Part shown: positions 1 to 64,000 of the stretch, piece by piece | Numbering within the stretch: the stretch's first letter is position 1 | Layout: every line of letters begins with the position of its first letter | From: Candidatus Heimdallarchaeota archaeon | GTDB lineage: Archaea > Asgardarchaeota > Heimdallarchaeia > Heimdallarchaeales > Heimdallarchaeaceae | Length of the DNA stretch: 64,000 nucleotides | NCBI GenBank assembly: GCA_030603365.1 | Contig: JAUVXV010000004.1 | Coordinates: 64,001 to 128,000 of the forward strand | Direction of reading: 5' to 3' | The notes under the pieces: generated by a model | Told to the model about the DNA's origin: nothing | The model's input: only the letters and a program-made list of their open reading frames with translations | The model's database searches: none | Position numbers and translations under genes: made by a program

Positions 1-861
1 GAGAAACATGAGAGAGATACTTTGAGATTACTAATTAAGAACAGCGACATTTCTAAGTACAATTGGTCAGTTAGAAATGATTTTTGGATATATTTGAAGG
101 AGAAAAACATCGATAATTATCCTAATATCAAAAACTATCTCTCAAATTTTATACCTGAATTAGAAACAGCTCAAGAGAAATATGGATTGAAGAACCATTA
201 TGATTATGTTGCTTATCGTTCTTTGGATTTAATAGATAGTCTTCCAAAAATAATCTGCCCTTATCAAGCCAAAGAGAATAGATTCGCCATTTTAGAAGAA
301 AAAAACATATCAACCATTAATGAAACTGATGTAATTACTTTAGTGATTAAAGAAAAATACAAGAGTAAAATAGATTGGATGTACATACTATCGGTGCTAA
401 ACTCTGAATTAATTCACTATTACAGCATGATAAGAAATAAGAAAATATATAACCTGTATGATTTTCGTTCAAACCAGATAGCTAATTTTCCCATTATGAA
501 ATGTAATAAAGAATTTAGTCTTAAGAGCTTAGCACACCTCTTAATGCAACTTCAAAGGCAGAAACACAAAATAGCCCCAAGCTCCTTAATTCAAAACTCG
601 GAATCTTTATTCTATATTATCAATTCATTAGTCTACGAGATTTACTTTGAAGAGTTATTATCAACTGAACTTAACGAATCAATAGAAAGACATCTCACAA
701 ATTCACAATCTAGTGATGGTAATAATTTAGTAATCGAACAGATATCTACTAAGCTAGAAGAGATTTTTAGCGACAATTTAGTAAAAAAGGATTTGAAGAA
801 AATTGATAGTCTTTTACAAGTTCAAGATATACAAGAGTTCATCAAACTATATTCAAGATAG
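1..861 (+). CDS. C-terminal part of a type IIG/TaqI-like DNA methyltransferase (target-recognition region), 5'-truncated by the window edge
   Basis: 'PKIICPYQAKENRFA' and 'YILSVLNSELIHYY...IANFPI' match the TaqI_C-like pattern. The frame is open to the window start. Confidence 0.65.
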   Translation, partial: EKHERDTLRLLIKNSDISKYNWSVRNDFWIYLKEKNIDNYPNIKNYLSNFIPELETAQEKYGLKNHYDYVAYRSLDLIDSLPKIICPYQAKENRFAILEEKNISTINETDVITLVIKEKYKSKIDWMYILSVLNSELIHYYSMIRNKKIYNLYDFRSNQIANFPIMKCNKEFSLKSLAHLLMQLQRQKHKIAPSSLIQNSESLFYIINSLVYEIYFEELLSTELNESIERHLTNSQSSDGNNLVIEQISTKLEEIFSDNLVKKDLKKIDSLLQVQDIQEFIKLYSR

Positions 862-1743
862 ATTATTTTCTTTTAACCAGTTAATAGGAGTCGATATTAC
901 TACATTATGTTCTTCTAATTCTCTTATTAGTTCAGTAAACGCGTTAATATTCTCTTGAATTTTGGTTTCGGTTACATAGTCATTTTGAGAGATGTTATAT
1001 GCAAAATGCCAAGAATGAAGATTTATTGAGATGTAAGAGTTACTGTCTTCTGAATTTTTACAGATTTGAATATAACTTTGAATTACTTCCTCCTTAGATC
1101 TTTTTCCCTCAAATAAAGGCCACAAATAAGTATACATTCCTTTCATACTACTTTCTTTTGGTGTTTTAATAACGGGAAATTCTATAATTCCATTGTCAAT
1201 TCTATATGGAATTATTCCTTTATCGGATTGCTTGTATAATGAGCTATCATGGGAAAAATCTAGTTCTGAAAGGATTCCAATCGTGTTTGGTGATAATTTC
1301 ATATATGGAGCTCGAAATCCATAAACTCTTGTAGACAAAAGACTTTCAACTTCTTTTTTTGCTCTTTGTAAAAGCTCAAACTCTTCACGTTCAGAAAATT
1401 GTATTCCTGTTTGTTCTCCCGTTAGATCTTCATGATCATATCCATGAACACCATGTTCGAAAAAAGGTTTATTGAGATTTTTAAACAGGTTTTGTTGTAA
1501 TTTATTGAACATTTTTAGGCTTCTAGCCTCATAATAGAAAGTTGTTGGAACTTTGTAATCACTTAAAAAAGCGATTAGGGGATTGAAAGATTCTATTGTA
1601 CCTTTCAGTGATGCTGATAATTCTGGATTCTTTGTAATTTCATCAGACTCATTTTTTACAATATCACTAATAGCGTGTTTGAAATTTTGAATAGGTATTG
1701 CATAATCCCTGTCAAAATCAATGCAGATGAATATATAGACCAT
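853..1743 (-). CDS. Polysaccharide deacetylase (CE4/NodB) family protein
   Basis: 'CIDFDRD', 'HGVHGYDH', 'GFRAPY', 'HDSS', 'LHSW' motifs. Confidence 0.8.
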   Translation of the reverse strand: MVYIFICIDFDRDYAIPIQNFKHAISDIVKNESDEITKNPELSASLKGTIESFNPLIAFLSDYKVPTTFYYEARSLKMFNKLQQNLFKNLNKPFFEHGVHGYDHEDLTGEQTGIQFSEREEFELLQRAKKEVESLLSTRVYGFRAPYMKLSPNTIGILSELDFSHDSSLYKQSDKGIIPYRIDNGIIEFPVIKTPKESSMKGMYTYLWPLFEGKRSKEEVIQSYIQICKNSEDSNSYISINLHSWHFAYNISQNDYVTETKIQENINAFTELIRELEEHNVVISTPINWLKENNLS

Positions 1744-1773
1744 TTAATCAACCACAATCTTATGAATTTAGTT

Positions 1774-2016
1774 TTATAAAGCTAAAATTATTGTTTTACC
1801 CCTTATCTCTATGACTTTGCTGTTAGTTAAATCAGAAATATTTTTACCAATATCTTTTGCTACAGAAGTAGGAATTACTTTCAAACATTTTATTTTAACT
1901 ACCTTATCTTTCTTTAGGACATTCTGAACTTCTCGAATTATTCCTTCAGTTATACCATTTTTACCTATTCGTATCTTTGGAGGTTCATGACGAATTCTAT
2001 TAATAATGTCCTTCAT
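1774..2016 (-). CDS. yhbY: YhbY/CRM-domain RNA-binding protein
   Basis: 'IRIGKNGIT...VVKIK...IRGKTIIL'; position next to Rpp21 is a common archaeal arrangement. Confidence 0.88.
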   Translation of the reverse strand: MKDIINRIRHEPPKIRIGKNGITEGIIREVQNVLKKDKVVKIKCLKVIPTSVAKDIGKNISDLTNSKVIEIRGKTIILAL

Positions 2017-2391
2017 TTATACTCCTCCTTTACGTTTGTAATAAGGTATTCTAGAATATCTGTTGCAGTTGTAACATAGTATTGCGATAACTTTATTTGA
2101 AGAAGAGAGTCTAACACGACAATTTTTCCCGGGATAAAGAAAGTCTTTACAATGCTTACAAAACCTTTTTTTCCATTCAGAAGGAAACTTTACTCTTGTT
2201 CTCATCTGTATTTTTCGGGCTTGTTTTGCTAACTTTTGGGCTAACTCATTGTCAGTCTTTATTACCTCATTAGCTTGCTCCATTAGTGAGACAATTTGCT
2301 CTCTAATATCCTCATGAGATAATATCTGCTTTTTCTTTCGTCGAGGTTTTCGTCTCTTCATTTGAAATTGAGCAGGTTTTTTGTTTGACAT
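2017..2391 (-). CDS. rnp4: Ribonuclease P protein component 4 (Rpp21)
   Basis: 'KRFCKHCKDFLYPG...RVRL...CYNCNRYSRIPY' zinc-binding motif; start placed at MSNKK. Confidence 0.92.
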   Translation of the reverse strand: MSNKKPAQFQMKRRKPRRKKKQILSHEDIREQIVSLMEQANEVIKTDNELAQKLAKQARKIQMRTRVKFPSEWKKRFCKHCKDFLYPGKNCRVRLSSSNKVIAILCYNCNRYSRIPYYKRKGGV

Positions 2392-2499
2392 TAAGCCTCT
2401 TCCTTGTCTGAAGATATTGAAAAGCCTTATCAACATTTCTTTATGTTTTCTTTTCTGATTTAATCCTGTTTTAATAGATTAGAAAACGATATAGGGATG

Positions 2500-3636
2500 T
2501 TAAGGGGGAGGTGTTGGTATGTTTTTGACGAGTTTGCTTATTTCTTCTGTAGAAACCTCTTTTCCAAATGGTACAAGTGTTTTAGTTGATCTAGATTCGA
2601 TATTGATATTCTTGATTTTTATTTTGTAAGAGGATTCTTTTGACTGTTTTCTTCTAAATAGAGAAAAGAATAGATTTAAACTGTATTGATTGAACTTCTT
2701 CCACGTTGGAAATCTAAGAACTTTTACGATTTGCGATAACTGAGGAATTTTTTTCTTTGGTGTGGAAATCTTATGATCATTATCTTTGTGAGAATGTAGA
2801 GCTTCTTTTCGTTTTTGGCGCTTAGAAACTGTTTGAATATTTGGTATAAATCTCTCTATTTTAAAGTAAGCATCCCAATCAGTTGTACATTGTTGTTTAT
2901 TTGGAATACCTAGAAGGAATAGAATCTTATTACGTTTAATTTCATTTAAAGAATGAAAACGAATTGTAAAAGAAATCCTCTCTTTGTAAAGCAGAGATAA
3001 TTTTTGTAGCTGACTCAGGAACTCTATACTTTTCTCAAAAGAAGAGCTACTAAAGGAAATAAGAATACTTCTTAGGGACTCCTGCTTTTCTTTATTATGT
3101 TTTTTAATTGCTCTGGAACTTAGATTAAGACTGCAATTCTCAAAAGTTAACAAATCTTGAAAATACTGGGTTATATCACTATTTCCCGCTTTAGGGAAAA
3201 CTAAAGATGAAAAAACCCAATATTTATTCTCCATTTTAACAATTCTTGATTCTGATGTCTTTTTCAAAGGAGAGAAATATGCTTCCATTAACCCCTCTGC
3301 AAGACTCATATGATTTGTTGTAGAAACTATCAAATATGGATTAACTGGTTCTAATACTTGCATCTTATCAAGGAGAGTAGATACTTTGTTTATTACTTCT
3401 CCAACATTCTCAGCTGCAATTACTAGAAGTAGTTTAAGTGATGATTCGGACATTTGAATAACATAAGAGTAACCAAAAGAATCAAAAAAGTTAAAGATTC
3501 TTCGAGATTGTTGTGATAGAACGCCATCTTCAATTTTAGCAATAGAGAAACAAATGATGGATATAGCTTGATTTTCTGATTCTAATATAACAAAATCATC
3601 AGTGTTATGAATTTGAAACTTCGACATAATATCCAT
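2500..3636 (-). CDS. Hypothetical protein downstream of ftsZ, with a basic C-terminal region
   Basis: 378-aa ORF, co-directional with ftsZ; no motif recognised. Confidence 0.6.
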   Translation of the reverse strand: MDIMSKFQIHNTDDFVILESENQAISIICFSIAKIEDGVLSQQSRRIFNFFDSFGYSYVIQMSESSLKLLLVIAAENVGEVINKVSTLLDKMQVLEPVNPYLIVSTTNHMSLAEGLMEAYFSPLKKTSESRIVKMENKYWVFSSLVFPKAGNSDITQYFQDLLTFENCSLNLSSRAIKKHNKEKQESLRSILISFSSSSFEKSIEFLSQLQKLSLLYKERISFTIRFHSLNEIKRNKILFLLGIPNKQQCTTDWDAYFKIERFIPNIQTVSKRQKRKEALHSHKDNDHKISTPKKKIPQLSQIVKVLRFPTWKKFNQYSLNLFFSLFRRKQSKESSYKIKIKNINIESRSTKTLVPFGKEVSTEEISKLVKNIPTPPP

Positions 3637-3687
3637 TATTATATAGAGATTATAGCATAAAAACCCAAAAATAAATGGGGGATAGAC

Positions 3688-4851
3688 TTAGTCTCTCCAC
3701 AATGCTTCAATTGATATTTCTTCAGGTTTACTTAGATAAGGAGACTTTACTTCTGCAATAACAATTGTAACTGCTAGCTCGTCATCTGGCATCATATCAT
3801 CTATGTTACATCCCCAAACAAATTCTGCTTTAGGGTGGATTTGATCAGTAATCATGGTTGTAATTGTGTCAACTTCAGTCATAGATATGTTCTTGTTGGC
3901 TTTTATATTGACTAGGGCTCCAGTTGATGAACCTATATCTACATCCAGCAAGGGATTTGATAATGCATTTGTTATAGCCTGAATAGCTCTATTCTCTCCT
4001 TTTCCTCTTCCAACTCCAATTACAGCTGGACCACTTCGACGTAAAATCTTCTTTGTGTCTGCAAAGTCTACATTGACTCTGGCAGGTAATACAATTAACT
4101 CTGTAAGACCCACGACAGCATTTATTAAGACATCATCAGCTAACTTGAAAGCATCCCAAAGAGTAAAATCAGGTGCATACATTAACAACTTCTCGTTGGG
4201 TACAACAATAATTGTGTTAGAATATTCATTAAGTTCTTGTAACCCTTCTAAAGCTGTTTCCATTTTGGTTTGTCCTTCGGATGCGAACGGTAATGTACAT
4301 ACACTTACAACTAAACAACCTTCATCTTGAGCTATTTTAGCGATATGAGGTGCAGCACCGGTTCCAGTACCTTTCCCTAATCCACAAGCAACAAAGACTA
4401 AATCGTTTCCTCTAACAAGTTCACGAAGATCCTCTTCATTTTCTTCAGAAGCCGCACGACCAATATTGGGGTCGTTTCCTGCTCCTGTACCGTTGGTTAA
4501 TTCTCTACCAAGAAGCACTTTTCGCTCTGCTTGAGTACTCAGAAGATGTCTTGCATCAGTATTAACAGCAACTGTGGTTGCTCCAATGATACCTCCCAGT
4601 GTCATGATGTTATTAGTTGCATTGGATCCTGCCCCACCAACTCCAACAGCTAATATTCTATTGGATTGAAGAACTTGCTGTATGTAAGAATCTACAGAAC
4701 GACTGGAAAAACGATCGGAAGAACCACTTTTACTGCTTAATAATTTTTCCAGTTCCTTATTGGCATCCTCACTATCAAAAGTGTTGTTTTTGTCATCTGG
4801 AACTAGATTTTCTTCTTCCTCATCTATATTAAGTATATAATGTTCATCCAT
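3688..4851 (-). CDS. ftsZ: Cell division protein FtsZ
   Basis: 'GVGGAGSN', 'NTD', 'GAGNDP', 'GLGKGTGTG', 'PFASEG' and T7 loop 'NVDFAD'. Confidence 0.97.
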   Translation of the reverse strand: MDEHYILNIDEEEENLVPDDKNNTFDSEDANKELEKLLSSKSGSSDRFSSRSVDSYIQQVLQSNRILAVGVGGAGSNATNNIMTLGGIIGATTVAVNTDARHLLSTQAERKVLLGRELTNGTGAGNDPNIGRAASEENEEDLRELVRGNDLVFVACGLGKGTGTGAAPHIAKIAQDEGCLVVSVCTLPFASEGQTKMETALEGLQELNEYSNTIIVVPNEKLLMYAPDFTLWDAFKLADDVLINAVVGLTELIVLPARVNVDFADTKKILRRSGPAVIGVGRGKGENRAIQAITNALSNPLLDVDIGSSTGALVNIKANKNISMTEVDTITTMITDQIHPKAEFVWGCNIDDMMPDDELAVTIVIAEVKSPYLSKPEEISIEALWRD

Positions 4852-4957
4852 ATGTACTCAGTCACATTTTAGATAATACACATAACAACGCAAATATGAC
4901 CGAGAAGACTCCTCCGTATTACATTTGTGTATTTTATAATATTTTTAATAAAAGAAA

Positions 4958-5032
4958 TGGTGCACGCGCCGGGATTCGAACCCGGGTTCCAGCCGTGGCA
5001 GGGCTGAGTCCTACCAACTAGACTACGCGTGC
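4958..5032 (-). tRNA. tRNA-Gly(GCC)
   Basis: Cloverleaf GCACGCG/CGCGTGC; anticodon arm CAGCC-CTGCCAC-GGCTG; TTCGAAT; encoded CCA. Confidence 0.97.
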
Positions 5033-5047
5033 TCAGTGTTTTGTATC

Positions 5048-5121
5048 TGGTACGCCAACCGGGATTTGAACCCGGGTTTCCAGCTTGGAAGGCTGAAGTC
5101 CTACCGCTAGACTATTGGCGT
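5048..5121 (-). tRNA. tRNA-Gly(TCC)
   Basis: Acceptor ACGCCAA/TTGGCGT; anticodon arm TCAGC-CTTCCAA-GCTGG; encoded CCA. Confidence 0.95.
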
Positions 5122-5257
5122 ATTTTCGATTATATTTTGTGTTTTAACCTTTGTTTTTAATCTTTTTGTTCGATTTGTTGTTTCATACTGTTTGGTAAAT
5201 CATAAAAATAGAAATATACATTAGAGAAATTCGTTAAATGTTAATGAGGTTTAGAAT

Positions 5258-5767
5258 ATGATGAACCAGTTCCTAAAAAAAGCTATCCTTAGACATTTGA
5301 AAGAGACAGAATTATTCTTTAAAAAGCTACATGAACAAGAGAATATCTTATTAGAGGAAATGATTGGTAAAGATACTATAAAACCAGATTCTTTGCTTTT
5401 TAAAACACCTACAGAAGGTATTCGACCTTTAGGGGAAGTACTTTTGCACATGATAAGATCTTTGGAATTTTACACAGTTGGAATAATGGATAATCATTGG
5501 GAAGCGTTATCTTATAATCTCTTGGAAATGAATACCATACCAGAAATAGTGAACTTATATGAACGCATAGTGCGAAAAATCGAAAATTATTTGACCAATC
5601 TATCTTTAGATAAATTGAATGAGTCAGTGATTAAGTTCAATCGCCCTGCTACTAAAGCTGAATTACTTCTAGAAATGCTTGAGCACAGTATTCATCATAG
5701 AGGACAGTTAAGTATTTATTTTCGGTTATTAGAAATTAAACCACCAACTATTGAATATATAATATGA
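5258..5767 (+). CDS. DinB/YfiT family protein
   Basis: 'LGEVLLHM' and 'EHSIHHRGQLSIYFRLLEIKPP'. Confidence 0.9.
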   Translation: MMNQFLKKAILRHLKETELFFKKLHEQENILLEEMIGKDTIKPDSLLFKTPTEGIRPLGEVLLHMIRSLEFYTVGIMDNHWEALSYNLLEMNTIPEIVNLYERIVRKIENYLTNLSLDKLNESVIKFNRPATKAELLLEMLEHSIHHRGQLSIYFRLLEIKPPTIEYII

Positions 5768-5792
5768 AAAAAGTGAAGACGATTAATCATCC

Positions 5793-6224
5793 TCATTGAA
5801 TATATATTGCTGGTCGAAAAGGTTCTGCTTGATGCTTCTTGGGAGAATCTGATTTTTCTGATAATATTACCTTAACTGTGGCTTTAGTTAGAGATTCTAT
5901 ATATTCCCGAGCGTTTTAAATTATTTCTAATTCTGTTTCTCCATCAAAGTAACAAACCAGTTTTTCTCTGCTTTTCAGTAGCTTCTTTGCATATTGTACA
6001 TCCAAATTGCCCTTTGCCCTGATATCTTCCTTTTCCATTATTCTTGGTAGAAGGTTTTCTTTGTCAGCTAAATAATCGTTAAGGATTTCTTCTTTCCAGT
6101 TGGGAGTAATAGTTATCTCAATTTCAGTAATCTTTTCAGTTTTTCTTATTTTAGCGATGTTATTTATGTCACTTAATGCTTTCAGTAAGTATTCTTCTTT
6201 TGCTTCAGCTAATGAATCAATTTC
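5793..6224 (-). pseudogene. leuS: Fragment encoding the C-terminal domain of archaeal leucyl-tRNA synthetase; no start codon, one internal stop
   Basis: Hand translation: EIDSLAEAKEEYLLKALSDINNI...TPNWKEE...IMEKEDIRAKG...ELEII*NAREYIES...KKHQAEPFRPAIYIQ*. This matches the archaeal LeuRS C-terminus ending A-x-P-x-[KR]-P-A-I-[YF]-I. Internal TAA at 5916-5918. Confidence 0.8.
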
Positions 6225-7014
6225 TGTTTCGTTTTAGAAAATCTAGAACAATTGAATTGAACATATCTGCTTTTGTTTCAAAGACATCATGGTCTGCAGC
6301 AGGAATAATGGCTAGTTCAGAATTTTCTATTAGTTGGTACACTTTTACCGCTTCCTGAACAGGGATTGCACTATCACGGTCACCTTGAACTATTAGAGTA
6401 GGAGTTGTTATTTTCTCTAATCTTTGTTGTGGAAATTCATCAGGATTTAACCACATTTTTGAGATGTCTGTCAACAGTTTCTTCCAATATTCGGAACCAT
6501 AAATCGCAGAATGTAATTTGGGTAACGCTTCTATAAAATTCTTCATTATTTTCTCCATCTGTTCGAAGTTCACTTCTCCTGGTCCTTCCAAACCCCAAGC
6601 TTTCATCCCTACAAAATAGTGATCTGAAACCTCACCTAAAACACCACCTGCAACCAAAGCTTTTGCAATAGTAGGAAAGTTGATACCTATTTCAAGTGCT
6701 ATCTGACCTCCATCGGACCAACCGCAGATGAATGGTTTTTCCAGATTTAATATTTCAATAAAATCAACTATATCCTTTGCCATTAATTTGTAACTAAACT
6801 CCCCAGTAGGATTATTTGTTCTTCCGTGTCCCCTACTGTCTGGTGCAATAACTCTAAAGTGCTTTGAGAAAAAATCAATTTGTTCTTTCCAATTGAATTC
6901 TGCTGTGGCTATACCTCCATGAAGTAAAATCAAAGGATATCCTTTTCCAACTTCTAGGTAATGCATCTTTAAATCTTTCAACTCAACATATTTACTTTGA
7001 TATGATTCTGTCAT
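6217..7014 (-). CDS. Alpha/beta fold hydrolase
   Basis: 'LLHGG', 'PDSRGHGRT', nucleophile elbow 'GWSDGG', 'GDRD', 'ADH'; start placed at MTESY. Confidence 0.92.
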   Translation of the reverse strand: MTESYQSKYVELKDLKMHYLEVGKGYPLILLHGGIATAEFNWKEQIDFFSKHFRVIAPDSRGHGRTNNPTGEFSYKLMAKDIVDFIEILNLEKPFICGWSDGGQIALEIGINFPTIAKALVAGGVLGEVSDHYFVGMKAWGLEGPGEVNFEQMEKIMKNFIEALPKLHSAIYGSEYWKKLLTDISKMWLNPDEFPQQRLEKITTPTLIVQGDRDSAIPVQEAVKVYQLIENSELAIIPAADHDVFETKADMFNSIVLDFLKRNRN

Positions 7015-7114
7015 TTTATACAACTCTCTCTTATAGAAGATATTGTGTGTTCTCATCTTTTTAAAAATAACGTGTAAAAAAATAATAAAAAAAATATTTA
7101 GGGATAATTTTTCT

Positions 7115-8365
7115 CTATTTTCCCCATAATTCAAGTGACTTTGCTAATTCTACGTGTTCTTTTGCATACTCTTCTAGTGAGATCCCCTTCAAAGTGGCAT
7201 CTAGGGCTTGTCTCATAGCCATAGCACCTTTGCGAGTACCATCAGGATGACCATGAATTCCTCCACCTGCTTGCAAAATAATATTGTTTCCACCATATTT
7301 AACTAAGTTTGGTATTTTAGCAGGATATAAACCACCTGAAGCAGTTGGAAAAACTTGTTTAAATTCATACATATTATTTAGCAAAGCATCCTTAAGTTTA
7401 AGTTCAAGATTCAAATCTGTATCCATTTTTCCTTGACCGTAAGAGCCAATATGTAATTGATCTCCTCCTGCCATTCGCACTATTTTTGCAATAGGTAGCA
7501 TAGAAATACCATGGAGTTGATTTCTAGTAAAAGCTGCGTGCATTGTACGATGAACATGTATAGGAAGTTTCACACCAGGATCCGCTGCCATTTGTGCAAG
7601 TTCTTGATAACCAGTCAATATGACATCAATCATTAAACACTTTGCACCATTATCAATAGCACTTTCTATTCTCCTCCACATTACATCGTGTTTTGCTGTG
7701 ATATTTACGGCATGAATGACGGTTCTTCCAGTTTCTTCTTTAACCAAATCCATTTTTTCTAGAACACTGACTGTACGATCTTCAATTGGACAAAAAGTTT
7801 GATTGGAAAGATTTTCATCATCTTTTATGAAGTCAACACCTCCAATCGCTGCATCATAGGCAACTTCAGCCCATTCTTTTGCAGTTAGTCCCATTTTTGG
7901 TTTAACAATTGTACCAACATGTGGGCGTCCAGGAAATTCACCTTTGTCTGTTCCTATAATTTTTCGAACGCCTTCAATACCAAATTTAGGTCCTGGGAAG
8001 TGTTCTGCAATACTTCTTGGGAATTCGACATCTAACCATCTGATATTGCGTAAAGCTCCTAATCCAAACAGATTTCCTGCAAGCATTGATAGAATGCTTG
8101 TAATTCCTGCTTCCATATCAAATGTTTCTAATTGAAAACCTATTGTTACTTCTCCACTTTGATAATTATCGTGGGTTTCAAAGATTTTCTTATCTAAAAC
8201 CTCCGCACGTAATTTAGCTACATGAGGTTTTCCCTCAGTTGTTCTTAAATCGGTCCATGTACCGACACTTTCTTCATCGCAGATTTCTTCTGCGGCTACA
8301 TCAACACTTTTTACGTGTTCCACATAATAACGTGCAACAAGTAATTCTTTATATTGTTCTGTCAT
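7115..8365 (-). CDS. rbcL: RuBisCO large subunit, form III
   Basis: Catalytic residues present: EESVGTW, AGN, KPK, DFIKDDE, HVHR, QLHIG, loop-6 GKM, SGG, GGGIHGHP. Confidence 0.93.
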   Translation of the reverse strand: MTEQYKELLVARYYVEHVKSVDVAAEEICDEESVGTWTDLRTTEGKPHVAKLRAEVLDKKIFETHDNYQSGEVTIGFQLETFDMEAGITSILSMLAGNLFGLGALRNIRWLDVEFPRSIAEHFPGPKFGIEGVRKIIGTDKGEFPGRPHVGTIVKPKMGLTAKEWAEVAYDAAIGGVDFIKDDENLSNQTFCPIEDRTVSVLEKMDLVKEETGRTVIHAVNITAKHDVMWRRIESAIDNGAKCLMIDVILTGYQELAQMAADPGVKLPIHVHRTMHAAFTRNQLHGISMLPIAKIVRMAGGDQLHIGSYGQGKMDTDLNLELKLKDALLNNMYEFKQVFPTASGGLYPAKIPNLVKYGGNNIILQAGGGIHGHPDGTRKGAMAMRQALDATLKGISLEEYAKEHVELAKSLELWGK

Positions 8366-8391
8366 AATTATACCTCATATTTTAATCGTAA

Positions 8392-9372
8392 TTAATCCAT
8401 TTCATCATTCATAATCATGAATGGATATTCTTGTTTAACAATTAGATAAACTACTGTTGGTGAAAAAACTCCTGCTTCAGATATGATACCATCAATAAGA
8501 TCATGTGATACAGTCTCAAAAGCTGGGTTTAGGAAATTAAGCCCTTCTGGGGCATCTTCCCATATTTCTTTGCTCTCTCGCATTTCTATTTCGGAAAGTT
8601 TTCCTATACTTGTTTCTGGATCATATTTTAGGAGATTGATTGCAGAATAGAAAGGAACATCCATTTCACGAGCTGCTAATGCTAACAATCTTGTACCTAT
8701 TTTATTTATTACTGTACCTTGGCTAGTAATAGAATCTGCTCCAGTGATAATTATATCAACATCATGTCTGTTGATTACCCATCTCATAGCACTATCAACA
8801 ACTTGAGTTGTGGTAATCCCTGCATCTACTAATTCTTTTGCAGTAATACGTCCTTGATAACGAGGGCGGGTTTCTGTACAGAAAACTTCAATGTCTTTAC
8901 CTTGACGATGAGCCTCTAGAATTATTCCAGTAGACAGAGATGAATGACAATGTGTCATAATGGTACTCCCTTTTTTTATTCGATGAGCCCCATATTGGAT
9001 AACTTTCCGTTTTGATTCTTTTAGTAAATGAATATATTCTTCTGCAAAGGATTTTACTACTTCCCTTGCTTCTTGTATAGTAGATGCTTTATCGTGAAGA
9101 TTGTAGACAATGTATCTTAAACCATTTCTTAATGCAGGTTCAGTAGCTCTAGCTGTTGCTAAAGCTTGGCGAGCTTCAGCAAGTTTTTCAAACATTTTTT
9201 CTGTAGAAGCAACTTCAAGACGTTCTGCTAAAGAAGAAAATGCATAAACACCCTCAATAGCTATGTTTGTTGCACCTTGAATTTTAAGTGAGCGAATATC
9301 ATCTACAACTTGAATAAATGTTGAATCCAAATAAATCACCAATAGACAGTTAAAGACAATAGAACGAACCAT
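8392..9372 (-). CDS. Ribose-1,5-bisphosphate isomerase (eIF2B-like); true start probably near 9340
   Basis: 'IQGATNIA', 'ARATEPALRN', 'THCHSS', 'ETRPRYQG', 'NKIGT', 'NPAFE'; adjacent to RuBisCO. Confidence 0.92.
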   Translation of the reverse strand: MVRSIVFNCLLVIYLDSTFIQVVDDIRSLKIQGATNIAIEGVYAFSSLAERLEVASTEKMFEKLAEARQALATARATEPALRNGLRYIVYNLHDKASTIQEAREVVKSFAEEYIHLLKESKRKVIQYGAHRIKKGSTIMTHCHSSLSTGIILEAHRQGKDIEVFCTETRPRYQGRITAKELVDAGITTTQVVDSAMRWVINRHDVDIIITGADSITSQGTVINKIGTRLLALAAREMDVPFYSAINLLKYDPETSIGKLSEIEMRESKEIWEDAPEGLNFLNPAFETVSHDLIDGIISEAGVFSPTVVYLIVKQEYPFMIMNDEMD

Positions 9373-9492
9373 AATAAAGAATTGTGGTTATAACACTTTT
9401 TCGTATGGAAAATTTTAATGAATTAAATTCCATAAAATATTGCGAATGGGACAAAGTAACCGATTGTTAGAAAAAAACTATTAGTAAAAAAG

Positions 9493-9627
9493 TGGTGGGG
9501 CACGACGGATTCGAACCATCGACCAATTGGTCTCTCAGTTTTGACTCTTACAAAAAATATGAGCCAACCGCCTCCTAGTAAGTGGCACGCAACCACTTTA
9601 CTTCTAACCGAGCTGAGCTAGTGCCCC
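9493..9627 (-). tRNA. tRNA with CAT anticodon (probably Ile2, possibly Met), two introns: 9572-9602 (D-arm, 23/24) and 9532-9557 (37/38)
   Basis: Removing both introns gives GGGGCACTAGCTCAGCTCGGTTAGAGCGGTTGGCTCATAACCAATTGGTCGATGGTTCGAATCCGTCGTGCCCCACCA. The 37/38 intron forms a BHB with a CTCA/TGAG central helix. Confidence 0.88.
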
Positions 9628-9764
9628 TTGTTATACTATATTGCCACATGCTTCTTATTTTAAGTTTTTTCTTCGCTTCTAAAAATATTCTACATGAATG
9701 TTTTTTTGAATTCATTCTTTGTTTAAAACAACCTTATAACCAAGGATCCTATATAGCTGTTAAA

Positions 9765-10103
9765 TCATTGTATCTTTTCATCGCTTTTTGGTCCTGAAAT
9801 AATAGGATTTACATATTTTACTATAGATTCAGATAAAGTATTTATTTCACCGGTTGAAAATTTTTCTCCTCGTTTTTTAGAACAACCATTACATAATCCC
9901 GCAGGTAACACTACTTTAGAGACTAAATCTTTTTTTTCTCTACTTCTACATCTACCACATAAAGGTTTTGCGCATTCTTCGCATGTAAACCTTGCTGTAG
10001 CTCCACAATTTAAACAAAATAGCACTATCTCTTCGTTCTTTTCACCTATAATTATCACAGTAGTTATAGGATTCTCAAGTATTAAACCCCAACACTTTTC
10101 CAT
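9765..10103 (-). CDS. Small Cys-rich zinc-finger protein; true start probably downstream
   Basis: Four CxxC pairs: CLNC, CEEC, CGRC, CNGC. Confidence 0.6.
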   Translation of the reverse strand: MEKCWGLILENPITTVIIIGEKNEEIVLFCLNCGATARFTCEECAKPLCGRCRSREKKDLVSKVVLPAGLCNGCSKKRGEKFSTGEINTLSESIVKYVNPIISGPKSDEKIQ

Positions 10104-10113
10104 AACAGTAAAT

Positions 10114-10977
10114 TTATTGCTCTAGTAGAAAGTCAGCTTCTTCTGCATTAAATGAACTTCTAACAAATGGTGCTGATGCAACAAATTGAAAACCTATATC
10201 ATATGCTTTTTCTTCATATTCCTTGAATAAATCAGGATGAACATATTCTTCAATTTCTAAATCAGAGCTTGGAGGTTTAAGATACTGTCCTATTGTTAGA
10301 ATATCACAATTTACTTCTCGTAAATCTTTCATCACTTCGAGAACTTCTTCTTTTGTTTCTCCCAATCCTACCATTAAACCTGATTTAGTGTATATTTCCG
10401 AATCCATCTCCTTTACAATCTTAAGTAAATTCAATGAAGTTTTGTAGTTGGCTTGTGGTGTAACTTTTCTAAATAATCGAGGAACAACTTCTACGTTGTG
10501 GTTGATTATATCTGGTTTTACTTCAACTATGGTTCTAATGTCTTCCTCTTTCCCCTTTAAGTCTGGTATAAGTAGTTCTATTATCAATTTCTCATTATAC
10601 TCCCTTAATTTGCGAGTAATTCCAGCAAAATGTGCAGCTCCTCCATCCTTAAGATCATCTCTTGTGACTGAGGTGATTACTACATGTTTCAAACCAAGTT
10701 TTTTTGCTGCTTCTACTAAACGGTCTGGTTCTTGTTGATCTAGAGGATTAGGTCTTCCAAAATTAATGTCACAGAATTTGCAGTTTCGAGTACAAATGTC
10801 CCCCATAACAAGAAAAGTTGCAGTTTTTTTTTCAAAACACTTTCCAATATTGGGACACATTGATTCCTCGCAAACAGTGTGAAGTTCTAGTTTTCTAAGA
10901 AGTTGCTGTACTTCACTTATTTTTTCTCTATCCATTCTTCCAATTCTTAGCCATTCGGGTTTTCGAAGTCTAGGCAT
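10114..10977 (-). CDS. lipA: Lipoyl synthase (radical SAM)
   Basis: 'CEESMCPNIGKC', 'CTRNCKFC', C-terminal 'VRSS'. Confidence 0.97.
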   Translation of the reverse strand: MPRLRKPEWLRIGRMDREKISEVQQLLRKLELHTVCEESMCPNIGKCFEKKTATFLVMGDICTRNCKFCDINFGRPNPLDQQEPDRLVEAAKKLGLKHVVITSVTRDDLKDGGAAHFAGITRKLREYNEKLIIELLIPDLKGKEEDIRTIVEVKPDIINHNVEVVPRLFRKVTPQANYKTSLNLLKIVKEMDSEIYTKSGLMVGLGETKEEVLEVMKDLREVNCDILTIGQYLKPPSSDLEIEEYVHPDLFKEYEEKAYDIGFQFVASAPFVRSSFNAEEADFLLEQ

Positions 10978-11674
10978 TTTCTTTTATCCTCTTTTCTAAT
11001 TCTTCTTCTGTTATTTTCTTCAATCTCATTTCGAAGATAGTTTCAAACAATTGTTCAAATGTGCTATAAACTTCCTTTATATCTAGTTTTTTACCAAGTA
11101 CTTTTTCCATAGAAATAGGCTCATATTGAGTGATTCCACAAGGAACAATCAAGCGAAAATGATCCATATTAGTATTCACATTTAATGCTAGACCATGAGA
11201 TGAAATCATTTTTGAAGCTCTAGCTCCAATAGCAGCTATTTTCCATGTTCTACCTTGATGATCTAACCAAACACCAGGATATCCTTCTTTTCTCCATCCT
11301 TCTATTCCATATGTCCTTAGCAATTTGATGAGAGTTTCTTCCATTTTCCAAACAAATTGATCGACGCTTATATTTAATTTTGCGAGATTTAAGAGTAAAT
11401 ATCCAACCATCTGTCCAGGTCCGTGATACGTAATTTCTCCACCTCTCCTTACATCTACTACATCGATTCCCTCGCTTTCAAGTATTTGTTCGGTTGCTAA
11501 AATGTCCTCTCTAGACCCTTTCTTGCCTACAGTAAATACTGGATTGTGTTGCAGAACTAGTAGGAAATTATCGAACTTTCTTTCGTTCTCTTTGATGGCT
11601 CGTATTCTTTGCTGTAAATCTAGAGAATATCGATATTCGAGTTGGTTATATTCTACAAGGAAGCATTTTCTCAT
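10970..11674 (-). CDS. lipB: Octanoyltransferase LipB
   Basis: 'HNPVFTVG', 'RGGEITYHGPGQ', 'KIAAIG', 'SHGLALNV', 'IVPCGI'; overlaps the lipA start. Confidence 0.95.
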   Translation of the reverse strand: MRKCFLVEYNQLEYRYSLDLQQRIRAIKENERKFDNFLLVLQHNPVFTVGKKGSREDILATEQILESEGIDVVDVRRGGEITYHGPGQMVGYLLLNLAKLNISVDQFVWKMEETLIKLLRTYGIEGWRKEGYPGVWLDHQGRTWKIAAIGARASKMISSHGLALNVNTNMDHFRLIVPCGITQYEPISMEKVLGKKLDIKEVYSTFEQLFETIFEMRLKKITEEELEKRIKENA

Positions 11675-11739
11675 TATCTTCTGTTTTTTAGTGTATTTTT
11701 AGCAATTGTGGTTTGTAAGTTTTATATTAATTAGTAAAG

Positions 11740-12516
11740 TTGAAAAGCAACCATGTTACATTTAGTAATTGGTTATATATGGCGAAGTTCCTGACAATTT
11801 TATTAGCTGAAGCATCTATAGAACCCTTCCCTGAAGAATGGATAAAAGATATTAAAGTTAGAAACTATTTTTCGAAAAATAAGAAGCATCCATCTGAAGT
11901 GATGTTGGATTCAAGTTATCATAAACATCTTCTAACTGATTTACCTGATATTGAAAAAAGAGGAAGACCTGATATAGTCCACTTTACACTTTTATCTTGT
12001 TTTGGATCCATTCTTGCGAGAGAAAATAGGTTGCAAGTAATAATACACACTTACAATGACGACATAATCTATTTGCACCCTGAAATAAGATTACCCAAAA
12101 ACGTTGATAGATTTAATGGTTTATTTTTGCAATTGTTCAAGGATAAGAAAGTTCCTCCTGAAGGAAATGAAACACTAATGTCTCTTGAAAAGGGTAATCT
12201 GACCGAACTTTTACAAGATTTACGCCAAAAGCATGATCTAATTATTGAATTTAGTGTGAAAGGAGATCAGTTGTCCACCTCAGAATATTCAACAACAATT
12301 TTTAATGCTGTAAATCCTCTTCTGATATTTGGTGCTTTTCCCCATGGAGAAATTTCTCCAATACCTGAAGGGTTGGTTGATAGGAAACTGGGGATATATG
12401 AAGAAGGTCTAGACCTTTTTGCTGTAATATCACAAATTCTTGCTAGTCAACATATGCTTGAAGAAGATAAACTTACGGAAACAAGCAGTGAAGATAAAAG
12501 TGTTTCTTGGGGGTAA
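11740..12516 (+). CDS. nep1: Nep1/Emg1 SPOUT rRNA pseudouridine methyltransferase; start probably near 11779
   Basis: 'LDSSYH', 'RGRPDIVH', 'RLPKNVDRFNGL', 'GAFPHG'. Confidence 0.92.
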   Translation: MKSNHVTFSNWLYMAKFLTILLAEASIEPFPEEWIKDIKVRNYFSKNKKHPSEVMLDSSYHKHLLTDLPDIEKRGRPDIVHFTLLSCFGSILARENRLQVIIHTYNDDIIYLHPEIRLPKNVDRFNGLFLQLFKDKKVPPEGNETLMSLEKGNLTELLQDLRQKHDLIIEFSVKGDQLSTSEYSTTIFNAVNPLLIFGAFPHGEISPIPEGLVDRKLGIYEEGLDLFAVISQILASQHMLEEDKLTETSSEDKSVSWG

Positions 12517-12592
12517 AATAGACCCATATGACCAAAAACCTCTAACTTCCTAACGACATATTTAAATTACATCTTCAAGTCGCTCAATTTAG

Positions 12593-14719
12593 GTGAAAGT
12601 ACTGCCATTAGCTAAATTAGATAAATTACTTCATCCGGAAAGTGTTGCAATAATAGGAGCTAGCCCTGATAAAAAGAAAGTAGGTTATGCTGCTTTAAGA
12701 AATATGGTTCTAAGCGGATTCAAAGGTAGACTTTATGCTATAAATCCTAAAGCAGAACAATATGGCGAGATAGAGGGAGTAAAAGTTTATGCTAGTATAA
12801 ATGAAATTGATGATTACATTGATTTAGCAGTTGTTTGCATTCCTGCAAGATTTATTCCATCGTTAATGGAAGAACTTGGTAAAAAAGGCGTTAAATATGC
12901 CGCAATAATTACAGCTGGTTTTAAAGAAACAGGGGAAGAAGGAGCTAAATTAGAAAAAAAACTAGTCGAAATAGCTCAGAAATATGGGATAAGGATTGTT
13001 GGTCCAAATATTTTGGGTGTAGTTGATACTTCTGCCCCAATGAATGCAAGCTTTGCAGAACGTTCTCCAATTAAAGGAGAAGTTGCGTTCCTTAGCCAAA
13101 GTGGGGCATTATTAACAGGAATCCTAGATTGGAGTTGTGCAGAAGGTATAGGTTATTCAAGTTTTGTTTCTCTTGGAAACAAAGCTGATTTGGATGAAAC
13201 AGATTTCATAGAAGCATTAGCAGAAGATGAACATACCTTAGCGATACTCATATATCTCGAAAGTATAAGCAGAGGAACTGAATTCATCAAGGTGTGCAAA
13301 GAAGTTACTCGAAAAAAACCAGTAATTGTAATAAAAGCTGGTAGATCAGAAGCTGGTTCAAAAGCAGCTTCTTCTCATACAGGCAGTATGACAGGTGCCG
13401 ATACAACTTACGATGTTGCCTTTGAAAAGGGTGGTGTAATTAGAGCAGAAAATGCTCAAGAGCTCTTTGATATGGCGTTTGCTTTTAGTTTCATGCCCAT
13501 TCCTAAAGGAAACAAAATAGTTATAATTACCAATGCTGGAGGTCCTGGAATATTAGCGACAGATGCAGCAGAAAAGTATGATCTTGAGTTAGCAACTCTA
13601 TCTGCTGAATTTAAAAATGAACTCAAATCTTTTCTACCACCAGCTGCTAATTTTAACAATCCTATTGATGCTCTAGGGACAGCATTAGCTGATGACTATG
13701 GACGTATTTTAGAAATGTCTCTGATTGACGAAAATGTCGATGGAGTAATCATTATTCTTACACCACAAGCAATGACTGAGGGCAAAGAAACAGCAGCGAA
13801 GATAATTGAAATACGTAACAAATATCCTGACAAACCTATTGTTACCATATTCATCGGTGGAGAGATACTGGGACCTGATATATATCACTTAAAAAAGAAT
13901 AAAATACCTTGTTTTCCACTCCCAGAACGGGGTGTAAGAGCAATGGCTGCTCTAGCTGAATACAATCGAATTAGAAATAGACCTATTGATGATACAATAC
14001 CAGATTTAGAACGAGATAAAGAAACAGTCAAGACTATACTTGAAAAGGTTAAACTAGAAAAAAGAAACAATCTACTAGGAGCAGAAGCAATAGAGGTCGC
14101 TAAAGCATATGGTATTTATGCTCCTATAACTAAACTTGCACACTCAGCCGAACAAGCAGCAACATTAGCTGAAGAGATAGGCTTTCCTGTTGTTATGAAA
14201 ATAACAAGCCCAGATATAGTTCACAAAACCGATATTGGTGGTGTTCGTCTCAACATTAAGAGTAAGGAAGAAGCAGCTACAATTTATGAAGAGATTATAA
14301 AAGTCGCAAGAAAACACTATCCAAATACAAAACTTCTAGCAGTCGATGTACAAAAGATGGAGAAGGTGGGAAAAGAGCTAATAGTTGGTTCAATGAAAGA
14401 TTCACAGTTTGGATCATTAGTAATGGTAGGATTGGGGGGAATTTATACAAATTTCTTGAAGGACGTAGCTTTTGGTTTAGCACCACTTACAGAATCAGAA
14501 GCTGCTAAATTACTGAAACGTACTAAGGTATATACACTTCTCAAAGGTGTAAGAGGAGAACCACCATCTGATATCGATGCTGTGAATGATACATTGCTAA
14601 GAGTTTCCTTACTAGTACATGACTTCCCACAGATTAAAGAGTTAGATATCAACCCCTTCTTTGTATATGAAGATGGTAAAGGTGTTTCAGCTCTTGATGT
14701 AAAAATAACTATTGAGTAA
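12593..14719 (+). CDS. ADP-forming acetate/acyl-CoA ligase, fused alpha-beta
   Basis: 'SVAIIGAS', 'GPNILG', 'SQSG', phospho-His 'SHTGS', 'NAGGPG', ATP-grasp 'HKTDIGGV', 'ELDINP'. Confidence 0.92.
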   Translation: MKVLPLAKLDKLLHPESVAIIGASPDKKKVGYAALRNMVLSGFKGRLYAINPKAEQYGEIEGVKVYASINEIDDYIDLAVVCIPARFIPSLMEELGKKGVKYAAIITAGFKETGEEGAKLEKKLVEIAQKYGIRIVGPNILGVVDTSAPMNASFAERSPIKGEVAFLSQSGALLTGILDWSCAEGIGYSSFVSLGNKADLDETDFIEALAEDEHTLAILIYLESISRGTEFIKVCKEVTRKKPVIVIKAGRSEAGSKAASSHTGSMTGADTTYDVAFEKGGVIRAENAQELFDMAFAFSFMPIPKGNKIVIITNAGGPGILATDAAEKYDLELATLSAEFKNELKSFLPPAANFNNPIDALGTALADDYGRILEMSLIDENVDGVIIILTPQAMTEGKETAAKIIEIRNKYPDKPIVTIFIGGEILGPDIYHLKKNKIPCFPLPERGVRAMAALAEYNRIRNRPIDDTIPDLERDKETVKTILEKVKLEKRNNLLGAEAIEVAKAYGIYAPITKLAHSAEQAATLAEEIGFPVVMKITSPDIVHKTDIGGVRLNIKSKEEAATIYEEIIKVARKHYPNTKLLAVDVQKMEKVGKELIVGSMKDSQFGSLVMVGLGGIYTNFLKDVAFGLAPLTESEAAKLLKRTKVYTLLKGVRGEPPSDIDAVNDTLLRVSLLVHDFPQIKELDINPFFVYEDGKGVSALDVKITIE

Positions 14720-14901
14720 CTTTTGTTACTCTCTATTATTGTATTATCATTGTATTATATTTGTAATTCTACTTTTTTACTTTCTTCGTTTAAGGGGTTC
14801 TAAGAGCTCTATTCAGACTTAAGGTTAAGAATACGATTTTATAATAATATTTAATGAAATTTAGAAGGTAGTAGAATTCTAGAATAACTACACGGTATTA
14901 C

Positions 14902-15513
14902 TTAATCATGTTTTTCTTTTACACCTTCAAAGACAACAAAACCTGTTTTTAGTTTCTCAGCTTCTTCTTCTGATAATTTTATAGTCTCTAATTTTGTAAC
15001 ATCTGCAGGAATTATTGTTGAATTTCCAAAGGGGTCTTCAACAATAATATCAATTGGTTTATTATTTTCTATGTATTCGTCTAGCATAGTAATATAATCC
15101 ATAATTTTTTTTCTCTCTTCTTGGGTTTCAGCATCGCTTAGCAGAAATTTTACTTTGCCTTGAATATCTCTAAGTATCCCTTCTATATTATTGATGAAAC
15201 CAACAGCATTTGGTCCTGGTTCTATTATCGCTTCAATTTGTGGGAACCTAATAGTACCATTTGCAGCCCTTACAATCTTAGTTGTGTAATCTTCTTTGTT
15301 TTCAGCATGATATATGTACCTAAAAGGATCTTTGATTGAAAGATTAATGAAATCATTATACTTGTAATGGCAATCAGAACATGACAAGTTAAAAAACCAC
15401 ATCTGAGGAAAATGAGGTAAATCCATGATTTTCTGAATAACTTTTGTATTATTACTTTCACAAACTGGACAGGGGGTTTTCATCATATCAAGATCTAAAT
15501 CTTCTGATGCCAT
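14902..15513 (-). CDS. ZPR1 zinc-finger domain protein
   Basis: 'CPVC...PHF...CSDCHYK', 'IEPGP...NNIEG', 'EDPFGNS'. Confidence 0.92.
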   Translation of the reverse strand: MASEDLDLDMMKTPCPVCESNNTKVIQKIMDLPHFPQMWFFNLSCSDCHYKYNDFINLSIKDPFRYIYHAENKEDYTTKIVRAANGTIRFPQIEAIIEPGPNAVGFINNIEGILRDIQGKVKFLLSDAETQEERKKIMDYITMLDEYIENNKPIDIIVEDPFGNSTIIPADVTKLETIKLSEEEAEKLKTGFVVFEGVKEKHD

Positions 15514-15629
15514 CTAATCGTTCTAGTCTTGTTTCTGTATCATTTAAAGATTCAGATATCATTAGAAAAATATCCTCACAAAACTTCTGATTTCCTCTTA
15601 GATAGTGATAAATTTTTGTAGAACTAGAT

Positions 15630-16268
15630 TTGAATAAACTTGAGATGAAAGAACTAATGGCAATATATGATAAACTCTACCAATTTTATGGTCCTCAGAA
15701 TTGGTGGCCTGGAGAGGGTTTGGAGATTGCTGTTGGAGCTGTTCTTACACAACAAACAAACTGGAGTAATGTCGAAAAAGCACTTACAAAACTAAAAGAA
15801 GCAGATTGTTTAGATTTAGACTGTTTACAGTCCATTCCTATTTCTAGATTAGAAAGTTTAGTTAGATCAAGTGGTTATTATAAAGTTAAAGCTCAAAGAT
15901 TAAAGAATCTGATTAATTTACTCATAAGCGAACCAAATCCAAATCGTGAAATGTTGCTTAATGTGAAAGGTTTGGGTAATGAGACAGCTGATTCCATTCT
16001 TCTTTACTTATTTGAGGAACCTTATTTTGTGATAGATGCTTATACGTTTCGCATATTAGACAGAATAGGACTATATAGCGGGGACAATTATATGGAGCTC
16101 CAAAGGATATTTATGGAGAATATTCCTAATGATATACAACTGTATAAAGAATACCATGCACTCTTGGTCAAACATGCTAAAAGTTGTTGCATGAAAAGAG
16201 AACCAAAATGTTTAGCATGTCCCCTAAGAAATCAATGTCAATATTATTTAGAAAAATCCACAGGTTAG
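15630..16268 (+). CDS. Endonuclease III-related HhH-GPD DNA glycosylase
   Basis: 'WWP', 'LTQQTNW', 'VKGLGNETADSILLY', 'VIDAY', C-terminal 4Fe-4S CxxxxxxCxxCxxxxxC. Confidence 0.9.
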   Translation: MNKLEMKELMAIYDKLYQFYGPQNWWPGEGLEIAVGAVLTQQTNWSNVEKALTKLKEADCLDLDCLQSIPISRLESLVRSSGYYKVKAQRLKNLINLLISEPNPNREMLLNVKGLGNETADSILLYLFEEPYFVIDAYTFRILDRIGLYSGDNYMELQRIFMENIPNDIQLYKEYHALLVKHAKSCCMKREPKCLACPLRNQCQYYLEKSTG

Positions 16269-16299
16269 TAATATAAATCGGATGCGGTGAGCGAGTAGA

Positions 16300-17499
16300 A
16301 TGTTCCTTACAAAGTATCAAGAAAGAATGTTAGATGGCGAAATGGGTGTAGCAATCTCAAAATGTATGGAACTTATAGTGAAGATTGGTGAGTTGAATAA
16401 TGCAGATAAGCTTATACCTATTAAGAGTGCTCAAATTGCAGGAGTTTCTTATTATACAGTAGGAGAATCAATCTTCTCTTTTCTTGATATCTTTTCTAAT
16501 GAAGGAGTAAAAGTCAAAGTACCAAGTTGGTTAAATCCTGCAGGAATGGATTTACTAAAATGGAAAGATATGGGAATAACAAAAAAATTTGCTAATAAAC
16601 AGAAAAAAATTATTCAATACTATCTAGACATGGGTATTGAACAAACTCTTACTTGCACCCCTTATTTAATTGGAAATGAACCAGCATTTGGTGATCATCT
16701 ATCTTGGAGTGAATCATCTGCGGTTTCAATTGCTAATGGCTTTTATGGTGCAAAGACTAACAGAGAAGGTGCCCCGTTAGCTTTAGCATCTGCTGTTCTT
16801 GGTTTAACATCTGATTATGGTCTTCATAAGGATGAAAATAGAGTTCCAAAGATAATGATTGATGTTCAAACTGATATAAAACATTTCTCAGATTATTCAG
16901 CACTAGGTTATTGGTATGGAAAGAACTATCATGGACATATACCTTTTTTCAAAGGACTTGATAACTCTTCAGTAGACCAAATAAAGATGTTGGGTGCCGC
17001 TATGGCTGCATCTGGAAGTGTTGCACATTTTCATGTGGAGAACCAAACACCAGAATCTAAGTTTGTAGATTTGAAGTCTGTTAATGAAAAAATAGTTTTC
17101 TCTGAAGAGGATAAGAGGAAAACCTACTCCATTTTTCACCAAATAAAAGAAAATGTTGATCTTGTTGCCATTGGTTGTCCTCATACAAGTGCAGAGGATT
17201 TAGATATAATCTATTCATATATTAAAGATAAATCTCTTAGACCAAATATTGAATTCTGGGTTTTTTCATCAAGAAAGAAATTAGAAACTGAAGTCTCTGA
17301 AAAAATGATACAAAAACTAGAAAGTAAAGGCATTAAAATTTTTACTGACACTTGTATGGTAGTATCACCAATTGTCAGAGAGAAATACAAGAATATTATT
17401 ACAAATTCCGCAAAAGCAGCTTTTTACCTTACAAGAAAGGGAAAAACCAAGGTAAATCTTCAATCTCTGGAAGAAATCTCAATGGAGGTTTTTGAATGA
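16300..17499 (+). CDS. Aconitase X catalytic subunit (probable phosphomevalonate dehydratase large subunit)
   Basis: 'TCTPY', 'WSESSA', 'TNREG', 'IGCPH', 'DTCMVV', 'TNSAKA'. Confidence 0.88.
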   Translation: MFLTKYQERMLDGEMGVAISKCMELIVKIGELNNADKLIPIKSAQIAGVSYYTVGESIFSFLDIFSNEGVKVKVPSWLNPAGMDLLKWKDMGITKKFANKQKKIIQYYLDMGIEQTLTCTPYLIGNEPAFGDHLSWSESSAVSIANGFYGAKTNREGAPLALASAVLGLTSDYGLHKDENRVPKIMIDVQTDIKHFSDYSALGYWYGKNYHGHIPFFKGLDNSSVDQIKMLGAAMAASGSVAHFHVENQTPESKFVDLKSVNEKIVFSEEDKRKTYSIFHQIKENVDLVAIGCPHTSAEDLDIIYSYIKDKSLRPNIEFWVFSSRKKLETEVSEKMIQKLESKGIKIFTDTCMVVSPIVREKYKNIITNSAKAAFYLTRKGKTKVNLQSLEEISMEVFE

Positions 17500-17903
17500 A
17501 AGAAATAGAAATAAGAGCAATTGTTGAAGGAAAAGTAGAGAGTCCAGCCGTTGTTTCCCCTATATCAATTTCTTTTCTTGAAGGAGTTGATCCAGAAACT
17601 GGAATTATTATAGACCAAGAGAATCCTTTATTTGGTACAAGCATTGCAGATAAAATATTTGTGTTTCCAGGGAGTAAGGGGTCGACTGTAGGTTCATATG
17701 TAATCTATGGATTACAGGTTAATGGTGTTGCTCCAACTGCTTTAGTGACTTATGATGCAGAACCAATAGTTGTAGCAGGAGCAATTTTAGCTGATATTAC
17801 TCTTGTTGATAAACCTGACACGGACATAATCTCATGTATAAAAACAGGAGATATTATAGCAATAGATACAAGCAAAAGAATAATTGAAATAAGAAAAAAA
17901 TAG
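17496..17903 (+). CDS. Aconitase X swivel-domain small subunit (DUF126)
   Basis: 'ISFLEGVDPETG', 'KGSTVGS'; ATGA overlap with the large subunit. Confidence 0.9.
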   Translation: MKEIEIRAIVEGKVESPAVVSPISISFLEGVDPETGIIIDQENPLFGTSIADKIFVFPGSKGSTVGSYVIYGLQVNGVAPTALVTYDAEPIVVAGAILADITLVDKPDTDIISCIKTGDIIAIDTSKRIIEIRKK

Positions 17904-17918
17904 TGAGGATTTCGTAGT

Positions 17919-19604
17919 TTACCTTCTTCTCTTGCCTTGTTGTTCAGCAAGAAGTTTTTGAAATTCATCTCGTAGAAGTGTTTCTTGATCTTGTAAAGCC
18001 TGTTTTCTGTCTTCAGTAAGCTTTTCATTCTGTTCCTCTAAGGCGGTTTCCTTTTCTTTATTCATTTCTACTGTTAAATCATCTAATTCCTTTTTATGTT
18101 GCTCTTCAAGTTGTTCTACAAGTTCTTTTTGCTCTGTTTCTGATTGTACTTTAGCTGTAGCTTGAATTCGAGCTTTTTCATCTTCGAATGATTGTTTCAG
18201 ATTATCAACTTCCAACAGATGATCCTCAGCTAGTTGAGCTTTTTCCTTATCAAGTTCTGTTTTAGAATTTTCAAGTGCAAGGTGTATTCTATCTTCTATT
18301 ACCTTATCACGACCTTCCAAAACAAGTTTAAGGAATTCTTTACCTGTAATCTCTCTAACGATTTCATGAATCTGTTCTATGCTTTTGATATTTGTTTGAG
18401 CTGTCTCAAATTCTTCTCTTGAAAGCATTTGTTCTGAATCTTTGATGATGTTTTCCAGAAATCCCATAATGAGATTGATTGCTTTTTCTGGAATAATTTC
18501 AATCGAATTTAGAGCATTCTTTAGTTCAAGACCCTTTGCTGCAAGTTCTGCAAGTTCAATCTCGTATTCCTTGATAATACTTTTCTCTCTGAAAATGAGT
18601 TCATATGGTCCTATCATCATTGTTTGTTTTGTTTGAAGTTGATCATAAAAAGTGACATTTGCACTTAATTCGTGTTTAGCCTCAGCTTTAGTTTGGGTTC
18701 CTTGAATAACTAATTTTTGTTCAGTTGTGTGTTTTGCAGGTAGGCTATCAATTATTATTTCTTTGCTCCCTTCTAGTATTTCAACGCCATCTGGAACATT
18801 CAATTTGAAAACAAGATTATATGCATCTCCTTCACCTTCATTTTCAATAGCTAAAACAAGTTCTGTTGATTCTCCAAAAACTAAATCTCTAGAAATTTTA
18901 AGTTCTGGTACAATCCTTGGCAATTTAACTTTAGACCTAAAAGTTTTAACAACAGTTTCCATTGCGTCGTCTATTGAAGTGAAAAATAGTTCTCCCATTA
19001 TTTGGGATAATCCTGGTTTAAGATGTCCTCCAACAAGTTGTTGTGCGTTTAAAAGGGAATTAGTGTCTGAATCTTTAACTGCTTTAATTGCATGACCTGC
19101 TGCAAAAAGTATTTGTTGAGCTCTTGTGAAGCCTGGGTCATCTTGAATTTGTTCTATATATTTGTTGTATAATTCTTCTGCTCCCTGATAATCTTCAATT
19201 GAAAATAGAAAGAAACATGCGGTAGAAACTAGAATTATTCCTCTATCATATTCGTTCCACATTAGATATTCTTGTGCTGCATTTACCAAATCATCTACCA
19301 CTGCTCTTGTAGCTGCAATCCAATCATCCCCTGAACCAAGTTTCTTATAAACATAAGAAACATAATAGAGATTTTGAGCGCTCATACGATATTGTTTTTT
19401 CTCTTTATTTTCCTCAGAAGCTCTGATGAAATTCTTTATTGCTTCATGATACAAATCTTCAGCTTGAGCAAGACCCATTGTCGCTTCCTGATTTTTAGCA
19501 GCTTCCAAATATTTCCTTGCTGAGTCAGAAAAGTTAGCGCTTTTAAATAAGTCTCGGGCTTCTGACATTAGTATTGCAAGGTTCTCATCATATGATTTTT
19601 CCAT
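17919..19604 (-). CDS. Hypothetical protein: TPR/SNAP-like helical N-terminus, Ig-like middle domain, C-terminal coiled coil
   Basis: Helical repeats 'SARKYLEAA...A.Y..A'; beta-rich 'LAIENEGEGDAYNL'; E/K/Q-rich heptads at the end. Confidence 0.6.
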   Translation of the reverse strand: MEKSYDENLAILMSEARDLFKSANFSDSARKYLEAAKNQEATMGLAQAEDLYHEAIKNFIRASEENKEKKQYRMSAQNLYYVSYVYKKLGSGDDWIAATRAVVDDLVNAAQEYLMWNEYDRGIILVSTACFFLFSIEDYQGAEELYNKYIEQIQDDPGFTRAQQILFAAGHAIKAVKDSDTNSLLNAQQLVGGHLKPGLSQIMGELFFTSIDDAMETVVKTFRSKVKLPRIVPELKISRDLVFGESTELVLAIENEGEGDAYNLVFKLNVPDGVEILEGSKEIIIDSLPAKHTTEQKLVIQGTQTKAEAKHELSANVTFYDQLQTKQTMMIGPYELIFREKSIIKEYEIELAELAAKGLELKNALNSIEIIPEKAINLIMGFLENIIKDSEQMLSREEFETAQTNIKSIEQIHEIVREITGKEFLKLVLEGRDKVIEDRIHLALENSKTELDKEKAQLAEDHLLEVDNLKQSFEDEKARIQATAKVQSETEQKELVEQLEEQHKKELDDLTVEMNKEKETALEEQNEKLTEDRKQALQDQETLLRDEFQKLLAEQQGKRRR

Positions 19605-19716
19605 AACCCTACGCTACTGTTAAAATATATAAAGATTATTTAAGCTTCTAACAAGAAGTCGCCCTAGAGCCAAGAAATGAGATTGTAAGAGTAATTTATT
19701 CAATAGCAAAGATTGG

Positions 19717-19793
19717 TGGTGGACCGGGCGAGATTCGAACTCGCGGCCTCTTCCATGCCAAGGAAGCGATCTTCCAGACTGATCTACCGGCCC
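19717..19793 (-). tRNA. tRNA-Ala(GGC)
   Basis: GGGCCGG/CCGGTCC with G3-U70; anticodon arm CTTCC-TTGGCAT-GGAAG. Confidence 0.97.
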
Positions 19794-19869
19794 AGAATTT
19801 AAGGCTCAATCAACAGAATTATTGAGCATAAATGAGTTTTTTTAACTATGAAATTTAATTAAAGCAAAT

Positions 19870-20034
19870 CTAGTGTCTGTGCCAAGCATAGTTTCTAATT
19901 TTTGTTGATCTTCCGAATCCACAAGATGCACATTGTTTATGTCTTCTATGGAAGGATCTATTACCACATCTTCTACATATAATGTGGGGTGCTTTTTTGT
20001 TATGCTTTCCAAATGATGGAGTTCCCTTTGTCAT
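19870..20034 (-). CDS. rpl37e: 50S ribosomal protein L37e (not in the ORF track)
   Basis: Hand translation [54 protein letters not shown]; follows the Sm gene, a conserved archaeal pair. Confidence 0.97.
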
Positions 20035-20055
20035 TTTTATACCTTCTAATTAGAT

Positions 20056-20283
20056 TTATTTCGGAGGAGGACTAATCATAATTACATTGTCACCACGTAC
20101 AATGATATCTCCTAATTTTGTAGTTCCTTCTGAACCAATCTCTTCTGCGTTTTCAAGTGTTAGATTTAGATGAATATCATAATTTTTTAAGATGCCTCTC
20201 ATTCGACGATTACCACGTAATCTGATTAATACTCTTTTTTCTCTAGCTTGATTTAAGATATCCATCGGTTTGCTTGTTGTCAT
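20056..20283 (-). CDS. Sm-like archaeal protein (SmAP1/Lsm)
   Basis: Sm1 'GILKNYDIHLNLTL' and Sm2 'IIVRGDNV'. Confidence 0.95.
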   Translation of the reverse strand: MTTSKPMDILNQAREKRVLIRLRGNRRMRGILKNYDIHLNLTLENAEEIGSEGTTKLGDIIVRGDNVIMISPPPK

Positions 20284-20504
20284 AGTTATTACTCCAAAAC
20301 TATACGAACTCCAACTTTAAGATTTCATTATAAAAGTTTTTATCATGTAGTCATATTGAACCCATCAACTATCAATTTAGAGAAATAACTGAAAGTAAGT
20401 TATTACGAGGGTTTTAATAGCGAAATATAGGAAAAAAAAGAAGAAGAAAGAGTTAAGGTTTAAAATTATAAAACTTTCTGTTATGAGTTACTTTTTCCGA
20501 CAAT

Positions 20505-20820
20505 TTCCGAGTAGAAGTTGTGAAGAGCGTTTCAGGACTCATCCTAGACCAGCGTAGTGTAGATGAAAAACAAAGTTCTTCATAGGTGTATAACTGCACA
20601 AAATGGAAAGATAAACAATTCAAGCTGTGACAGTACCGGTCTTCTGGAGTAGAATATACAAAACTGTATACCTAGCTCAAAGGAATCATTTCCCGTTACG
20701 AGAGGGAACTCATTACCTGACCTAGCAAAGCGAAGCAATTGATAGGTCCTCTACCTGTCCCATCGAATCTAGAGAAACGATGTATCCCCTACGGAATACT
20801 TAAGCCACTGGCTTAAGGGT
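20505..20820 (-). ncRNA. Putative omegaRNA/reRNA (guide scaffold) of the TnpB nuclease
   Basis: Overlaps and follows the tnpB stop. Hairpins on the minus strand: CTTAAGCC/GGCTTAAG, GACCTA/TAGGTC, TTCCC/GGGAA, TATACA/TGTATA, ATGAAGAAC/GTTTTTCAT, long-range AGACCGGT/GCTGGTCT, AGGA/TCCT. Boundaries are inferred. Confidence 0.55.
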
Positions 20821-22370
20821 TCAAAGCATTCATACCACTCTAGCTTATGGAAGTCTCCAGAAAGTGTATCACGGAGGTTGTATTGATAATTTTTAGTTGG
20901 TTCTAAAACATATTTGATCAACCTCTTAGCTATGTTTCTCGCCCCGTTCAAGTCAGCATTGAGTTCATACTTGCATTGGTGGCAAACAAATCGTCCTTGA
21001 CTTGAGCGGGTAGTCTTTGTAGAAAAACATCTAGAACATCGTTTCGAGGTATTTTTCTCATCAACAGCTACAACGCGATAAGACTCAAATCCGTGTTTTT
21101 GAAGTTTGTACATCAGTTTCGTTATAAAGAGGCGATAACACCACTTATGTAACTGACGACGTAAAGATTTGTTTCCACTTCCACTTTGGTGATTTTTCCG
21201 AATATGCTTAGGATAGCCAACAGATACAAACAGATTATAACGCTTCTTCAACTGGAGAATGAAATCAACTAATTGATTGACTGCATAGCCCAGTTCCTGT
21301 TCCGTAACAGAACGAAGTCTTTTCCGTAGTTGGGAAAGTTTGACGTTAAGCTGGTTGTGGGGTTGACCATTCTTCTTCCTTGTATCTAGTTCGCTCTGAA
21401 TAGATTGAATCCTTTTCTCTAGTCGATACATCTTAGCTTGTCTCTCCTTATTGACAATGAAACAAAGTTCATCCATAATTACTTTCCCAGTTGGGGTAAG
21501 TAACACAGCAACAGCTGTCTTCTTTATTCCCAAATCTACGCCTAACACTGCGGGAGGGTTAGTGGATTGGTAGCTGGGAACAGAAAATTGTTGGCTGAAA
21601 TGCGCCCACCATTGTTGCTCTTCGGATTTATAGACTAGTTCCAACTGCTTAGTTTTCGCTAGTTTCAGCTTCTTCTCGTGACAAGGGGAATAAGCTAAAG
21701 GTAGCCACATCTTAGGATGGATATGTCTATCAGCTCTTTTTGAATCAAGAGAGTCTCGCACTTCTAACCATAGTTTGGCTTCAGGATTGTCGGGTTTAGG
21801 ATGAATCCTTACCGTCCAACTACCTGGTGTCATTCTTGGATACAAAGGACGAGGGATTTTCTTCTTGAACTCTGGTCTATTCAGATTCGTCTTAGAACGC
21901 TCTTGTAGTTGTCTCCAACTTTCATAAGCCCAGATAGCTTTGTCTCTACATTCTTGGAATTCATTAACTGAACTGCGAGGAAAACGTTTCTTCAGATCGT
22001 GAGGAACAGAAGTTCGTAACTTGTTCTTCCCTTTTCTGACCGTCGTTAAAGTTAACTTATCCAAAACGGATTTGTTTACTGTTAAGTCCTTCTTGATTAG
22101 TTTTTGTAATTGGCCATCTATTAGGACTTGTTTTTCCTCGTTGTGGTAGATGATTCTCAAGTAGTCTCGAATGATTCTCGTATCTCTTTCGGTTATTCTT
22201 CGCAACCTTTCACACTCTCTAACAGACATTAGTTCCGTCTTGATCCTTAGAGGAACGGCCTCATAGAATGTAACTAATGATGCTTGAGAAGTGCTTTTGT
22301 CTTCTTCAAATTTGTCGTGTTTCTTGTTCTCATTTAGTTCTTCTTGTTTATTCATTTCTTCTTTTTTCAA
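20769..22370 (-). mobile_element. tnpB: TnpB-family RNA-guided endonuclease (533 aa) with rearranged RuvC; no adjacent TnpA
   Basis: RuvC-I 'VLGVDLG'; RuvC-II position 'VSVGYP'; 'VDEKNTSKRCSRC...CHQC' zinc ribbon; RuvC-III 'NADLNGARNI'. AGGAGGT precedes the TTG start. Visibly more GC-rich than its neighbours. Confidence 0.9.
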
Positions 22371-22632
22371 GTCTTTTACCTCCTGAAATTATAAGTGTTT
22401 GATAAACATTGAACCTTTTTTCGAATTGTCGAAAATCATTGGTTCCTCTTCTAGAATCGGTGTGAAACTAGTAGAGGAACCAACGACTGGTACCACGTGT
22501 AAAATTGCTTCAGGAATTCGAATAAGATTTCAGAAGAACTACTTAACCTCTTTCTATCCTCCTTTTTTTGGTGATAAGCGAGCGATTAACAGTCCACGGG
22601 GGGTGGAGACGTAGTTATTCTCGCTCATCTAC
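22371..22632 (-). promoter_or_regulatory. Structured ~260-nt leader (or upstream ncRNA) of tnpB
   Basis: 10-bp stem GATGAGCGAG/CTCGCTTATC at 22573-22629; ~16-19 bp stem at 22439-22483; TTCCTGAAG can pair with the SD-containing TTTCAGGAG. Confidence 0.55.
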
Positions 22633-22650
22633 GTACAAACAAAAGTTGAC

Positions 22651-22658
22651 CTTATAAA
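22651..22658 (-). promoter_or_regulatory. Candidate TATA box (TTTATAAG) for the tnpB leader
   Basis: Archaeal TATA-like sequence about 22 nt upstream of the first leader hairpin. Confidence 0.45.
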
Positions 22659-23044
22659 CCCCAAGGAAATTTCATGACCTGCCTTTTTCTGTCAGATAAT
22701 TTGTCAATTCTCTTTGTGTACAGAATAGCAATTGCTGGCTGTATGGGAGTTTTTTCTCTAAAGTAACTTTTTCCAGTAAACCTTCTAATGTTATTTGTGT
22801 TGTTCCAAGAATAGCTTGCTCTATTTCAAACTCTGAAAATTCCTTTAATACAATAGAACAAACAATTTGTGCACTGGATCTGGTGTCAAAAAATAATGCT
22901 GAAATGCTCTCATCAAATTGTTAAATAGTTAAGAAACACACGTAAGTAACAACTAACAGAATAAGGATTTAACTTTAAATATCAAAATGAGTATGCATAT
23001 TATAGATACAGTACAAATCAGAAATATAGGAGAAATTATTTAGG

Positions 23045-23743
23045 ATGACAGTAGTAAACAAACAGAAGGTTAAGACCATTTTATTGATAAGTACAGTTCT
23101 ACTGTTAATGGGGAATAAGCAAGAGGTTATAGCAGAAGAAGAATATCTGATTGTAAGAATAGTAGATGCTGAGTATCCTCCGTCAGTCTATGTATTTACT
23201 GGTTGGAATTATACAGGTTTTAGTTTACGTTTTTATATGGAAGTGGAGAATCCAACACAATCAGAAATAAACATAACCTACTGGTGTAGTCCCCTACCGT
23301 TTCCACATTTAAGAACAAATCTGGAGAATGAAAGTCTTGAGGCAACAATATCTACTCAATATGAATGGTCATACCCCCAAAATTATTCTATGCCACCTGG
23401 AATTGAACAGAGATCACATCCTGCAGCTATAATAATTTTCAATTATGAAGAAACTCAACTTCCCTTAGGTGAATATGAGATATGGTATGATTATACAGAT
23501 TGCAGTTATACATATGTTCCTGTTATAACACAAAGCATGTTCATTTATGTTACAGAAGATAGTATATCCTACTTCTTCGAATACAATAACGAAACGAAAG
23601 TTGTTTCTACGACACAATTTACAGATACAACAAATCAATTTACAGATACAGCAAATCTTGTTTTAATCTATTTTATAACACCATATATTGTAAATGCAAT
23701 ATTAAATAGAATGAGAATGAGAATGAGAAAAATAAATAAATAA
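23045..23743 (+). CDS. Secreted or cell-surface protein with signal peptide, Thr-rich linker and C-terminal membrane anchor
   Basis: N-terminal basic plus hydrophobic stretch; N-glycosylation sequons; 21-nt tandem duplication encoding QFTDTTN/QFTDTAN; TM segment followed by a basic tail. Confidence 0.75.
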   Translation: MTVVNKQKVKTILLISTVLLLMGNKQEVIAEEEYLIVRIVDAEYPPSVYVFTGWNYTGFSLRFYMEVENPTQSEINITYWCSPLPFPHLRTNLENESLEATISTQYEWSYPQNYSMPPGIEQRSHPAAIIIFNYEETQLPLGEYEIWYDYTDCSYTYVPVITQSMFIYVTEDSISYFFEYNNETKVVSTTQFTDTTNQFTDTANLVLIYFITPYIVNAILNRMRMRMRKINK

Positions 23744-23785
23744 ATAATCTTTAGAATATCTGATTAACCATTATAGTAATCTTGA

Positions 23786-24153
23786 TTGATTTGACAACTT
23801 GAACACTTATCAATATAACGTCAAAGACTAATAATTACATCTTTAGATTTTTTACCACTCATATATTCGATATCAATTCTTCCTACGGCAACTCTAGTAA
23901 CAGATTGCTCTGTTTATTGTTTTTCAGCTACTTCCTCTGGTTTCTCATCTAGTTTCTTAATCATAAGTTCCAAAGCTGTTTTTTTCTCTTCAAAATCTTC
24001 TAGAAAGCGCACTTTACCCTTGAATTGAGCGGTTGCATACAGATGATCACAAGCTCCTTGAATATACCCTTCATCAACTAAAGCCTGTCCACACACAATG
24101 TTATTTTCTTTTAAGATATCGACTTTTTTACCCTCGCTTGCACAATGGAAAAA
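23786..24153 (-). pseudogene. Inverted partial copy (3' two-thirds plus downstream spacer) of the gene at 61072-61563, with a nonsense mutation
   Basis: Reverse complement aligns to ~61230-61598 at about 95% identity; TTA>TAA at 23914-23916. Confidence 0.92.
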
Positions 24154-24326
24154 ATTATTGTGATGGATTAATTACGAATTTACCGATTTCAAATGGGTTC
24201 CTTCATTTTAATTTTTCTAGCAAAACGATTGCTACTGCACAAGTATTTCTTTAGTTAGAAATCGTTACCTTTAAGTAGAGAACGGCTTGCTTCCTTCTTA
24301 AGTTATTATTATATGAGGCGTAACTA

Positions 24327-24824
24327 ATGAGTACTGAATATGTAACAGTGGATTTACTTGTAGATGGAGGAAAAGCATCACCAGGAGGAGCAATGGGTCC
24401 AGCTCTAGGTCCACTTGGTGTTAATATGGGTAAAGTAGTTCAAGAAATAAATAAAAAAACTCAAGCTTATGCTGGAATGAAAGTTCCCGTAAAAATTGTT
24501 GTAAATAAAATAACCAAATCCTTTGAACTCGAAATAGGTATTCCTCCCGCCTCTGCACTTGTATTGAAAGCCGCAAACCTTCCTAAAGGATCAGGTACTC
24601 CTAGTAAAGAAATCATAGGAAACATCACTTTTCCACAATTAATTGATTGTGCCAAAGCGAAGTGGGATGATTTAACTGCTAGTACCATAGGCGCTGCTTG
24701 TAAAGAAATTCTTGGTACCATGGTTTGTATGGGTGTAACTTGTGAGGGAAAAGATCCTCGGGAAGTGCAGAAAGAAATTGATGAAGACAAATACGAAGAA
24801 CTTCTCAAAGAAGCTGCAATGTAG
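24327..24824 (+). CDS. rpl11: 50S ribosomal protein L11
   Basis: 'GGKASPG..MGPALGPLGVN', 'GMKVPV', 'GIPPAS', 'GTMVCMGV'. Confidence 0.97.
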   Translation: MSTEYVTVDLLVDGGKASPGGAMGPALGPLGVNMGKVVQEINKKTQAYAGMKVPVKIVVNKITKSFELEIGIPPASALVLKAANLPKGSGTPSKEIIGNITFPQLIDCAKAKWDDLTASTIGAACKEILGTMVCMGVTCEGKDPREVQKEIDEDKYEELLKEAAM

Positions 24825-24896
24825 GTCTTTATTCTTTGAGTTAATCAACAGAACAATTAAAAATAAGAAATAAAAACGATTAGTGAGGTAAAAAAC

Positions 24897-25091
24897 ATGA
24901 GCAAAATTGTTACTAAAACCCGAAGTTTCTTTATTAATAGTCGTAAAGTACTTCGTCATGCCAAGAGACCAAGTAGGCGTGAACTATCTATTACTACCAA
25001 AATGAGTGCTTTAGGCATTATAATTATAGGTGTAATTGGATATGTTATTAGTTTACTTTTCAATGCTATAATGAGTGCAATTACTGGTTAG
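24897..25091 (+). CDS. secE: Protein translocase SecE/Sec61-gamma
   Basis: 'KVLRHAKRPSRRE' followed by one TM segment 'GIIIIGVIGYVI'. Confidence 0.93.
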   Translation: MSKIVTKTRSFFINSRKVLRHAKRPSRRELSITTKMSALGIIIIGVIGYVISLLFNAIMSAITG

Positions 25092-25147
25092 CTAAAGAGA
25101 CCTCTCAAATCAAACACGATAAAAAATCAAGAAGTAGATGTGATAAA

Positions 25148-25636
25148 ATGCCCATTTATGCTCTTAGAACAACAATTGGTCAAGAACATTCTCTAAGTGA
25201 GCATTTGGCTCGTAGAGCTGAACGAAGACCCCATCTCAAAATATTCTCTGTTTTAGTTCCAGGGGGACTTAAAGGTTATATTTTCGTTGAAGCAAGTTCT
25301 ATTGATGATGTTGAATTATTAGTGGAAGGGATGAGACATGTTCGAAAGAGACCCAGAGCTTCGAGAGCTGAGGAAATACCAATTAATGAATTGGATCATT
25401 TCTTAGTACCAAGACCTGTTATAGAAGGAGTAGATATTAACGACATAGTTGAAGTTATTAATGGTCCATTCAAAGGTTCAAAAGCAAGGGTTCTTGATAT
25501 TAATGTAGGGAAAGAAGAAGTAACAGTTGAACTTCTAGCAATGGACTTACAAATACCTGTAACAATATCTGGTGAATCAATTCGTGTAATTGAAAAATCA
25601 ACAGAAAAGGAAACAGAAGAAGAATATCTTTTATAA
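25148..25636 (+). CDS. spt5: Transcription elongation factor Spt5 (NusG)
   Basis: NGN 'RTTIGQE', 'KGYIFVEA'; KOW 'VEVINGPFKG'. Confidence 0.96.
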   Translation: MPIYALRTTIGQEHSLSEHLARRAERRPHLKIFSVLVPGGLKGYIFVEASSIDDVELLVEGMRHVRKRPRASRAEEIPINELDHFLVPRPVIEGVDINDIVEVINGPFKGSKARVLDINVGKEEVTVELLAMDLQIPVTISGESIRVIEKSTEKETEEEYLL

Positions 25637-25690
25637 TATTTTCTACAATTCTTATTTCTTTTTATAAAATCAGTGCAATTTAAAACCAAT

Positions 25691-26734
25691 TTACAAGTAT
25701 TCTTCTAGAGTTGGTTTTTCCTTTGCAAGTTTCATAGGCCTAGCAAACAATTTTAATTTTTGTCTCACGATTGCAGCGAACTCTGAATCAAACCCATATA
25801 ATGTGAAAACTTTCTTTGGGTTTATTGTTTGAACATGATTTAGAAGTTCATTACAATTAGCATGCATTGAAAAAGGAAACGCTTGCTCAAAACTAGAAAA
25901 AGCAAAACGCGCTGCTTGACCTGTTACTATGCTTCTTGCGATTCTACGTTCTTTCAAAAATTCTGGTATTTCTTTTAATGCCCTAGGTAATATTATTACA
26001 CTATTCTCTGCTCTAAATTCAGTATCATTTAAGATATCGAAACTGTTCCAATTTAGCGAAATTCCTTCTTTTTTGTAGATTTTATTAATTTCACTTGTTC
26101 TATTATCACAGTAAATGTCAACTGAAAGCATTTCATTTAAAAAAGCAGTTAATTCTTGAGCTCCCCCTAGGTGACCAATATTGATAATGGGTATCTTCTT
26201 ATTTTGGAGACTATCCGTAATCCATTTTAGAATAGAGATTTTTGTTCTCTCTCTAGAATCGAACATCAAATCAGCTTTACCGTAAGTTGATTCAATTATT
26301 AAGACATCAATGTCAACATCAGGGATCTCTGCTTTGGGTACGGTTATCATTTCGTTTGTACTTATGTCTCCTGTATAACAAACTGTCATGTCATCAAAAT
26401 AAAGGATAATTTGTGCAGCTCCAAGTAGGTGTCCTGCAAGAATGAACTTAACTTCAATATCATTCACTTTTATTTTCTTATTGAAATCCACAAAATGAGT
26501 GTTTTTTGGCTTTCTTGCTGTCAAACTTTCATACAATCTACTAGCAATTTCAGTAGAATAAACTTTAATCCCTTTATTTGGAAAAGCTATTGAATGATCA
26601 GTATGTGCGTGTGTAATAAGAGCAGCATCGCAATTTGAAGCGGCTTTTGTGGTTGTTGGGTCAGCTATTAAGGACATATTATCAGGTTTTGATATGAATT
26701 TAATACCGCTTTCATACTTGAATAAAGTTGGCAT
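25691..26734 (-). CDS. MBL-fold/beta-CASP-related hydrolase
   Basis: 'THAHTDH', 'AGHLLG', 'YTGD', 'IESTYG', 'SMHA'. Confidence 0.85.
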   Translation of the reverse strand: MPTLFKYESGIKFISKPDNMSLIADPTTTKAASNCDAALITHAHTDHSIAFPNKGIKVYSTEIASRLYESLTARKPKNTHFVDFNKKIKVNDIEVKFILAGHLLGAAQIILYFDDMTVCYTGDISTNEMITVPKAEIPDVDIDVLIIESTYGKADLMFDSRERTKISILKWITDSLQNKKIPIINIGHLGGAQELTAFLNEMLSVDIYCDNRTSEINKIYKKEGISLNWNSFDILNDTEFRAENSVIILPRALKEIPEFLKERRIARSIVTGQAARFAFSSFEQAFPFSMHANCNELLNHVQTINPKKVFTLYGFDSEFAAIVRQKLKLFARPMKLAKEKPTLEEYL

Positions 26735-26819
26735 AAGCTGAACCTCAGATATTCCAATTGGTGTTGAGACTCTATTAATTGTAGTATTAAATCTTTTTAA
26801 TATTCTAAAGACAATTTTC

Positions 26820-29195
26820 CTAACTATCTTCTAATTCTTTTGCTACAGCATCAGTTATTGTTCTGAATTTGAGGCCTAGCATCATAGATCCTTCAAATTT
26901 CAATTCTTTGGCCATGTAAGCAGATGCAGCGTTAACTGTTCCTGCAAAGATACCACTTGCAATAGAAGGGTCCATACAAATAGTAACATCTGGTTTTTCA
27001 ACTTTACTTTCACCTGTTGAAAACAATCCATTTTCTATCTTTATGTAGAAATGCTTGTCGTCTCCAATTGAAATTTGGAACAATAGATTGTTTTTCTTGT
27101 TCTTCTTTTGTATCTTTTCGTCCTCATTGCAAATTTGTGCTAACAAGTCCAAATAGCTAGGTATGTCCTCATTAGTGAATGTCCGTCTCTTAATCTTTAT
27201 TTTGATTAAAGATTTTAAACCCCCATCTTTTATATCCATTTCATCGGAAAATAACAAATCAGCTTCTGGAGTTTCAACAATAAGACCGAGTTCATAACCT
27301 TCCTGAATTGAATCTAGTATTTTTCTTGGATGGACTTCTTTGCAATCTCCTATCTTGAACACTCTCTTTACATGTTCTTTTACATCATTTTCAATTTCCA
27401 ATGCTGGTTGTACAGAAGTTAAAACTAGTTCATCAAACTCAATTTCTATCTCTTTATTGTTGTGAACTGCAATTATTTTATTCTCTTTTACCTCCTTAAT
27501 GGTTGTTTCAAGCATAATCTCTATTTTATCATCTTCCTCAATTGTAGGAATTACTTCTTTAGCAACTAAAGAATAAATGTCAGTGCCAAGTCTCTTCTTT
27601 TCTGTTATTAAGGTTACATCTTTGTTTGCACATGAAAGGAATTCAGCTAATTCTATACCTATCATATCTCCACCCAAAACAACAATTTTTTGCCCTTTAG
27701 GAACAGAACCATTCAAAATTTCCGAATACATTTGGTATTTAGTTCTACCAATTCCCTCTATGTCCGGTAATTTGGGTGAAATGCCTGTGGCCAATATAAC
27801 GGTGTCTGGATCATATTCCATCAAAATTTCCTTTGAGAATGGAGTATTTCGTTTAATATCTATTTGGAGCTTATCAGTAATGAAACCATAATATTCAATT
27901 AAATTCTGAACTTCCTTTTTCATAGGCGCAATTTTTGCATAATTTAATGACCCTCCTATAAACGATTCCTTCTCAATTACAATAACATCATGTCCTCTAA
28001 GTTTAGCTATTCTAGAAAACTCTAAACCTGCGGGACCACTTCCTACTACTAATATCTTTTGAGGATTTACTGTTTTTCCTATTATCTCATCACCTGCTAT
28101 AAGATTTGGATTGATTGAACAAAGAACCTGTTGCTCAGTCATTATTTGATTGAGACAAGCATTGCACCCTATACAAGTTCTAATAGTTTCAACTTGTTTG
28201 TCTTTTATTCTATTAGGGAACTCAGGGTCTGCGATCAAAGCTCGACCTATAGCTACTAAATCTGCTTTATTGTTTTGAAGAATGTCTTCTGCTACGTCGG
28301 GGGTGTTTATCCTTCCGACAACAGCAACTGTAGTATTTTCTAGTGCTTTTTTTACCAAACTTGCATTATGAACAAAACAACCTCTTGGGTAGTTCATATA
28401 AGGAACAACTGGGAATCTGGGGCTATCAAAGACTCCACCTGTGATGTTAAATAGATCTACTCCTTCCTTTTCTAGAATCTTCGAAATTTGAATAACGTCT
28501 TCAACTTCTAATCCTTCTGGAATATAATCACTACCATTTAATCTAAACCCTATAATGAAATCAGTTCCACACTTTTTCCTCACTTCTCTAATAATCTCAA
28601 CAGCTGCTCTAGTTCTATTCTCAAAGTTTTGTCCTCCATATTCATCATCTCGTTTATTAGTTCTTAGAGAAAAGAATTGGTTGAGTAAATACCCATGCCC
28701 TGCATGTATTTCTGCACCATCAAAACCAGCTTTTTTAGCTCTTAAACAAGCTTCCCCATATCCTTTAACAATTTTAGAAAGTTGCTTTCTTGTTAACGCT
28801 ATTGGTGTTTCTCCTGCCATCTCAAAAGTTATAGCTGATGGAGCAACAGCTTGAAGACCAATCATATACGATGATGCTTGGGCCCCTGCATGATATATTT
28901 GGATGAGAGCATGAGTGTCATGTTTTTTTATTGTATCTACTAATTCCTTGAACTTTCCAATCCTCTTGTTACTATCAATACTGAGCATTGTAGCAGTTCC
29001 GGCACCTCTCTTGTCGAAGTATGCACCTTCTACAATAATTAAACCAACACCACCTTTGGCTCTAAGTTCATAGTAGTCAATTAATTTATCAGGAACATTT
29101 CCCTCCTCATCACCAAAATTTGTATCCATTCCTGGCATGATGATGCGGTTCTTTAGCTTTGTTTTATTGATTATAATTGGTTCAAACAGTTTCAT
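26820..29195 (-). CDS. OYE-family NADH:flavin oxidoreductase (FMN, 4Fe-4S, FAD) with a C-terminal SCP2 domain
   Basis: 'EIHAGHGYLLNQF', 'NKRDDEYGG', 'CIGCNAC...CSINP', 'GSGPAG'; SCP2-type 'PDVTI...AYMAKELKFEGSMM'. Confidence 0.88.
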   Translation of the reverse strand: MKLFEPIIINKTKLKNRIIMPGMDTNFGDEEGNVPDKLIDYYELRAKGGVGLIIVEGAYFDKRGAGTATMLSIDSNKRIGKFKELVDTIKKHDTHALIQIYHAGAQASSYMIGLQAVAPSAITFEMAGETPIALTRKQLSKIVKGYGEACLRAKKAGFDGAEIHAGHGYLLNQFFSLRTNKRDDEYGGQNFENRTRAAVEIIREVRKKCGTDFIIGFRLNGSDYIPEGLEVEDVIQISKILEKEGVDLFNITGGVFDSPRFPVVPYMNYPRGCFVHNASLVKKALENTTVAVVGRINTPDVAEDILQNNKADLVAIGRALIADPEFPNRIKDKQVETIRTCIGCNACLNQIMTEQQVLCSINPNLIAGDEIIGKTVNPQKILVVGSGPAGLEFSRIAKLRGHDVIVIEKESFIGGSLNYAKIAPMKKEVQNLIEYYGFITDKLQIDIKRNTPFSKEILMEYDPDTVILATGISPKLPDIEGIGRTKYQMYSEILNGSVPKGQKIVVLGGDMIGIELAEFLSCANKDVTLITEKKRLGTDIYSLVAKEVIPTIEEDDKIEIMLETTIKEVKENKIIAVHNNKEIEIEFDELVLTSVQPALEIENDVKEHVKRVFKIGDCKEVHPRKILDSIQEGYELGLIVETPEADLLFSDEMDIKDGGLKSLIKIKIKRRTFTNEDIPSYLDLLAQICNEDEKIQKKNKKNNLLFQISIGDDKHFYIKIENGLFSTGESKVEKPDVTICMDPSIASGIFAGTVNAASAYMAKELKFEGSMMLGLKFRTITDAVAKELEDS

Positions 29196-29309
29196 CTGAT
29201 ATTTCTCCCTGTACAGCAAAAAATAAGAAGTAAGTTGAATAAAAATATTTGTTGTATATCCGGTCAATAAAGTTAAAGTATCGTTTTATTCTAAATATCA
29301 TGATACTAG

Positions 29310-30392
29310 ATGGCTGACGAAATTCCTCTTTTTAGGAAATATCCGAAATTAAGAAGTATTCCTTGGGTTTCTGTCATTAATTCCCCTACTCCAATTCACA
29401 AAATGGAACAAACAAGTAAAGAACTTAATCATAAAGCGATTTGGGTTAAGAGAGATGATTTGACACACGATATATACGGGGGAAATAAACCAAGAAAATA
29501 TGAGTTTGTCTTTGCAAATATATTGAAGAAAAATAAGAAAAGAATACTTACACAAGGAGCAATAGGCACAAATCATGGTTTGGCTACAACAGTCCATGCA
29601 AAGAGATTTGGTTTAGAGACTCATTTATATTTACTAGAACAAAAACTATCTCAAACTGTGATAGAAAATCTTCTTTGTCATCATTACTTTGGTGCAAAAC
29701 TAAATTTAATGAAAAACAAGAATCATAGAAAACTGGCAATAAAAACAAAACTATTCTTTGATAGAAAAGCGTATTTTGTTACTACAGGTGCAAGTTCCCC
29801 CTTGGGAACACTAGGTTTTGTAAATGCTGCATTTGAACTTAAAGACCAAATAGATGACAAAACAATTTCTGAGCCCGATAGATTGTTTGTGACTGTTGGT
29901 TCTCTTGCTACTTGTGCAGGGTTAGTTCTAGGTTTAGAATTAGCACAGGTAAAAACACAAATTGTAGGTATAGGTGTAACCGACCCTTCCTGGAGTTCTA
30001 AGAAAGCTACAATAGAGTTAGCTTCCAAAGCTTTGGAGATTATGAGAAAAGAAGACCCCTCTATTCCAGATGTATCAAACGAATTAGAAAAGCGATTAGT
30101 TGTAGATCATTCTTATTTTGGAGGTCAATATGGTGTTCCTACAGATGAAGCATTGGAAGCAATTGAAATAGCAAAGAAAGATAAACTTAAGCTAGAATAC
30201 GTATATACAGGTAAAACGCTTAGTGGTCTTATTGATTACATTAGGAAAGAAAAGATTTCAAAAAATGAAGTGGTTGTTTTCTGGAATTCAAAAAGTTCTG
30301 CTGATTTGACAGATTTTGCAAATGAAGTTAAACACCAAGATTTACCTAGAAAGTTTCACAAATTCTTTGAAGATTCAACCCAGATATCTTAA
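29310..30392 (+). CDS. PLP-dependent D-cysteine desulfhydrase/ACC deaminase family protein
   Basis: 'PTPI', 'VKRDD..GGNKPRK', 'TNH', 'EYVYTGK'. Confidence 0.88.
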   Translation: MADEIPLFRKYPKLRSIPWVSVINSPTPIHKMEQTSKELNHKAIWVKRDDLTHDIYGGNKPRKYEFVFANILKKNKKRILTQGAIGTNHGLATTVHAKRFGLETHLYLLEQKLSQTVIENLLCHHYFGAKLNLMKNKNHRKLAIKTKLFFDRKAYFVTTGASSPLGTLGFVNAAFELKDQIDDKTISEPDRLFVTVGSLATCAGLVLGLELAQVKTQIVGIGVTDPSWSSKKATIELASKALEIMRKEDPSIPDVSNELEKRLVVDHSYFGGQYGVPTDEALEAIEIAKKDKLKLEYVYTGKTLSGLIDYIRKEKISKNEVVVFWNSKSSADLTDFANEVKHQDLPRKFHKFFEDSTQIS

Positions 30393-30596
30393 AGACCACA
30401 AAGATAAATTGGTGTTGAGAATCAACATACCTCGAACAATCATCAATCAGACAGGGGTAACCAAATCATTTTCTCAACAAGTATCGATTCTATGAAAAAA
30501 TATAATGTTTTGGTTTGATAATAAAAAATTCTTTTGTGGAATAAAATCAATCAAGGAAATTGTTTTTGGGTAATTTAGCTTCTTGAAACAAAAAAA

Positions 30597-31208
30597 TCAT
30601 TCTCCTCTCTTATCATATTCCGATTTTAACATTCCATAATGAAATAACCCAAAACGTTTGTTTTCTTCAATACTACATTCCCTTAAGTGCCCCTCCTCGA
30701 TAAAATTTAGCCGTTCTGCAAGTTTGATACTTTCTGCATTTGTATCTCTTGTAATTAAAATAATTTTATGAGCATTCAATTTACTAAAAATAAAGTCCAT
30801 ACTCCGTTTTACAGCTTCTGTTGCATATCCTTTCTTTGTGTAACCTTGATCAAGATAATATCCGATTTCAAATGATGGCACTTCCCACTTTTTTGGTTCA
30901 ATCCAGATGTTACCAATAAAATAATTCGTTTCCTTTAACCAGATACCCATAACAAATCTGTTTCGATTAATAAAATCTGCAGCTAATGAACACTCACGAA
31001 TTTCAGCCTCTTCTAAGGTTTGAACATTCGTTGCTTCATCAACATGCTCTTTTAGAAACTCTCGATTGTTGTTTCGTTCTAGCAAATTGAATAATCCTTT
31101 ACCATCTCCCTTCTCAAATTTTCTGATAACCAATCTTTCTGTTGTAATTTCAGTAGGTAAATCGAGGAGTTTCTTTTGTATTTCTTTTTTCATATTAATC
31201 GTATTCAT
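30597..31208 (-). CDS. GNAT N-acetyltransferase (RimJ/RimL type)
   Basis: 'TERLVIR', 'EIGYYL...KGYATEA', 'NAESIKLAERLNF..EG'. Confidence 0.9.
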   Translation of the reverse strand: MNTINMKKEIQKKLLDLPTEITTERLVIRKFEKGDGKGLFNLLERNNNREFLKEHVDEATNVQTLEEAEIRECSLAADFINRNRFVMGIWLKETNYFIGNIWIEPKKWEVPSFEIGYYLDQGYTKKGYATEAVKRSMDFIFSKLNAHKIILITRDTNAESIKLAERLNFIEEGHLRECSIEENKRFGLFHYGMLKSEYDKRGE

Positions 31209-31312
31209 TTGTAATTATATCATGGGTTTTTATAAATTTCTCAAATATCAAGATAAGAATCCTCAGCGATTCTTTGAACCTTATTTTCTGGACGGAAAGT
31301 ATATGAGATATA

Positions 31313-32098
31313 ATGTTTTCAATCAAATTGAAGGATATGGATACAAAAGACATGAAACTATTCATAGAAAAGATTCCTCTTCTAAAAAAACCATTATATG
31401 TTCTTTTAACGATTTTGTATCTATTAAGCTTAACATCACTGACAGTTTTGTTTTTTTATTTTGCTGACAGAATTGAGTGGTGGGGTCCTATATTATCCCA
31501 AGGGATTATGTGTATAATTGTATCCATTTTAGGGCATTTACATTTCAGATTTGCATCTTTTTACAGAAAGAAATACAAAGACCTTGCATATCAAAGATTC
31601 TTTTTTGTCTTCATCTTACCATATCTAGTTACTTGGTATGGGTGTTTTTTTCATCCTGCTTTCATTACTGGAGATAAGATTCTTCCAATTTGGGCACAAG
31701 TGATACTTGTTGTTGTTTGCTTACTTTTAATGATATCAACTAGTATTCAGATTGAGAAAGCAGGTTTTTCAATGGTAACACATGGAATGGATGTTTTTAC
31801 TGTATTTCCAGAAGAAACAACAATTGTTAGAGGTAAAATTTATTCATTTATCAGACATCCATTATATTTTGCATTATTGATGGGTGGGTTTGCAATGGGT
31901 TTTATCAGCAATACCTGGATTGGATTAGTAATAGCCACCTTCCAAATTATTCCTAGCATTTTGATTGGATTTTGGGAAGATAGAGAATTAATTACACGTG
32001 GTGGTAGTGATCATAAGAAGTACATTAAACAAACTGCTCTTTTATTTCCAATTCGTAAACTACCAGGTTTCTTAAAGTTGTTATTATTAGGTAAATAA
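31313..32098 (+). CDS. Membrane protein, ICMT/PEMT methyltransferase-like
   Basis: Several TM segments; 'IYSFIRHPLY', 'EDREL...Y'. Confidence 0.7.
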   Translation: MFSIKLKDMDTKDMKLFIEKIPLLKKPLYVLLTILYLLSLTSLTVLFFYFADRIEWWGPILSQGIMCIIVSILGHLHFRFASFYRKKYKDLAYQRFFFVFILPYLVTWYGCFFHPAFITGDKILPIWAQVILVVVCLLLMISTSIQIEKAGFSMVTHGMDVFTVFPEETTIVRGKIYSFIRHPLYFALLMGGFAMGFISNTWIGLVIATFQIIPSILIGFWEDRELITRGGSDHKKYIKQTALLFPIRKLPGFLKLLLLGK

Positions 32099-32206
32099 GA
32101 AGCATAGTATCTTATTGTAAGGTCTACTTTACTTTCTAAAAACCCATTTTTCAATAAGGGAGACATTACAAGAAGGTGGACAAAAAAATTGAAAAAAAAG
32201 TAGGTG

Positions 32207-33073
32207 TTAGAACTCAGATATCAAGGCAACAACATCAGGACCTGTGTGTGCAGATATAGTAACACCTGTGCATCTGGTTCTTATTTTAACATCTTTGAAG
32301 TGCTGTTTTATTTGCATCTCCATTCTTCCAGCAAATTCTAGATTATTCCCATGAATAATAATAACTTGTTTTGGAAATCTGGAAAAGTTCTCTGAGGTTA
32401 ATTCTAGAATTTTAAGAATGCCTTCATCTGTTTCTGTGACGGTTGTGGCAACTTCGTTTTTGCCTTCTTCATTAACGATTGTAATTGGTTTCTTCTTTAG
32501 CAGAGTTCCAAAAATGTATTTTGTCACCGAGATTCTGCCTCCTTTACGCAAGAATTTCAATGAAGGAAGAAGTATGTATGTTTTAATGTTTTTAACTTGT
32601 TCTCTTAGTTTCATTACTATTTCATCAGCATTCAAACCTTGTTTTTGTAGTCTCATGCCTTCTTCTATCAACAATACCTCAGAATAAGAAGCATTTAATG
32701 CATCGACAAGGTGAACTTTGATTGTCTCATTTTTCCTTTTAAGCATATTTACACCCAATCGTGCACTGTTAATCGTTCCACTTAAACCTGAACTTAGAGT
32801 TACCACTATTATTTCTTTTACTCCTTCTTTTGCTAGCTCTTCATACATATTAAAGAAATCATTAGGGGTTGGTTGAGCAGTTTTCGCGGAGAAATCGTTA
32901 ACTGAGTCATATTTGCTATAATAAAAATCAAGATCAAAACTTCTATCCTCTTTATGTACAACATCAGCTGCATCACTAAAAGTTACACTCAAAGGAACAA
33001 CTTTTACACCTATCTCATCAGCATAATCAAGATCGATATCTGAACCACTATCTGTAACAAAACCTATCTTCAT
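32207..33073 (-). CDS. DegV/FakB fatty-acid-binding protein
   Basis: 'VTDSGSD', 'KTAQP', 'LSSGLSGT', 'LRKGGRIS', 'AHTGP'. Confidence 0.93.
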   Translation of the reverse strand: MKIGFVTDSGSDIDLDYADEIGVKVVPLSVTFSDAADVVHKEDRSFDLDFYYSKYDSVNDFSAKTAQPTPNDFFNMYEELAKEGVKEIIVVTLSSGLSGTINSARLGVNMLKRKNETIKVHLVDALNASYSEVLLIEEGMRLQKQGLNADEIVMKLREQVKNIKTYILLPSLKFLRKGGRISVTKYIFGTLLKKKPITIVNEEGKNEVATTVTETDEGILKILELTSENFSRFPKQVIIIHGNNLEFAGRMEMQIKQHFKDVKIRTRCTGVTISAHTGPDVVALISEF

Positions 33074-33191
33074 AGATTTTTAATTCCATTCCTTATTTAT
33101 AAAAAGTTCTCCGAAACAAGCGACAGAAAAAAGAAATAGTGGATTGGGAATATGTTTATTAGAGTATTTTGCTTTTTTCCAGTAGAAAGGC

Positions 33192-34052
33192 ATGAAATTC
33201 TTAGTTTCTCATTATGATGATATTAATCAAATACCCGAAATTGTAGATTCTTATCTGAACCAACAGCCTGTTATAAATTTTGAATCAATAGGTATGCTTG
33301 AACAGTTAAGAGAAAATCCTCAAACATTTGATGGGATTCTAGAATGTATAGTTGTTTCTCTAAACAGAGAAATCCAAATTGTAACTTGTAGAATTAGACC
33401 CCATAACATTTTAATTTCTCATTCAAAAAATAGAAGTTCAATTTCTACATTAACTGAGTATTTCATAGAAACTGAAATTTCAATACCAGGAATTTATGGT
33501 CCATTGGTAGAGGTAGAACAGTTTACCAATATCTGGAAAGAGCTTTCAGGAGAAGAATTTCGAACTTCTGATGAGTTTTTACAGTATTCATTGAACAATT
33601 TGAAAATTTCATCACATCTTATTGGCGACATCTCAACTGCAAAACATGAACAAAAAGAGCTTCTAGAAGGTTGGACGAAGGAAAGCATCAGAGAGATTAT
33701 ACCTGATTCAACAGATGAATTTGTTCTTTCATGTACCACTTCTTTCCTCAAATTGCTTAATCTAAACAACGTATTTGTTTTAACAGTAGAGAATTTACCT
33801 GTTTCAATGGCAGCAATTTCAGGTCAAACAAAAACAATGCAAGCCATTAACGATGTATATACCCCACCTGAATTTCGTGGAAAGGGATTTGCAACGGAAT
33901 TGTGTGTATTCTTATGTGATTATATCTTGAATGACTGCAAAAATACTCCTGTCTTGTGGGTAAAAGCAACAAATCATGCAGCTATTCATATTTATGAAAA
34001 GATAGGATTTGAAAAAGTTGCAGAGATGACATTAAATCTGAAACAAAATTAA
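33192..34052 (+). CDS. GNAT acetyltransferase with C-terminal GNAT domain
   Basis: 'VYTPPEFRGKGFA', 'NHAAIHIYEKIGF'. Confidence 0.88.
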   Translation: MKFLVSHYDDINQIPEIVDSYLNQQPVINFESIGMLEQLRENPQTFDGILECIVVSLNREIQIVTCRIRPHNILISHSKNRSSISTLTEYFIETEISIPGIYGPLVEVEQFTNIWKELSGEEFRTSDEFLQYSLNNLKISSHLIGDISTAKHEQKELLEGWTKESIREIIPDSTDEFVLSCTTSFLKLLNLNNVFVLTVENLPVSMAAISGQTKTMQAINDVYTPPEFRGKGFATELCVFLCDYILNDCKNTPVLWVKATNHAAIHIYEKIGFEKVAEMTLNLKQN

Positions 34053-34058
34053 GAATTC

Positions 34059-34189
34059 TGGTGGCCGGACCGTGATTTTCAGCGTTTCAGAACGCATCTG
34101 AAACTTTTTGAACACGGGATCACCTGGTGTTTTGCCCTTTTTTTAGAAGGTCCCAAACCAGGGGCCATACCAAGCTAGACCATCCGGCC
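34059..34189 (-). tRNA. tRNA-Pro(TGG) with two introns: 34129-34151 (37/38) and 34076-34106 (T-loop, 59/60)
   Basis: Acceptor GGCCGGA/TCCGGCC. Both introns form BHB motifs (central helices TTTG/CAAA and TTCA/TGAA with 3-nt bulges). Confidence 0.9.
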
Positions 34190-34251
34190 AGTAATTCTAC
34201 ACTATCTGCCTTCCCCTCATCTAATTAAGCTTTTCGTTCTTGTTACTCCAT

Positions 34252-35802
34252 TCAATCAAACATCGCTCTGTTTTGTAACATTAGAATTATGTCTTCTATC
34301 AACCAATTGTTGACTTGAAGCCACAGATTGTTAGTTATAAAATCTGCAACTACTTGATCAGCTGTAAATGGTTTACTCATTACACTAGGTGGATAATCAG
34401 CTCTATCTCTATCATATGCTCCAAAATTGTGACTTATCTCGTGCTGAACCAAGTTCTCTGCCCAATCAGCTACTATTCCTATCCAACTATAATCACCTAA
34501 TTCTTCAGATTCAGCAAAATGAAAAGCAGCATTCCTTTCATAATAAGCAAAACCGAAATGTTCAGAGGTTTGGTTTGAGAAACTTGTAAATAAATCAAAA
34601 CCATGATTGTCTGGTGATCGACCATATTCAACATCCCAACTACCCTCTAAACCTAGTAATTCCCCTGCTGTTTCAAGAGCGATAGTGCCTACCACACCCA
34701 TACTCACATCTTTAGGATGCCAAGGAAGTTCAACAACTGGTATGAGCTTAATGCCAAAGTCTTTCTCAAAAAGATATGAAGTTTCATACATTGTAGTAAA
34801 AAGATCATTTCTTGCGACTTCTTTTCCAGAAATCTCCCAATTATCATTTAACATTAGAACGAACACCCTATGTTCATATTGAAGAATAGACATATCATCA
34901 AGATACACATGGGTTGAGTTATCTGCATAGACGAATACAAATTGTAGAGCAACATATGATAATCCATCGCCCTCACCAAAATGAATCAGCTGATTCTGTG
35001 GCGACGTACTGTCTAAGATTAAAGACATGTTCGATTTAATTCCATCTATAAACAAATTAACTTCAATTGAACTATTGGTGCTCTCTATTTGTTGGTTAAA
35101 GGATAAATAATGACTGTTAGTTAGATTTACAGTTTGAGAGATACTTATCCAAGTTGAGTTTCCGGGCTCAATAGTCTCAATATTGGTAAAGCGAACACAG
35201 TTACCATCTAAAGAAGGGTGAGTAGAAATCCCCGCAACAGCTTTATCATCTTGTATGTCGCCTTCCCAGTTGTTTAGATATCCACTGAAGTCCCCGTTGA
35301 CTATCTGTTCAACCTCGATTTGGTTAGTAACATTTAGAGAGAAATCTATGTTTTCTTTTATCTCTGCAACTCTATTTTCAAATGTAACCCCAAAAGAATA
35401 AATATTGTATTCTCCAATATTCAGTGCAAATAATCCTGTTGATATGTTAAGTAAAGGTCCCATCTCAACTGAAGCAACTTGTGACCCTCGAGTAATCTCC
35501 TGGTTTAACTCATAGATGATAGAACCTTTTAAAGAATAAGCATCAGATGAAATACCTATCTCTACTGATTTAATAACTGCCTTTTCTGTTCCCTCTAGTT
35601 CTATTTCAAATGTAATAGGAACTGTTTCTCCTTTTATCTTTTCCAAAGGCATTGAAATAAAAATCAATTCAGCATTTCCAGAAAAATAGTTGTTTATTAT
35701 CATATCTGTAAGAAAATATCCTCCTATCCCTACGCCTAACATTCCAATAAAAATCAGACCAATTAAGGCAGTTCTTCTCATCTTGTAGTCACTAAAATAC
35801 AA
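34252..35802 (-). CDS. Membrane-anchored metzincin-type metallopeptidase with a CBM-like beta-sandwich
   Basis: N-terminal TM; 'IVNGDFS....W' CBM-like start; 'HEISHNFGAYD' (HExxHxxGxxD) and Met-turn 'SVMS'. Confidence 0.7.
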   Translation of the reverse strand: MYFSDYKMRRTALIGLIFIGMLGVGIGGYFLTDMIINNYFSGNAELIFISMPLEKIKGETVPITFEIELEGTEKAVIKSVEIGISSDAYSLKGSIIYELNQEITRGSQVASVEMGPLLNISTGLFALNIGEYNIYSFGVTFENRVAEIKENIDFSLNVTNQIEVEQIVNGDFSGYLNNWEGDIQDDKAVAGISTHPSLDGNCVRFTNIETIEPGNSTWISISQTVNLTNSHYLSFNQQIESTNSSIEVNLFIDGIKSNMSLILDSTSPQNQLIHFGEGDGLSYVALQFVFVYADNSTHVYLDDMSILQYEHRVFVLMLNDNWEISGKEVARNDLFTTMYETSYLFEKDFGIKLIPVVELPWHPKDVSMGVVGTIALETAGELLGLEGSWDVEYGRSPDNHGFDLFTSFSNQTSEHFGFAYYERNAAFHFAESEELGDYSWIGIVADWAENLVQHEISHNFGAYDRDRADYPPSVMSKPFTADQVVADFITNNLWLQVNNWLIEDIILMLQNRAMFD

Positions 35803-35854
35803 TTACATGAACCATTAAATATTCTTTGTATTGTAAAAAAAGAAAAAGAAAAAC

Positions 35855-36568
35855 TTATACTTTTTCTGCAGCTACTTCTGCTTTCTCCCCCATTCTTCTT
35901 TCTGTACCTGTAAGTAGTCTTTTGATATTAGCTTTATGTCTCCAGAAAACAAGAACGACCATAATAGAATTTACTATTAGAGCCCATAAACTATTGTTAA
36001 ACCAGAAATCATTTCCTGCAAATATCCAATATAATGGTGGGGATAATAAAGCAACTGTGAGATTCGAGAGAGACATAAGTTTGGTTGTTTTAAGTAATAC
36101 AAACCAGATTATCATGATACAAATGAAGGGGATGGGATTAACTCCTAACAAAGCACCTGCTCCAACAGCAGCAGATTTTCCTCCTTTGAATTTTAACCAA
36201 ATAGGATAACTATGACCAATAACAGCCATGAAAGATACAAGAGCAAGTAGAAATCCTCTATCAAGTAACTGAGGAAATTCAACACCTGTATTGGTTGAGA
36301 AACCCGAATAATTGTCACCTACTACCCAAAGATAAATTCTTGCCAATAGAACTGCGATAGCTCCTTTGGTCATATCAAGAACCATCGTTAGAAGACCTGC
36401 CTTTTTACCAAGTGTTCTCATGACATTGGCTGTTCCCATATTACCTGAACCATAATCACGAATATCAATTCCACGACCAATTTTTCCAACCAAATATGCA
36501 ACTGGAATAGAACCGAAGAAATATCCTAGAACAACTAATACGATTTCATAAATAATCTCGTTAGCCAT
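35855..36568 (-). CDS. plsY: Glycerol-3-phosphate acyltransferase PlsY
   Basis: 'GSIP', 'DIRDYGSGNMGTANVMR', 'DMTKG', 'GHSYPIWLKFKGGKS', 'RHKANIKRLLTGTE'. Confidence 0.93.
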   Translation of the reverse strand: MANEIIYEIVLVVLGYFFGSIPVAYLVGKIGRGIDIRDYGSGNMGTANVMRTLGKKAGLLTMVLDMTKGAIAVLLARIYLWVVGDNYSGFSTNTGVEFPQLLDRGFLLALVSFMAVIGHSYPIWLKFKGGKSAAVGAGALLGVNPIPFICIMIIWFVLLKTTKLMSLSNLTVALLSPPLYWIFAGNDFWFNNSLWALIVNSIMVVLVFWRHKANIKRLLTGTERRMGEKAEVAAEKV

Positions 36569-36657
36569 AAAAGAAAGAATTCAGACTTTTATTTAAAATT
36601 TGTCAGAAATAGCTAAGACTAGAAAAACAAATTAAAATAAAAAAGAGAGAGAGATTT

Positions 36658-36891
36658 TTATTTCTCAACACAGATCATGGTCATAGTACTACGTACATTC
36701 TCTAATGCTCGCAGATTCTCTGTAACAATTTTCTTTAACTCATCCATTGTATCTGCTTCTATTTTTGCAATTAAGTCATAAACGCCGTAAACCACATGCG
36801 CTTCACCAACATTTGGTAGAGACATAAGTTGGTCGAGTACGCTCTTTTCTTCTCCAATCTCACTATTTATCAAGATGAATGCAGTTGCCAT
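36658..36891 (-). CDS. Stand-alone Lrp/AsnC ligand-binding (RAM) domain protein
   Basis: 'AFILIN...VYGVYDLIAKIEA...VRSTMTMI'. Confidence 0.9.
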   Translation of the reverse strand: MATAFILINSEIGEEKSVLDQLMSLPNVGEAHVVYGVYDLIAKIEADTMDELKKIVTENLRALENVRSTMTMICVEK

Positions 36892-37060
36892 TAGGAATTC
36901 ACCAACAGAATGTATGTATTGGCGTTTAATAAACTTTGTTCAGAAGTGTTTAAATTAGAATGAAAAATTTCAATAGAAATTCAATTTACCAGATGCCTTG
37001 ACTGATGGTTTTGGGACAAAACAGCTGTATTTTATATGTTTAAATATACGATTATATAGA

Positions 37061-37840
37061 ATGCAAGAAGTTATCTTTCCAGAAAGACTTAGGGAACTAG
37101 CTAAACCATATTTCTACAGTGCAGAGAAAGAAAATCCTACCAACACGTTGATTATTCTTGTACATGGTTTTGGTGCTTCACCCACTGAAACACGACCATT
37201 AGGTGAGTTTCTATGCAAGAAAGGTTTCGATATCCATGGTATTCTGTTAACAGGTCATGGAACTGATTCTAAAGATTTGGATAATATTAGTTGGAAAGAT
37301 TGGTATCAAGATATAGAAAAGATTTACCTTGCAAATATAAAAAAGTACGAGAATATATTCATAGGGGGTCTTTCGTTAGGGGGAGCTTTATCATTGTACG
37401 CTGCAACAAGACTAGATTTCAAAGGAGTCTTTACAATTAATGCTCTGTATAGATTCAAGAGAACTTGGACTATTTTTGCTTGGATATCACATTTTTTCAA
37501 ATTACATAGACCTAGAAATTTGGAAAGAGTGAAATGGTATGTGGAAAATGATCTTTTTGCATATCAAGATGATTCAACATATGCAGCATATCAAATTCTG
37601 AAAATGTTAAGATTTTTACATGTAGAAATTAAAAGAATTAAGATCCCAGCATTGATAATACAATCAAAAGAAGATAAAACAATAAATCCACAGAGTGCAG
37701 AATGGATATTTGAGGATTTAAAAACCGAAAAAGAATTTATGCAACTCGATAGAGGAGATCATATTCTTACTGTTGATGATAGCAAATATTTGGCTTTTGA
37801 AAAGATTTTGGACTTTCTAAATAATAAAATAAGCAAATAA
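37061..37840 (+). CDS. Carboxylesterase/monoacylglycerol lipase-like alpha/beta hydrolase
   Basis: 'VHGFGASP', 'GHGT', 'GLSLGG', 'EDKTI', 'GDHIL'. Confidence 0.85.
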   Translation: MQEVIFPERLRELAKPYFYSAEKENPTNTLIILVHGFGASPTETRPLGEFLCKKGFDIHGILLTGHGTDSKDLDNISWKDWYQDIEKIYLANIKKYENIFIGGLSLGGALSLYAATRLDFKGVFTINALYRFKRTWTIFAWISHFFKLHRPRNLERVKWYVENDLFAYQDDSTYAAYQILKMLRFLHVEIKRIKIPALIIQSKEDKTINPQSAEWIFEDLKTEKEFMQLDRGDHILTVDDSKYLAFEKILDFLNNKISK

Positions 37841-37888
37841 CGAAAGATATTAAAAAGAATATTGAAAGAAAGCGATGTAACAACAAAT

Positions 37889-37997
37889 GCCTCAATGGTG
37901 TAGCTCGGCCAATCATTGCGGACTTTCACATGCGAAAGTCCGCGTGACTAAACAGGATTATCCGCAGACCCGGGTTCAAATCCCGGTTGAGGCACCA
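37889..37997 (+). tRNA. tRNA-Glu(TTC) with a 31-nt anticodon-loop insertion/intron (~37929-37959)
   Basis: Acceptor GCCTCAA/TTGAGGC; Glu/Asp-type D arm; GCGGA-CTTTCA...A-TCCGC. The BHB is imperfect. Confidence 0.82.
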
Positions 37998-38086
37998 CTC
38001 CCTTTTTAAAAATTAACTTTAACACCCACAAATAAATTTAAAAAATCCAATAACTTGAGTTTATTACTTAAGATATTTCTTCCCTT

Positions 38087-38171
38087 GCGGGGATTGCCGA
38101 GTGGTCAAAGGCGCTGGACTTAGGATCCAGTTCTTAGTGATTCGGGAGTTCGAATCTCCCTCCCCGCACCA
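38087..38171 (+). tRNA. tRNA-Leu(TAG)
   Basis: GCGGGGA/TCCCCGC; CTGGA-CTTAGGA-TCCAG; extended variable region; CCA. Confidence 0.96.
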
Positions 38172-38303
38172 ATTTTTTATTTCAGATGCAACTTTATGTC
38201 GCTCTTCAATGATGTCATTACGTGGTCTATACATTTTTTTCACTTTCAAGTCACTCTGTCTGTTTTTCTTATATATGACAAAACCAATGTTAACTTGGTC
38301 ATC

Positions 38304-38765
38304 ATGTCATCGTACTCACTCGTTCAGGAGAATCTTTTAGATTTAGGACTAGTAGCAGTGAAGTTTGACTTACAGCTGGGTCCTATGATTTTAAACAACC
38401 ATTCATCTTTGTCAGAAAATCTATTGATGAAGCTGGCAATAAAAGGGACATCAACATTAATGAATGGTTTAGGATACGACTTTTCGAATTCTAGAAGATT
38501 TAGAGGTTTATTTCAACTATCCGAGGATTATTTCGTATATGGATTTGATCTAGTACTTATTGATGACCAAGGTGATGAGGGGGGGTTATCTCCCATAATC
38601 CTCTTTTTGGTCTTTCCTACAAGTTCTTTACCATTGATAGGGTCAAACATTCGTTCAATAGAAGAGGTTCTTTATCATTCTACACAGTCTTTTCTAACAT
38701 TATCAAACATTGTTTCGAATTTTGATTCCTCTATTTTAACATCTATAGCGAATCTTCTAATCTAG
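38304..38765 (+). CDS. Longin/uDENN-like domain protein
   Basis: N-terminal 'GLVAVKFDLQLGPMIL' (FD..GP beta-hairpin) followed by a helix and beta strands, as in longin/uDENN folds. Confidence 0.55.
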   Translation: MSSYSLVQENLLDLGLVAVKFDLQLGPMILNNHSSLSENLLMKLAIKGTSTLMNGLGYDFSNSRRFRGLFQLSEDYFVYGFDLVLIDDQGDEGGLSPIILFLVFPTSSLPLIGSNIRSIEEVLYHSTQSFLTLSNIVSNFDSSILTSIANLLI

Positions 38766-38913
38766 TAAAAAACAATGAATATATTCCTGTTTTTCATCTA
38801 ATTATTCGATAAAATTATTTTAATTAGTAACTACTTTTTCTTGACTAGGTGAAAAATAACCTATTTATATCCAAAGAAGCTATAAAGAAGATAGCAACCC
38901 TAAAGTTGATTTT

Positions 38914-41190
38914 ATGAGTAAAGAAGAAATTATCGAACCTATAAAAAAAAGGAAATGGAGTTTCTGGGGGTATGGACTTCTTTTCTTCACAGTATTTTAC
39001 ATTGCATTAATGTTTATACTTGAAGCTGCACTTCAACCAAGGGAAAGTATGACAGCAACAATAGTTTCATACATAATAGGTATTATAGGATTAGCAATTT
39101 TTGCAGGTCTTGTCAGAGACAAAACTAGAGTACTGATATCAATACCTATTCTCTTGATAATAGTGTTTGGTGCAGGATATCTGTTTAATTATGTTGCAGA
39201 TGCACCTGTTTATAATCCCTTAGCTCCAGTTTCAGAACGTACGGGAACTCTTCTTGATACGTTTGATGTATTAAACGAAACAGAGCTAGTTGCTAGTTTA
39301 CCAGAAGAATTCAATCGGGAAACTATAGAATTTTACAGCCAATTTGCTTTCGTTATTGATCTGATAATAGCTTTACCGTTATTCATTTTCGGTACGCTTT
39401 CGCTTACGTGGTTTGTTCAGATTTTTACGTCGGCATTGAAGATATTTGTAATATTTAGTATATTGTTTGCCTTGATATTCTTCCTGATTGGGCTAGTGAT
39501 AACACCGTTTGTACATTTGTTATTCTCAAGTTTCTTAATACTTGGAAGTGACCTTCTTCCAGGAGCACTTTATGTAATGGAAGGAATTTCAATATTCACT
39601 GGTGATTTTGGAAGTCTGACGCAAGCGGAAATAGATGAAGCGATAGCGGCGTTTTACAATGCTTCATTTTACTTCAACCAAGCCGCATTAAACCTAGATG
39701 CATTACAAAAAGCAGGAATCATAGGTTTTGCACAAATGATACCGATTCTAGGAACTGTTGTGTCAAATCTTTATTGGTTTTCATTAGCAGCTTTACACCT
39801 GTCCTCCGGTCTAGGCCCATTTGCAAATGGAACATTCTACATAATGAATGGACTTCAAGACGCAATGGATGCAATGAATATAAGTTCATCTCCAATGCCT
39901 CTATCTGTTGATGATGGAAACACAGTGAAGAGAGCCCCAGGAATAAATGATACTCTATTTAACGATGCAATCGAAGTTGTGAATGAAGGTCTATTAATAT
40001 TGGGTGATAGTACAGATTACATTCAACAAGCTTTAGATGATCTAAAGAATGTCTCGTTAGAAGATGTAATAGGAAATATAACCAGAATTCCTGGAATACC
40101 CATAGAAGCTATCGAACCTGTAATGGAAAGCATGACCATGGTTGAAGATTATTTAGCAATGTTCGAAGGTGGAGTAACAGTAATTTCAGCTCTTCTTGAT
40201 AGACCTGAAATTAGTCCTGGTGTGGAAAGTGAATATGCTACTTTAACTCATTTCTTATATGGAGCATACAATCTATTCAAAGCAGGAGATAACATAGCAG
40301 AAGTCACTGCTTTTAACGGCACTGCTGAGAACTTTGAATATTCATATGGTAATTTTTCCATAGTTCAAGACCAATTACATGAACCAGAGATAGAAGCTGT
40401 AGCAACATCAGATACACCTTTCCTAAACTCAACAGTGATGTTTGTTATAGACATGGTTGACATAGGCGTACCTCTGTGTGCTCTAGGCTATTCATTAGCT
40501 ACAAATTTCTTCGATTTAGATGATATGATGAATGTATTCGCTGGTCCAGCAAATTACGAAGATGTTTCTAATTATCCTGAGTTGATCAATACACTTGATG
40601 GTCTTCGGACAACAACAAATAATTTGTCAACCAATGCAACAATAGTAGATGCAAAAATCAATGATGTAGAAGTAAAAGCTTCAGTTGATACCTATGGTCC
40701 TTTGAACGATATTGCACTTACTTTTACATCTCAGCTTTCTGATTTTGGTTTTGTGGAATATGTTAACAATGCAAACTATGTCGTAAATTCATTCTATTTC
40801 ATGTTCGTTGGAGTCATGGAATTGAGTTTCGTAGCAGGGAATATAACAGCTGGTCAAACACAATTTCTTGCAGCTAATTATGCAGCAGCCAATACTAGTT
40901 TCCTAAACGCCAATACAAGCTTAGCTTCTTCCATTTACAATTTTAATCAATCAATTTTATACATGGATGATGCAGTGAATATTGGAGGAATGACGCAACT
41001 ACAAACGTCACTTACTGCTCTAACAACAATTCGTGATAATCTACTAGGACTTCAAGCTGATCTAAACCAGCTTATGGTGTATATGGCTGATCCTGTAGGA
41101 AATTTGACAGACATAACTGATTTGCTGACTGCAATGTTAGGCGTTTTAGCTGATGTGAATGATGATTTAGAAGTCATAACTGCGCAATAA
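38914..41190 (+). CDS. Multi-pass membrane protein with a large helical, sequon-rich extracellular domain
   Basis: About 5-6 TM segments in the first ~230 aa; more than 15 N-x-S/T sequons; amphipathic helical repeats. Confidence 0.7.
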   Translation: MSKEEIIEPIKKRKWSFWGYGLLFFTVFYIALMFILEAALQPRESMTATIVSYIIGIIGLAIFAGLVRDKTRVLISIPILLIIVFGAGYLFNYVADAPVYNPLAPVSERTGTLLDTFDVLNETELVASLPEEFNRETIEFYSQFAFVIDLIIALPLFIFGTLSLTWFVQIFTSALKIFVIFSILFALIFFLIGLVITPFVHLLFSSFLILGSDLLPGALYVMEGISIFTGDFGSLTQAEIDEAIAAFYNASFYFNQAALNLDALQKAGIIGFAQMIPILGTVVSNLYWFSLAALHLSSGLGPFANGTFYIMNGLQDAMDAMNISSSPMPLSVDDGNTVKRAPGINDTLFNDAIEVVNEGLLILGDSTDYIQQALDDLKNVSLEDVIGNITRIPGIPIEAIEPVMESMTMVEDYLAMFEGGVTVISALLDRPEISPGVESEYATLTHFLYGAYNLFKAGDNIAEVTAFNGTAENFEYSYGNFSIVQDQLHEPEIEAVATSDTPFLNSTVMFVIDMVDIGVPLCALGYSLATNFFDLDDMMNVFAGPANYEDVSNYPELINTLDGLRTTTNNLSTNATIVDAKINDVEVKASVDTYGPLNDIALTFTSQLSDFGFVEYVNNANYVVNSFYFMFVGVMELSFVAGNITAGQTQFLAANYAAANTSFLNANTSLASSIYNFNQSILYMDDAVNIGGMTQLQTSLTALTTIRDNLLGLQADLNQLMVYMADPVGNLTDITDLLTAMLGVLADVNDDLEVITAQ

Positions 41191-41319
41191 TCCTTCTCTT
41201 TCTTTTTTTCTTTTATTTTTCCCTATTAAAATTGGTTTTTCTCATTGCCTAAAGAGAATAACTTTTTATTAAAAATACATTTACTGAATTAGTAATATTT
41301 CATAGGTAAGGGTACTACT

Positions 41320-42588
41320 ATGAGTAATGTTTTCCTAGGATATGATCACAGTAAAGGAGATTTCCACGAGTTAAAGGACGGTTCTAAATTCCAAACTCTA
41401 CTTGATACTGAATCAGGTGATATAGCCAGAAAATTGTCTGGATTAGGATTAGATGGTCTTTTAACTTTTAATCACGAAAAAGAAGAATGGCATCTTATTT
41501 TTGGTAGCCACCTCGGTCTTGTTGCACAAAGAACAGGAAGAAGAATAGCTGATACAATCAGTAGATCCGGATTCATGTTAGCTTCTGGAGAACGAGCTGG
41601 AACAAAATGTAGATTAGAACAAATAACTGAAGACAATATTGGTGACCTACACAAAACAGTACAAGAGAAATATATTGATACTGATCTTGGTGGTTTTCAG
41701 GGTGATTCAAGACAAGATTCCTTCCCAAGGAAGGTTTTTTCACAAGACATACCTCCACAAAAGGGAATACCTGTTGTAACACCAGAACCAGTAGAAGATC
41801 AGAAACTTATGCCCCCTCAAGATATATACGAGCCAAAGCCAATTGTTGAACCAACACATGAACCAGCAATCGAAGAATCTTATACACCAGAACCTGAGCC
41901 TGAACCTCAAACCATGGTTTTCTCTGAGCCTGAGCCAGTAACTGAACCAGAGCCTCCAGCTAAAACCTATGTAGAACCTGTGGTTGAACCAGTAACTGAA
42001 CCAGAGGTTAGTGAAGAACCAGTTGTTGAGGAAATGGTTAAAGAAACTGTCGAGGAAGTTGTTGAAGAAGTCGTTGAAGAAGTCGTTGAAGAAATAGCTG
42101 AAGCTGTAGCTGATGCCGTTGCTGAGGAGATTTCAGACGAAACAATATCTGGCGTGATAAAAGAGGCAATAGAAGAAAAAGCTGAAGAAATTGTAGAGAG
42201 CGTTGTTGACGAAGTAATGGAAGAAATTGAAGAAGAAATTGAAGAAGCTCTTGAAGAAGCTCTTGAAGAAGATAAACCACTTGAAGATGTGGTTGAGGAT
42301 ATTGTCGAAGAGGTCATTGAAGAAATTGTTGAGGAAGTAACTGACGCAGTAGAAGAAATCGCAGAAGACGCTATGGAAGATATAGTTGAAGAAGTTCTCG
42401 AAGAAACTGTCGAGGAAATAAGTGAAGAAAAAGCAGAACACATAGCTGAAGATGTCGTCGAAGAAGTTATTGAGAAAGTTACTGAAGATATTGTTGAAGA
42501 TGTCGTCGAAGAAAAAGTGGAAGAAATAACTGAAGCGGTTGAAGAAGCCGTTAAAGAAGAATTCAACATAGAAACTGAAGATGATTAA
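41320..42588 (+). CDS. Protein with a small N-terminal globular (possibly gelsolin-like) domain, Pro/Glu linker and very acidic repeat tail
   Basis: Globular ~120 aa, then EPEP/VTEP repeats, then ~180 aa of (V/I)(V/I)EE repeats. Confidence 0.75.
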   Translation: MSNVFLGYDHSKGDFHELKDGSKFQTLLDTESGDIARKLSGLGLDGLLTFNHEKEEWHLIFGSHLGLVAQRTGRRIADTISRSGFMLASGERAGTKCRLEQITEDNIGDLHKTVQEKYIDTDLGGFQGDSRQDSFPRKVFSQDIPPQKGIPVVTPEPVEDQKLMPPQDIYEPKPIVEPTHEPAIEESYTPEPEPEPQTMVFSEPEPVTEPEPPAKTYVEPVVEPVTEPEVSEEPVVEEMVKETVEEVVEEVVEEVVEEIAEAVADAVAEEISDETISGVIKEAIEEKAEEIVESVVDEVMEEIEEEIEEALEEALEEDKPLEDVVEDIVEEVIEEIVEEVTDAVEEIAEDAMEDIVEEVLEETVEEISEEKAEHIAEDVVEEVIEKVTEDIVEDVVEEKVEEITEAVEEAVKEEFNIETEDD

Positions 42589-42655
42589 ATAATCTTCATT
42601 CTTTTTATTTATTTTTTACAAAATCCATTTAAAGAGAAATTATCCATTTGTCTTA

Positions 42656-43678
42656 ATGTCTGATAGAATACTGACGATTCTTGCAGGTGGATCTTCCCGA
42701 AGATTTCAGAATAACGAAGGTCGATGGTCAGACAAAGTACTAAAGGAATACAACAATAAACCACTATTGGTTCATTTACTGGAGGGATGCAGGAGATACT
42801 ATGACCTAGTTGGTATATCTGTAAACACAAAGGCAAGGAAAAGAACATATTCAAAAATAGTAAATTCTTATATCACAAATAAATTTGTTAAGTACATTAT
42901 TGATTTTAAGAAAGTCGCCTTTGAGGGTGTTCTAAAGGGAATTTATTCTACCATGGAATACTTTGAGAACAAATCAATACAATTTATCCCATCAGATAGA
43001 CCTTATCTCTTGTTTGAGATTCTAAAGGAATTGAAAGTTAAACCAAATGGGGTAAGTATTTTCAAATATTCTGATGGTATGATAGAACCACTACTGGCTT
43101 TATATGGTTCAAATTCAAGAATTTCATCAAAATTTCTCAATCTTTCATTGTCACGAGCTGATGTCCCCATACGGCTTTCACAGTATATTCAAACATATTG
43201 CATTGATGATTTATTAAAGAAAAACGATTTGTCAGCAGATATTTTTACTAATATTAATGTTCAAGGTAATTTAACCAGAGAAATAACAGAATTAGATGAT
43301 CTATCAAATATCTGTATACCTTCTCCTGAGAACATTGAAAAGCAATCTGAATTAATCTTAAATGACATAAATGATTATGAAGATGTCTTAGATGTTGCTA
43401 ATGAATTAATGGAGAAAGAACATTTCTATGCAGCTTATTTATTGTCTTTGTCTTCATTAAAGAAAAAGAAATTAGATTCAGAAGTATTCAAACAAATAGG
43501 AAAAGAAGCTCTTCTAAAAGAGCGAGAATACTGGAAGGTTAAAAATCTACCATTTCTTGAACTTCATGCTTTACAAGATTTAATCACTATTTTTCCAGAG
43601 GAACAAACGAGAGATAATATGAGTTCCGTGATAAAACTAAAAGAAAAAATGAAAATTAAATCCAGAAGGTTGAAATAG
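42656..43678 (+). CDS. mobA: Molybdenum cofactor guanylyltransferase (MobA-like) with C-terminal extension
   Basis: 'ILAGGSSRRF', 'DK', 'PSDRPY', 'EPLLALY', 'FTNIN'; next to fdhF. Confidence 0.78.
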   Translation: MSDRILTILAGGSSRRFQNNEGRWSDKVLKEYNNKPLLVHLLEGCRRYYDLVGISVNTKARKRTYSKIVNSYITNKFVKYIIDFKKVAFEGVLKGIYSTMEYFENKSIQFIPSDRPYLLFEILKELKVKPNGVSIFKYSDGMIEPLLALYGSNSRISSKFLNLSLSRADVPIRLSQYIQTYCIDDLLKKNDLSADIFTNINVQGNLTREITELDDLSNICIPSPENIEKQSELILNDINDYEDVLDVANELMEKEHFYAAYLLSLSSLKKKKLDSEVFKQIGKEALLKEREYWKVKNLPFLELHALQDLITIFPEEQTRDNMSSVIKLKEKMKIKSRRLK

Positions 43679-43688
43679 ACTTCTGGAT

Positions 43689-46403
43689 CTATTCTTTTGA
43701 GACTTTGATAGCACAAACTTTGAATTCAGGAATTTTTGCTAAAGGATCTAAAGCATCAATTGTAAGAAGGTTTGCAGCAGATTCTTTATAGTGAAAAGAC
43801 ATGAAAACAAGACCTTCTTGGATTTTATTTGTAACCTTGGCAACTGTAGTAACTTTACCTCGTCTGGATTCAATTTTAATTTTGTCACCATCTTTAATAC
43901 CTAATTTTTCAGCATCTTTTGTATTAATTTGGCTTCTTTCAATAGGTCTTCTCTCATGTAATCCTTTGGATCTTCTAGACATCTCTCCAGTATGGAAGTG
44001 ATATAGAATACGTCCTGTAGTAAGCATGAAAGGATATTCTTTATCTGGTAATTCTGCAGGGTCGATATAGGAAATTGTATGGAATTTACCCTTACCTCTA
44101 CTGAATTCCTCTTGATGAAGGATTTTTGTTCCTTGATGATTCTTATCTTTGCAAGGCCATTGCAATCCAATTTCCTCAATTCTTTCATAGTTTATACCAG
44201 CATAAATCGGTGATGTTGAAGCAATTTCATCCATTATTTCACTTGGATGTTCGTACATCGCTGGAATACCAAATCGATTTAGAAGTTCAATTAATATTAC
44301 CCAATCGTCTTTTCTTTCTCCTACGGGTTCTATTGCTCTTCGCACTCTCTGAACTCGTCTTTCTGTATTAGTAAATGTTCCATCTTTTTCAGCAAAAGAC
44401 ACACCAGGGATAACAACATCAGCATACTTAGCTGTTTCTGTTAGGAAGATATCTTGTACAACGAGAAATTCAAGTTTATCAAGAGCATCACGTACATGGT
44501 TAACATTGGGATCGCTGAGAACAGGATTTTCACCCATTATGTAAATACCTCGAATGCCTCCGTCATAAGCTGCATTCATTATTTCAACAATTGTTAAACC
44601 ATTTTTGTCATCAAGGTTAGTAACATTCCAAGTTTTCTCAAACTTTGCTTTATTTTCTGGTTCAGTTACTTTCTGATAACCGGGATAAACATTAGGAAGA
44701 CCACCTACGTCACAAGCACCTTGAACATTATTTTGCCCTCTCAATGGATTAACCCCAGCTCCTGGACGACCTATATTTCCGGTTAACATAGCAAGATTTG
44801 CAAGGGATAAAACATTATCAGTACCTGTTGTATGTTGGGTAATACCCATTGAATAAACGATTGATGCTGTTTTAGCTTTTGCATACATTATGGCAGCATT
44901 CTTTACTTCCTCTACATCCACATTAGCTATTTTACACAGAGCATCTAAAGGGGTGTCCTTCAAACCTTTCTGATATTCTTCAAATCCTTCAGTTCTTTCC
45001 TTGATGAATTTTTCATCATAGAGGTTTTCTTCAAGAATTACTTTCATAAAAGCGTTAATTAGAGCAACATCAGAACCAGGTTTGTGTTGTAAATATATCT
45101 CTGAATAATCTACCAGTTCAATCCTACGTGGATCTGCAACAATCAATTTTGTTTTCTCTTGAGTTACTGCTTGCTTGATTTTCATCCCTATAACAGGATG
45201 AGCTTCTGTTGTATTGCTACCTATGATAAAAATAACTTCTGCATCATTTGCTAAATCGTCTATACTGTTTGTCATAGCTCCAGAACCAAATGCTTTTGCA
45301 AGACCTGTTACGGTGGAAGCATGACACAATCTAGCACAGTGATCAACATTATTTGTGCCAATACCAGCTCTAGCAAGCTTTTGCATAAGATAATTTTCTT
45401 CATTTGTACATTTAGCAGAAGCAAGAAAAGCTAGAGCATCAGGTCCGCTTTCATCTCGAATTGCTTTTAGCTTCTGTTCTATCAAATCAAAAGCTTCATC
45501 CCAGGAAGCTTCAACCAGTTCCCCATTCTTCTTTATTAAAGGAGTGTTTAGCCTATCTGGGTGATTGACAAAATCCCAACCAAAACGTCCTTTGACACAT
45601 AAAGCAGTTCCATTAACAACATTGTCAAGATTGGAATCAACATAAGAAATAGTGTTTGCATCTAGATTAGCTAGAATATCAAAATTACACCCAACTCCAC
45701 AATAAGAACAAATGGTAGTTGTTTTAGTTAATTCTTCACAAAATTCAGCATGTGTCATATGATGACTGGAAAGAGCACCAGAAGGACATAAGGCGACACA
45801 GTTTCCACAAGCAACACAACCAGAGGATTCAAAGCTTATTTCATCTTTAGGAAACGGATAACCATCAAATTTACCTCTTTCCATAGTAAGAACATTACAA
45901 ATCTGAAGCTCTTGAGTTACTCTTACACATAAACCACATTTAACACATGCGCTGGAATTAAAGGAGAAGAATTCATTATTTTCTCTCAAATCTTTTTCCT
46001 TTACTTCTTTTTCAATAGGTTCTTGATCACCAAGATATTTTTCTTCTAAGATTTTAATTTTACAACTCTGTCCTGTTCCACAAACAGAACATTCGTCTGC
46101 ATGTGATTTAACCATTTTTCGAATTAAAGCTGTTCTAGTTTTTACTATTCTCTCAGAATTAGTTTTGATGATAGCATTAGGTTGAGCAAGCTCTTTGCAA
46201 GAAGCTACTACTTTTGAAACACCATCAATCTCTTGTTCGACAACACAAACTCTGCATTTACCCGCAGGTTCTACTGCAGGATGATGACAAACAGTGGGTA
46301 TTTCTATTCCATTCTTTTCTGCAATTGTAAGGTAAGTTTCGTCAGAATAACCCTCTACCTCTTTACCATCAATTGTAATATTGATTTTCTCTCTACTTGA
46401 CAT
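43689..46403 (-). CDS. fdhF: Formate dehydrogenase alpha subunit (FdhF-type, Cys ligand) with N-terminal Fe-S domains
   Basis: 'CRVCVV', 'CVACGNCVALCP', 'CSYCGVGC', 'DHCARLCHAS', 'LRGQNNVQG', 'IPEFKVCA'. Confidence 0.93.
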   Translation of the reverse strand: MSSREKINITIDGKEVEGYSDETYLTIAEKNGIEIPTVCHHPAVEPAGKCRVCVVEQEIDGVSKVVASCKELAQPNAIIKTNSERIVKTRTALIRKMVKSHADECSVCGTGQSCKIKILEEKYLGDQEPIEKEVKEKDLRENNEFFSFNSSACVKCGLCVRVTQELQICNVLTMERGKFDGYPFPKDEISFESSGCVACGNCVALCPSGALSSHHMTHAEFCEELTKTTTICSYCGVGCNFDILANLDANTISYVDSNLDNVVNGTALCVKGRFGWDFVNHPDRLNTPLIKKNGELVEASWDEAFDLIEQKLKAIRDESGPDALAFLASAKCTNEENYLMQKLARAGIGTNNVDHCARLCHASTVTGLAKAFGSGAMTNSIDDLANDAEVIFIIGSNTTEAHPVIGMKIKQAVTQEKTKLIVADPRRIELVDYSEIYLQHKPGSDVALINAFMKVILEENLYDEKFIKERTEGFEEYQKGLKDTPLDALCKIANVDVEEVKNAAIMYAKAKTASIVYSMGITQHTTGTDNVLSLANLAMLTGNIGRPGAGVNPLRGQNNVQGACDVGGLPNVYPGYQKVTEPENKAKFEKTWNVTNLDDKNGLTIVEIMNAAYDGGIRGIYIMGENPVLSDPNVNHVRDALDKLEFLVVQDIFLTETAKYADVVIPGVSFAEKDGTFTNTERRVQRVRRAIEPVGERKDDWVILIELLNRFGIPAMYEHPSEIMDEIASTSPIYAGINYERIEEIGLQWPCKDKNHQGTKILHQEEFSRGKGKFHTISYIDPAELPDKEYPFMLTTGRILYHFHTGEMSRRSKGLHERRPIERSQINTKDAEKLGIKDGDKIKIESRRGKVTTVAKVTNKIQEGLVFMSFHYKESAANLLTIDALDPLAKIPEFKVCAIKVSKE

Positions 46404-46586
46404 TTTTTTTCACCAGAAAAGGTAATATACACTTGGATTTCGATACTAGGAGGAAATAAAAAGTCTTTCGTTAAATAGTTTCAAGAATTGAGCAAAACTT
46501 TAATCTAGAAGATACTCTAAACATTTACATACAACCTTTGTTTAGATAGGGTAAGCTTTCGAAATTCAATAATTCAGAGGTAAAGA

Positions 46587-47627
46587 ATGTCAGAAACATC
46601 CCACAAGATTCTTTTTCAAAATTCACAAGATATGCAAGGTACTGAGAATGAATCAGTAGATCTTGTTGTTACATCTCCACCATATTGTATGGTTCAGATT
46701 TGGGATGAAGTCTTTTCTGAAATGAATCCAGAAATAAGAAAAGCTCTAGCAGATGAAAATGGTAATTTGGCTTTTGAATTGATGCACCAAGAGTTAGATA
46801 AAGTCTGGAATGAAGCTTATAGAGTACTTAAAACAAATGGCATTGCTTGCATAAATATTGGTGATGCTACAAGAAGTATAGGAAACAATTTCAAGCTTTA
46901 TGCATCTCATTCTCGTATTATCTCTCATTGCTGTAAAATTGGTTTTCAATGTCTTCCATTAATCATTTGGACCAAATTAACTAATGCACCAAACAAATTT
47001 ATGGGTTCAGGAATGCTTCCTCCTGGGGGATATGTTACTCTTGAACATGAGTATATTCTAATTTTAAGAAAGGGTGGAAAGAGAGAATTCAAAACTGAAG
47101 AAGAGAAGAAAGAACGACTTAATAGTTCCTATTTTTGGGAAGAAAGGAATAAATGGTTTTCAGATATATGGGATCTTAAAGGAGTACATCAAGCACTAAA
47201 TGGGGAAAATTTAAGGAAGAGAAGCGCAGCCTTCCCTTTTGAATTGGCTTACAGACTAATAAGCATGTATTCTCTAAAAGGAGACACTGTTTTAGATCCT
47301 TTCCTAGGTACAGGAACAACAATGCTTGCAGCAATGGCTTTAGAAAGAAATAGCATAAATGTAGAAATTGAAGAAAATTTCAAGGAAATAATTGATCAAA
47401 GAGTATTGGAAATCAAGGAACATGCAAATGAATTTAACAACAACAGAATTCAGGACCATATTGATTTTATCAAAGAATATTCTGAAAAATACGAAAAACC
47501 TCCTTATGAAAACGAAAAATATGGTTTTCCAGTAAAAACAAAACAAGAAATAGTTTTCAAACTAAGAGAAATTAGAGATGTTCGAAAATTCGATGACAAT
47601 CAATACAAAGTTATTTACCAAGATTAA
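46587..47627 (+). CDS. Orphan beta-class N4-C/N6-A DNA methyltransferase
   Basis: Motif IV 'VTSPPY' precedes motif I 'VLDPFLGTGTT'; no adjacent endonuclease. Confidence 0.92.
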   Translation: MSETSHKILFQNSQDMQGTENESVDLVVTSPPYCMVQIWDEVFSEMNPEIRKALADENGNLAFELMHQELDKVWNEAYRVLKTNGIACINIGDATRSIGNNFKLYASHSRIISHCCKIGFQCLPLIIWTKLTNAPNKFMGSGMLPPGGYVTLEHEYILILRKGGKREFKTEEEKKERLNSSYFWEERNKWFSDIWDLKGVHQALNGENLRKRSAAFPFELAYRLISMYSLKGDTVLDPFLGTGTTMLAAMALERNSINVEIEENFKEIIDQRVLEIKEHANEFNNNRIQDHIDFIKEYSEKYEKPPYENEKYGFPVKTKQEIVFKLREIRDVRKFDDNQYKVIYQD

Positions 47628-47691
47628 TTTTGTTTGACTTCTTTATATTTATAAGATATCTAAACATAGTAATCAGCAATAGAAGATTGAT

Positions 47692-48555
47692 GTGTTGTAT
47701 TTGAGAATAAAGACAGACGTAGCAGTGATTGTTCCAGAAAAGGATTTAGCTGCACAAACAATTTGGAATCAATTAAAAAACCAATCTCTTGTCAAAGAAA
47801 CAAATGAACGATTTGATGATAATCCAGTATTTTCATATGAAAAGGAACCTAATAAAATAAAATTCATTCATTCAACGAAAGATGGAGTGGAATCCAAACA
47901 TCTAGATTCAAAAATCGAAGCAAAACTCTACATATTTGCAAGCAGACATAGGGCTGCATCTGGAACACCAGCTCTTCTTATACATCCTACAGGAAATTGG
48001 TCGAAAATAACTCTAGCAGGAAGAGAGTCTGAACTTTCCTATACTTCTAGCTGGGCATTAAAGTATGGCTTAATGAAACTAAAAGAGAAGAAAGAACTTC
48101 ATAATCTAGAAGAGTTTAAAGTAGATTTAGAAATAACTCATCATGGTCCTACTGAACTGATGACACCTTTAATTTTCATGGAACTAGGAAGCAGTGAAGA
48201 ATTTTGGAAACATGAAAAAGGAGCAACAGCTGTGGGGGAAGCAATCATAGAAACAGCTGAAGGATTTATACGTCAAAACAATTTCTCAGGTCAAAGCTAT
48301 CTTGGGTTTGGTGGAAATCATTACGCGTATAGATTTCACAAACATCTAATGGAAAATAATGATGTTTTTATTGGTCATATAGCTCCAAAACATACCTTGG
48401 ATGATGTTACATTAGAAATTGTTCAAGAAGCATTTAACAAAACAATTGAAAAACCAGTAGGGGCTTTTGTAGATAAAAAGGGGGCAAGATCTGAGCAAAG
48501 GAAGAAGATAATTGAAATAGTAGAAGAATTGGGAAAAGAATGCATAATCCTCTAA
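47692..48555 (+). CDS. dtdA: D-aminoacyl-tRNA deacylase (archaeal DtdA/GEK1)
   Basis: 'FASRH', 'HPTGN', 'EITHHGP', 'ELGS', 'GFGGNHY'. Confidence 0.93.
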   Translation: MLYLRIKTDVAVIVPEKDLAAQTIWNQLKNQSLVKETNERFDDNPVFSYEKEPNKIKFIHSTKDGVESKHLDSKIEAKLYIFASRHRAASGTPALLIHPTGNWSKITLAGRESELSYTSSWALKYGLMKLKEKKELHNLEEFKVDLEITHHGPTELMTPLIFMELGSSEEFWKHEKGATAVGEAIIETAEGFIRQNNFSGQSYLGFGGNHYAYRFHKHLMENNDVFIGHIAPKHTLDDVTLEIVQEAFNKTIEKPVGAFVDKKGARSEQRKKIIEIVEELGKECIIL

Positions 48556-48582
48556 TCAGTTAAGATAAGATTCTAACAATAC

Positions 48583-49671
48583 TTAATATTCCTGATAGAA
48601 TTCTTCAAACTCTTTAAGTTCATCTTTCAATCTGTTTAATTCTTCTGAATCTTCAGCACTAGGTTCTTCTTCTTCAAAAATATCAAAAGTCTTTAAGTTT
48701 AGATTTTTTCTAGCTTTCTGTTCTAGTTTGTTTATTCTTGTTCTTGTTGCAAAGAATTTCAGAAATTTAAATTTAAGCTTAGAGGATTTCTTTTCCCATT
48801 CTTCTGCAAAATTTCCACTTTCAATATTTTGTAGAATTTCACTCATTTTCTCTTTCAGAGGTAAGTTTCGAAACTTGATTCCTCTACTCATTGCACCATA
48901 TTGACTGGTATGGGAGTGAAGATTAACTTGTTTTACAAGACCTATTTTAGCCATCTTATGGTAGGTATAGCTCATCTCTTCAGACATAAACATTTCAATT
49001 AATACTGCTTCAAGCGGATATCCTGCATCAACTAATGTAAATATGCTAGTTAACAAAACTCGACCAAACGCGGGACCAAATGCTTGTTCATTAAAGAGAT
49101 CAAGCACTGCTTCTTGTTTAAAGTTTACATCAATTGCACCTTTTTTCAACGTGCCAATTGCTTTACAAAGGGCAAGAAGCTTTTCTTTAGCCTTGCCTGA
49201 CGCATCATTTTCAACATGAACAAAACTATAGAATCCTTCATTTGTAAGAAACCTTGCTCGAACACCTGCGCCAATCATTCTTGGTGCAATCATAAGAATA
49301 TCATGACTTTTAGAATCTTCAATTATATTAAAAGCAATATTATAACCACTAGCAAAGACTATTGCACCTTTCTTCTTTAGATTAGGCTTAATGTCGTTTT
49401 CATATGTGTCTTTCATAATTTCATCCGGAATTAGAAGAAAGAGAATGTCACAAAGACTAGTAGCTTTATCGATCGAATAAGCTTCAAATCCGTCCTTCTC
49501 TGCACGTTTCTTGTAATTGTCACTACGATTGCCAATAATAACTTTAAGTCCAGAATCTCTCATATTAAGAGCTTGGGCTCTTCCCTGGTTCCCATAACCA
49601 ATTACAGCAACTGTACCATCTCTTATAATATCTAGATTCCCATCCTTTTCAGTAAAGATGTTTTTATCCAT
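48583..49671 (-). CDS. ilvC: Ketol-acid reductoisomerase family protein
   Basis: 'IGYGNQGRAQALNMRDSG', 'LIPDE', 'APR', 'DLFNEQ', 'SHTSQYG'. Confidence 0.85.
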   Translation of the reverse strand: MDKNIFTEKDGNLDIIRDGTVAVIGYGNQGRAQALNMRDSGLKVIIGNRSDNYKKRAEKDGFEAYSIDKATSLCDILFLLIPDEIMKDTYENDIKPNLKKKGAIVFASGYNIAFNIIEDSKSHDILMIAPRMIGAGVRARFLTNEGFYSFVHVENDASGKAKEKLLALCKAIGTLKKGAIDVNFKQEAVLDLFNEQAFGPAFGRVLLTSIFTLVDAGYPLEAVLIEMFMSEEMSYTYHKMAKIGLVKQVNLHSHTSQYGAMSRGIKFRNLPLKEKMSEILQNIESGNFAEEWEKKSSKLKFKFLKFFATRTRINKLEQKARKNLNLKTFDIFEEEEPSAEDSEELNRLKDELKEFEEFYQEY

Positions 49672-49754
49672 GTTTAAAAGAAGAATTAACCTAATAAAAT
49701 TATTATGGTAATAAATGTTAAAAGTTAGTAAAGGGCTTTTTTTAGGTTTATATA

Positions 49755-50669
49755 TTGTGTTTAAGAGATAAATCTGATAGTATGAATACTGCAGAGAAGG
49801 AGGAAAAAAATAATTCTAAGTTAAAAGGAAAAGTAGTAGTCATTACAGGTGCTTCTTCAGGAATAGGGAAAGCTGTTGCATTATCTTTAGCTAAACACCA
49901 ACCAAAACTGGTCATTTTTGCAAGAAGAGAAAAAAAACTAATGCAAATAGCTAGAACTCTGAAGGAGCAAGGTATTAAACTTTTACCAATTGTAGGAGAT
50001 ATTAGAAACAGAGATGATAGGGAAAAATTAATTGATTCTACATTAAAAGTATTTGGGTCAATTGATGTTCTAATAAACAACGCAGGGTTAGGAAAAGCTA
50101 ACCTTTTCCTAGAACAACCCGAAGAGGAAATTGATGAACTAATTGAAACGAATTTCTTGTCCTTAGTTAAACTTACACAAAAAACTGTACAGATAATGAA
50201 GGAACAACAAAGTGGACACATAGTCAATTTATCTACATCTTTAGTTATGTTACCAGCCTATCCTTTTGCAGTCTATAATTCTACAAAATCTGCGATAATG
50301 ACTTTTGGAGATTCAATAAGAAAAGAGATGAAGGATTATGGGATTTCAGTATCCACGGTATTTCCAGGTCCTTATAATACCAATTTCCATGAAGTTGCAC
50401 ACTGTGGTATAGACAAATTCAAGGTTTATGATGTAACCAAATTAGCCAATAAAATTGTAAAATTACTCCTAAAACCAAAAGACAATCTGATACAACCCTG
50501 GTTCTTTTCGGTATATTCTTGTCTTTCTAAGAGATCTAATAGGTTTAGAAAGAAGGTTTCAATTGAAATAGGTGATTCCATATTAAGAGCAAAAAAACTA
50601 GCAGAGAACGAACTCAAGATAGAAAAAGAACAAATAAAAAGAGAAAAGGTACAAATCATAGCTCAGTAA
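49755..50669 (+). CDS. Classical SDR oxidoreductase; start probably 49782
   Basis: 'TGASSGIG', 'NNAG', 'YNSTK'. Confidence 0.92.
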   Translation: MCLRDKSDSMNTAEKEEKNNSKLKGKVVVITGASSGIGKAVALSLAKHQPKLVIFARREKKLMQIARTLKEQGIKLLPIVGDIRNRDDREKLIDSTLKVFGSIDVLINNAGLGKANLFLEQPEEEIDELIETNFLSLVKLTQKTVQIMKEQQSGHIVNLSTSLVMLPAYPFAVYNSTKSAIMTFGDSIRKEMKDYGISVSTVFPGPYNTNFHEVAHCGIDKFKVYDVTKLANKIVKLLLKPKDNLIQPWFFSVYSCLSKRSNRFRKKVSIEIGDSILRAKKLAENELKIEKEQIKREKVQIIAQ

Positions 50670-50740
50670 AAATGGGATTAACAACAAAATACCTAATCTA
50701 AGTTCTTTTTTTCTTGTTTTAATAGTGTTAAGAATAAATA

Positions 50741-50800
50741 GAAGCTAGCCTGAATTTTGAAGAATTATGTTGGATTTGGAGAAGCTAGCTTCAGAAAATA
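50741..50800 (+). repeat. GAAGCTAGC-bounded intergenic element, copy A
   Basis: GAAGCTAGCC-N30-GAAGCTAGCTTCAGAAAATAA; ends match the copy at 60871-60958 (minus strand). Confidence 0.5.
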
Positions 50801-50837
50801 ATATTGATTACCATTTAAAAACACAAAAATTTGCGTT

Positions 50838-51011
50838 TTATCCAAACAAATTATCAATTGAGGTTGTAGACCAATCAATTAAACTGAAAATCACTCCAAA
50901 GATTACGGCAAAAATAAGAATAGCGATACCAATAAGAAGAATTTCCTCTAGTATTGGACTTCCTCTTTTCTTTACCAACTTTAGATTCTTTAGATACTGG
51001 AATATGAACAT
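50838..51011 (-). CDS. Small Flp-like pilin with class III signal peptide (57 aa; not in the ORF track)
   Basis: MFIFQYLKNLKLVKKRG|SPILEEILLIGIAILIFAVIFGVIFSLIDWSTTSIDNLFG: basic leader, Gly at -1, Glu at +5, hydrophobic helix. Confidence 0.7.
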   Translation of the reverse strand: MFIFQYLKNLKLVKKRGSPILEEILLIGIAILIFAVIFGVIFSLIDWSTTSIDNLFG

Positions 51012-51165
51012 TGTATTCAGTTCTTGTACTAAAAGACTCTATTTAAACTCAACAAAATCTTAGAAATGAAAGGACAAAGTTTGAACAAGTTTCATAACGT
51101 GCGTAAAGAACTTTCGTGAATTTAAGTGATTAAAAAAAAATTAGAATTTAAGCAATCCCAATGTA

Positions 51166-51792
51166 TTAAGTTGTTTTTCTTGTGGATAGTTTCAGAAGCA
51201 CTACACATGCTATACTACAGATTAAAGAAGAATAAAAACTAGTTCGAAATCCCCAGCTTCCGTCTACTACTGCTACTGTAGCTACAATCGCAAGAATAAT
51301 ACCAGAGATAACTGTTATACCAAGTGTAACAAGGCTTACGATGAATCCTTTTTTTACCATTTTCGGCATTGTTTCAATTGTTCCTCTAAGAGCTTGAACT
51401 GCTGTGAAACCCACACCAAGAAAACCTAAACACATCAAGATTATCGCTATTTGAGGAGCTGGAGCGTATTCAGGAGAAGAGATAGTAATAAATCCTTCAT
51501 CCCAGTATATCCCATAAGTGTACCACAAATACGAATCAAACCAATACCATTCAGCTAAAGGCGTTGCAAGTAGAAGAATTACCGAAAGAGCGCTTAAGCC
51601 GATAGTGCTGATGAAGAAGTATTTCTGATATTTCACATCTGAAGGAGGAACTGATTTATGTTGAGCGGGAGTTGATGATTCTAGCTTTTGAGTAAGATTT
51701 TTCATAATTTCCTTACCACAAGAAACACAAAAATTGGATGCTCCTTCTTGTTTTGCACCACAATGTTGACATATAACTGCATTTTGTGACAT
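51166..51792 (-). CDS. Zinc-ribbon domain membrane protein (4 TM)
   Basis: 'CQHCG......NFCVSCG' followed by four hydrophobic segments. Confidence 0.75.
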   Translation of the reverse strand: MSQNAVICQHCGAKQEGASNFCVSCGKEIMKNLTQKLESSTPAQHKSVPPSDVKYQKYFFISTIGLSALSVILLLATPLAEWYWFDSYLWYTYGIYWDEGFITISSPEYAPAPQIAIILMCLGFLGVGFTAVQALRGTIETMPKMVKKGFIVSLVTLGITVISGIILAIVATVAVVDGSWGFRTSFYSSLICSIACVVLLKLSTRKTT

Positions 51793-51860
51793 AGACCAAT
51801 TTTGTTGTTTACATATTTATACTTTTGTAGAAATTGAAAAAAAAGAAAGATTGTGGGTAA

Positions 51861-52799
51861 TCAGCCCATTAAATTCTTTAGAACAGCCATCACTGTATGT
51901 AATCTGTTTTCTGCTTCATCAAACACAATGCTATGTTCGCTTTCAAAAACCTCTTCTGTAGCTTCTTTATGTTTGTAAGGTAAGCAATGCATGAAAACAT
52001 AATCAGATTTTGCATTAGAACAAAGTTCTTCAGTAATTATATAATCCTTGAAAGCTGCTAATTTGGCTTTTTCTTGATCTTCTTCACCCATAGAGATAAA
52101 AGTGTCAGTTACAACAATGTCAGCATCTGTAACAGCTGATACAGAATTATTAGTAATAACAATCTTTGCTCCTGTTTCTTCTGCAAATTCTTCTGCAAGT
52201 GCAACGATGTCGCTAGATGGTTCATAACCCTTAGGTGTAGCAACAGACATATCCATACCCATCTTAGCACATCCAATCAATAATGAATTACAGACATTGT
52301 TTCCATCACCAACCCAGGTTAGTTTTAATCCTGCAAGCCGACCTTTATGTTCTTCAATAGTTAGTAAATCAGCTAGAATTTGTAGTGGATGATATTTGTC
52401 AGATAACGCATTGATTATGGGAATCTTAGAATATTTTACTAGTTCCTCAACATCTTCATGGGCATAGACTCTGGCTAAGACACCATCAACCATTCGAGAA
52501 AGGACGCGGGAAGTATCTTTGATTGTTTCTCCACTACCTAGTTGGATATCTGCAGAACTTAGAAACAGAGCATGACCACCTAAGTAATACATTGCTACCT
52601 CAGTTGAGACACGAGTACGAGTTGATCGTTTTTGGAAAATCATTCCAAGTGTTAATCCCTCAAGAGGTAATTCAGTTCTGTTAAAAGCTTTGAATTTAGC
52701 TTTCAAGCGTTTAGATTCGTCAAGAAGAAAACGTATTTCTTCTGCTGTATAATCTACCAAGGATAAAAGTGATCTACCTTTTAAATCCATTTTACTCAC
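51861..52799 (-). CDS. argF: Ornithine carbamoyltransferase
   Basis: 'STRTR', 'HPLQ', 'GDGNNV', 'SMG', 'HCLP', 'AENR'. Confidence 0.96.
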   Translation of the reverse strand: MSKMDLKGRSLLSLVDYTAEEIRFLLDESKRLKAKFKAFNRTELPLEGLTLGMIFQKRSTRTRVSTEVAMYYLGGHALFLSSADIQLGSGETIKDTSRVLSRMVDGVLARVYAHEDVEELVKYSKIPIINALSDKYHPLQILADLLTIEEHKGRLAGLKLTWVGDGNNVCNSLLIGCAKMGMDMSVATPKGYEPSSDIVALAEEFAEETGAKIVITNNSVSAVTDADIVVTDTFISMGEEDQEKAKLAAFKDYIITEELCSNAKSDYVFMHCLPYKHKEATEEVFESEHSIVFDEAENRLHTVMAVLKNLMG

Positions 52800-52969
52800 T
52801 GGGTCAAAGGAATAAAGAAAATATAAAAAATGTTCGATATGACTTGCTGCTTCCTCTTTCTCTCTTTCTGATTCATTACAACATAAGAATAGATAAAGAA
52901 ATTAATAACTTCTCAATCGAAAAAAAAGTTGATATTACATAGAATTCTTAAATTAGTAAAAATAAGGTA

Positions 52970-53374
52970 TTGTTGAGAAAAATGGTTGATTATAAACGAT
53001 TTATTATTTCAATTGTGACAGGTGCAGTTCTTGGAGTAGCCTGTATTATAGGTGTAGGACTAAGAGTTCCTGGAGGGTATGCAGACAATATAGGGTATCT
53101 GATAGGAATATGGGCAATGAGAGTTGTTCTAGGTATCATAATAGGTTTAGCTGGAGGAATCATTCTTATCAAAGGTGAAGGATGGGAAAAATGGGTAAAT
53201 GCCGGATTAAGAGGAACATTATTTGGTATAATAGTATCAGCAGCAGTACTACTAATGGATCAATATGTTGGCTATTCTACATTTGTAGCAGGAATAGCAT
53301 ATGGAACTATAATAGATTTAGTGGCTACATTCTTCACAAAGAAAAAGAAAGAAGAAAAAATAGAAAAAGATTAG
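52970..53374 (+). CDS. Small 4-TM membrane protein
   Basis: Gly-rich hydrophobic helices and a Lys/Glu tail. Confidence 0.7.
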   Translation: MLRKMVDYKRFIISIVTGAVLGVACIIGVGLRVPGGYADNIGYLIGIWAMRVVLGIIIGLAGGIILIKGEGWEKWVNAGLRGTLFGIIVSAAVLLMDQYVGYSTFVAGIAYGTIIDLVATFFTKKKKEEKIEKD

Positions 53375-53406
53375 AAATCCATTGTATTCTTTCTGAAAAA
53401 TGAGAG

Positions 53407-54471
53407 TTAGATGGGTGTTCCTTTCCACCAATTCCTCTTCTTTAGAAATTTGGCGAGATAAACCAAACCAACCATAATTGGTATCTCCCAGAATAAGCCC
53501 ATTGTTGTACCTAATGCTGCTACTGAACCAGTTCCATATATGGCAATAGCAGTTGCAATAGCAATTTCAAAATGACTAGATGATCCAATAATTACAGTAA
53601 TTACACCTTCTTTGTAAGCTAAATTTGTGAATCTTGTAATCAATAAATTATAACCTACTACGATAAGAAAACCCAATAAAAGTGGTACCGATACTAGTAA
53701 GAGCAGATTAAAATTAGTTATCATCACATTTCCATTCAATGAAAACAGTACAATAAGAGTTGTCAACAAAGCTAGTATTGATATTTTACCAACAATTGGG
53801 ATGTATTTACTCTTAAACCATTCTTCACCTTTTGCTCTTATAATTAGTGTTTTACTTATTACACCTAATATAAGTGGAATTCCAATAAAAACTGCTACTG
53901 AAATTATGAGTGATATAATATCTATGGAGATATTAGAAATTCCAGATAGTAATACAACCATAGGGGCATATCCAATAATAATAGTAACAGTATTGAGACT
54001 TGTAGTGATCACATTTTGTTCTTGATTTCCATCAGCTAAATAACCCCAAATCAGAACCATAGCTGTGCAAGGACTAGAGGCTAAGAGAATTATTGCAAAC
54101 ATTAATTGTTCATTTCCAGGAAGGAATAATCGAGCAAGTCCCCATCCTACAAAAGGTGCTATTATCCAATTTGATATTAAAGTTAGAATAATTGGTTTAG
54201 GATTTTTTGCTAATTTCTTTAATTCTGAAGCTTTAAGGTTCAGCATTGCAGGATACATCATAAAAAAAAGACATATTCCAATTGGTATTGATATCCCCCT
54301 AACTTGCCAATTATCAATCGTTTCAGCAATACTTGGTGCATAGAGTGAAAGTAAGATACCTACACCCATACAGATTACAATCCAAATAGGTAATAATTTT
54401 TCAAATAAACTAAGCCCTTCTTTCGTTTTAGTGACATCCTCAATTTGACTTGTTTCGACAGTACCACCCAA
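53407..54471 (-). CDS. acr3: ACR3-family arsenite efflux transporter
   Basis: 'MMYP', 'SNWIIAPF', 'SPCTAMVLIW', 'SSHFEIAIA'; divergent from arsR. Confidence 0.93.
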   Translation of the reverse strand: MGGTVETSQIEDVTKTKEGLSLFEKLLPIWIVICMGVGILLSLYAPSIAETIDNWQVRGISIPIGICLFFMMYPAMLNLKASELKKLAKNPKPIILTLISNWIIAPFVGWGLARLFLPGNEQLMFAIILLASSPCTAMVLIWGYLADGNQEQNVITTSLNTVTIIIGYAPMVVLLSGISNISIDIISLIISVAVFIGIPLILGVISKTLIIRAKGEEWFKSKYIPIVGKISILALLTTLIVLFSLNGNVMITNFNLLLLVSVPLLLGFLIVVGYNLLITRFTNLAYKEGVITVIIGSSSHFEIAIATAIAIYGTGSVAALGTTMGLFWEIPIMVGLVYLAKFLKKRNWWKGTPI

Positions 54472-54501
54472 TTCTTTTCACAACCGAAAAATTTATTACA
54501 T

Positions 54502-54537
54502 ATCAAAAATATCTGTTTCATATAAATAATTTTTGAT
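54502..54537. promoter_or_regulatory. Candidate ArsR operator pair
   Basis: ATCAA-N6-CTGTT and ATAAA-N6-TTGAT resemble the ArsR/SmtB ATCAA-N6-TTGAT box; they lie between divergent acr3 and arsR. Confidence 0.5.
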
Positions 54538-54580
54538 GTATAATTAATTATAAATAATTTATAAATATAGTTAGAGCAAT

Positions 54581-55012
54581 GTGAAATGTATGGACTATAA
54601 TAAAAAAGAAGTGGAAATAATCAAAACACTAGCAAAATGTGAAGATATTGAAGATGCAGAAGTACATTATAATAAATTAACAGAATACAGAAAGAAAATA
54701 CTAGATGAATCAAACCTAGCAAACTTATCAAAGTTCTTGGAAGCTTTTTCTCATGTTGATAGAGTTTTAATTCTTAGAATCTTAATGGAAAAGGATCGAT
54801 GTGTATGTGAATTAGAGGTAATATTAGGAAAAAGTCAATCCAATATATCCTATCACCTTAGAATTCTTGAAAATCTAAATTTGATTAAAGGTTGGAAAAA
54901 GGGTAAATTTACACATTATTCTGTTGTTCAAAAATCCTTAGAATACCTTAGAGATTTATTTAACAATTGGATTAATGATGACATTATCAAAGTTAATCCA
55001 AATCTACTTTAG
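54581..55012 (+). CDS. arsR: ArsR/SmtB family regulator
   Basis: 'RCVCEL', 'SQSNISYHLRILE', 'KKGKFTHYS'. Confidence 0.92.
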   Translation: MKCMDYNKKEVEIIKTLAKCEDIEDAEVHYNKLTEYRKKILDESNLANLSKFLEAFSHVDRVLILRILMEKDRCVCELEVILGKSQSNISYHLRILENLNLIKGWKKGKFTHYSVVQKSLEYLRDLFNNWINDDIIKVNPNLL

Positions 55013-55103
55013 ATTATTCTAAAACTGAAATAGTTTATTTATCCACTATTTCAAATAGAATAAGAATAGAAGAGAAAAAGAAAGTAGAAATAATAGAAAA
55101 AGA

Positions 55104-56309
55104 TTAGAAGAAGGTTGGTTCACCTTCAAAAACTCTTTTTGGAGGTTCCATCTTCATGGTTTCTTCAGCAGACAATATCTCAATTAGTTCATAATTGGAT
55201 ATACCCAGACCCATCTTCTCAGCGAAAACAACTGTTTCATATGGATCTTTATACGGACCATGGACACGTGTGAAAGGATGTAAATCTTCGTCTGGATTAA
55301 GGTTAACATGTTTAAAGTAAGGGGGAATGTTCTTTTCAATTAGACCCTCTTTCTTAATGAGATCGAGTGTTGCGGTTTCAACAGCAACTATGTCTTTGCT
55401 TCCAACAACGCCAATATCATTAACAACTGGAGGTTGGCCTAGACCCATACAATCGCAATAAACCGTGATTTGATTTAGAAAATTTATATACATCACTTTA
55501 GCTGGATTAAAGGTTTCTAGAACTTTTTGTGTTGCTATTGCCATCATTTCGTTAAACGCTGTATAACTTTCTCGAGGTAATTTTACTGCACCTAATCCTC
55601 CATCAACCTGCAAGCAGGTCATACATTGGTGACAATCATGATAATTTCTTCTTAGATTATTTTTCTCTTCGTCATAGCTTAACGCACCATATGGACATGA
55701 TTCTACAAGTTTTTTAGCAAGTTCAGGATTACCCTTAGCTTTATCCCAGTATTTATCAACGCTTGAAGCTCCATGGATTTTTCTCCATCGAGTAGGACCC
55801 GAGTAACCACCTAGAGCTAGGTTTTTGATTGCTCCTCCATAGCCGCAAGCTCCATGTCCTTTAGCATGAGAAACATCTACAAGAACATCTGCGTCTTTTA
55901 GTGCTCCTGCTAATTCTAGATTATCTATCCCTCTATAATTAACTTCAACTGTTGTTGTGTAACCATCTTTTACTCCTGCAATAGGAATGATAGGACACCC
56001 ACAAGTTTCTTGAGTATAACCTCTATTTACGGCATTGTAAACTGAGGTGGGATTGTCGGTAACAAAAGGAAAGCCTCCTCTTTTCTTAATAGCTTCAACA
56101 ATTCTGCGAATAAAGAATACAGGTATTGTTTGGTAACCATCATTGAAGCCTAGATGCATTTTAACAGCTACTTTATCCTTCTTTTCAATAGGAGTTTCAT
56201 CTAACAATAATTCGGTAATTTTGTCTACTTTTGCAGAAAAAGAAGCAAAAGCTGAATTTCTACCATGTTGGACAGAACCAAAGTAAACTTTAGCTTTTTC
56301 TGTAGTCAT
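55104..56309 (-). CDS. DUF362 Fe-S protein
   Basis: 'VAVKMHLG', 'SHAKGHGACGYGGAIKNLALG', 'CHQCMTC', 'YCDC', 'SKDIVAVE'; start placed at MTTEK. Confidence 0.82.
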   Translation of the reverse strand: MTTEKAKVYFGSVQHGRNSAFASFSAKVDKITELLLDETPIEKKDKVAVKMHLGFNDGYQTIPVFFIRRIVEAIKKRGGFPFVTDNPTSVYNAVNRGYTQETCGCPIIPIAGVKDGYTTTVEVNYRGIDNLELAGALKDADVLVDVSHAKGHGACGYGGAIKNLALGGYSGPTRWRKIHGASSVDKYWDKAKGNPELAKKLVESCPYGALSYDEEKNNLRRNYHDCHQCMTCLQVDGGLGAVKLPRESYTAFNEMMAIATQKVLETFNPAKVMYINFLNQITVYCDCMGLGQPPVVNDIGVVGSKDIVAVETATLDLIKKEGLIEKNIPPYFKHVNLNPDEDLHPFTRVHGPYKDPYETVVFAEKMGLGISNYELIEILSAEETMKMEPPKRVFEGEPTFF

Positions 56310-56404
56310 ATTTTGCGTAAACTTTGAGTTATTAATAAAGGATTTGGATAAAGATTTTACTTGAACGAATACTATTTTAATATAATCTGACTTGATATTA
56401 TAGT

Positions 56405-57277
56405 ATGAACAACGATTCTTGGATAAAGGAAAAAACGTGCTTAATAACTGGGGCAAATGCAGGAATCGGAAAAGCAACAACAAGACAGATTGCGGATTTA
56501 GGTGCGAAAGTTATAATGGTGTGTCGTAATCCAGAGAAGGGAGAAAAAGCTCGACAAGAGATTATTCAAGCAACCAAAAACAAGAATGTCGAGCTTCTGA
56601 TTTGTGATTTAGCATCATTAAAAGATGTAAAACGCTTCGCTGAAGAATTTCTTATTAATCACTCAAATTTGCATGTCTTAGTTAATAATGCAGGAGTTTT
56701 CAGTATGAAGAGAACTACAACCAAAGATGGATATGAAAGTACTTTTGCAGTAAACTACTTAGCTCATTTCTATCTTACTAAACTAATGTCCCCCTTGTTA
56801 AAGAAAAATTCTCCCGCTAGAATTATTAATCTCTCTTCTGACATGCACAAATACTTTAAGATTAAATTGAATGATCCTCTATTAGAGAAAAGATATAGTG
56901 GTCAGCAAGCATATAGTAATTCTAAAACTGCAATGGTCTTGTTTTCTTATAAGTTAGTAAGAGAACTAGAAGGATCTGGAGTATCAGTATATGCAGTAAA
57001 TCCAGGACATGTTAAAACACAATTGACAACAGTTGGTCTACCTAATTGGTATAGGAAAATATCTGATCTAATTCCAAGTCGTCGAACTCCTGAAGAAGGG
57101 GCAGAAGTTTCTGTATATGCTGCCTCCTCAAATAATCTAGAGAAAATAACAGGTAAATATATTACTAAATTTAAAGAGAAAAAGTCAGCAAAGATGACTT
57201 ATGACCTTGCTAAACAAGATTATCTTTGGGAATTGAGTGAGAAATTAGTAGAAGAAGCAATTGAAAAAGAAAATTAA
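56405..57277 (+). CDS. SDR oxidoreductase (retinol dehydrogenase-like)
   Basis: 'TGANAGIG', 'CDLASL', 'NNAG', 'VNYLAHF', 'YSNSK'. Confidence 0.92.
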   Translation: MNNDSWIKEKTCLITGANAGIGKATTRQIADLGAKVIMVCRNPEKGEKARQEIIQATKNKNVELLICDLASLKDVKRFAEEFLINHSNLHVLVNNAGVFSMKRTTTKDGYESTFAVNYLAHFYLTKLMSPLLKKNSPARIINLSSDMHKYFKIKLNDPLLEKRYSGQQAYSNSKTAMVLFSYKLVRELEGSGVSVYAVNPGHVKTQLTTVGLPNWYRKISDLIPSRRTPEEGAEVSVYAASSNNLEKITGKYITKFKEKKSAKMTYDLAKQDYLWELSEKLVEEAIEKEN

Positions 57278-57322
57278 TAAATGTTCATACTGCAATAAAC
57301 AAAAATCAAATAGGTTGTACAA

Positions 57323-58255
57323 ATGCCCAAACCTTACGCTGTAATTAATGAAGAAATAAAAGATGCATTAAAAGGAAAAGCAGGAGAAGAAAGGGCTAGG
57401 GAAATTAAGAGACTATTGAAAGCAATACATTGGGATGTAGGAGATTATAAGAGAATTAAAGATAAACTAAGACGCGAATTAGCAGAAATAGAAACGATGG
57501 AACAAGCTAAGAAAGCTTCTAGAAGTCGTACAAAAACTAAAAAAACCACTCCTCAGTTTTGTATAATTGGATCTACAAATAGCGGAAAAAGTACACTAAT
57601 CAATAATCTAACCGGTACCACAATTCCTGTTGAATCTTATCCATTCACTACAATTGAACCACAATACGGTGCAATGGAGTATGATAATATTAGTTTTCAA
57701 TTTGTTGAAATTCCTGCAATTTATGATGGTTGTTGGAATGGAGATAAATCCACTCTAGGTATGATATATTTTACAGACTGCGTTATGATACTGGGTCGTT
57801 CTCACGAAGACTTTGAATTAGTTCTAAAGGAATTAGCGGGACAGAATATAGAGCTAATAGGAGAAAGAATGAGTGATGGATTTATCCAAACAACACCTAG
57901 GAAGATACCAGCCTTCCTGGTTTTCGATAAAACAGATCCAAATTTACCTCCTTCTCATCTAAAGAAGATTCCTTCGGACAATCTTGAAGAGATAAAACAA
58001 AACATGATAAAAATCATAAAACCTGTACGGCTTTATACAATGAATTCTTTTAATGAGATACAAGAACAACCTGTAGTGTTTTTCAAAGATCAAATTACTG
58101 TTAAAGAAGTTATTCAGAAAGTGTATAAGGGAAAAGAAGAGATTTTCAAAGATGCGGTTATACTGGAAGGGGGACCAAATGGAAGAAGAAAAAGAGTAGG
58201 AATAACTTATGAACTTTCAGACAAAGATGTGATACATCTAACTTTTCACAAATAA
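57323..58255 (+). CDS. OBG/DRG-family GTPase with C-terminal TGS domain
   Basis: G1 'GSTNSGKS', G2 'YPFTT', TGS 'RVGITYELSDKDVI'; G3 and G4 divergent. Confidence 0.8.
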   Translation: MPKPYAVINEEIKDALKGKAGEERAREIKRLLKAIHWDVGDYKRIKDKLRRELAEIETMEQAKKASRSRTKTKKTTPQFCIIGSTNSGKSTLINNLTGTTIPVESYPFTTIEPQYGAMEYDNISFQFVEIPAIYDGCWNGDKSTLGMIYFTDCVMILGRSHEDFELVLKELAGQNIELIGERMSDGFIQTTPRKIPAFLVFDKTDPNLPPSHLKKIPSDNLEEIKQNMIKIIKPVRLYTMNSFNEIQEQPVVFFKDQITVKEVIQKVYKGKEEIFKDAVILEGGPNGRRKRVGITYELSDKDVIHLTFHK

Positions 58256-58274
58256 AAATAAGAAGGGAGTAAAA

Positions 58275-58832
58275 TTACTCCAGTTTAGAACCACAGCTTT
58301 CACAGAATTTTGAACCTACAGGAGGTCTGTGACCACAATAGGGACAGTAATTAATCTCTCCAGTAGGAAAGATAACTTCAACTTGTTTCTTAGGTAAGGG
58401 TGTTTCAAATTCTGGTGCTGGCTCGTATTTGACTTCTTCACCGAAAATAATTTCTCCTGTTGCACCATCATAACTATATTGAATACCTCTTCTAGTACGA
58501 AGGTCAACAAGAATACGAAGCATGTTCTTTGATTTAATACCAACTTCTTGAGCTAGGTTCTCAACTTTTACTCTTCCTGTACGGTTTAAAGTAGATGAAT
58601 GAACGATATCTCTCATTCTCTTATCCCAATAGAGACTACTAAAACCACCTATGAAACTGAAGAAAGCAGGGATGAAAAGCCAATAACCCCAACTAGCCAA
58701 ACCTATGAAAGAAATGTTATAAGCTCGGAATATTAATGATAAAACACCTACTATTGTGAAAACTATGGCAGTTCCAAAAGCAGACAAGTTTCCTTTATAA
58801 TCTTTTTTCTGATAATATCTATCTTGAGACAT
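58275..58832 (-). CDS. Membrane protein: 2 TM, winged-helix-like segment and C-terminal zinc ribbon
   Basis: Two TM helices; 'VKVENLAQEVGI'; 'CPYCG......KFCESCG'. Confidence 0.7.
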   Translation of the reverse strand: MSQDRYYQKKDYKGNLSAFGTAIVFTIVGVLSLIFRAYNISFIGLASWGYWLFIPAFFSFIGGFSSLYWDKRMRDIVHSSTLNRTGRVKVENLAQEVGIKSKNMLRILVDLRTRRGIQYSYDGATGEIIFGEEVKYEPAPEFETPLPKKQVEVIFPTGEINYCPYCGHRPPVGSKFCESCGSKLE

Positions 58833-58958
58833 AGAATAACCTCAAGTAGGGAGGCTCATGGACTTTATTAAACTTAAGCATTCATTGAGAAATTATGAAG
58901 GGGAAACGAAACAAAAAACTTTTAATGGAACGAAGAACAGAAAAGATAGAATATAGGT

Positions 58959-59081
58959 GCCCAGATAGCTTAGCTGGGAGAGCGCAGGACTGAAGAAGAA
59001 TCTTTCAGAAATCCTGTTGTCGCGTGTTCAAGAAGGTTTCAGATGCGTTCTGTGACATTGAATATCACGCTCTGGGCTCCA
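58959..59081 (+). tRNA. tRNA-Phe(GAA) with two introns: 58996-59010 (37/38) and 59033-59064 (T-loop, 59/60)
   Basis: Acceptor GCCCAGA/TCTGGGC; BHB central helices CTGA/TCAG and TTCA/TGAA. Confidence 0.9.
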
Positions 59082-59140
59082 AATATTTTTCTTCTCTAAG
59101 AATTGAAACTTCTTTTCAGTTATTGTTTTTCCGATAAGAT

Positions 59141-60739
59141 TCATTTCCAAAATCTTCTATGTCTTGTTTTAGCAGTTATTGTAATTCCAAGAAATGATAA
59201 TAGAACAATTAGAACACTAAAAAAAGATTCTTCAGTTGGTTCAGCTGTTGTCTCGCTAGTTACTTGGCAATCATAGTTGTAAACAGATGGATAAGGATCT
59301 GTCATATTGTATTTTCCATCTATAGAGTATTCTCCTTCTCCTTCATAATCTGTCCAAAAATTACCTGTGCTTGAATCATCATCATACCACTTGTTATTAT
59401 AGCTATCATCAAAGGCTTGGGAATACCCATCTTCTGTTCCATTTAGATTATTGCAAATGAAGTAGTTATGATGTATGACATTCCAAGTTGAAAGCAAAGT
59501 AGCTATCTTAACTCCATATTTTCTGTTTCTTAGTAGAGTATTATTTACTATTTCTATATATTTTGAATCAACTAGTAAAATTCCTTGACCATTGGATTCG
59601 CATGTGTTATTTCTAATTATTGCATGATGTGTTTCCCAAACTCTCATTCCTATTGTATTGTTCTTACACACATTATCTTCAATTATTGGTGGTGTAAGAG
59701 ATGTAAAAGAACCATAATAAGTGAAGATTCCAGCGTCTTTGTTTTCCGTACATGTGTTATTTGCTACTGTTCCTTTTGAGCATCTAGCTATCCTTATTCC
59801 TGATTCATTATTCTTTGTAAAGAAATTGTCTAGTATCAATGAATCATCCATTTCATTAGAATAAATTCCATCTTGATTATTTTTTGAGCACTCATTCTCA
59901 ATAATCGAGATATTTTGTGACATATTAACTACAATTCCAAAAACACCTCTTGTGCAATAATTGTTCTCTACTCGATTATGTTTTCCCCACCACATGCTTA
60001 TTCCTGAATAGCCATAATCCACTATGACATTTCGTTCAAAAATCGTGTTCTTAACATAGTAAGTGTCTATGCCATCATGATTGAGTTCTAAGGTGTTATC
60101 CATGACCTTAGAATGTTCTGAATAGAGTAACCTGATGCCGTTCCTATTATCATGACAATAGTTCTTTTTAATCTCCAGATACTCCCCTCTATCAGTCGCT
60201 ATTCCATTCCGGTTTCCATAGCATTCATTCTGTCTTAGATAGACCTGACTAGATCCCCAAACGTAAATCCCATCATAGTTGTGATTTATACAAGTATTGT
60301 TTTCTATAATAGCAGTTCCAGAAATAATATCAGTTATTACAATTCCCCAATCTAGAGCTGAAATGAAACAATTAGAAATTGTGAAACTCTTGGTAGTATT
60401 GAAGACATACATCCCAATCCCGAAGGTAGTTGTGATATCATAATTCTCGATTTGATAGGGATCAGATGGAGTTCCCTCCCCTGGAAATCCTTGAGTTATA
60501 AAATCCTCGTCTGATAAAATAATAATACTTTGATGAGGAATTAATTCTGTTTTCATTTTATTCATTTTAGGATAGGAATTTTGATTCAGATTGTCCGTTT
60601 GAGATAACTCTGCTATAACTTCGGAATTCGAAAGACGGATTTTACTAGGGAAGAGAATTAGAAATAAAACACAATAGATAAAGATTGTTTCATACTTCTT
60701 CCACATTTTCTCTCCTCTTAATAGTTGTTTTCTAAACAT
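59141..60739 (-). CDS. Cell-surface right-handed parallel beta-helix (NosD/CASH) protein
   Basis: Signal peptide; 'GEGTPSDPYQIE'; repeated 'N...N...GI'; 'GNFWTDY', 'DPYP'; C-terminal TM. Confidence 0.88.
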   Translation of the reverse strand: MFRKQLLRGEKMWKKYETIFIYCVLFLILFPSKIRLSNSEVIAELSQTDNLNQNSYPKMNKMKTELIPHQSIIILSDEDFITQGFPGEGTPSDPYQIENYDITTTFGIGMYVFNTTKSFTISNCFISALDWGIVITDIISGTAIIENNTCINHNYDGIYVWGSSQVYLRQNECYGNRNGIATDRGEYLEIKKNYCHDNRNGIRLLYSEHSKVMDNTLELNHDGIDTYYVKNTIFERNVIVDYGYSGISMWWGKHNRVENNYCTRGVFGIVVNMSQNISIIENECSKNNQDGIYSNEMDDSLILDNFFTKNNESGIRIARCSKGTVANNTCTENKDAGIFTYYGSFTSLTPPIIEDNVCKNNTIGMRVWETHHAIIRNNTCESNGQGILLVDSKYIEIVNNTLLRNRKYGVKIATLLSTWNVIHHNYFICNNLNGTEDGYSQAFDDSYNNKWYDDDSSTGNFWTDYEGEGEYSIDGKYNMTDPYPSVYNYDCQVTSETTAEPTEESFFSVLIVLLSFLGITITAKTRHRRFWK

Positions 60740-60870
60740 ATATAAGTCGACTCTTCAAATTATTTACGTGTTTAATTATCCCAAATTTTTTCCTTTATTG
60801 AATCTTTGAAAAATACTCTTTTGCCCTTATCAAGGTACTATTCCTTTTGTGTTTTTAAACCTAAATTTGT

Positions 60871-60958
60871 TTATTTATCTGAAGCTAGCTCTAACATCTG
60901 CTAGATGGTTTCAAGAATGCTTTCCACATTCATCCCCAATGTTTCTCTGGCTAGCTTC
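60871..60958 (-). repeat. GAAGCTAGC-bounded intergenic element, copy B, with internal hairpins
   Basis: GAAGCTAGCC...AGCTAGCTTCAGATAAATAA; internal stems ACATT/AATGT and CATCT/AGATG. Confidence 0.5.
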
Positions 60959-61071
60959 CCCCCTCTCCCCCTCTTTGAAAGATTCACCCTCTTATTGTAC
61001 AAAGCATTTTTGATAAAAAAAGAGTGAATGCTTTAATATCAACTACTCTATTTTCTTCCAAAGTGATTTCA

Positions 61072-61563
61072 ATGCGTGGAATGAGAAGAAAGGAAAAAGC
61101 AATAGATGATATTGAAGAATTGCAGCATATTTTGAAAACTGTTAAACATATTACTATAGCAATGTGTCAAGATAATGAACCCTATTTGGTTACTTTGAGT
61201 CATGGTTATGATCCAAAAGAACATTGTATTTTCTTCCACTGTGCAAGCGAGGGTAAAAAAATCGATATCTTAAAAGAAAATAACATTGTGTGGGGACAGG
61301 CTTTAGTTGATGAAGGGTATATTCAAGGAGCTTGTGATCATCTATATGCAACTGCTCAATTCAAGGGCAAAGTGCGCTTTCTAGAAGATTTTGAAGAGAA
61401 AAAAACAGCTTTGGAACTTATGATTAAGAAACTAGATGAGAAACCAGAGGAAGTAGCTGAAAAACAATTAACAGAGCAATCCGTTACTAGGGTTGCCGTA
61501 GGAAGGATTGACATTGAATATATGAGCGGTAAAAAATCTAAGGATGTAATCATTAGTCTTTGA
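61072..61563 (+). CDS. Pyridoxamine 5'-phosphate oxidase-like flavin-binding protein (NimA-like)
   Basis: 'MRRKEK', 'PYLVTLSHGY', 'FHCASEGKK', 'MSGK'. Confidence 0.88.
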   Translation: MRGMRRKEKAIDDIEELQHILKTVKHITIAMCQDNEPYLVTLSHGYDPKEHCIFFHCASEGKKIDILKENNIVWGQALVDEGYIQGACDHLYATAQFKGKVRFLEDFEEKKTALELMIKKLDEKPEEVAEKQLTEQSVTRVAVGRIDIEYMSGKKSKDVIISL

Positions 61564-61600
61564 CGTTATATTGATAAGTGTTCAAGTTGTCAAATCAAAC

Positions 61601-61849
61601 ATGCCAATGTTCGGTAAATGCGCCCAATGTGGAAGATCTTTAGATGAGGGAAAGAAAACTTGTGGAGCTAGCTTCGCAATATGTAAAAAATGTAAGATGT
61701 TAATCCATCCACATTGTATGGGGGAACATAGGTTAATGCATAATCGCCAAGATATGATAGCAAAATATGCTACAAAAAATGAGTATGATTCTGTTTTTTC
61801 AAGAACTATCGCGTTCATTAAAGAGAAATTGTCTAAATCAAAATCCTGA
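61601..61849 (+). CDS. Small Cys/His zinc-finger protein
   Basis: 'CAQC...CKKC...HPHC..EH...H'. Confidence 0.65.
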   Translation: MPMFGKCAQCGRSLDEGKKTCGASFAICKKCKMLIHPHCMGEHRLMHNRQDMIAKYATKNEYDSVFSRTIAFIKEKLSKSKS

Positions 61850-61905
61850 TAGTTGAAGGATTGAAAGAAGCCAATATTTTTAACTTTCCGATATCCTTTT
61901 TCATT

Positions 61906-62889
61906 ATGGAATATAGAAGATTAGGTTCTACTGGAGTTAAAATATCTCCTGTTGTTCTTGGAACAATGCAGATGGGATGGAGAGTGGAGGAAGAAGAATC
62001 TTTCAAAATAATGGATAAGGCAATTGAGTTGGGTATTAATTGCTTTGATACAGCTGATGTCTATTCTTATTGGGCTGATAATAGTTATCCTGGAAAGACT
62101 GAAGAGATAATAGGTCGATGGCTAGAAGATAGAGGCGCAAGAGATGATCTTGTTCTAGCTACTAAGCTCAGAGGAGCAATGAGTGATGATATTAATGATC
62201 GAGGTTTATCTCGAAGACATGTTCATCAAGCTATTAAAGGAAGTTTGAAAAGACTTCAGACAGACTGGATTGACCTTTATCAGATACATAGTTTTGATAA
62301 TGATGTACCTATTGAGGAAACTCTTCATGCTCTTAACCTGCTAGTGGATGATGGTTTAGTTAACTATATTGGCGCATCAAATATTCACCCTTGGATGTTA
62401 GTTGAATCCTTTTGGGTAAGCGAAAAAAATGGTTATGCTCGTTTTGAAACTGTTCAACCTCCATATAGTATTGTAAGAAGAATGCTGGTAGAACATCAAA
62501 TGGAACATGTGATCAAGAAATATTGTCTAGGCGTTATTCCTTACAGTCCTTTAGCGGGAGGGTTCTTGACCAATAGATACTCTAGAGATGGTCCAATCCC
62601 AGATACACCACGAAGTGAAGGCGCTCAAAAACGATACTTTACAGAGAAGAGATGGGCAATACATGAAGCAGTAAAAGAAATCGCAGATGTTAAGGAAGCG
62701 AAAATGACACAAGTAGCAATAGCTTGGATATTAACTAAAGATTTCATTACTGCACCAATAGTAGGAGCAAATAGCGTTGAGCAACTAGAAGATAATCTAG
62801 GAGCTTTAGACATAAAACTAGATGAAGATGAAATAAAAAGATTAGATGAAGTGTCAGACTGGGTTGCTGATTACGAAGAAATCAGATAA
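61906..62889 (+). CDS. Aldo/keto reductase
   Basis: 'FDTADVY', 'LATK', 'DLYQIH', 'IGASN', 'PYSPLAGG'. Confidence 0.95.
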   Translation: MEYRRLGSTGVKISPVVLGTMQMGWRVEEEESFKIMDKAIELGINCFDTADVYSYWADNSYPGKTEEIIGRWLEDRGARDDLVLATKLRGAMSDDINDRGLSRRHVHQAIKGSLKRLQTDWIDLYQIHSFDNDVPIEETLHALNLLVDDGLVNYIGASNIHPWMLVESFWVSEKNGYARFETVQPPYSIVRRMLVEHQMEHVIKKYCLGVIPYSPLAGGFLTNRYSRDGPIPDTPRSEGAQKRYFTEKRWAIHEAVKEIADVKEAKMTQVAIAWILTKDFITAPIVGANSVEQLEDNLGALDIKLDEDEIKRLDEVSDWVADYEEIR

Positions 62890-63570
62890 CTATTTCCAGA
62901 ACTGCCACCATTTCTTTTCTCTTCTTGGTTCTTTTTTCTCTACAGTACTTCTGAGTTCTAGTACTCCGTCTTTTATCCCTAGTTTGAAAACCATGTTACG
63001 AAAACCTTCAGGTTCATTTTCTTCTTCAATAACATAAACTAACGGAGCGAATTTTCTTTCTACCTCAAGCTTTCTTGAAATTCTACCTGCTTCATATTTC
63101 TCTTTGATTTGGCTTTCCTTACCTATCCAAATGTAGATGTCTTCGTGGGCATCAAGAAGAAAGGCATCATCAGATTTGAAATATTGATATCCAACTGGTA
63201 AATCTATAATATCTACTTCTCCTTTATCATCCTCTCTTAGTTGAAGTAAACGCATATCTTTCTGGATTTTCTTTTCAAAATGTTTTAGAAAACCTGGAGT
63301 ATCACCCTCTACAACTTCAAAATCAATAATCCTGGTGAAAATTGCGGGTTCTTCACCCTCTAAAACTGCTTTTATTTTCAAATCCTTCTTCTTCTCTTCT
63401 ACAATCTTAGCTCCCCAAGCACCTACAGCTTTGTCATCACAATAAGACTTAGATCCTAACCAAATCCAGAGTTCAGTGTCTGTTTCAATAACATACACGT
63501 CACCATTTAGAAATATGTAAGGTACCTCTAGGGGTATTAATTCCTTTTTTGAAACATGAAATACGTTCAT
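62890..63570 (-). CDS. Two-domain gelsolin (Asgard 2DGel-type)
   Basis: Two gelsolin repeats: 'GDVYVIE...LWIWLG...EGEEP' and 'DDAFLLD...IYIWIGKES...EENEP'. Confidence 0.9.
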   Translation of the reverse strand: MNVFHVSKKELIPLEVPYIFLNGDVYVIETDTELWIWLGSKSYCDDKAVGAWGAKIVEEKKKDLKIKAVLEGEEPAIFTRIIDFEVVEGDTPGFLKHFEKKIQKDMRLLQLREDDKGEVDIIDLPVGYQYFKSDDAFLLDAHEDIYIWIGKESQIKEKYEAGRISRKLEVERKFAPLVYVIEEENEPEGFRNMVFKLGIKDGVLELRSTVEKKEPRREKKWWQFWK

Positions 63571-63635
63571 ACCACTGGTAAGATTAGTGAACAATATAAT
63601 GATTTCCCTAAGAAGCGATTAGAATTTTCAAAAAT

Positions 63636-64000
63636 TCATTTAACTTCTTTGGGTAAATGTATCGCAAAAGTGCAGATATCATCTCCTTTCAAAACCGATT
63701 TTATTAGATCTACTTCCAAAGATTGTTCGAAAATACCTTCAAAAGGAACTTTGTGCCAGCCACCTGAACAATTACAAAACGTATGTGAAACTTGATTTGC
63801 TTCGGGTTTTTGTAATGAGTCTCTAACCCAGGCACAATGACAATAATGATAACGCTTGGTTTTCTCATCTTTAGCTTCAATAAATTTTTTTATTTGATAA
63901 GGAATTTTAGATACATAAACAATATTCCCTTCTCTTTTTCCCGCTTCTATAGTTGGATCTGCTTCAACGTACTTATATTCTGGAGAATCATACCCATAGC
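63636..64000 (-). CDS. C-terminal part of a DUF6144/V4R-like Cys-rich protein, truncated by the window edge
   Basis: Hand translation ...KRYHYCHCAWVR...FCNCSGGW...SVLKGDDICTFAIHLPKEVK*. Confidence 0.7.
   Translation of the reverse strand, partial: YGYDSPEYKYVEADPTIEAGKREGNIVYVSKIPYQIKKFIEAKDEKTKRYHYCHCAWVRDSLQKPEANQVSHTFCNCSGGWHKVPFEGIFEQSLEVDLIKSVLKGDDICTFAIHLPKEVK

Follow-up and report, generated by a model that had tools for sequence, protein, structure and literature searches.

Stereotyped 31-nt BHB introns with a shared loop cap in tRNA genes of a Heimdallarchaeota genus, and their probable movement between genes

The window (the whole stretch of 64,000 nt that was analysed) belongs to a Heimdallarchaeota MAG of 3.65 Mb, 33% GC and 89% completeness, labelled G000 in the comparisons below. 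Three of its tRNA genes, for tRNA(CAU), tRNA-Pro(UGG) and tRNA-Phe(GAA), each hold two introns, one at the canonical position 37/38 and one in the D-stem or the T-loop (Table 1). The three introns outside the anticodon loop are present exactly where a preliminary description of this DNA had placed them and with the sequences it gave, and by hand parse their excision restores normal tRNAs. For tRNA(CAU), removal of 9572-9602 and 9532-9557 leaves a canonical cloverleaf with the D-arm GCTC/GAGC and the anticodon loop CTCATAA. The D-stem intron of this gene forms the hairpin GTGGT-TGCGT-GCCAC, and the two T-loop introns have CAGA-TGCGT-TCTG in common. The 37/38 introns of the same genes had been described as free of this loop motif, which is correct for the three genes in the window (26, 23 and 15 nt) and fails as a general rule, the motif being carried by a 37/38 intron of the initiator tRNA (see below). 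Among relatives, most lack the 37/38 intron of tRNA-Pro(UGG), and the 15-nt intron of tRNA-Phe is not found in the genus's other Phe genes.

Table 1. Intron-bearing tRNA genes of the window, their introns and the loops of the intron hairpins (a hyphen within GA-GC marks the cut)
Feature	Position	Strand	Remarks
tRNA(CAU) gene	9493..9627	(-)	two introns + encoded CCA; hand parse
D-stem intron of tRNA(CAU), family F2, 31 nt	9572..9602	(-)	D-stem 3' strand GA-GC, position 23/24
UGCGU pentaloop atop F2 hairpin	9587..9591	(-)	F2 alignment, 19 sequences
Canonical 37/38 intron of tRNA(CAU), 26 nt	9532..9557	(-)	motif absent; central helix CTCA/TGAG 4/4
tRNA-Pro(UGG) gene	34059..34189	(-)	two introns + encoded CCA; hand parse
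T-loop intron of tRNA-Pro(UGG), family F1, 31 nt	34076..34106	(-)	site 59/60
UGCGU pentaloop of F1 hairpin in Pro	34092..34096	(-)	30-copy F1 alignment
Canonical 37/38 intron of tRNA-Pro(UGG), 23 nt	34129..34151	(-)	TTTG/CAAA 4/4; motif absent
tRNA-Phe(GAA) gene	58959..59081	(+)	two introns + encoded CCA; hand parse
T-loop intron of tRNA-Phe, family F1, 32 nt	59033..59064	(+)	site 59/60; TTCA/TGAA 4/4
UGCGU pentaloop of F1 hairpin in Phe	59044..59048	(+)	sequence + 30-copy F1 alignment
Canonical 37/38 intron of tRNA-Phe, 15 nt	58996..59010	(+)	CTGA/TCAG 4/4; motif absent

All three genes were missed or mislabelled by ARAGORN and the Rfam tRNA model. ARAGORN types tRNA(CAU) wrongly as Lys or Ser, and tRNA-Pro(UGG) escapes both programs; the Pro(UGG) and Phe(GAA) genes, together with further tRNA genes, were recovered by an acceptor-stem/CCA search. 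With gathering thresholds over the whole window, Rfam returns five tRNAs only and has no match at the introns. In practical terms, the standard tools used here overlook or mistype such tRNA genes.

In a strict BHB motif the last six exon nucleotides consist of four helix nucleotides and two bulge nucleotides, and the intron runs in the order of one bulge nucleotide, an internal helix, four nucleotides that pair with the exon, and two bulge nucleotides. Every non-canonical intron of G000 that can be parsed follows this order as 1 + 24/25 + 4 + 2 = 31-32 nt. The 24-25 nt form the intron hairpin, with 9-10 bp and a loop of 4-6 nt, and the following 4-nt element forms the central helix with four exon nucleotides that are separated from the cut, on its 5' side, by two bases. 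Among the parsed non-canonical introns and the 16S rRNA intron of G000, the central helices pair at 4/4 or 3/4 positions and are flanked by 3-nt bulges on opposite strands. Full pairing (4/4) is seen for TTCA with TGAA in the T-loop introns of Pro, Phe and Ala(UGC), for AGGT with GCCT in the D-arm intron of Lys(CUU), and for TGCG with CGCA in the 16S rRNA intron, which lies before the anti-Shine-Dalgarno sequence. Pairing is 3/4 for GCTC with GAGA in the D-loop intron of Tyr, and for GTTA with TAGG in the D-stem intron of tRNA(CAU) in G000; in most relatives the latter helix is perfect (GTTA with TAAC, 4/4). At the 37/38 site of the initiator tRNA (iMet) in G000, only 2/4 positions pair.

The T-loop introns have the T-stem for their outer helix, and their inner helix is a hairpin of 8-10 bp. 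In Pro the exon strand of the central helix is nt 54-57 of the T-loop (TTCA), the bulges are AA-A and AA-T (hyphens marking the cuts), and the RNAfold MFE structure of the precursor contains the T-stem, the 4-bp helix and an 8-bp hairpin. The D-stem intron has a strong inner helix and by hand parse a weak or absent outer exon helix, making its motif a relaxed one. With each cut placed behind bulge nucleotide 2, the joined exons give canonical tRNAs and restore the 3' end of the 16S rRNA, and orthologues without an intron show precisely the predicted exon junctions. At the level of sequence, these are demonstrably genuine BHB introns built on one rigid design. Splicing endonucleases of the two-subunit type accept non-canonical sites. 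G000 encodes two EndA paralogues with lengths of 188 and 180 aa and PF01974 scores of 97.6 and 46 bits, which fit a broad-specificity two-subunit enzyme and would provide its two putative subunits.

Two properties that had been singled out as peculiar to the introns outside the anticodon loop, the hairpin and the length of 31-32 nt, follow from this one BHB build. A strict BHB motif always requires an intron-internal helix, and the hairpin is simply that helix. The length likewise loses its value as a mark of non-canonical position, since many canonical 37/38 introns and 16S mini-introns are equally long: 29-32 nt is the commonest length of the 37/38 introns in G000 (31 nt in Ile, Glu and iMet, 32 in Asn and Trp, 30 in Pro(GGG), 29 in Asp), with the remaining introns ranging from ~13 to 50 nt. 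The 16S rRNA mini-introns, which occupy two polymorphic sites, have the same 31-nt build and no loop motif. This mode is not family-wide, because the 37/38 introns of two sister genera (G045, G041) are widely spread in length, at ~14-50 nt.

The Pro and Phe T-loop introns belong to one family (F1). An exact 17-mer common to both occurs only twice in the 3.65-Mb genome. With one mismatch allowed, the F1 core TTCAGATGCGYTCTGA has 30 occurrences in 20 of the 25 genomes of the genus, compared with 2 matches for the reversed-pattern control. All 30 copies are introns at site 59/60, with 16 in Phe, 11 in Pro(UGG), 2 in Tyr(GUA) (G008, G012) and 1 in Ser(GGA) (G016). Their distribution differs between hosts. 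Every one of the 16 Phe genes found in the genus carries the intron, and the Phe tRNA of three sister genera lacks it and has an intact T-loop. In Pro(UGG) it is present in 11 genomes, including G000, and precisely absent in 8, where the T-loop reads exactly TTCAAAT. Two genomes (G008, G012) have the F1 intron in Tyr and none in Pro; their relatives G010, G013 and G018 have a near-identical copy in Pro, and the T-arm sequences of Tyr and Pro are the same. This pattern is read as a probable relocation of F1.

Across the 30 copies the string TTCAGA.GCG.TCTG is invariant, and the linker and distal positions vary freely. By hand count the loop is UGCGU in 20 copies, UGCGC in 9 and CGCGU in 1. The inner stem of F1 never varies, so that structure in this family is inseparable from constraint on the sequence or from recent spread. 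An exact-pattern scan of 185,579 GTDB species genomes returned 30 matching stretches, 27 of them on Heimdallarchaeota/archaeon contigs; the three bacterial matches are read as chance, given a rough expectation of about four. A link to viruses was also considered. IMG/VR contains 11 exact matches to the F1 core, all coding-like and without tRNA context, and these too are read as chance.

The D-stem intron of tRNA(CAU) defines a second family (F2), in which structure and sequence can be separated. All 19 orthologues found in the genus carry it, with a length of 31-32 nt; a BLAST search with tRNA(CAU) against 22 other genomes of the order gave no match. In the alignment 91.8% of the cells are paired, compared with 25-44% when the 3' partners are slid. 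Compensatory changes on both sides occur in 7 of the 10 hairpin pairs, and the observed covariation is reached in 0 of 500 shuffles. The loop behaves differently: columns 1, 2 and 4 (U, G, G) are invariant in the 19 sequences, with C or U in column 3 and U, A or C in column 5, and the pair that closes it is U-A in 8, C-G in 6 and U.G in 2. Over the same 19 genomes the unpaired 3' tail has diverged heavily, and the 37/38 intron of tRNA(CAU), which serves as an internal neutral control, has diverged almost completely in sequence across the genus. The loop is therefore constrained, as columns 1, 2 and 4 have stayed fixed while the stem, the tail and the neighbouring intron have changed. That the D-arm match to F1 might be a coincidence had been named as the outcome that would undo the earlier proposal; with 19 orthologues keeping the loop above a covarying stem, the match is more than chance.

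Two further capped families bear out the expectation that a class with kept size and loop exists. F3 is a D-loop intron of the form ATGAGT..CAY-loop-GTG..ACTCAGAGAAA, with 8 copies, all of 31 nt, in four isoacceptors and at two positions. At 15/16 it occurs in Tyr (G000, G015), Lys(UUU) (G013) and Lys(CUU) (G024), and at 19/20 in Pro(GGG) of G008, G010, G012 and G018. Because noise in the F3 pattern search with 2 mismatches equalled that of the reversed control, only context-checked matches were kept. The loops are UGUGU in 4 copies, UGCGA in 3 and CGCGA in 1, above a CAU/CAC closing element that covaries. At both positions the target is GCTY (GCTC or GCTT) plus two nucleotides, matching the intron element GAGA. 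The tRNA-Tyr gene of G000 is itself another gene whose sequence holds two introns.

F4 is the 31-nt 37/38 intron of the initiator tRNA, with the loops CGUG in G000, UGCGU in G023 and UGUG in G010, G013 and G018; the copy in G009 has a different loop. In its arms and TGAA element it matches F1 at 25 of 31 positions (z = 4-5 against shuffles), and its target in the CAU anticodon loop, CTCA, is one base off the T-loop TTCA. F4 is probably related to F1. An Ala(UGC) T-loop intron with the loop UGUG is found in G000 only, and 16 orthologues are intron-less. Members of the 31-nt class without a YGYG loop also exist: the Lys(CUU) D-arm intron has GGUA, the Pro(GGG) D-loop intron of G005 has UUGAGG, and the 16S introns belong here as well. 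The architecture, and presumably splicing too, can thus do without the cap. A UGCG tetraloop in the 37/38 intron of Pro(GGG) was set aside as chance or drift, the relatives having TGCT, CGTG, TTCG and TGTT.

Taken over the families, the cap is not strictly UGCGU, as had first been supposed, since variants are found that extend the consensus to U/C-G-C/U-G-N (UGCGU, UGCGC, UGUGU, UGCGA, CGUG), starting at about intron nucleotide 12. Enrichment of the loop had been proposed as a check, and the outcome depends on where it is sought. TGCGT hairpins are not enriched genome-wide, with 28 observed and 32 expected. YGYG(N) loops cap 0.4% of the genomic hairpins with stems of at least 7 bp, compared with 5-6 of the ~12 independent intron hairpins of 29-32 nt in G000 (hand count of RNAfold loops). 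The binomial probability for 5 of 12 is ~1e-8, for a motif that was defined post hoc and without a penalty for this. The TGCGT/YGYG loop signal is specific to introns. Judged by the substitution patterns, the cap at about intron position 12 is under purifying selection in at least F2, and it recurs in F1, F3 and F4.

Several familiar roles for such a loop do not apply. Inspection by eye of the three genes of Table 1 for a sequence that could pair with the loop (ACGCA or RYRYR) gave only an ACGC in the Phe T-stem. The tandem G.A pairs of a K-turn or K-loop are absent. An intron-encoded box C/D guide RNA of the tRNA-Trp type is rejected, as there is no RUGAUGA, 31 nt is too short, and Rfam finds only tRNAs.

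We consider it probable that these are protein-spliced BHB introns forming a stereotyped mini-intron class specific to one Heimdallarchaeota genus, mobile by way of a 4-nt match and carrying a selected cap. Because only the 4-nt element must match the host, such an intron can persist wherever an exon offers the complement. The introns would transpose between sites that match this element. F1, with TGAA, follows a TTCA in T-loops, F3, with GAGA, follows a GCTC or GCTT in D-loops, and in the CAU anticodon loop F4, the probable relative of F1, follows a CTCA. As these elements match several sites, the families have moved between tRNA genes and positions, with precise loss in some species. The suggestion that the class may be mobile is borne out to this extent by F1, present in the T-loops of Pro, Phe, Tyr and Ser, and by F3, present in four isoacceptors at two D-loop positions. 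The loop may act as a folding nucleus or as a recognition handle that holds the long helix in register, and with the helix so held the two-subunit endonuclease would see a clean motif at the tRNA elbow. Excision would yield a 31-nt circle. A folding or recognition cap is the reading of the loop that we prefer.

Movement of this kind has precedents. In Thermoproteales, tRNA introns have been transposed with the BHB requirement as guide (Fujishima 2010, Mol Biol Evol 27:2233; Sugahara 2008; both as summarized in the available text of the review PMC4090602). As in those families, spread would be allowed because only the junction has to form a splicing motif, and the hosts there likewise have a two-subunit endonuclease. 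The same kinds of evidence are found here, namely similar introns in different isotypes, different positions, and presence or absence among close relatives. Unlike the Thermoproteales, which are Crenarchaeota, the host here is a member of the Heimdallarchaeia, and the introns, in contrast to those families, have one rigid 1+24+4+2 = 31-nt build with a long helix of 9-10 bp, topped at a constant position by the conserved Y-G-Y-G(N) cap; introns of this design are found in 16S rRNA as well. The text of PMC4090602, as far as available, contains no description of a conserved loop motif for the Thermoproteales introns. The T-loop introns of ARMAN/DPANN archaea (Fujishima 2011, PMC3239211) resemble F1 in the site 59/60, in the T-stem as outer helix, in the T-loop nucleotides within the central helix, and in that one family occupies several tRNAs. 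They differ in being cut by the three-unit type of endonuclease, and no shared cap motif is described for them. By genome comparison, the genus is a new and unusually clear instance of known intron transposition, and the fixed 31-nt build and the conserved loop cap are two features not found described in the portions of the literature searched.

The placing of a short, conserved loop at a set distance along the helix from the cuts recalls the AGNN tetraloop ruler of Rnt1p, the yeast RNase III. The likeness would be a functional analogy only, as the enzyme family is unrelated and the EndA subunits here are of ordinary size. By analogy with circular tRNA introns in archaea (circRNA-seq, PMC3326292) and the metazoan tricRNAs (PMC4536317), BHB cleavage followed by RtcB ligation would give a circle of 31 nt.

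One alternative to the preferred reading was favoured by the preliminary description: the excised 31-nt introns may be functional circular RNAs whose YGYG loop binds a dedicated protein, the tRNA genes being mere hosts for expression. Such a role would account for a loop kept over covarying stems, for a fixed size and loop position, and for an F1 core that is invariant beyond the needs of pairing, and the circularization of archaeal introns is known (Danan 2012, PMC3326292). Against this, in some species hosts have lost the intron precisely and without replacement (Pro(UGG) in 8 genomes; iMet). Members of the class without the loop exist, and no candidate loop-binding protein was found. We regard functional circles as rather unlikely.

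It is quite unlikely, in our estimation, that the loop has no function and is shared because F1-F4 derive from one ancestral mini-intron, or by chance convergence, the sequence having not yet drifted. One architecture and one length across families, the apparent homology of F4 to F1, a UGCG loop in the Pro(GGG) 37/38 intron that drifts freely, and the post hoc definition of the motif would all be in keeping with this. F2 speaks against it: its tail and the second intron of its gene have diverged heavily and the closing pair has switched between U-A and C-G, with loop positions 1, 2 and 4 fixed throughout. The YGYG background, at just 0.4%, also speaks against this reading.

By resemblance, the cap might be thought to mimic the tRNA T-loop (UUCGA/UUCAA compared with UGCGA/UGCGU), replacing the elbow contact so that processing enzymes could handle the precursor. 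UGCGA differs from UUCGA at one position, the capped non-canonical families all lie at the elbow (D-arm, D-loop or T-loop), and F1 ties up nt 54-57 of the real T-loop in the central helix. The reverse-Hoogsteen pair of a T-loop needs an A, however, and most copies end in U; UGUGU variants do without the C, the iMet 37/38 member lies away from the elbow, and the argument is one of resemblance throughout, so that mimicry of this kind seems very improbable. Least probable of all, and unlikely as any DNA-level hairpin transposon is here, are mobile hairpin elements (REP, IS200/IS605 ends) moved by an HUH (Y1) transposase reading the hairpin and a 4-nt guide: a palindromic hairpin is indeed present, together with a 4-nt element that can pair with the stretch immediately 5' of the insertion point, and target recognition by IS608 resembles this arrangement, but no Y1 transposase (PF01797) is found in G000 (89% complete), all 30 F1 copies lie within tRNA genes, the viral-contig matches are chance, and the splicing motif already accounts for the 4-nt complementarity.

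The reading as mobile BHB mini-introns with a selected cap bears on the wider question of how introns enter tRNA genes, which is open and of special weight in the Asgard archaea, the closest archaeal relatives of eukaryotes. The available text of a census of tRNA introns in Asgard archaea (Goswami et al., October 2026, bioRxiv 10.64898/2026.10.13.758758) reports many non-canonical BHB introns in D- and T-arms with repeated gains, and notes that tRNAscan-type tools overlook them. It gives a median length of 22-23 nt, places 1.5% of introns in cross-isotype families, and finds copying of tRNA introns between genes to be almost undetectable in Asgard lineages; in that text, hairpins and T-loops are not mentioned and no intron family is described. 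In the genus studied here, by contrast, cross-isotype families are clear, F1 occupying 4 isotypes and F3 4 isoacceptors. The genus is a clean counter-example to the census, with two or three families that have moved between isoacceptors and positions, and the 25 related genomes record gains, relocations and precise losses.

With its rigid 31-nt design, its address element of 4 nt and its selected cap, the class is a concrete, testable object, of which one can ask what reads the cap (endonuclease, ligase or some further factor) and if re-insertion of the excised circle is possible. A more speculative proposal, to which we give little credence, is that the hairpin with its YGYG cap is the handle of a mobility or processing system not described before, in which a dedicated factor, or the endonuclease and ligase acting in reverse on the circle, would read the cap at a constant 10 bp from the cuts and insert the mini-intron at a complementary 4-mer in any RNA or gene. 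If this were true, the class would be a self-propagating RNA-level mobile element in the archaea closest to eukaryotes.

Comparison of sequences within the genus shows that D-loop introns turn over at a high rate, because the D-loop insertions found in the initiator tRNA of G008 and in the tRNA-Pro(GGG) of G005 and G015, all genomes related to the source genome (G000), are lineage-specific and unrelated in sequence. The T-loop intron of tRNA-Ala(UGC) in G000 is therefore apparently a recent gain, for every one of the 16 orthologues identified elsewhere in the genus is without it; no donor was found for it. The 37/38 intron of tRNA-Glu(UUC), at 31 nt, falls within the length class of the mini-introns (31–32-nt bulge-helix-bulge introns) and lacks their recurring YGYG hairpin cap. 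The 5' part of this intron, GAAAGTCCGC, shows perfect complementarity over 10 bp to the exon anticodon arm, GCGGACTTTC. The canonical central helix forms only three of its four pairs.

Features discussed in the text, by genome, position and strand
Feature	Location	Strand	Remarks
Initiator tRNA	G008, L264		D-loop, ~31 nt, read as insertion
Pro(GGG)	G005, L133		D-loop insertion, 31 nt
Pro(GGG)	G015, L138		D-loop insertion, 39 nt
Ala(UGC)	G000 C14:139403-139509	-	T-loop intron, 31 nt, UGUG cap
Glu(UUC)	window 37889-37997	+	37/38 intron at 37929-37959
16S rRNA 3' end	G000 C8:10098-11577 (L222:1455-1575)	-	mini-intron, BHB motif
Lys(CUU)	G000 C14:344067-344196	-	ARAGORN: Leu(gag)
Asn(GUU)	G000 C14:144164-144271	+	ARAGORN: Tyr(ata)
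Pro(GGG)	G000 C13:319739-319845	-	ARAGORN: Ala(ggc)
tRNA(CAU)	window 9493-9627		ARAGORN: Ser(aga)

Mini-introns also occur in 16S rRNA. One of 31 nt, with a TGCG/CGCA helix and a 9–10-bp hairpin, lies directly upstream of the anti-Shine-Dalgarno sequence in G000, G021, G016 and G009, and is absent from G008, G023, G013, G003 and G004. A few bases further upstream is a second intron site (31–35 nt, between CCGTA and GGGGAACC), occupied in six other genomes of the genus.

Two observations concern hairpins outside tRNA genes in G000. The permuted 5S region (C14:270860-270900, minus strand) carries a 32-nt insert, equal in size class to the mini-introns, with an 8-bp hairpin, CATCTGGA-GGCAT-TCCAGATG, followed by TTCGGGAT. 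On the plus strand of contig C12, two identical 8-bp hairpins, TGTTTTTT-TGCGT-AAAAAGTA, stand 2.7 kb apart (C12:120119 and C12:122790); neither is within any tRNA, and the pair probably represents a repeated element or terminator-like site.

The 3' CCA is encoded in every tRNA gene parsed, in G000 as well as in its relatives. With introns allowed, ARAGORN assigned the wrong identity to several interrupted tRNA genes of G000 (see table), and tRNA counts made automatically for this lineage will be wrong.

Follow-up and report, generated by a model that had tools for sequence, protein, structure and literature searches.

The 64,000-nt window analysed here, a stretch of a Candidatus Heimdallarchaeota genome, carries an intact and probably active TnpB gene of the type that combines a relocated glutamate (Ealt) with a D-Phi-G motif at RuvC-I. 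We read this gene, with a probability of roughly 0.6, as a non-autonomous relic left behind by a mobile OMEGA element, and find no support for domestication. Its unusual active-site layout is real but known from many TnpBs. The features of the locus are collected in Table 1.

Table 1. Features of the tnpB locus in window coordinates, with strand and the basis or context of each assignment.
Feature	Position	Strand	Basis or context
Strain-specific insertion, ~3.9 kb	20358..24249	.	Between LSm gene and rpl11
Polypyrimidine/oligo-T tract, conserved	20429..20453	(-)	Putative archaeal terminator
Variable segment V, putative guide, 29 nt	20454..20482	(-)	Directly after scaffold
omegaRNA-like scaffold	20483..20820	(-)	18-copy alignment, RNAalifold
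tnpB CDS	20769..22370	(-)	Family models, motifs, HMMER alignment, AF2, Foldseek
Conserved non-coding leader, ~300 nt	22371..22680	(-)	16-copy alignment and consensus fold
HerA/DUF87-like ATPase remnant	22681..22896	(-)	Last 72 codons, no start

An intact TnpB of an Asgard family

The tnpB reading frame runs uninterrupted from a TTG start to a TAG stop and encodes 533 aa. Curated family models, the split RuvC domain with its zinc finger and the fold identify the product as a TnpB: the Pfam model PF07282 reaches 60.1 bits (cut-off 26.3) and the NCBIfam model NF040570 (guided_TnpB) 97.9 bits, slightly below its cut-off of 100. With the AF2 model (pLDDT 89, pTM 0.83) as query, the best Foldseek matches were AsCas12f and OsCas12f (E~1e-17), and the TnpBs of ISFba1 and ISDra2 were matched at E 1e-12 to 1e-8. 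The original prediction, made from the letters of the sequence, had called the protein enlarged; the length of 533 aa stands, but the excess is modest, with the family spanning 472–612 aa. It had also surmised an Asgard host, and rightly so, because those relatives whose records carry a name come from Heimdallarchaeota and Thorarchaeota MAGs. Full-length relatives of this clade of 470–610-aa Ealt TnpBs were found only in Asgard archaea.

A relocated glutamate in the RuvC site

Both RuvC aspartates predicted to be intact are so: GVDLG at RuvC-I provides D279 and NADLN at RuvC-III provides D473. The canonical RuvC-II position (VSVGYP) is occupied by G385, and a glutamate, E438, appears in VDEKNTS six residues ahead of the zinc finger (E438-x6-C445), whose CxxC...CxxC ligands are C445, C448, C463 and C466. 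The HMMER alignment to AsCas12f (PDB 8j3r) agrees with the predicted exchange of Glu for Gly at RuvC-II and with a Glu where Pro is usual, since it places G385 on the canonical Glu of 'IQMEDL' and E438 on the Pro of 'IDPQYTS'. D279, G385, E438 and D473 are each identical in 120 of the 121 aligned Heimdall and Thor homologues, and every member of the triad D279/E438/D473, like the four cysteines, is kept in at least 119 of them. Across the ~95 nearest representative clusters, a RuvC-II Gly (in one case Ser) is accompanied without exception by Glu at the alternative site and a RuvC-II Glu is paired there with Pro (14) or Ala (2), while no sequence has both Glu positions filled and none has neither. 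Such near-invariance, together with the strict either/or between Gly plus Ealt and canonical Glu plus Pro or Ala, argues that the relocation did not arise by chance.

The protein follows the published pattern D{P}G-x(120-160)-E-x6-CxxC-x(12-18)-CxxC-x(4-8)-D, with spacings of 156, 14 and 6. In the AF2 model, D279 ends beta-1 (273–280), G385 ends beta-4 (379–386), E438 comes right after beta-5 (433–437) and D473 opens the helix 472–489. Taken with the literature, this strand topology suggests that E438 takes the role of the catalytic glutamate from beta-5 instead of beta-4. The arrangement is an established one: the relocated Glu, named Ealt, TnpB2 or RIIr, has been published and shown to be active (PMC10530073, PMC10691335, PMC10711439), and its beta-5 topology is given both by Altae-Tran 2023 (PMC10691335), who described RIIr clades with archaeal and Asgard groups among them, and by Yoon 2023 (PMC10711439). 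Experimentally, TvTnpB cleaves DNA and the E467A mutant of ApmFanzor is dead (Jiang 2023, PMC10530073).

Constraint on the tnpB frame

All 17 full-length tnpB copies of the genus are open, despite dS near 1; apparent internal stops in sister copies proved to be the natural stop of a C-terminal variant shorter by 9 residues. Among copies dN/dS amounts to 0.18–0.30, and to 0.22–0.30 for the pairs that include the window copy. The intact frame, these ratios and the invariant catalytic residues fit an active enzyme, so that the RNA-guided nuclease activity originally proposed appears probable.

A covarying 3′ RNA, a variable segment and a T tract

An omegaRNA-like scaffold of ~290 nt begins within the last tnpB codons and has a sharp end, ...GTAACTCAT (20483). 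In the 18-copy alignment, homology stops abruptly after ACTCAT, a terminal motif that is paired with an AATGAGT segment of the scaffold. RNAalifold returned 58 pairs, 18 of them with compensatory changes. A search of positions 19800–24400 against Rfam gave no family match.

The variable segment that follows is unrelated in sequence among copies and ranges from 11 to 125 nt in length. Neither the putative guide of the window nor that of a paralogue on another contig (C3) matched its own genome anywhere except at itself, which is the control level, and exact 20-mers of two guides had no match in viral contigs. Seven metagenome matches to guide 20-mers were taken as chance because none extends past 20–21 nt and their flanks are unrelated. 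That the guide matches only its own flank was counted against the OMEGA-element reading.

Beyond the variable segment, a T tract lies at most 125 nt from the scaffold end in 17/17 scorable copies, and only 7.5–9.5% of random window positions have a T tract that close. This tract may act as an archaeal terminator for the transcript of tnpB and omegaRNA. An origin as the terminator of the ATPase gene finds no support, as ATPase paralogues without TnpB (loci L069 and L065) have no tract after their stop. To our knowledge, a conserved T tract past the variable segment has no place in the textbook picture of IS200/605 elements, and its presence was likewise counted against the OMEGA-element reading.

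The two copies nearest to each other (dS 0.32) have variable segments without similarity (p=0.8), and homology holds both for the scaffold on one side and for the T tract with ~100 nt on the other (p<=0.004). At two loci the variable segment is a copy of sequence 30–230 nt downstream, within the 3′ end of the neighbouring gene. An unalignable segment between flanks homologous on both sides, these two downstream copies and the T tract in every scorable copy allow us to speculate that the guide is an exchangeable cassette set between scaffold and terminator tract, in a unit that ancestrally included a HerA-like ATPase. We regard this as improbable, at about one chance in ten; if true, it would make the locus a single-guide RNA-targeting system without a transposase, intermediate between TnpB and effectors of the CRISPR type.

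We also considered 'TCAT' as the TAM or crossover site for the subfamily of the window. Such a role is doubtful because the ATPase gene at L069, which has no TnpB downstream, shows the same 11 nt after TCAT, and because a TCAT TAM would let the element target its own right junction.

Structured leader and HerA-like ATPase

Upstream of tnpB, the conserved leader contains a TATA-like TTTATAAG at 22651–22658, two long hairpins (the second at about 22436–22486), a purine-rich tract and a GGAGG ahead of the start codon. It adjoins the ATPase remnant, which is 75% identical to residues 819–890 of the ATPase at locus L060. In sister copies a full-length ATPase (892–910 aa) stands directly upstream of tnpB. 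Nearly all sister copies retain at least a trace of its 3′ end, which fits co-duplication of a two-gene block better than clean transposition of TnpB alone and was counted against the OMEGA-element reading.

TnpB and the upstream ATPase might instead form a host-level system of two genes, for example a defence or DNA-processing module with a spacer-like exchangeable guide, of which the window copy has lost the ATPase. At least 6 of the 17 genus copies have a full or N-truncated ATPase directly upstream on the same strand, and C-terminal remnants or traces are recognisable in most others, the window included. The ATPase–TnpB block also has discrete common boundaries in different contexts, the ATPase draws HerA-type matches in PADLOC, no transposase is nearby, and the closest pair has its unalignable segment between homologous flanks. 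Nevertheless, the ATPase is dispensable, being truncated or lost in most copies while tnpB is intact; the 43%, 37% and Thor subfamilies have none, and more distant orthologues of the ATPase stand beside rpl1-rpl10 without a TnpB. The guides, moreover, lack a second genomic target and the 20-mers of the two searched are absent from the viral collection, and the signal of guide exchange comes from one pair of loci. We hold such a system to be unlikely and keep to the relic of a mobile OMEGA element.

A strain-specific insertion and a mobile relative

Besides the tnpB unit and the ATPase remnant, the ~3.9-kb insertion contains an ORF of 232 aa and an inverted partial copy of a gene. The empty-site search that had been suggested from the sequence covered 24 other genomes of the genus; 23 of them lack the insertion, and in these window position ~20350 abuts ~24249 with 30–90 nt between. 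Two decayed fragments of the TnpB family lie in the same genome as the window. Independent cold-seep contigs confirm the window sequence and cross the left junction without mismatch; none of them showed a joint spanning the element or the insertion, and neither an excised form nor an empty allele of the window copy appeared.

No TnpA, cas gene or CRISPR array had been noticed nearby, and this withstood profile searches of the whole genome, which placed neither Y1 TnpA nor Cas1 in the window and no Cas1 above cut-off in the genome, as well as Tandem Repeats Finder, which reported no repeat array within the window. Asgard Cas1 was found near none of the tnpB copies examined. Y1 TnpA (PF01797) was detected in 10 of 83 genomes of the class and in 0 of 25 of the genus, a result to be read as 'not found' rather than as proven absence because the genus genomes are incomplete (72–92% complete). 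The serine-recombinase matches of the genome all lie outside the window and accompany different, larger TnpBs with unrelated ends. Mobilisation in trans by these IS607-like elements was rejected, their loci being unlike the leader and 3′ RNA of the window element.

The family is patchy across the genus, and its copies within a genome are old (60–70% aa identity), with no recent burst. These copies, the two decayed fragments, an ATPase reduced to its last codons and a TnpA missing in cis and not found in the genus could all be expected of a functionless relic, in which tnpB merely persists as an open frame in a dead element without transposase or target, heading for decay. Against this, the window copy retains an intact frame, every catalytic and zinc ligand and an undamaged leader, scaffold and T tract, the dN/dS ratios given above hold for the pairs that include it, and every full-length genus copy has stayed open at dS near 1. 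We therefore give little credence to loss of function and retain the reading of an intact, probably active TnpB.

A related 486-aa subfamily is mobile. Two closed Heimdallarchaeum genomes hold 14 and 18 copies of it, full length and partial, at 83–89% identity, with razor-sharp ends, unrelated flanks and one orthologous empty site. A sharp boundary, …AAATCAT, recurs in 16 copies; the left flank reads NCAT and the right end TCAT, and the empty site has a single AT(G). The left boundary of the subfamily to which the window copy belongs blends into the ATPase stop region. The 486-aa subfamily reached 14 copies in a closed genome with no detectable Y1 TnpA. Domestication, raised in the original prediction, is left without support because the insertion is strain-specific, the family is patchy with decayed fragments, and the related subfamily is multi-copy and mobile.

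Placement relative to Fanzors

The original prediction had further suggested relevance to Fanzor origins, which would make the protein part of the lineage behind eukaryotic Fanzors or its near sister, of interest for its Asgard host. The fingerprint of Fanzors comprises DPG at RuvC-I along with Ealt (Yoon et al. 2023, PMC10711439). What holds of the 'Fanzor-type' site is a Glu relocated, as in Fanzors, to six residues ahead of the zinc finger; the DPG does not, since RuvC-I reads D279-L-G. Sampled family members show D-L/I-G, and DPG, which defines Fanzors and pro-Fanzors, occurs in none of them nor in the ~95 nearest clusters (all D-L/I/F/V-G). The family was thus placed in a separate clade, and from its sequence the protein is assigned to the 'Ealt + D-Phi-G' (TnpB2 / RIIr) type, a placement based on motif fingerprints, profile scores and fold scores.

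The family profile scores 92 bits with Cas12f and 52 bits with a mimivirus Fanzor2, matches no Fanzor1 chain at E<=1 and reaches ISDra2 TnpB at E 2.5e-3; in the Foldseek ranking, Fanzor2 comes 17th. By sequence and fold, then, the protein is nearer to Cas12f and TnpB than to Fanzor2. An IS607 serine recombinase TnpA was found beside none of the copies examined, and Fanzors have been traced to cyanobacterial IS607 TnpBs (Yoon 2023, PMC10711439). In spite of the shared glutamate position and the Asgard host, descent within or next to the Fanzor lineage is thus very improbable, and the suggested relevance to Fanzor origins falls with it.

A model of the locus and its comparison with known systems

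For the non-autonomous OMEGA element that we favour, transcription would start from the TATA-like box just past the ATPase remnant, run through the structured leader, tnpB and the scaffold, and end at the oligo-T tract. The ~16–29 nt after the scaffold end would serve as guide, and TnpB with this RNA would cleave guide-matching DNA beside a TAM, presumably through D279, E438 (on beta-5 rather than beta-4) and D473. The element would have arrived inside the larger insertion and not by a precise transposition of its own. Expression, the RNA ends, the nuclease activity and the terminator are here predicted from sequence.

The locus leaves knowledge of the chemistry and of Fanzor origins unchanged, because the relocated Glu had been described and shown to be active and the DPG fingerprint fails. 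Its value is in documenting a well-conserved Asgard clade of 470–610-aa Ealt TnpBs; with a scaffold that is defined and covarying and a clear guide start, it lends itself readily to TAM and cleavage assays. In the literature consulted we found no counterpart to the recurrent linkage with a HerA-like ATPase, or to a conserved T tract as the border of a variable segment, and both merit a look at the population level.

A close likeness in the active site is that to TvTnpB of Thermoplasma volcanium (TnpB2; PMC10530073, PMC10711439), also from an archaeal host, with Gly in place of the RuvC-II Glu, a Glu six residues before CxxC, D-hydrophobic-G at RuvC-I and a 3′ RNA ending at the element boundary. 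TvTnpB, however, lies within an IS605 element with a Y1 TnpA, whereas the window TnpB has no TnpA in cis, is larger, and comes with a ~300-nt structured leader, an upstream ATPase remnant and, past the guide, a conserved T tract. The RIIr clades of Altae-Tran 2023 (PMC10691335), several branches of which are almost exclusively archaeal, share the change of RuvC-II Glu to Gly compensated by a beta-5 Glu. The same work describes Asgard TnpB groups whose tnpB is followed by a hypervariable region, and Asgard Cas1-associated TnpB transposons in which that region ends in GTTCACTCA; this motif is absent near the window locus, which differs in having no Cas1 and in a hypervariable segment bounded by ACTCAT and the poly-T tract.

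Fanzor2 and pro-Fanzors (ApmFanzor2, PDB 9b0l) resemble the window TnpB in the Ealt position, the zinc finger and the overall TnpB fold; the latter differs in DLG instead of DPG, its prokaryotic host, the lack of an adjacent IS607 serine recombinase and a match weaker than that to Cas12f. Cas12f (AsCas12f 8j3r/8dzj, OsCas12f 9nzq) gives the best profile and Foldseek matches and is similar in size and domain order, but it retains the canonical Glu and uses a CRISPR array and tracrRNA, whereas the window locus has neither array nor cas genes. Lastly, ISDra2 TnpB (PDB 8exa/8h1j), the canonical OMEGA nuclease, is distant by profile and differs in its canonical Glu, its 408 aa and its Y1 TnpA partner; yet the two are alike in a gene 3′ end that overlaps the omegaRNA, a scaffold that ends at the right end of the element and a guide derived from the flank.

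A TnpB with a relocated RuvC-II glutamate

The product of the gene under study is a TnpB, scoring 60.1 bits against PF07282 (cut-off 26.3) and 97.9 bits against NCBIfam guided_TnpB (cut-off 100). Its start codon is common to several sister copies, with GGAGG 7-8 nt 5′ of it, and both the reading frame and the motif positions are as first described. Each of the residues D279, G385, E438 and D473 is shared by 120 sequences in an alignment of 121 homologues. Alignment with AsCas12f (8j3r) puts the catalytic Glu of that enzyme over G385 and a Pro over E438. Among the ~95 nearest representative clusters, drawn from a library of 1.8 billion proteins, Gly (Ser once) at the RuvC-II position always accompanies Glu at the alternative site, RuvC-II Glu goes with Pro or Ala, and no mixed combination occurs. 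At the level of sequence comparison, the relocated Glu is confirmed far beyond chance.

The AF2 model, for which 81 homologues were used, has high confidence (pLDDT 89, pTM 0.83): beta-1 ends with D279, beta-4 ends with G385, E438 stands immediately after beta-5 and the RuvC-III helix opens with D473. A RuvX-like Glu relocation was reported for RIIr clades (Altae-Tran et al. 2023, PMC10691335) and the residue was termed Ealt (Yoon et al. 2023, PMC10711439). By the strand topology of the predicted model, E438 would match this published relocation and may lie in the catalytic pocket.

Coordinates of the tnpB locus, its motifs and compared loci (window positions unless a locus, genome or residue is named)
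Feature	Location	Strand	Detail
tnpB	20769-22370	-	533 aa ORF; start TTG, stop TAG
RuvC-I Asp	D279		GVDLG
Canonical RuvC-II position	G385		VSVGYP
Alternative Glu	E438		VDEKNTS
RuvC-III Asp	D473		NADLN
C4 zinc finger	residues 445/448/463/466
3′ polypyrimidine tract	20429-20453
Leader purine-rich tract	22540-22568
ATPase remnant	22681-22896		last 72 codons
Full ATPase gene	L060:4083-6761 (G013:C80)
Full ATPase gene	L063:3355-6087
232-aa ORF	23045-23743	+	beside ATPase remnant
tRNA-Ala (GGC)	19717-19793	-	two genes downstream of locus
IS607-like pairs	G000:C14:340940-343273, C16:51396-53725, C16:152853-155184		serine recombinase and 644-678-aa TnpB-like gene each

Insertion site and mobility

Of the 24 other genomes of the genus that were searched, 23 have the LSm gene directly next to rpl11, and window positions 20358-24249 are therefore a ~3.9-kb insertion, which extends beyond the TnpB unit at both sides and whose left junction is backed by independent cold-seep contigs. 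The same genome also has a second intact copy, a paralogue of 64% identity, as well as two fragments; in a first sample of 19 genus genomes, this one counted, 10 gave 1-7 matches each. The dN/dS of tnpB is 0.18-0.30. Domestication, raised in the original prediction, is not borne out for a locus within an insertion missing from almost all these genomes, and the TnpB here is not domesticated.

Within the insertion, 23783-24157 is an inverted, 95% identical copy (~375 bp) of 61227-61601, part of a gene that sits 37 kb off and has homologues once elsewhere in every genus genome. The nearby tRNA-Ala is very deeply covered in all runs compared, as expected of a conserved gene.

Y1 TnpA was not found in any of 25 genus genomes but occurs in 10 of 83 in the class, and Cas1 exceeds its cut-off in five genus genomes, never adjoining a tnpB copy. 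In the window's genome, serine recombinases sit with other, larger TnpBs that have ends unrelated to those of the studied element. The TnpB unit is probably non-autonomous. About eight ~425-aa TnpB genes, again with unrelated ends, are also present in that genome.

A related 486-aa subfamily (37% identity to the window's TnpB) numbers 14 and 18 full-length or partial copies, at 83-89% identity, in two closed genomes, Ca. Heimdallarchaeum aukensis and endolithica (e.g., loci L092-L107). Its ends are sharp (left flank NCAT, right end ...AAATCAT, flanks unrelated), and one copy in the closed genome G041 has an orthologous empty site in another, G042, where the AT(G) target occurs once. G041 gave no Y1 TnpA match. 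Copies, ends and empty site together make the clade a genuine mobile OMEGA family. The window's subfamily looks older and appears to spread within larger blocks.

Flanking RNA elements

Across 17 further full-length genus copies, aligned in orientation, conservation extends over ~290 nt 3′ of tnpB and stops sharply at ...GTAACTCAT (window 20483). Of the 58 pairs in the consensus fold, which joins the terminal ACTCAT to an internal AATGAGT, 18 show compensatory changes. Past the scaffold end lies a segment of 11-125 nt, unrelated between copies, followed by a polypyrimidine/oligo-T tract in 17 of 17 scorable copies, whereas just 7.5-9.5% of positions drawn at random lie equally close to one. 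We infer that the segment is the guide and the tract an archaeal terminator. The closest locus pair, L046/L029 (dS 0.32), is 94% identical over the last 150 nt of scaffold and has homologous sequence either side of the variable segment, itself without similarity (p=0.8). At two loci the segment is repeated past the T tract, 198 nt away in L024 (G003:C27; 38 nt, 82% identity) and 9 nt away in L052 (G013:C80; 19 nt, 1 mismatch), both within the 3′ end of a convergent neighbouring gene.

L046 (G013:C72) and L029 (G010:C27) also carry a degenerate second copy of the scaffold's last ~25 nt (...GAGAATAACTCAT) past the T tract, ~100-150 nt after the scaffold end, giving a repeat-variable-repeat look. 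In run X1, one cold-seep contig (90% likeness) passes over window 20551-20751, and it probably comes from a relative with a shorter 3′ RNA variant, as in loci L049, L025 and L035.

The conserved non-coding leader 5′ of tnpB (~300 nt) contains a TATA-like box, two long hairpins and a purine tract. This tract and the polypyrimidine tract at the 3′ side are roughly reverse complements of each other, which may be trivial since both are of low complexity.

A HerA-like ATPase gene

Directly 5′ of the leader, on the same strand, at least six sister copies have an ATPase gene (892-910 aa) with a HerA/DUF87 P-loop domain and an N-terminal region (~370 aa) that belongs to no known family; most others keep a remnant or trace. 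All members of the ATPase family that were found come from Heimdall-group or unclassified Asgard MAGs. Because distant orthologues (~940 aa) adjoin rpl1-rpl10-rpl12 without TnpB, and the 43%, 37% and Thor TnpB subfamilies have no ATPase, the link is subfamily-specific and non-obligatory. A guide cassette, as might be read from the L046/L029 and L024/L052 segments together with this link, seems to us quite improbable.

The 232-aa ORF has a membrane or secreted look from its sequence. Its 65%-identical DNA paralogue (G000:C2:46389-47551) also adjoins an ATPase C-terminal fragment, in divergent orientation, so the pair was duplicated as a block.

Relation to Cas12f, Fanzor and other TnpBs

The only full-length relatives found come from Asgard MAGs, namely Heimdall, Thor and one Borrarchaeota record; in Bathyarchaeia, Hadarchaeota, Methanohalarchaeum, haloarchaea and Chloroflexi, matches are limited to the RuvC part. 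Foldseek ranked AsCas12f and OsCas12f on top (E~1e-17), TnpBs next and mimivirus Fanzor2 17th; the family profile gave 92 bits for Cas12f, 52 for Fanzor2 and 20 for ISDra2 TnpB, and no Fanzor1 chain at E<=1. The archaeal Ealt enzyme TvTnpB cleaves DNA and an Ealt mutant of ApmFanzor is dead (Jiang et al. 2023, PMC10530073); the protein studied here is probably active, as predicted.

The Fanzor fingerprint combines DPG at RuvC-I with Ealt, and TnpBs with Ealt and D-Phi-G (Phi, hydrophobic) form a clade apart from it (Yoon et al. 2023, PMC10711439). Our gene is of the latter, already described type: RuvC-I reads D-L-G (D-L/I-G in sampled relatives), fitting the second search pattern of those authors (PMC10711439) exactly, and it is thus Fanzor-like only as all Ealt enzymes are. 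Of the Fanzor-type site first claimed, the relocated Glu stands; judged by sequence and fold, the protein is not of the Fanzor lineage, sharing Ealt with Fanzor but having D-L-G where Fanzor has DPG.
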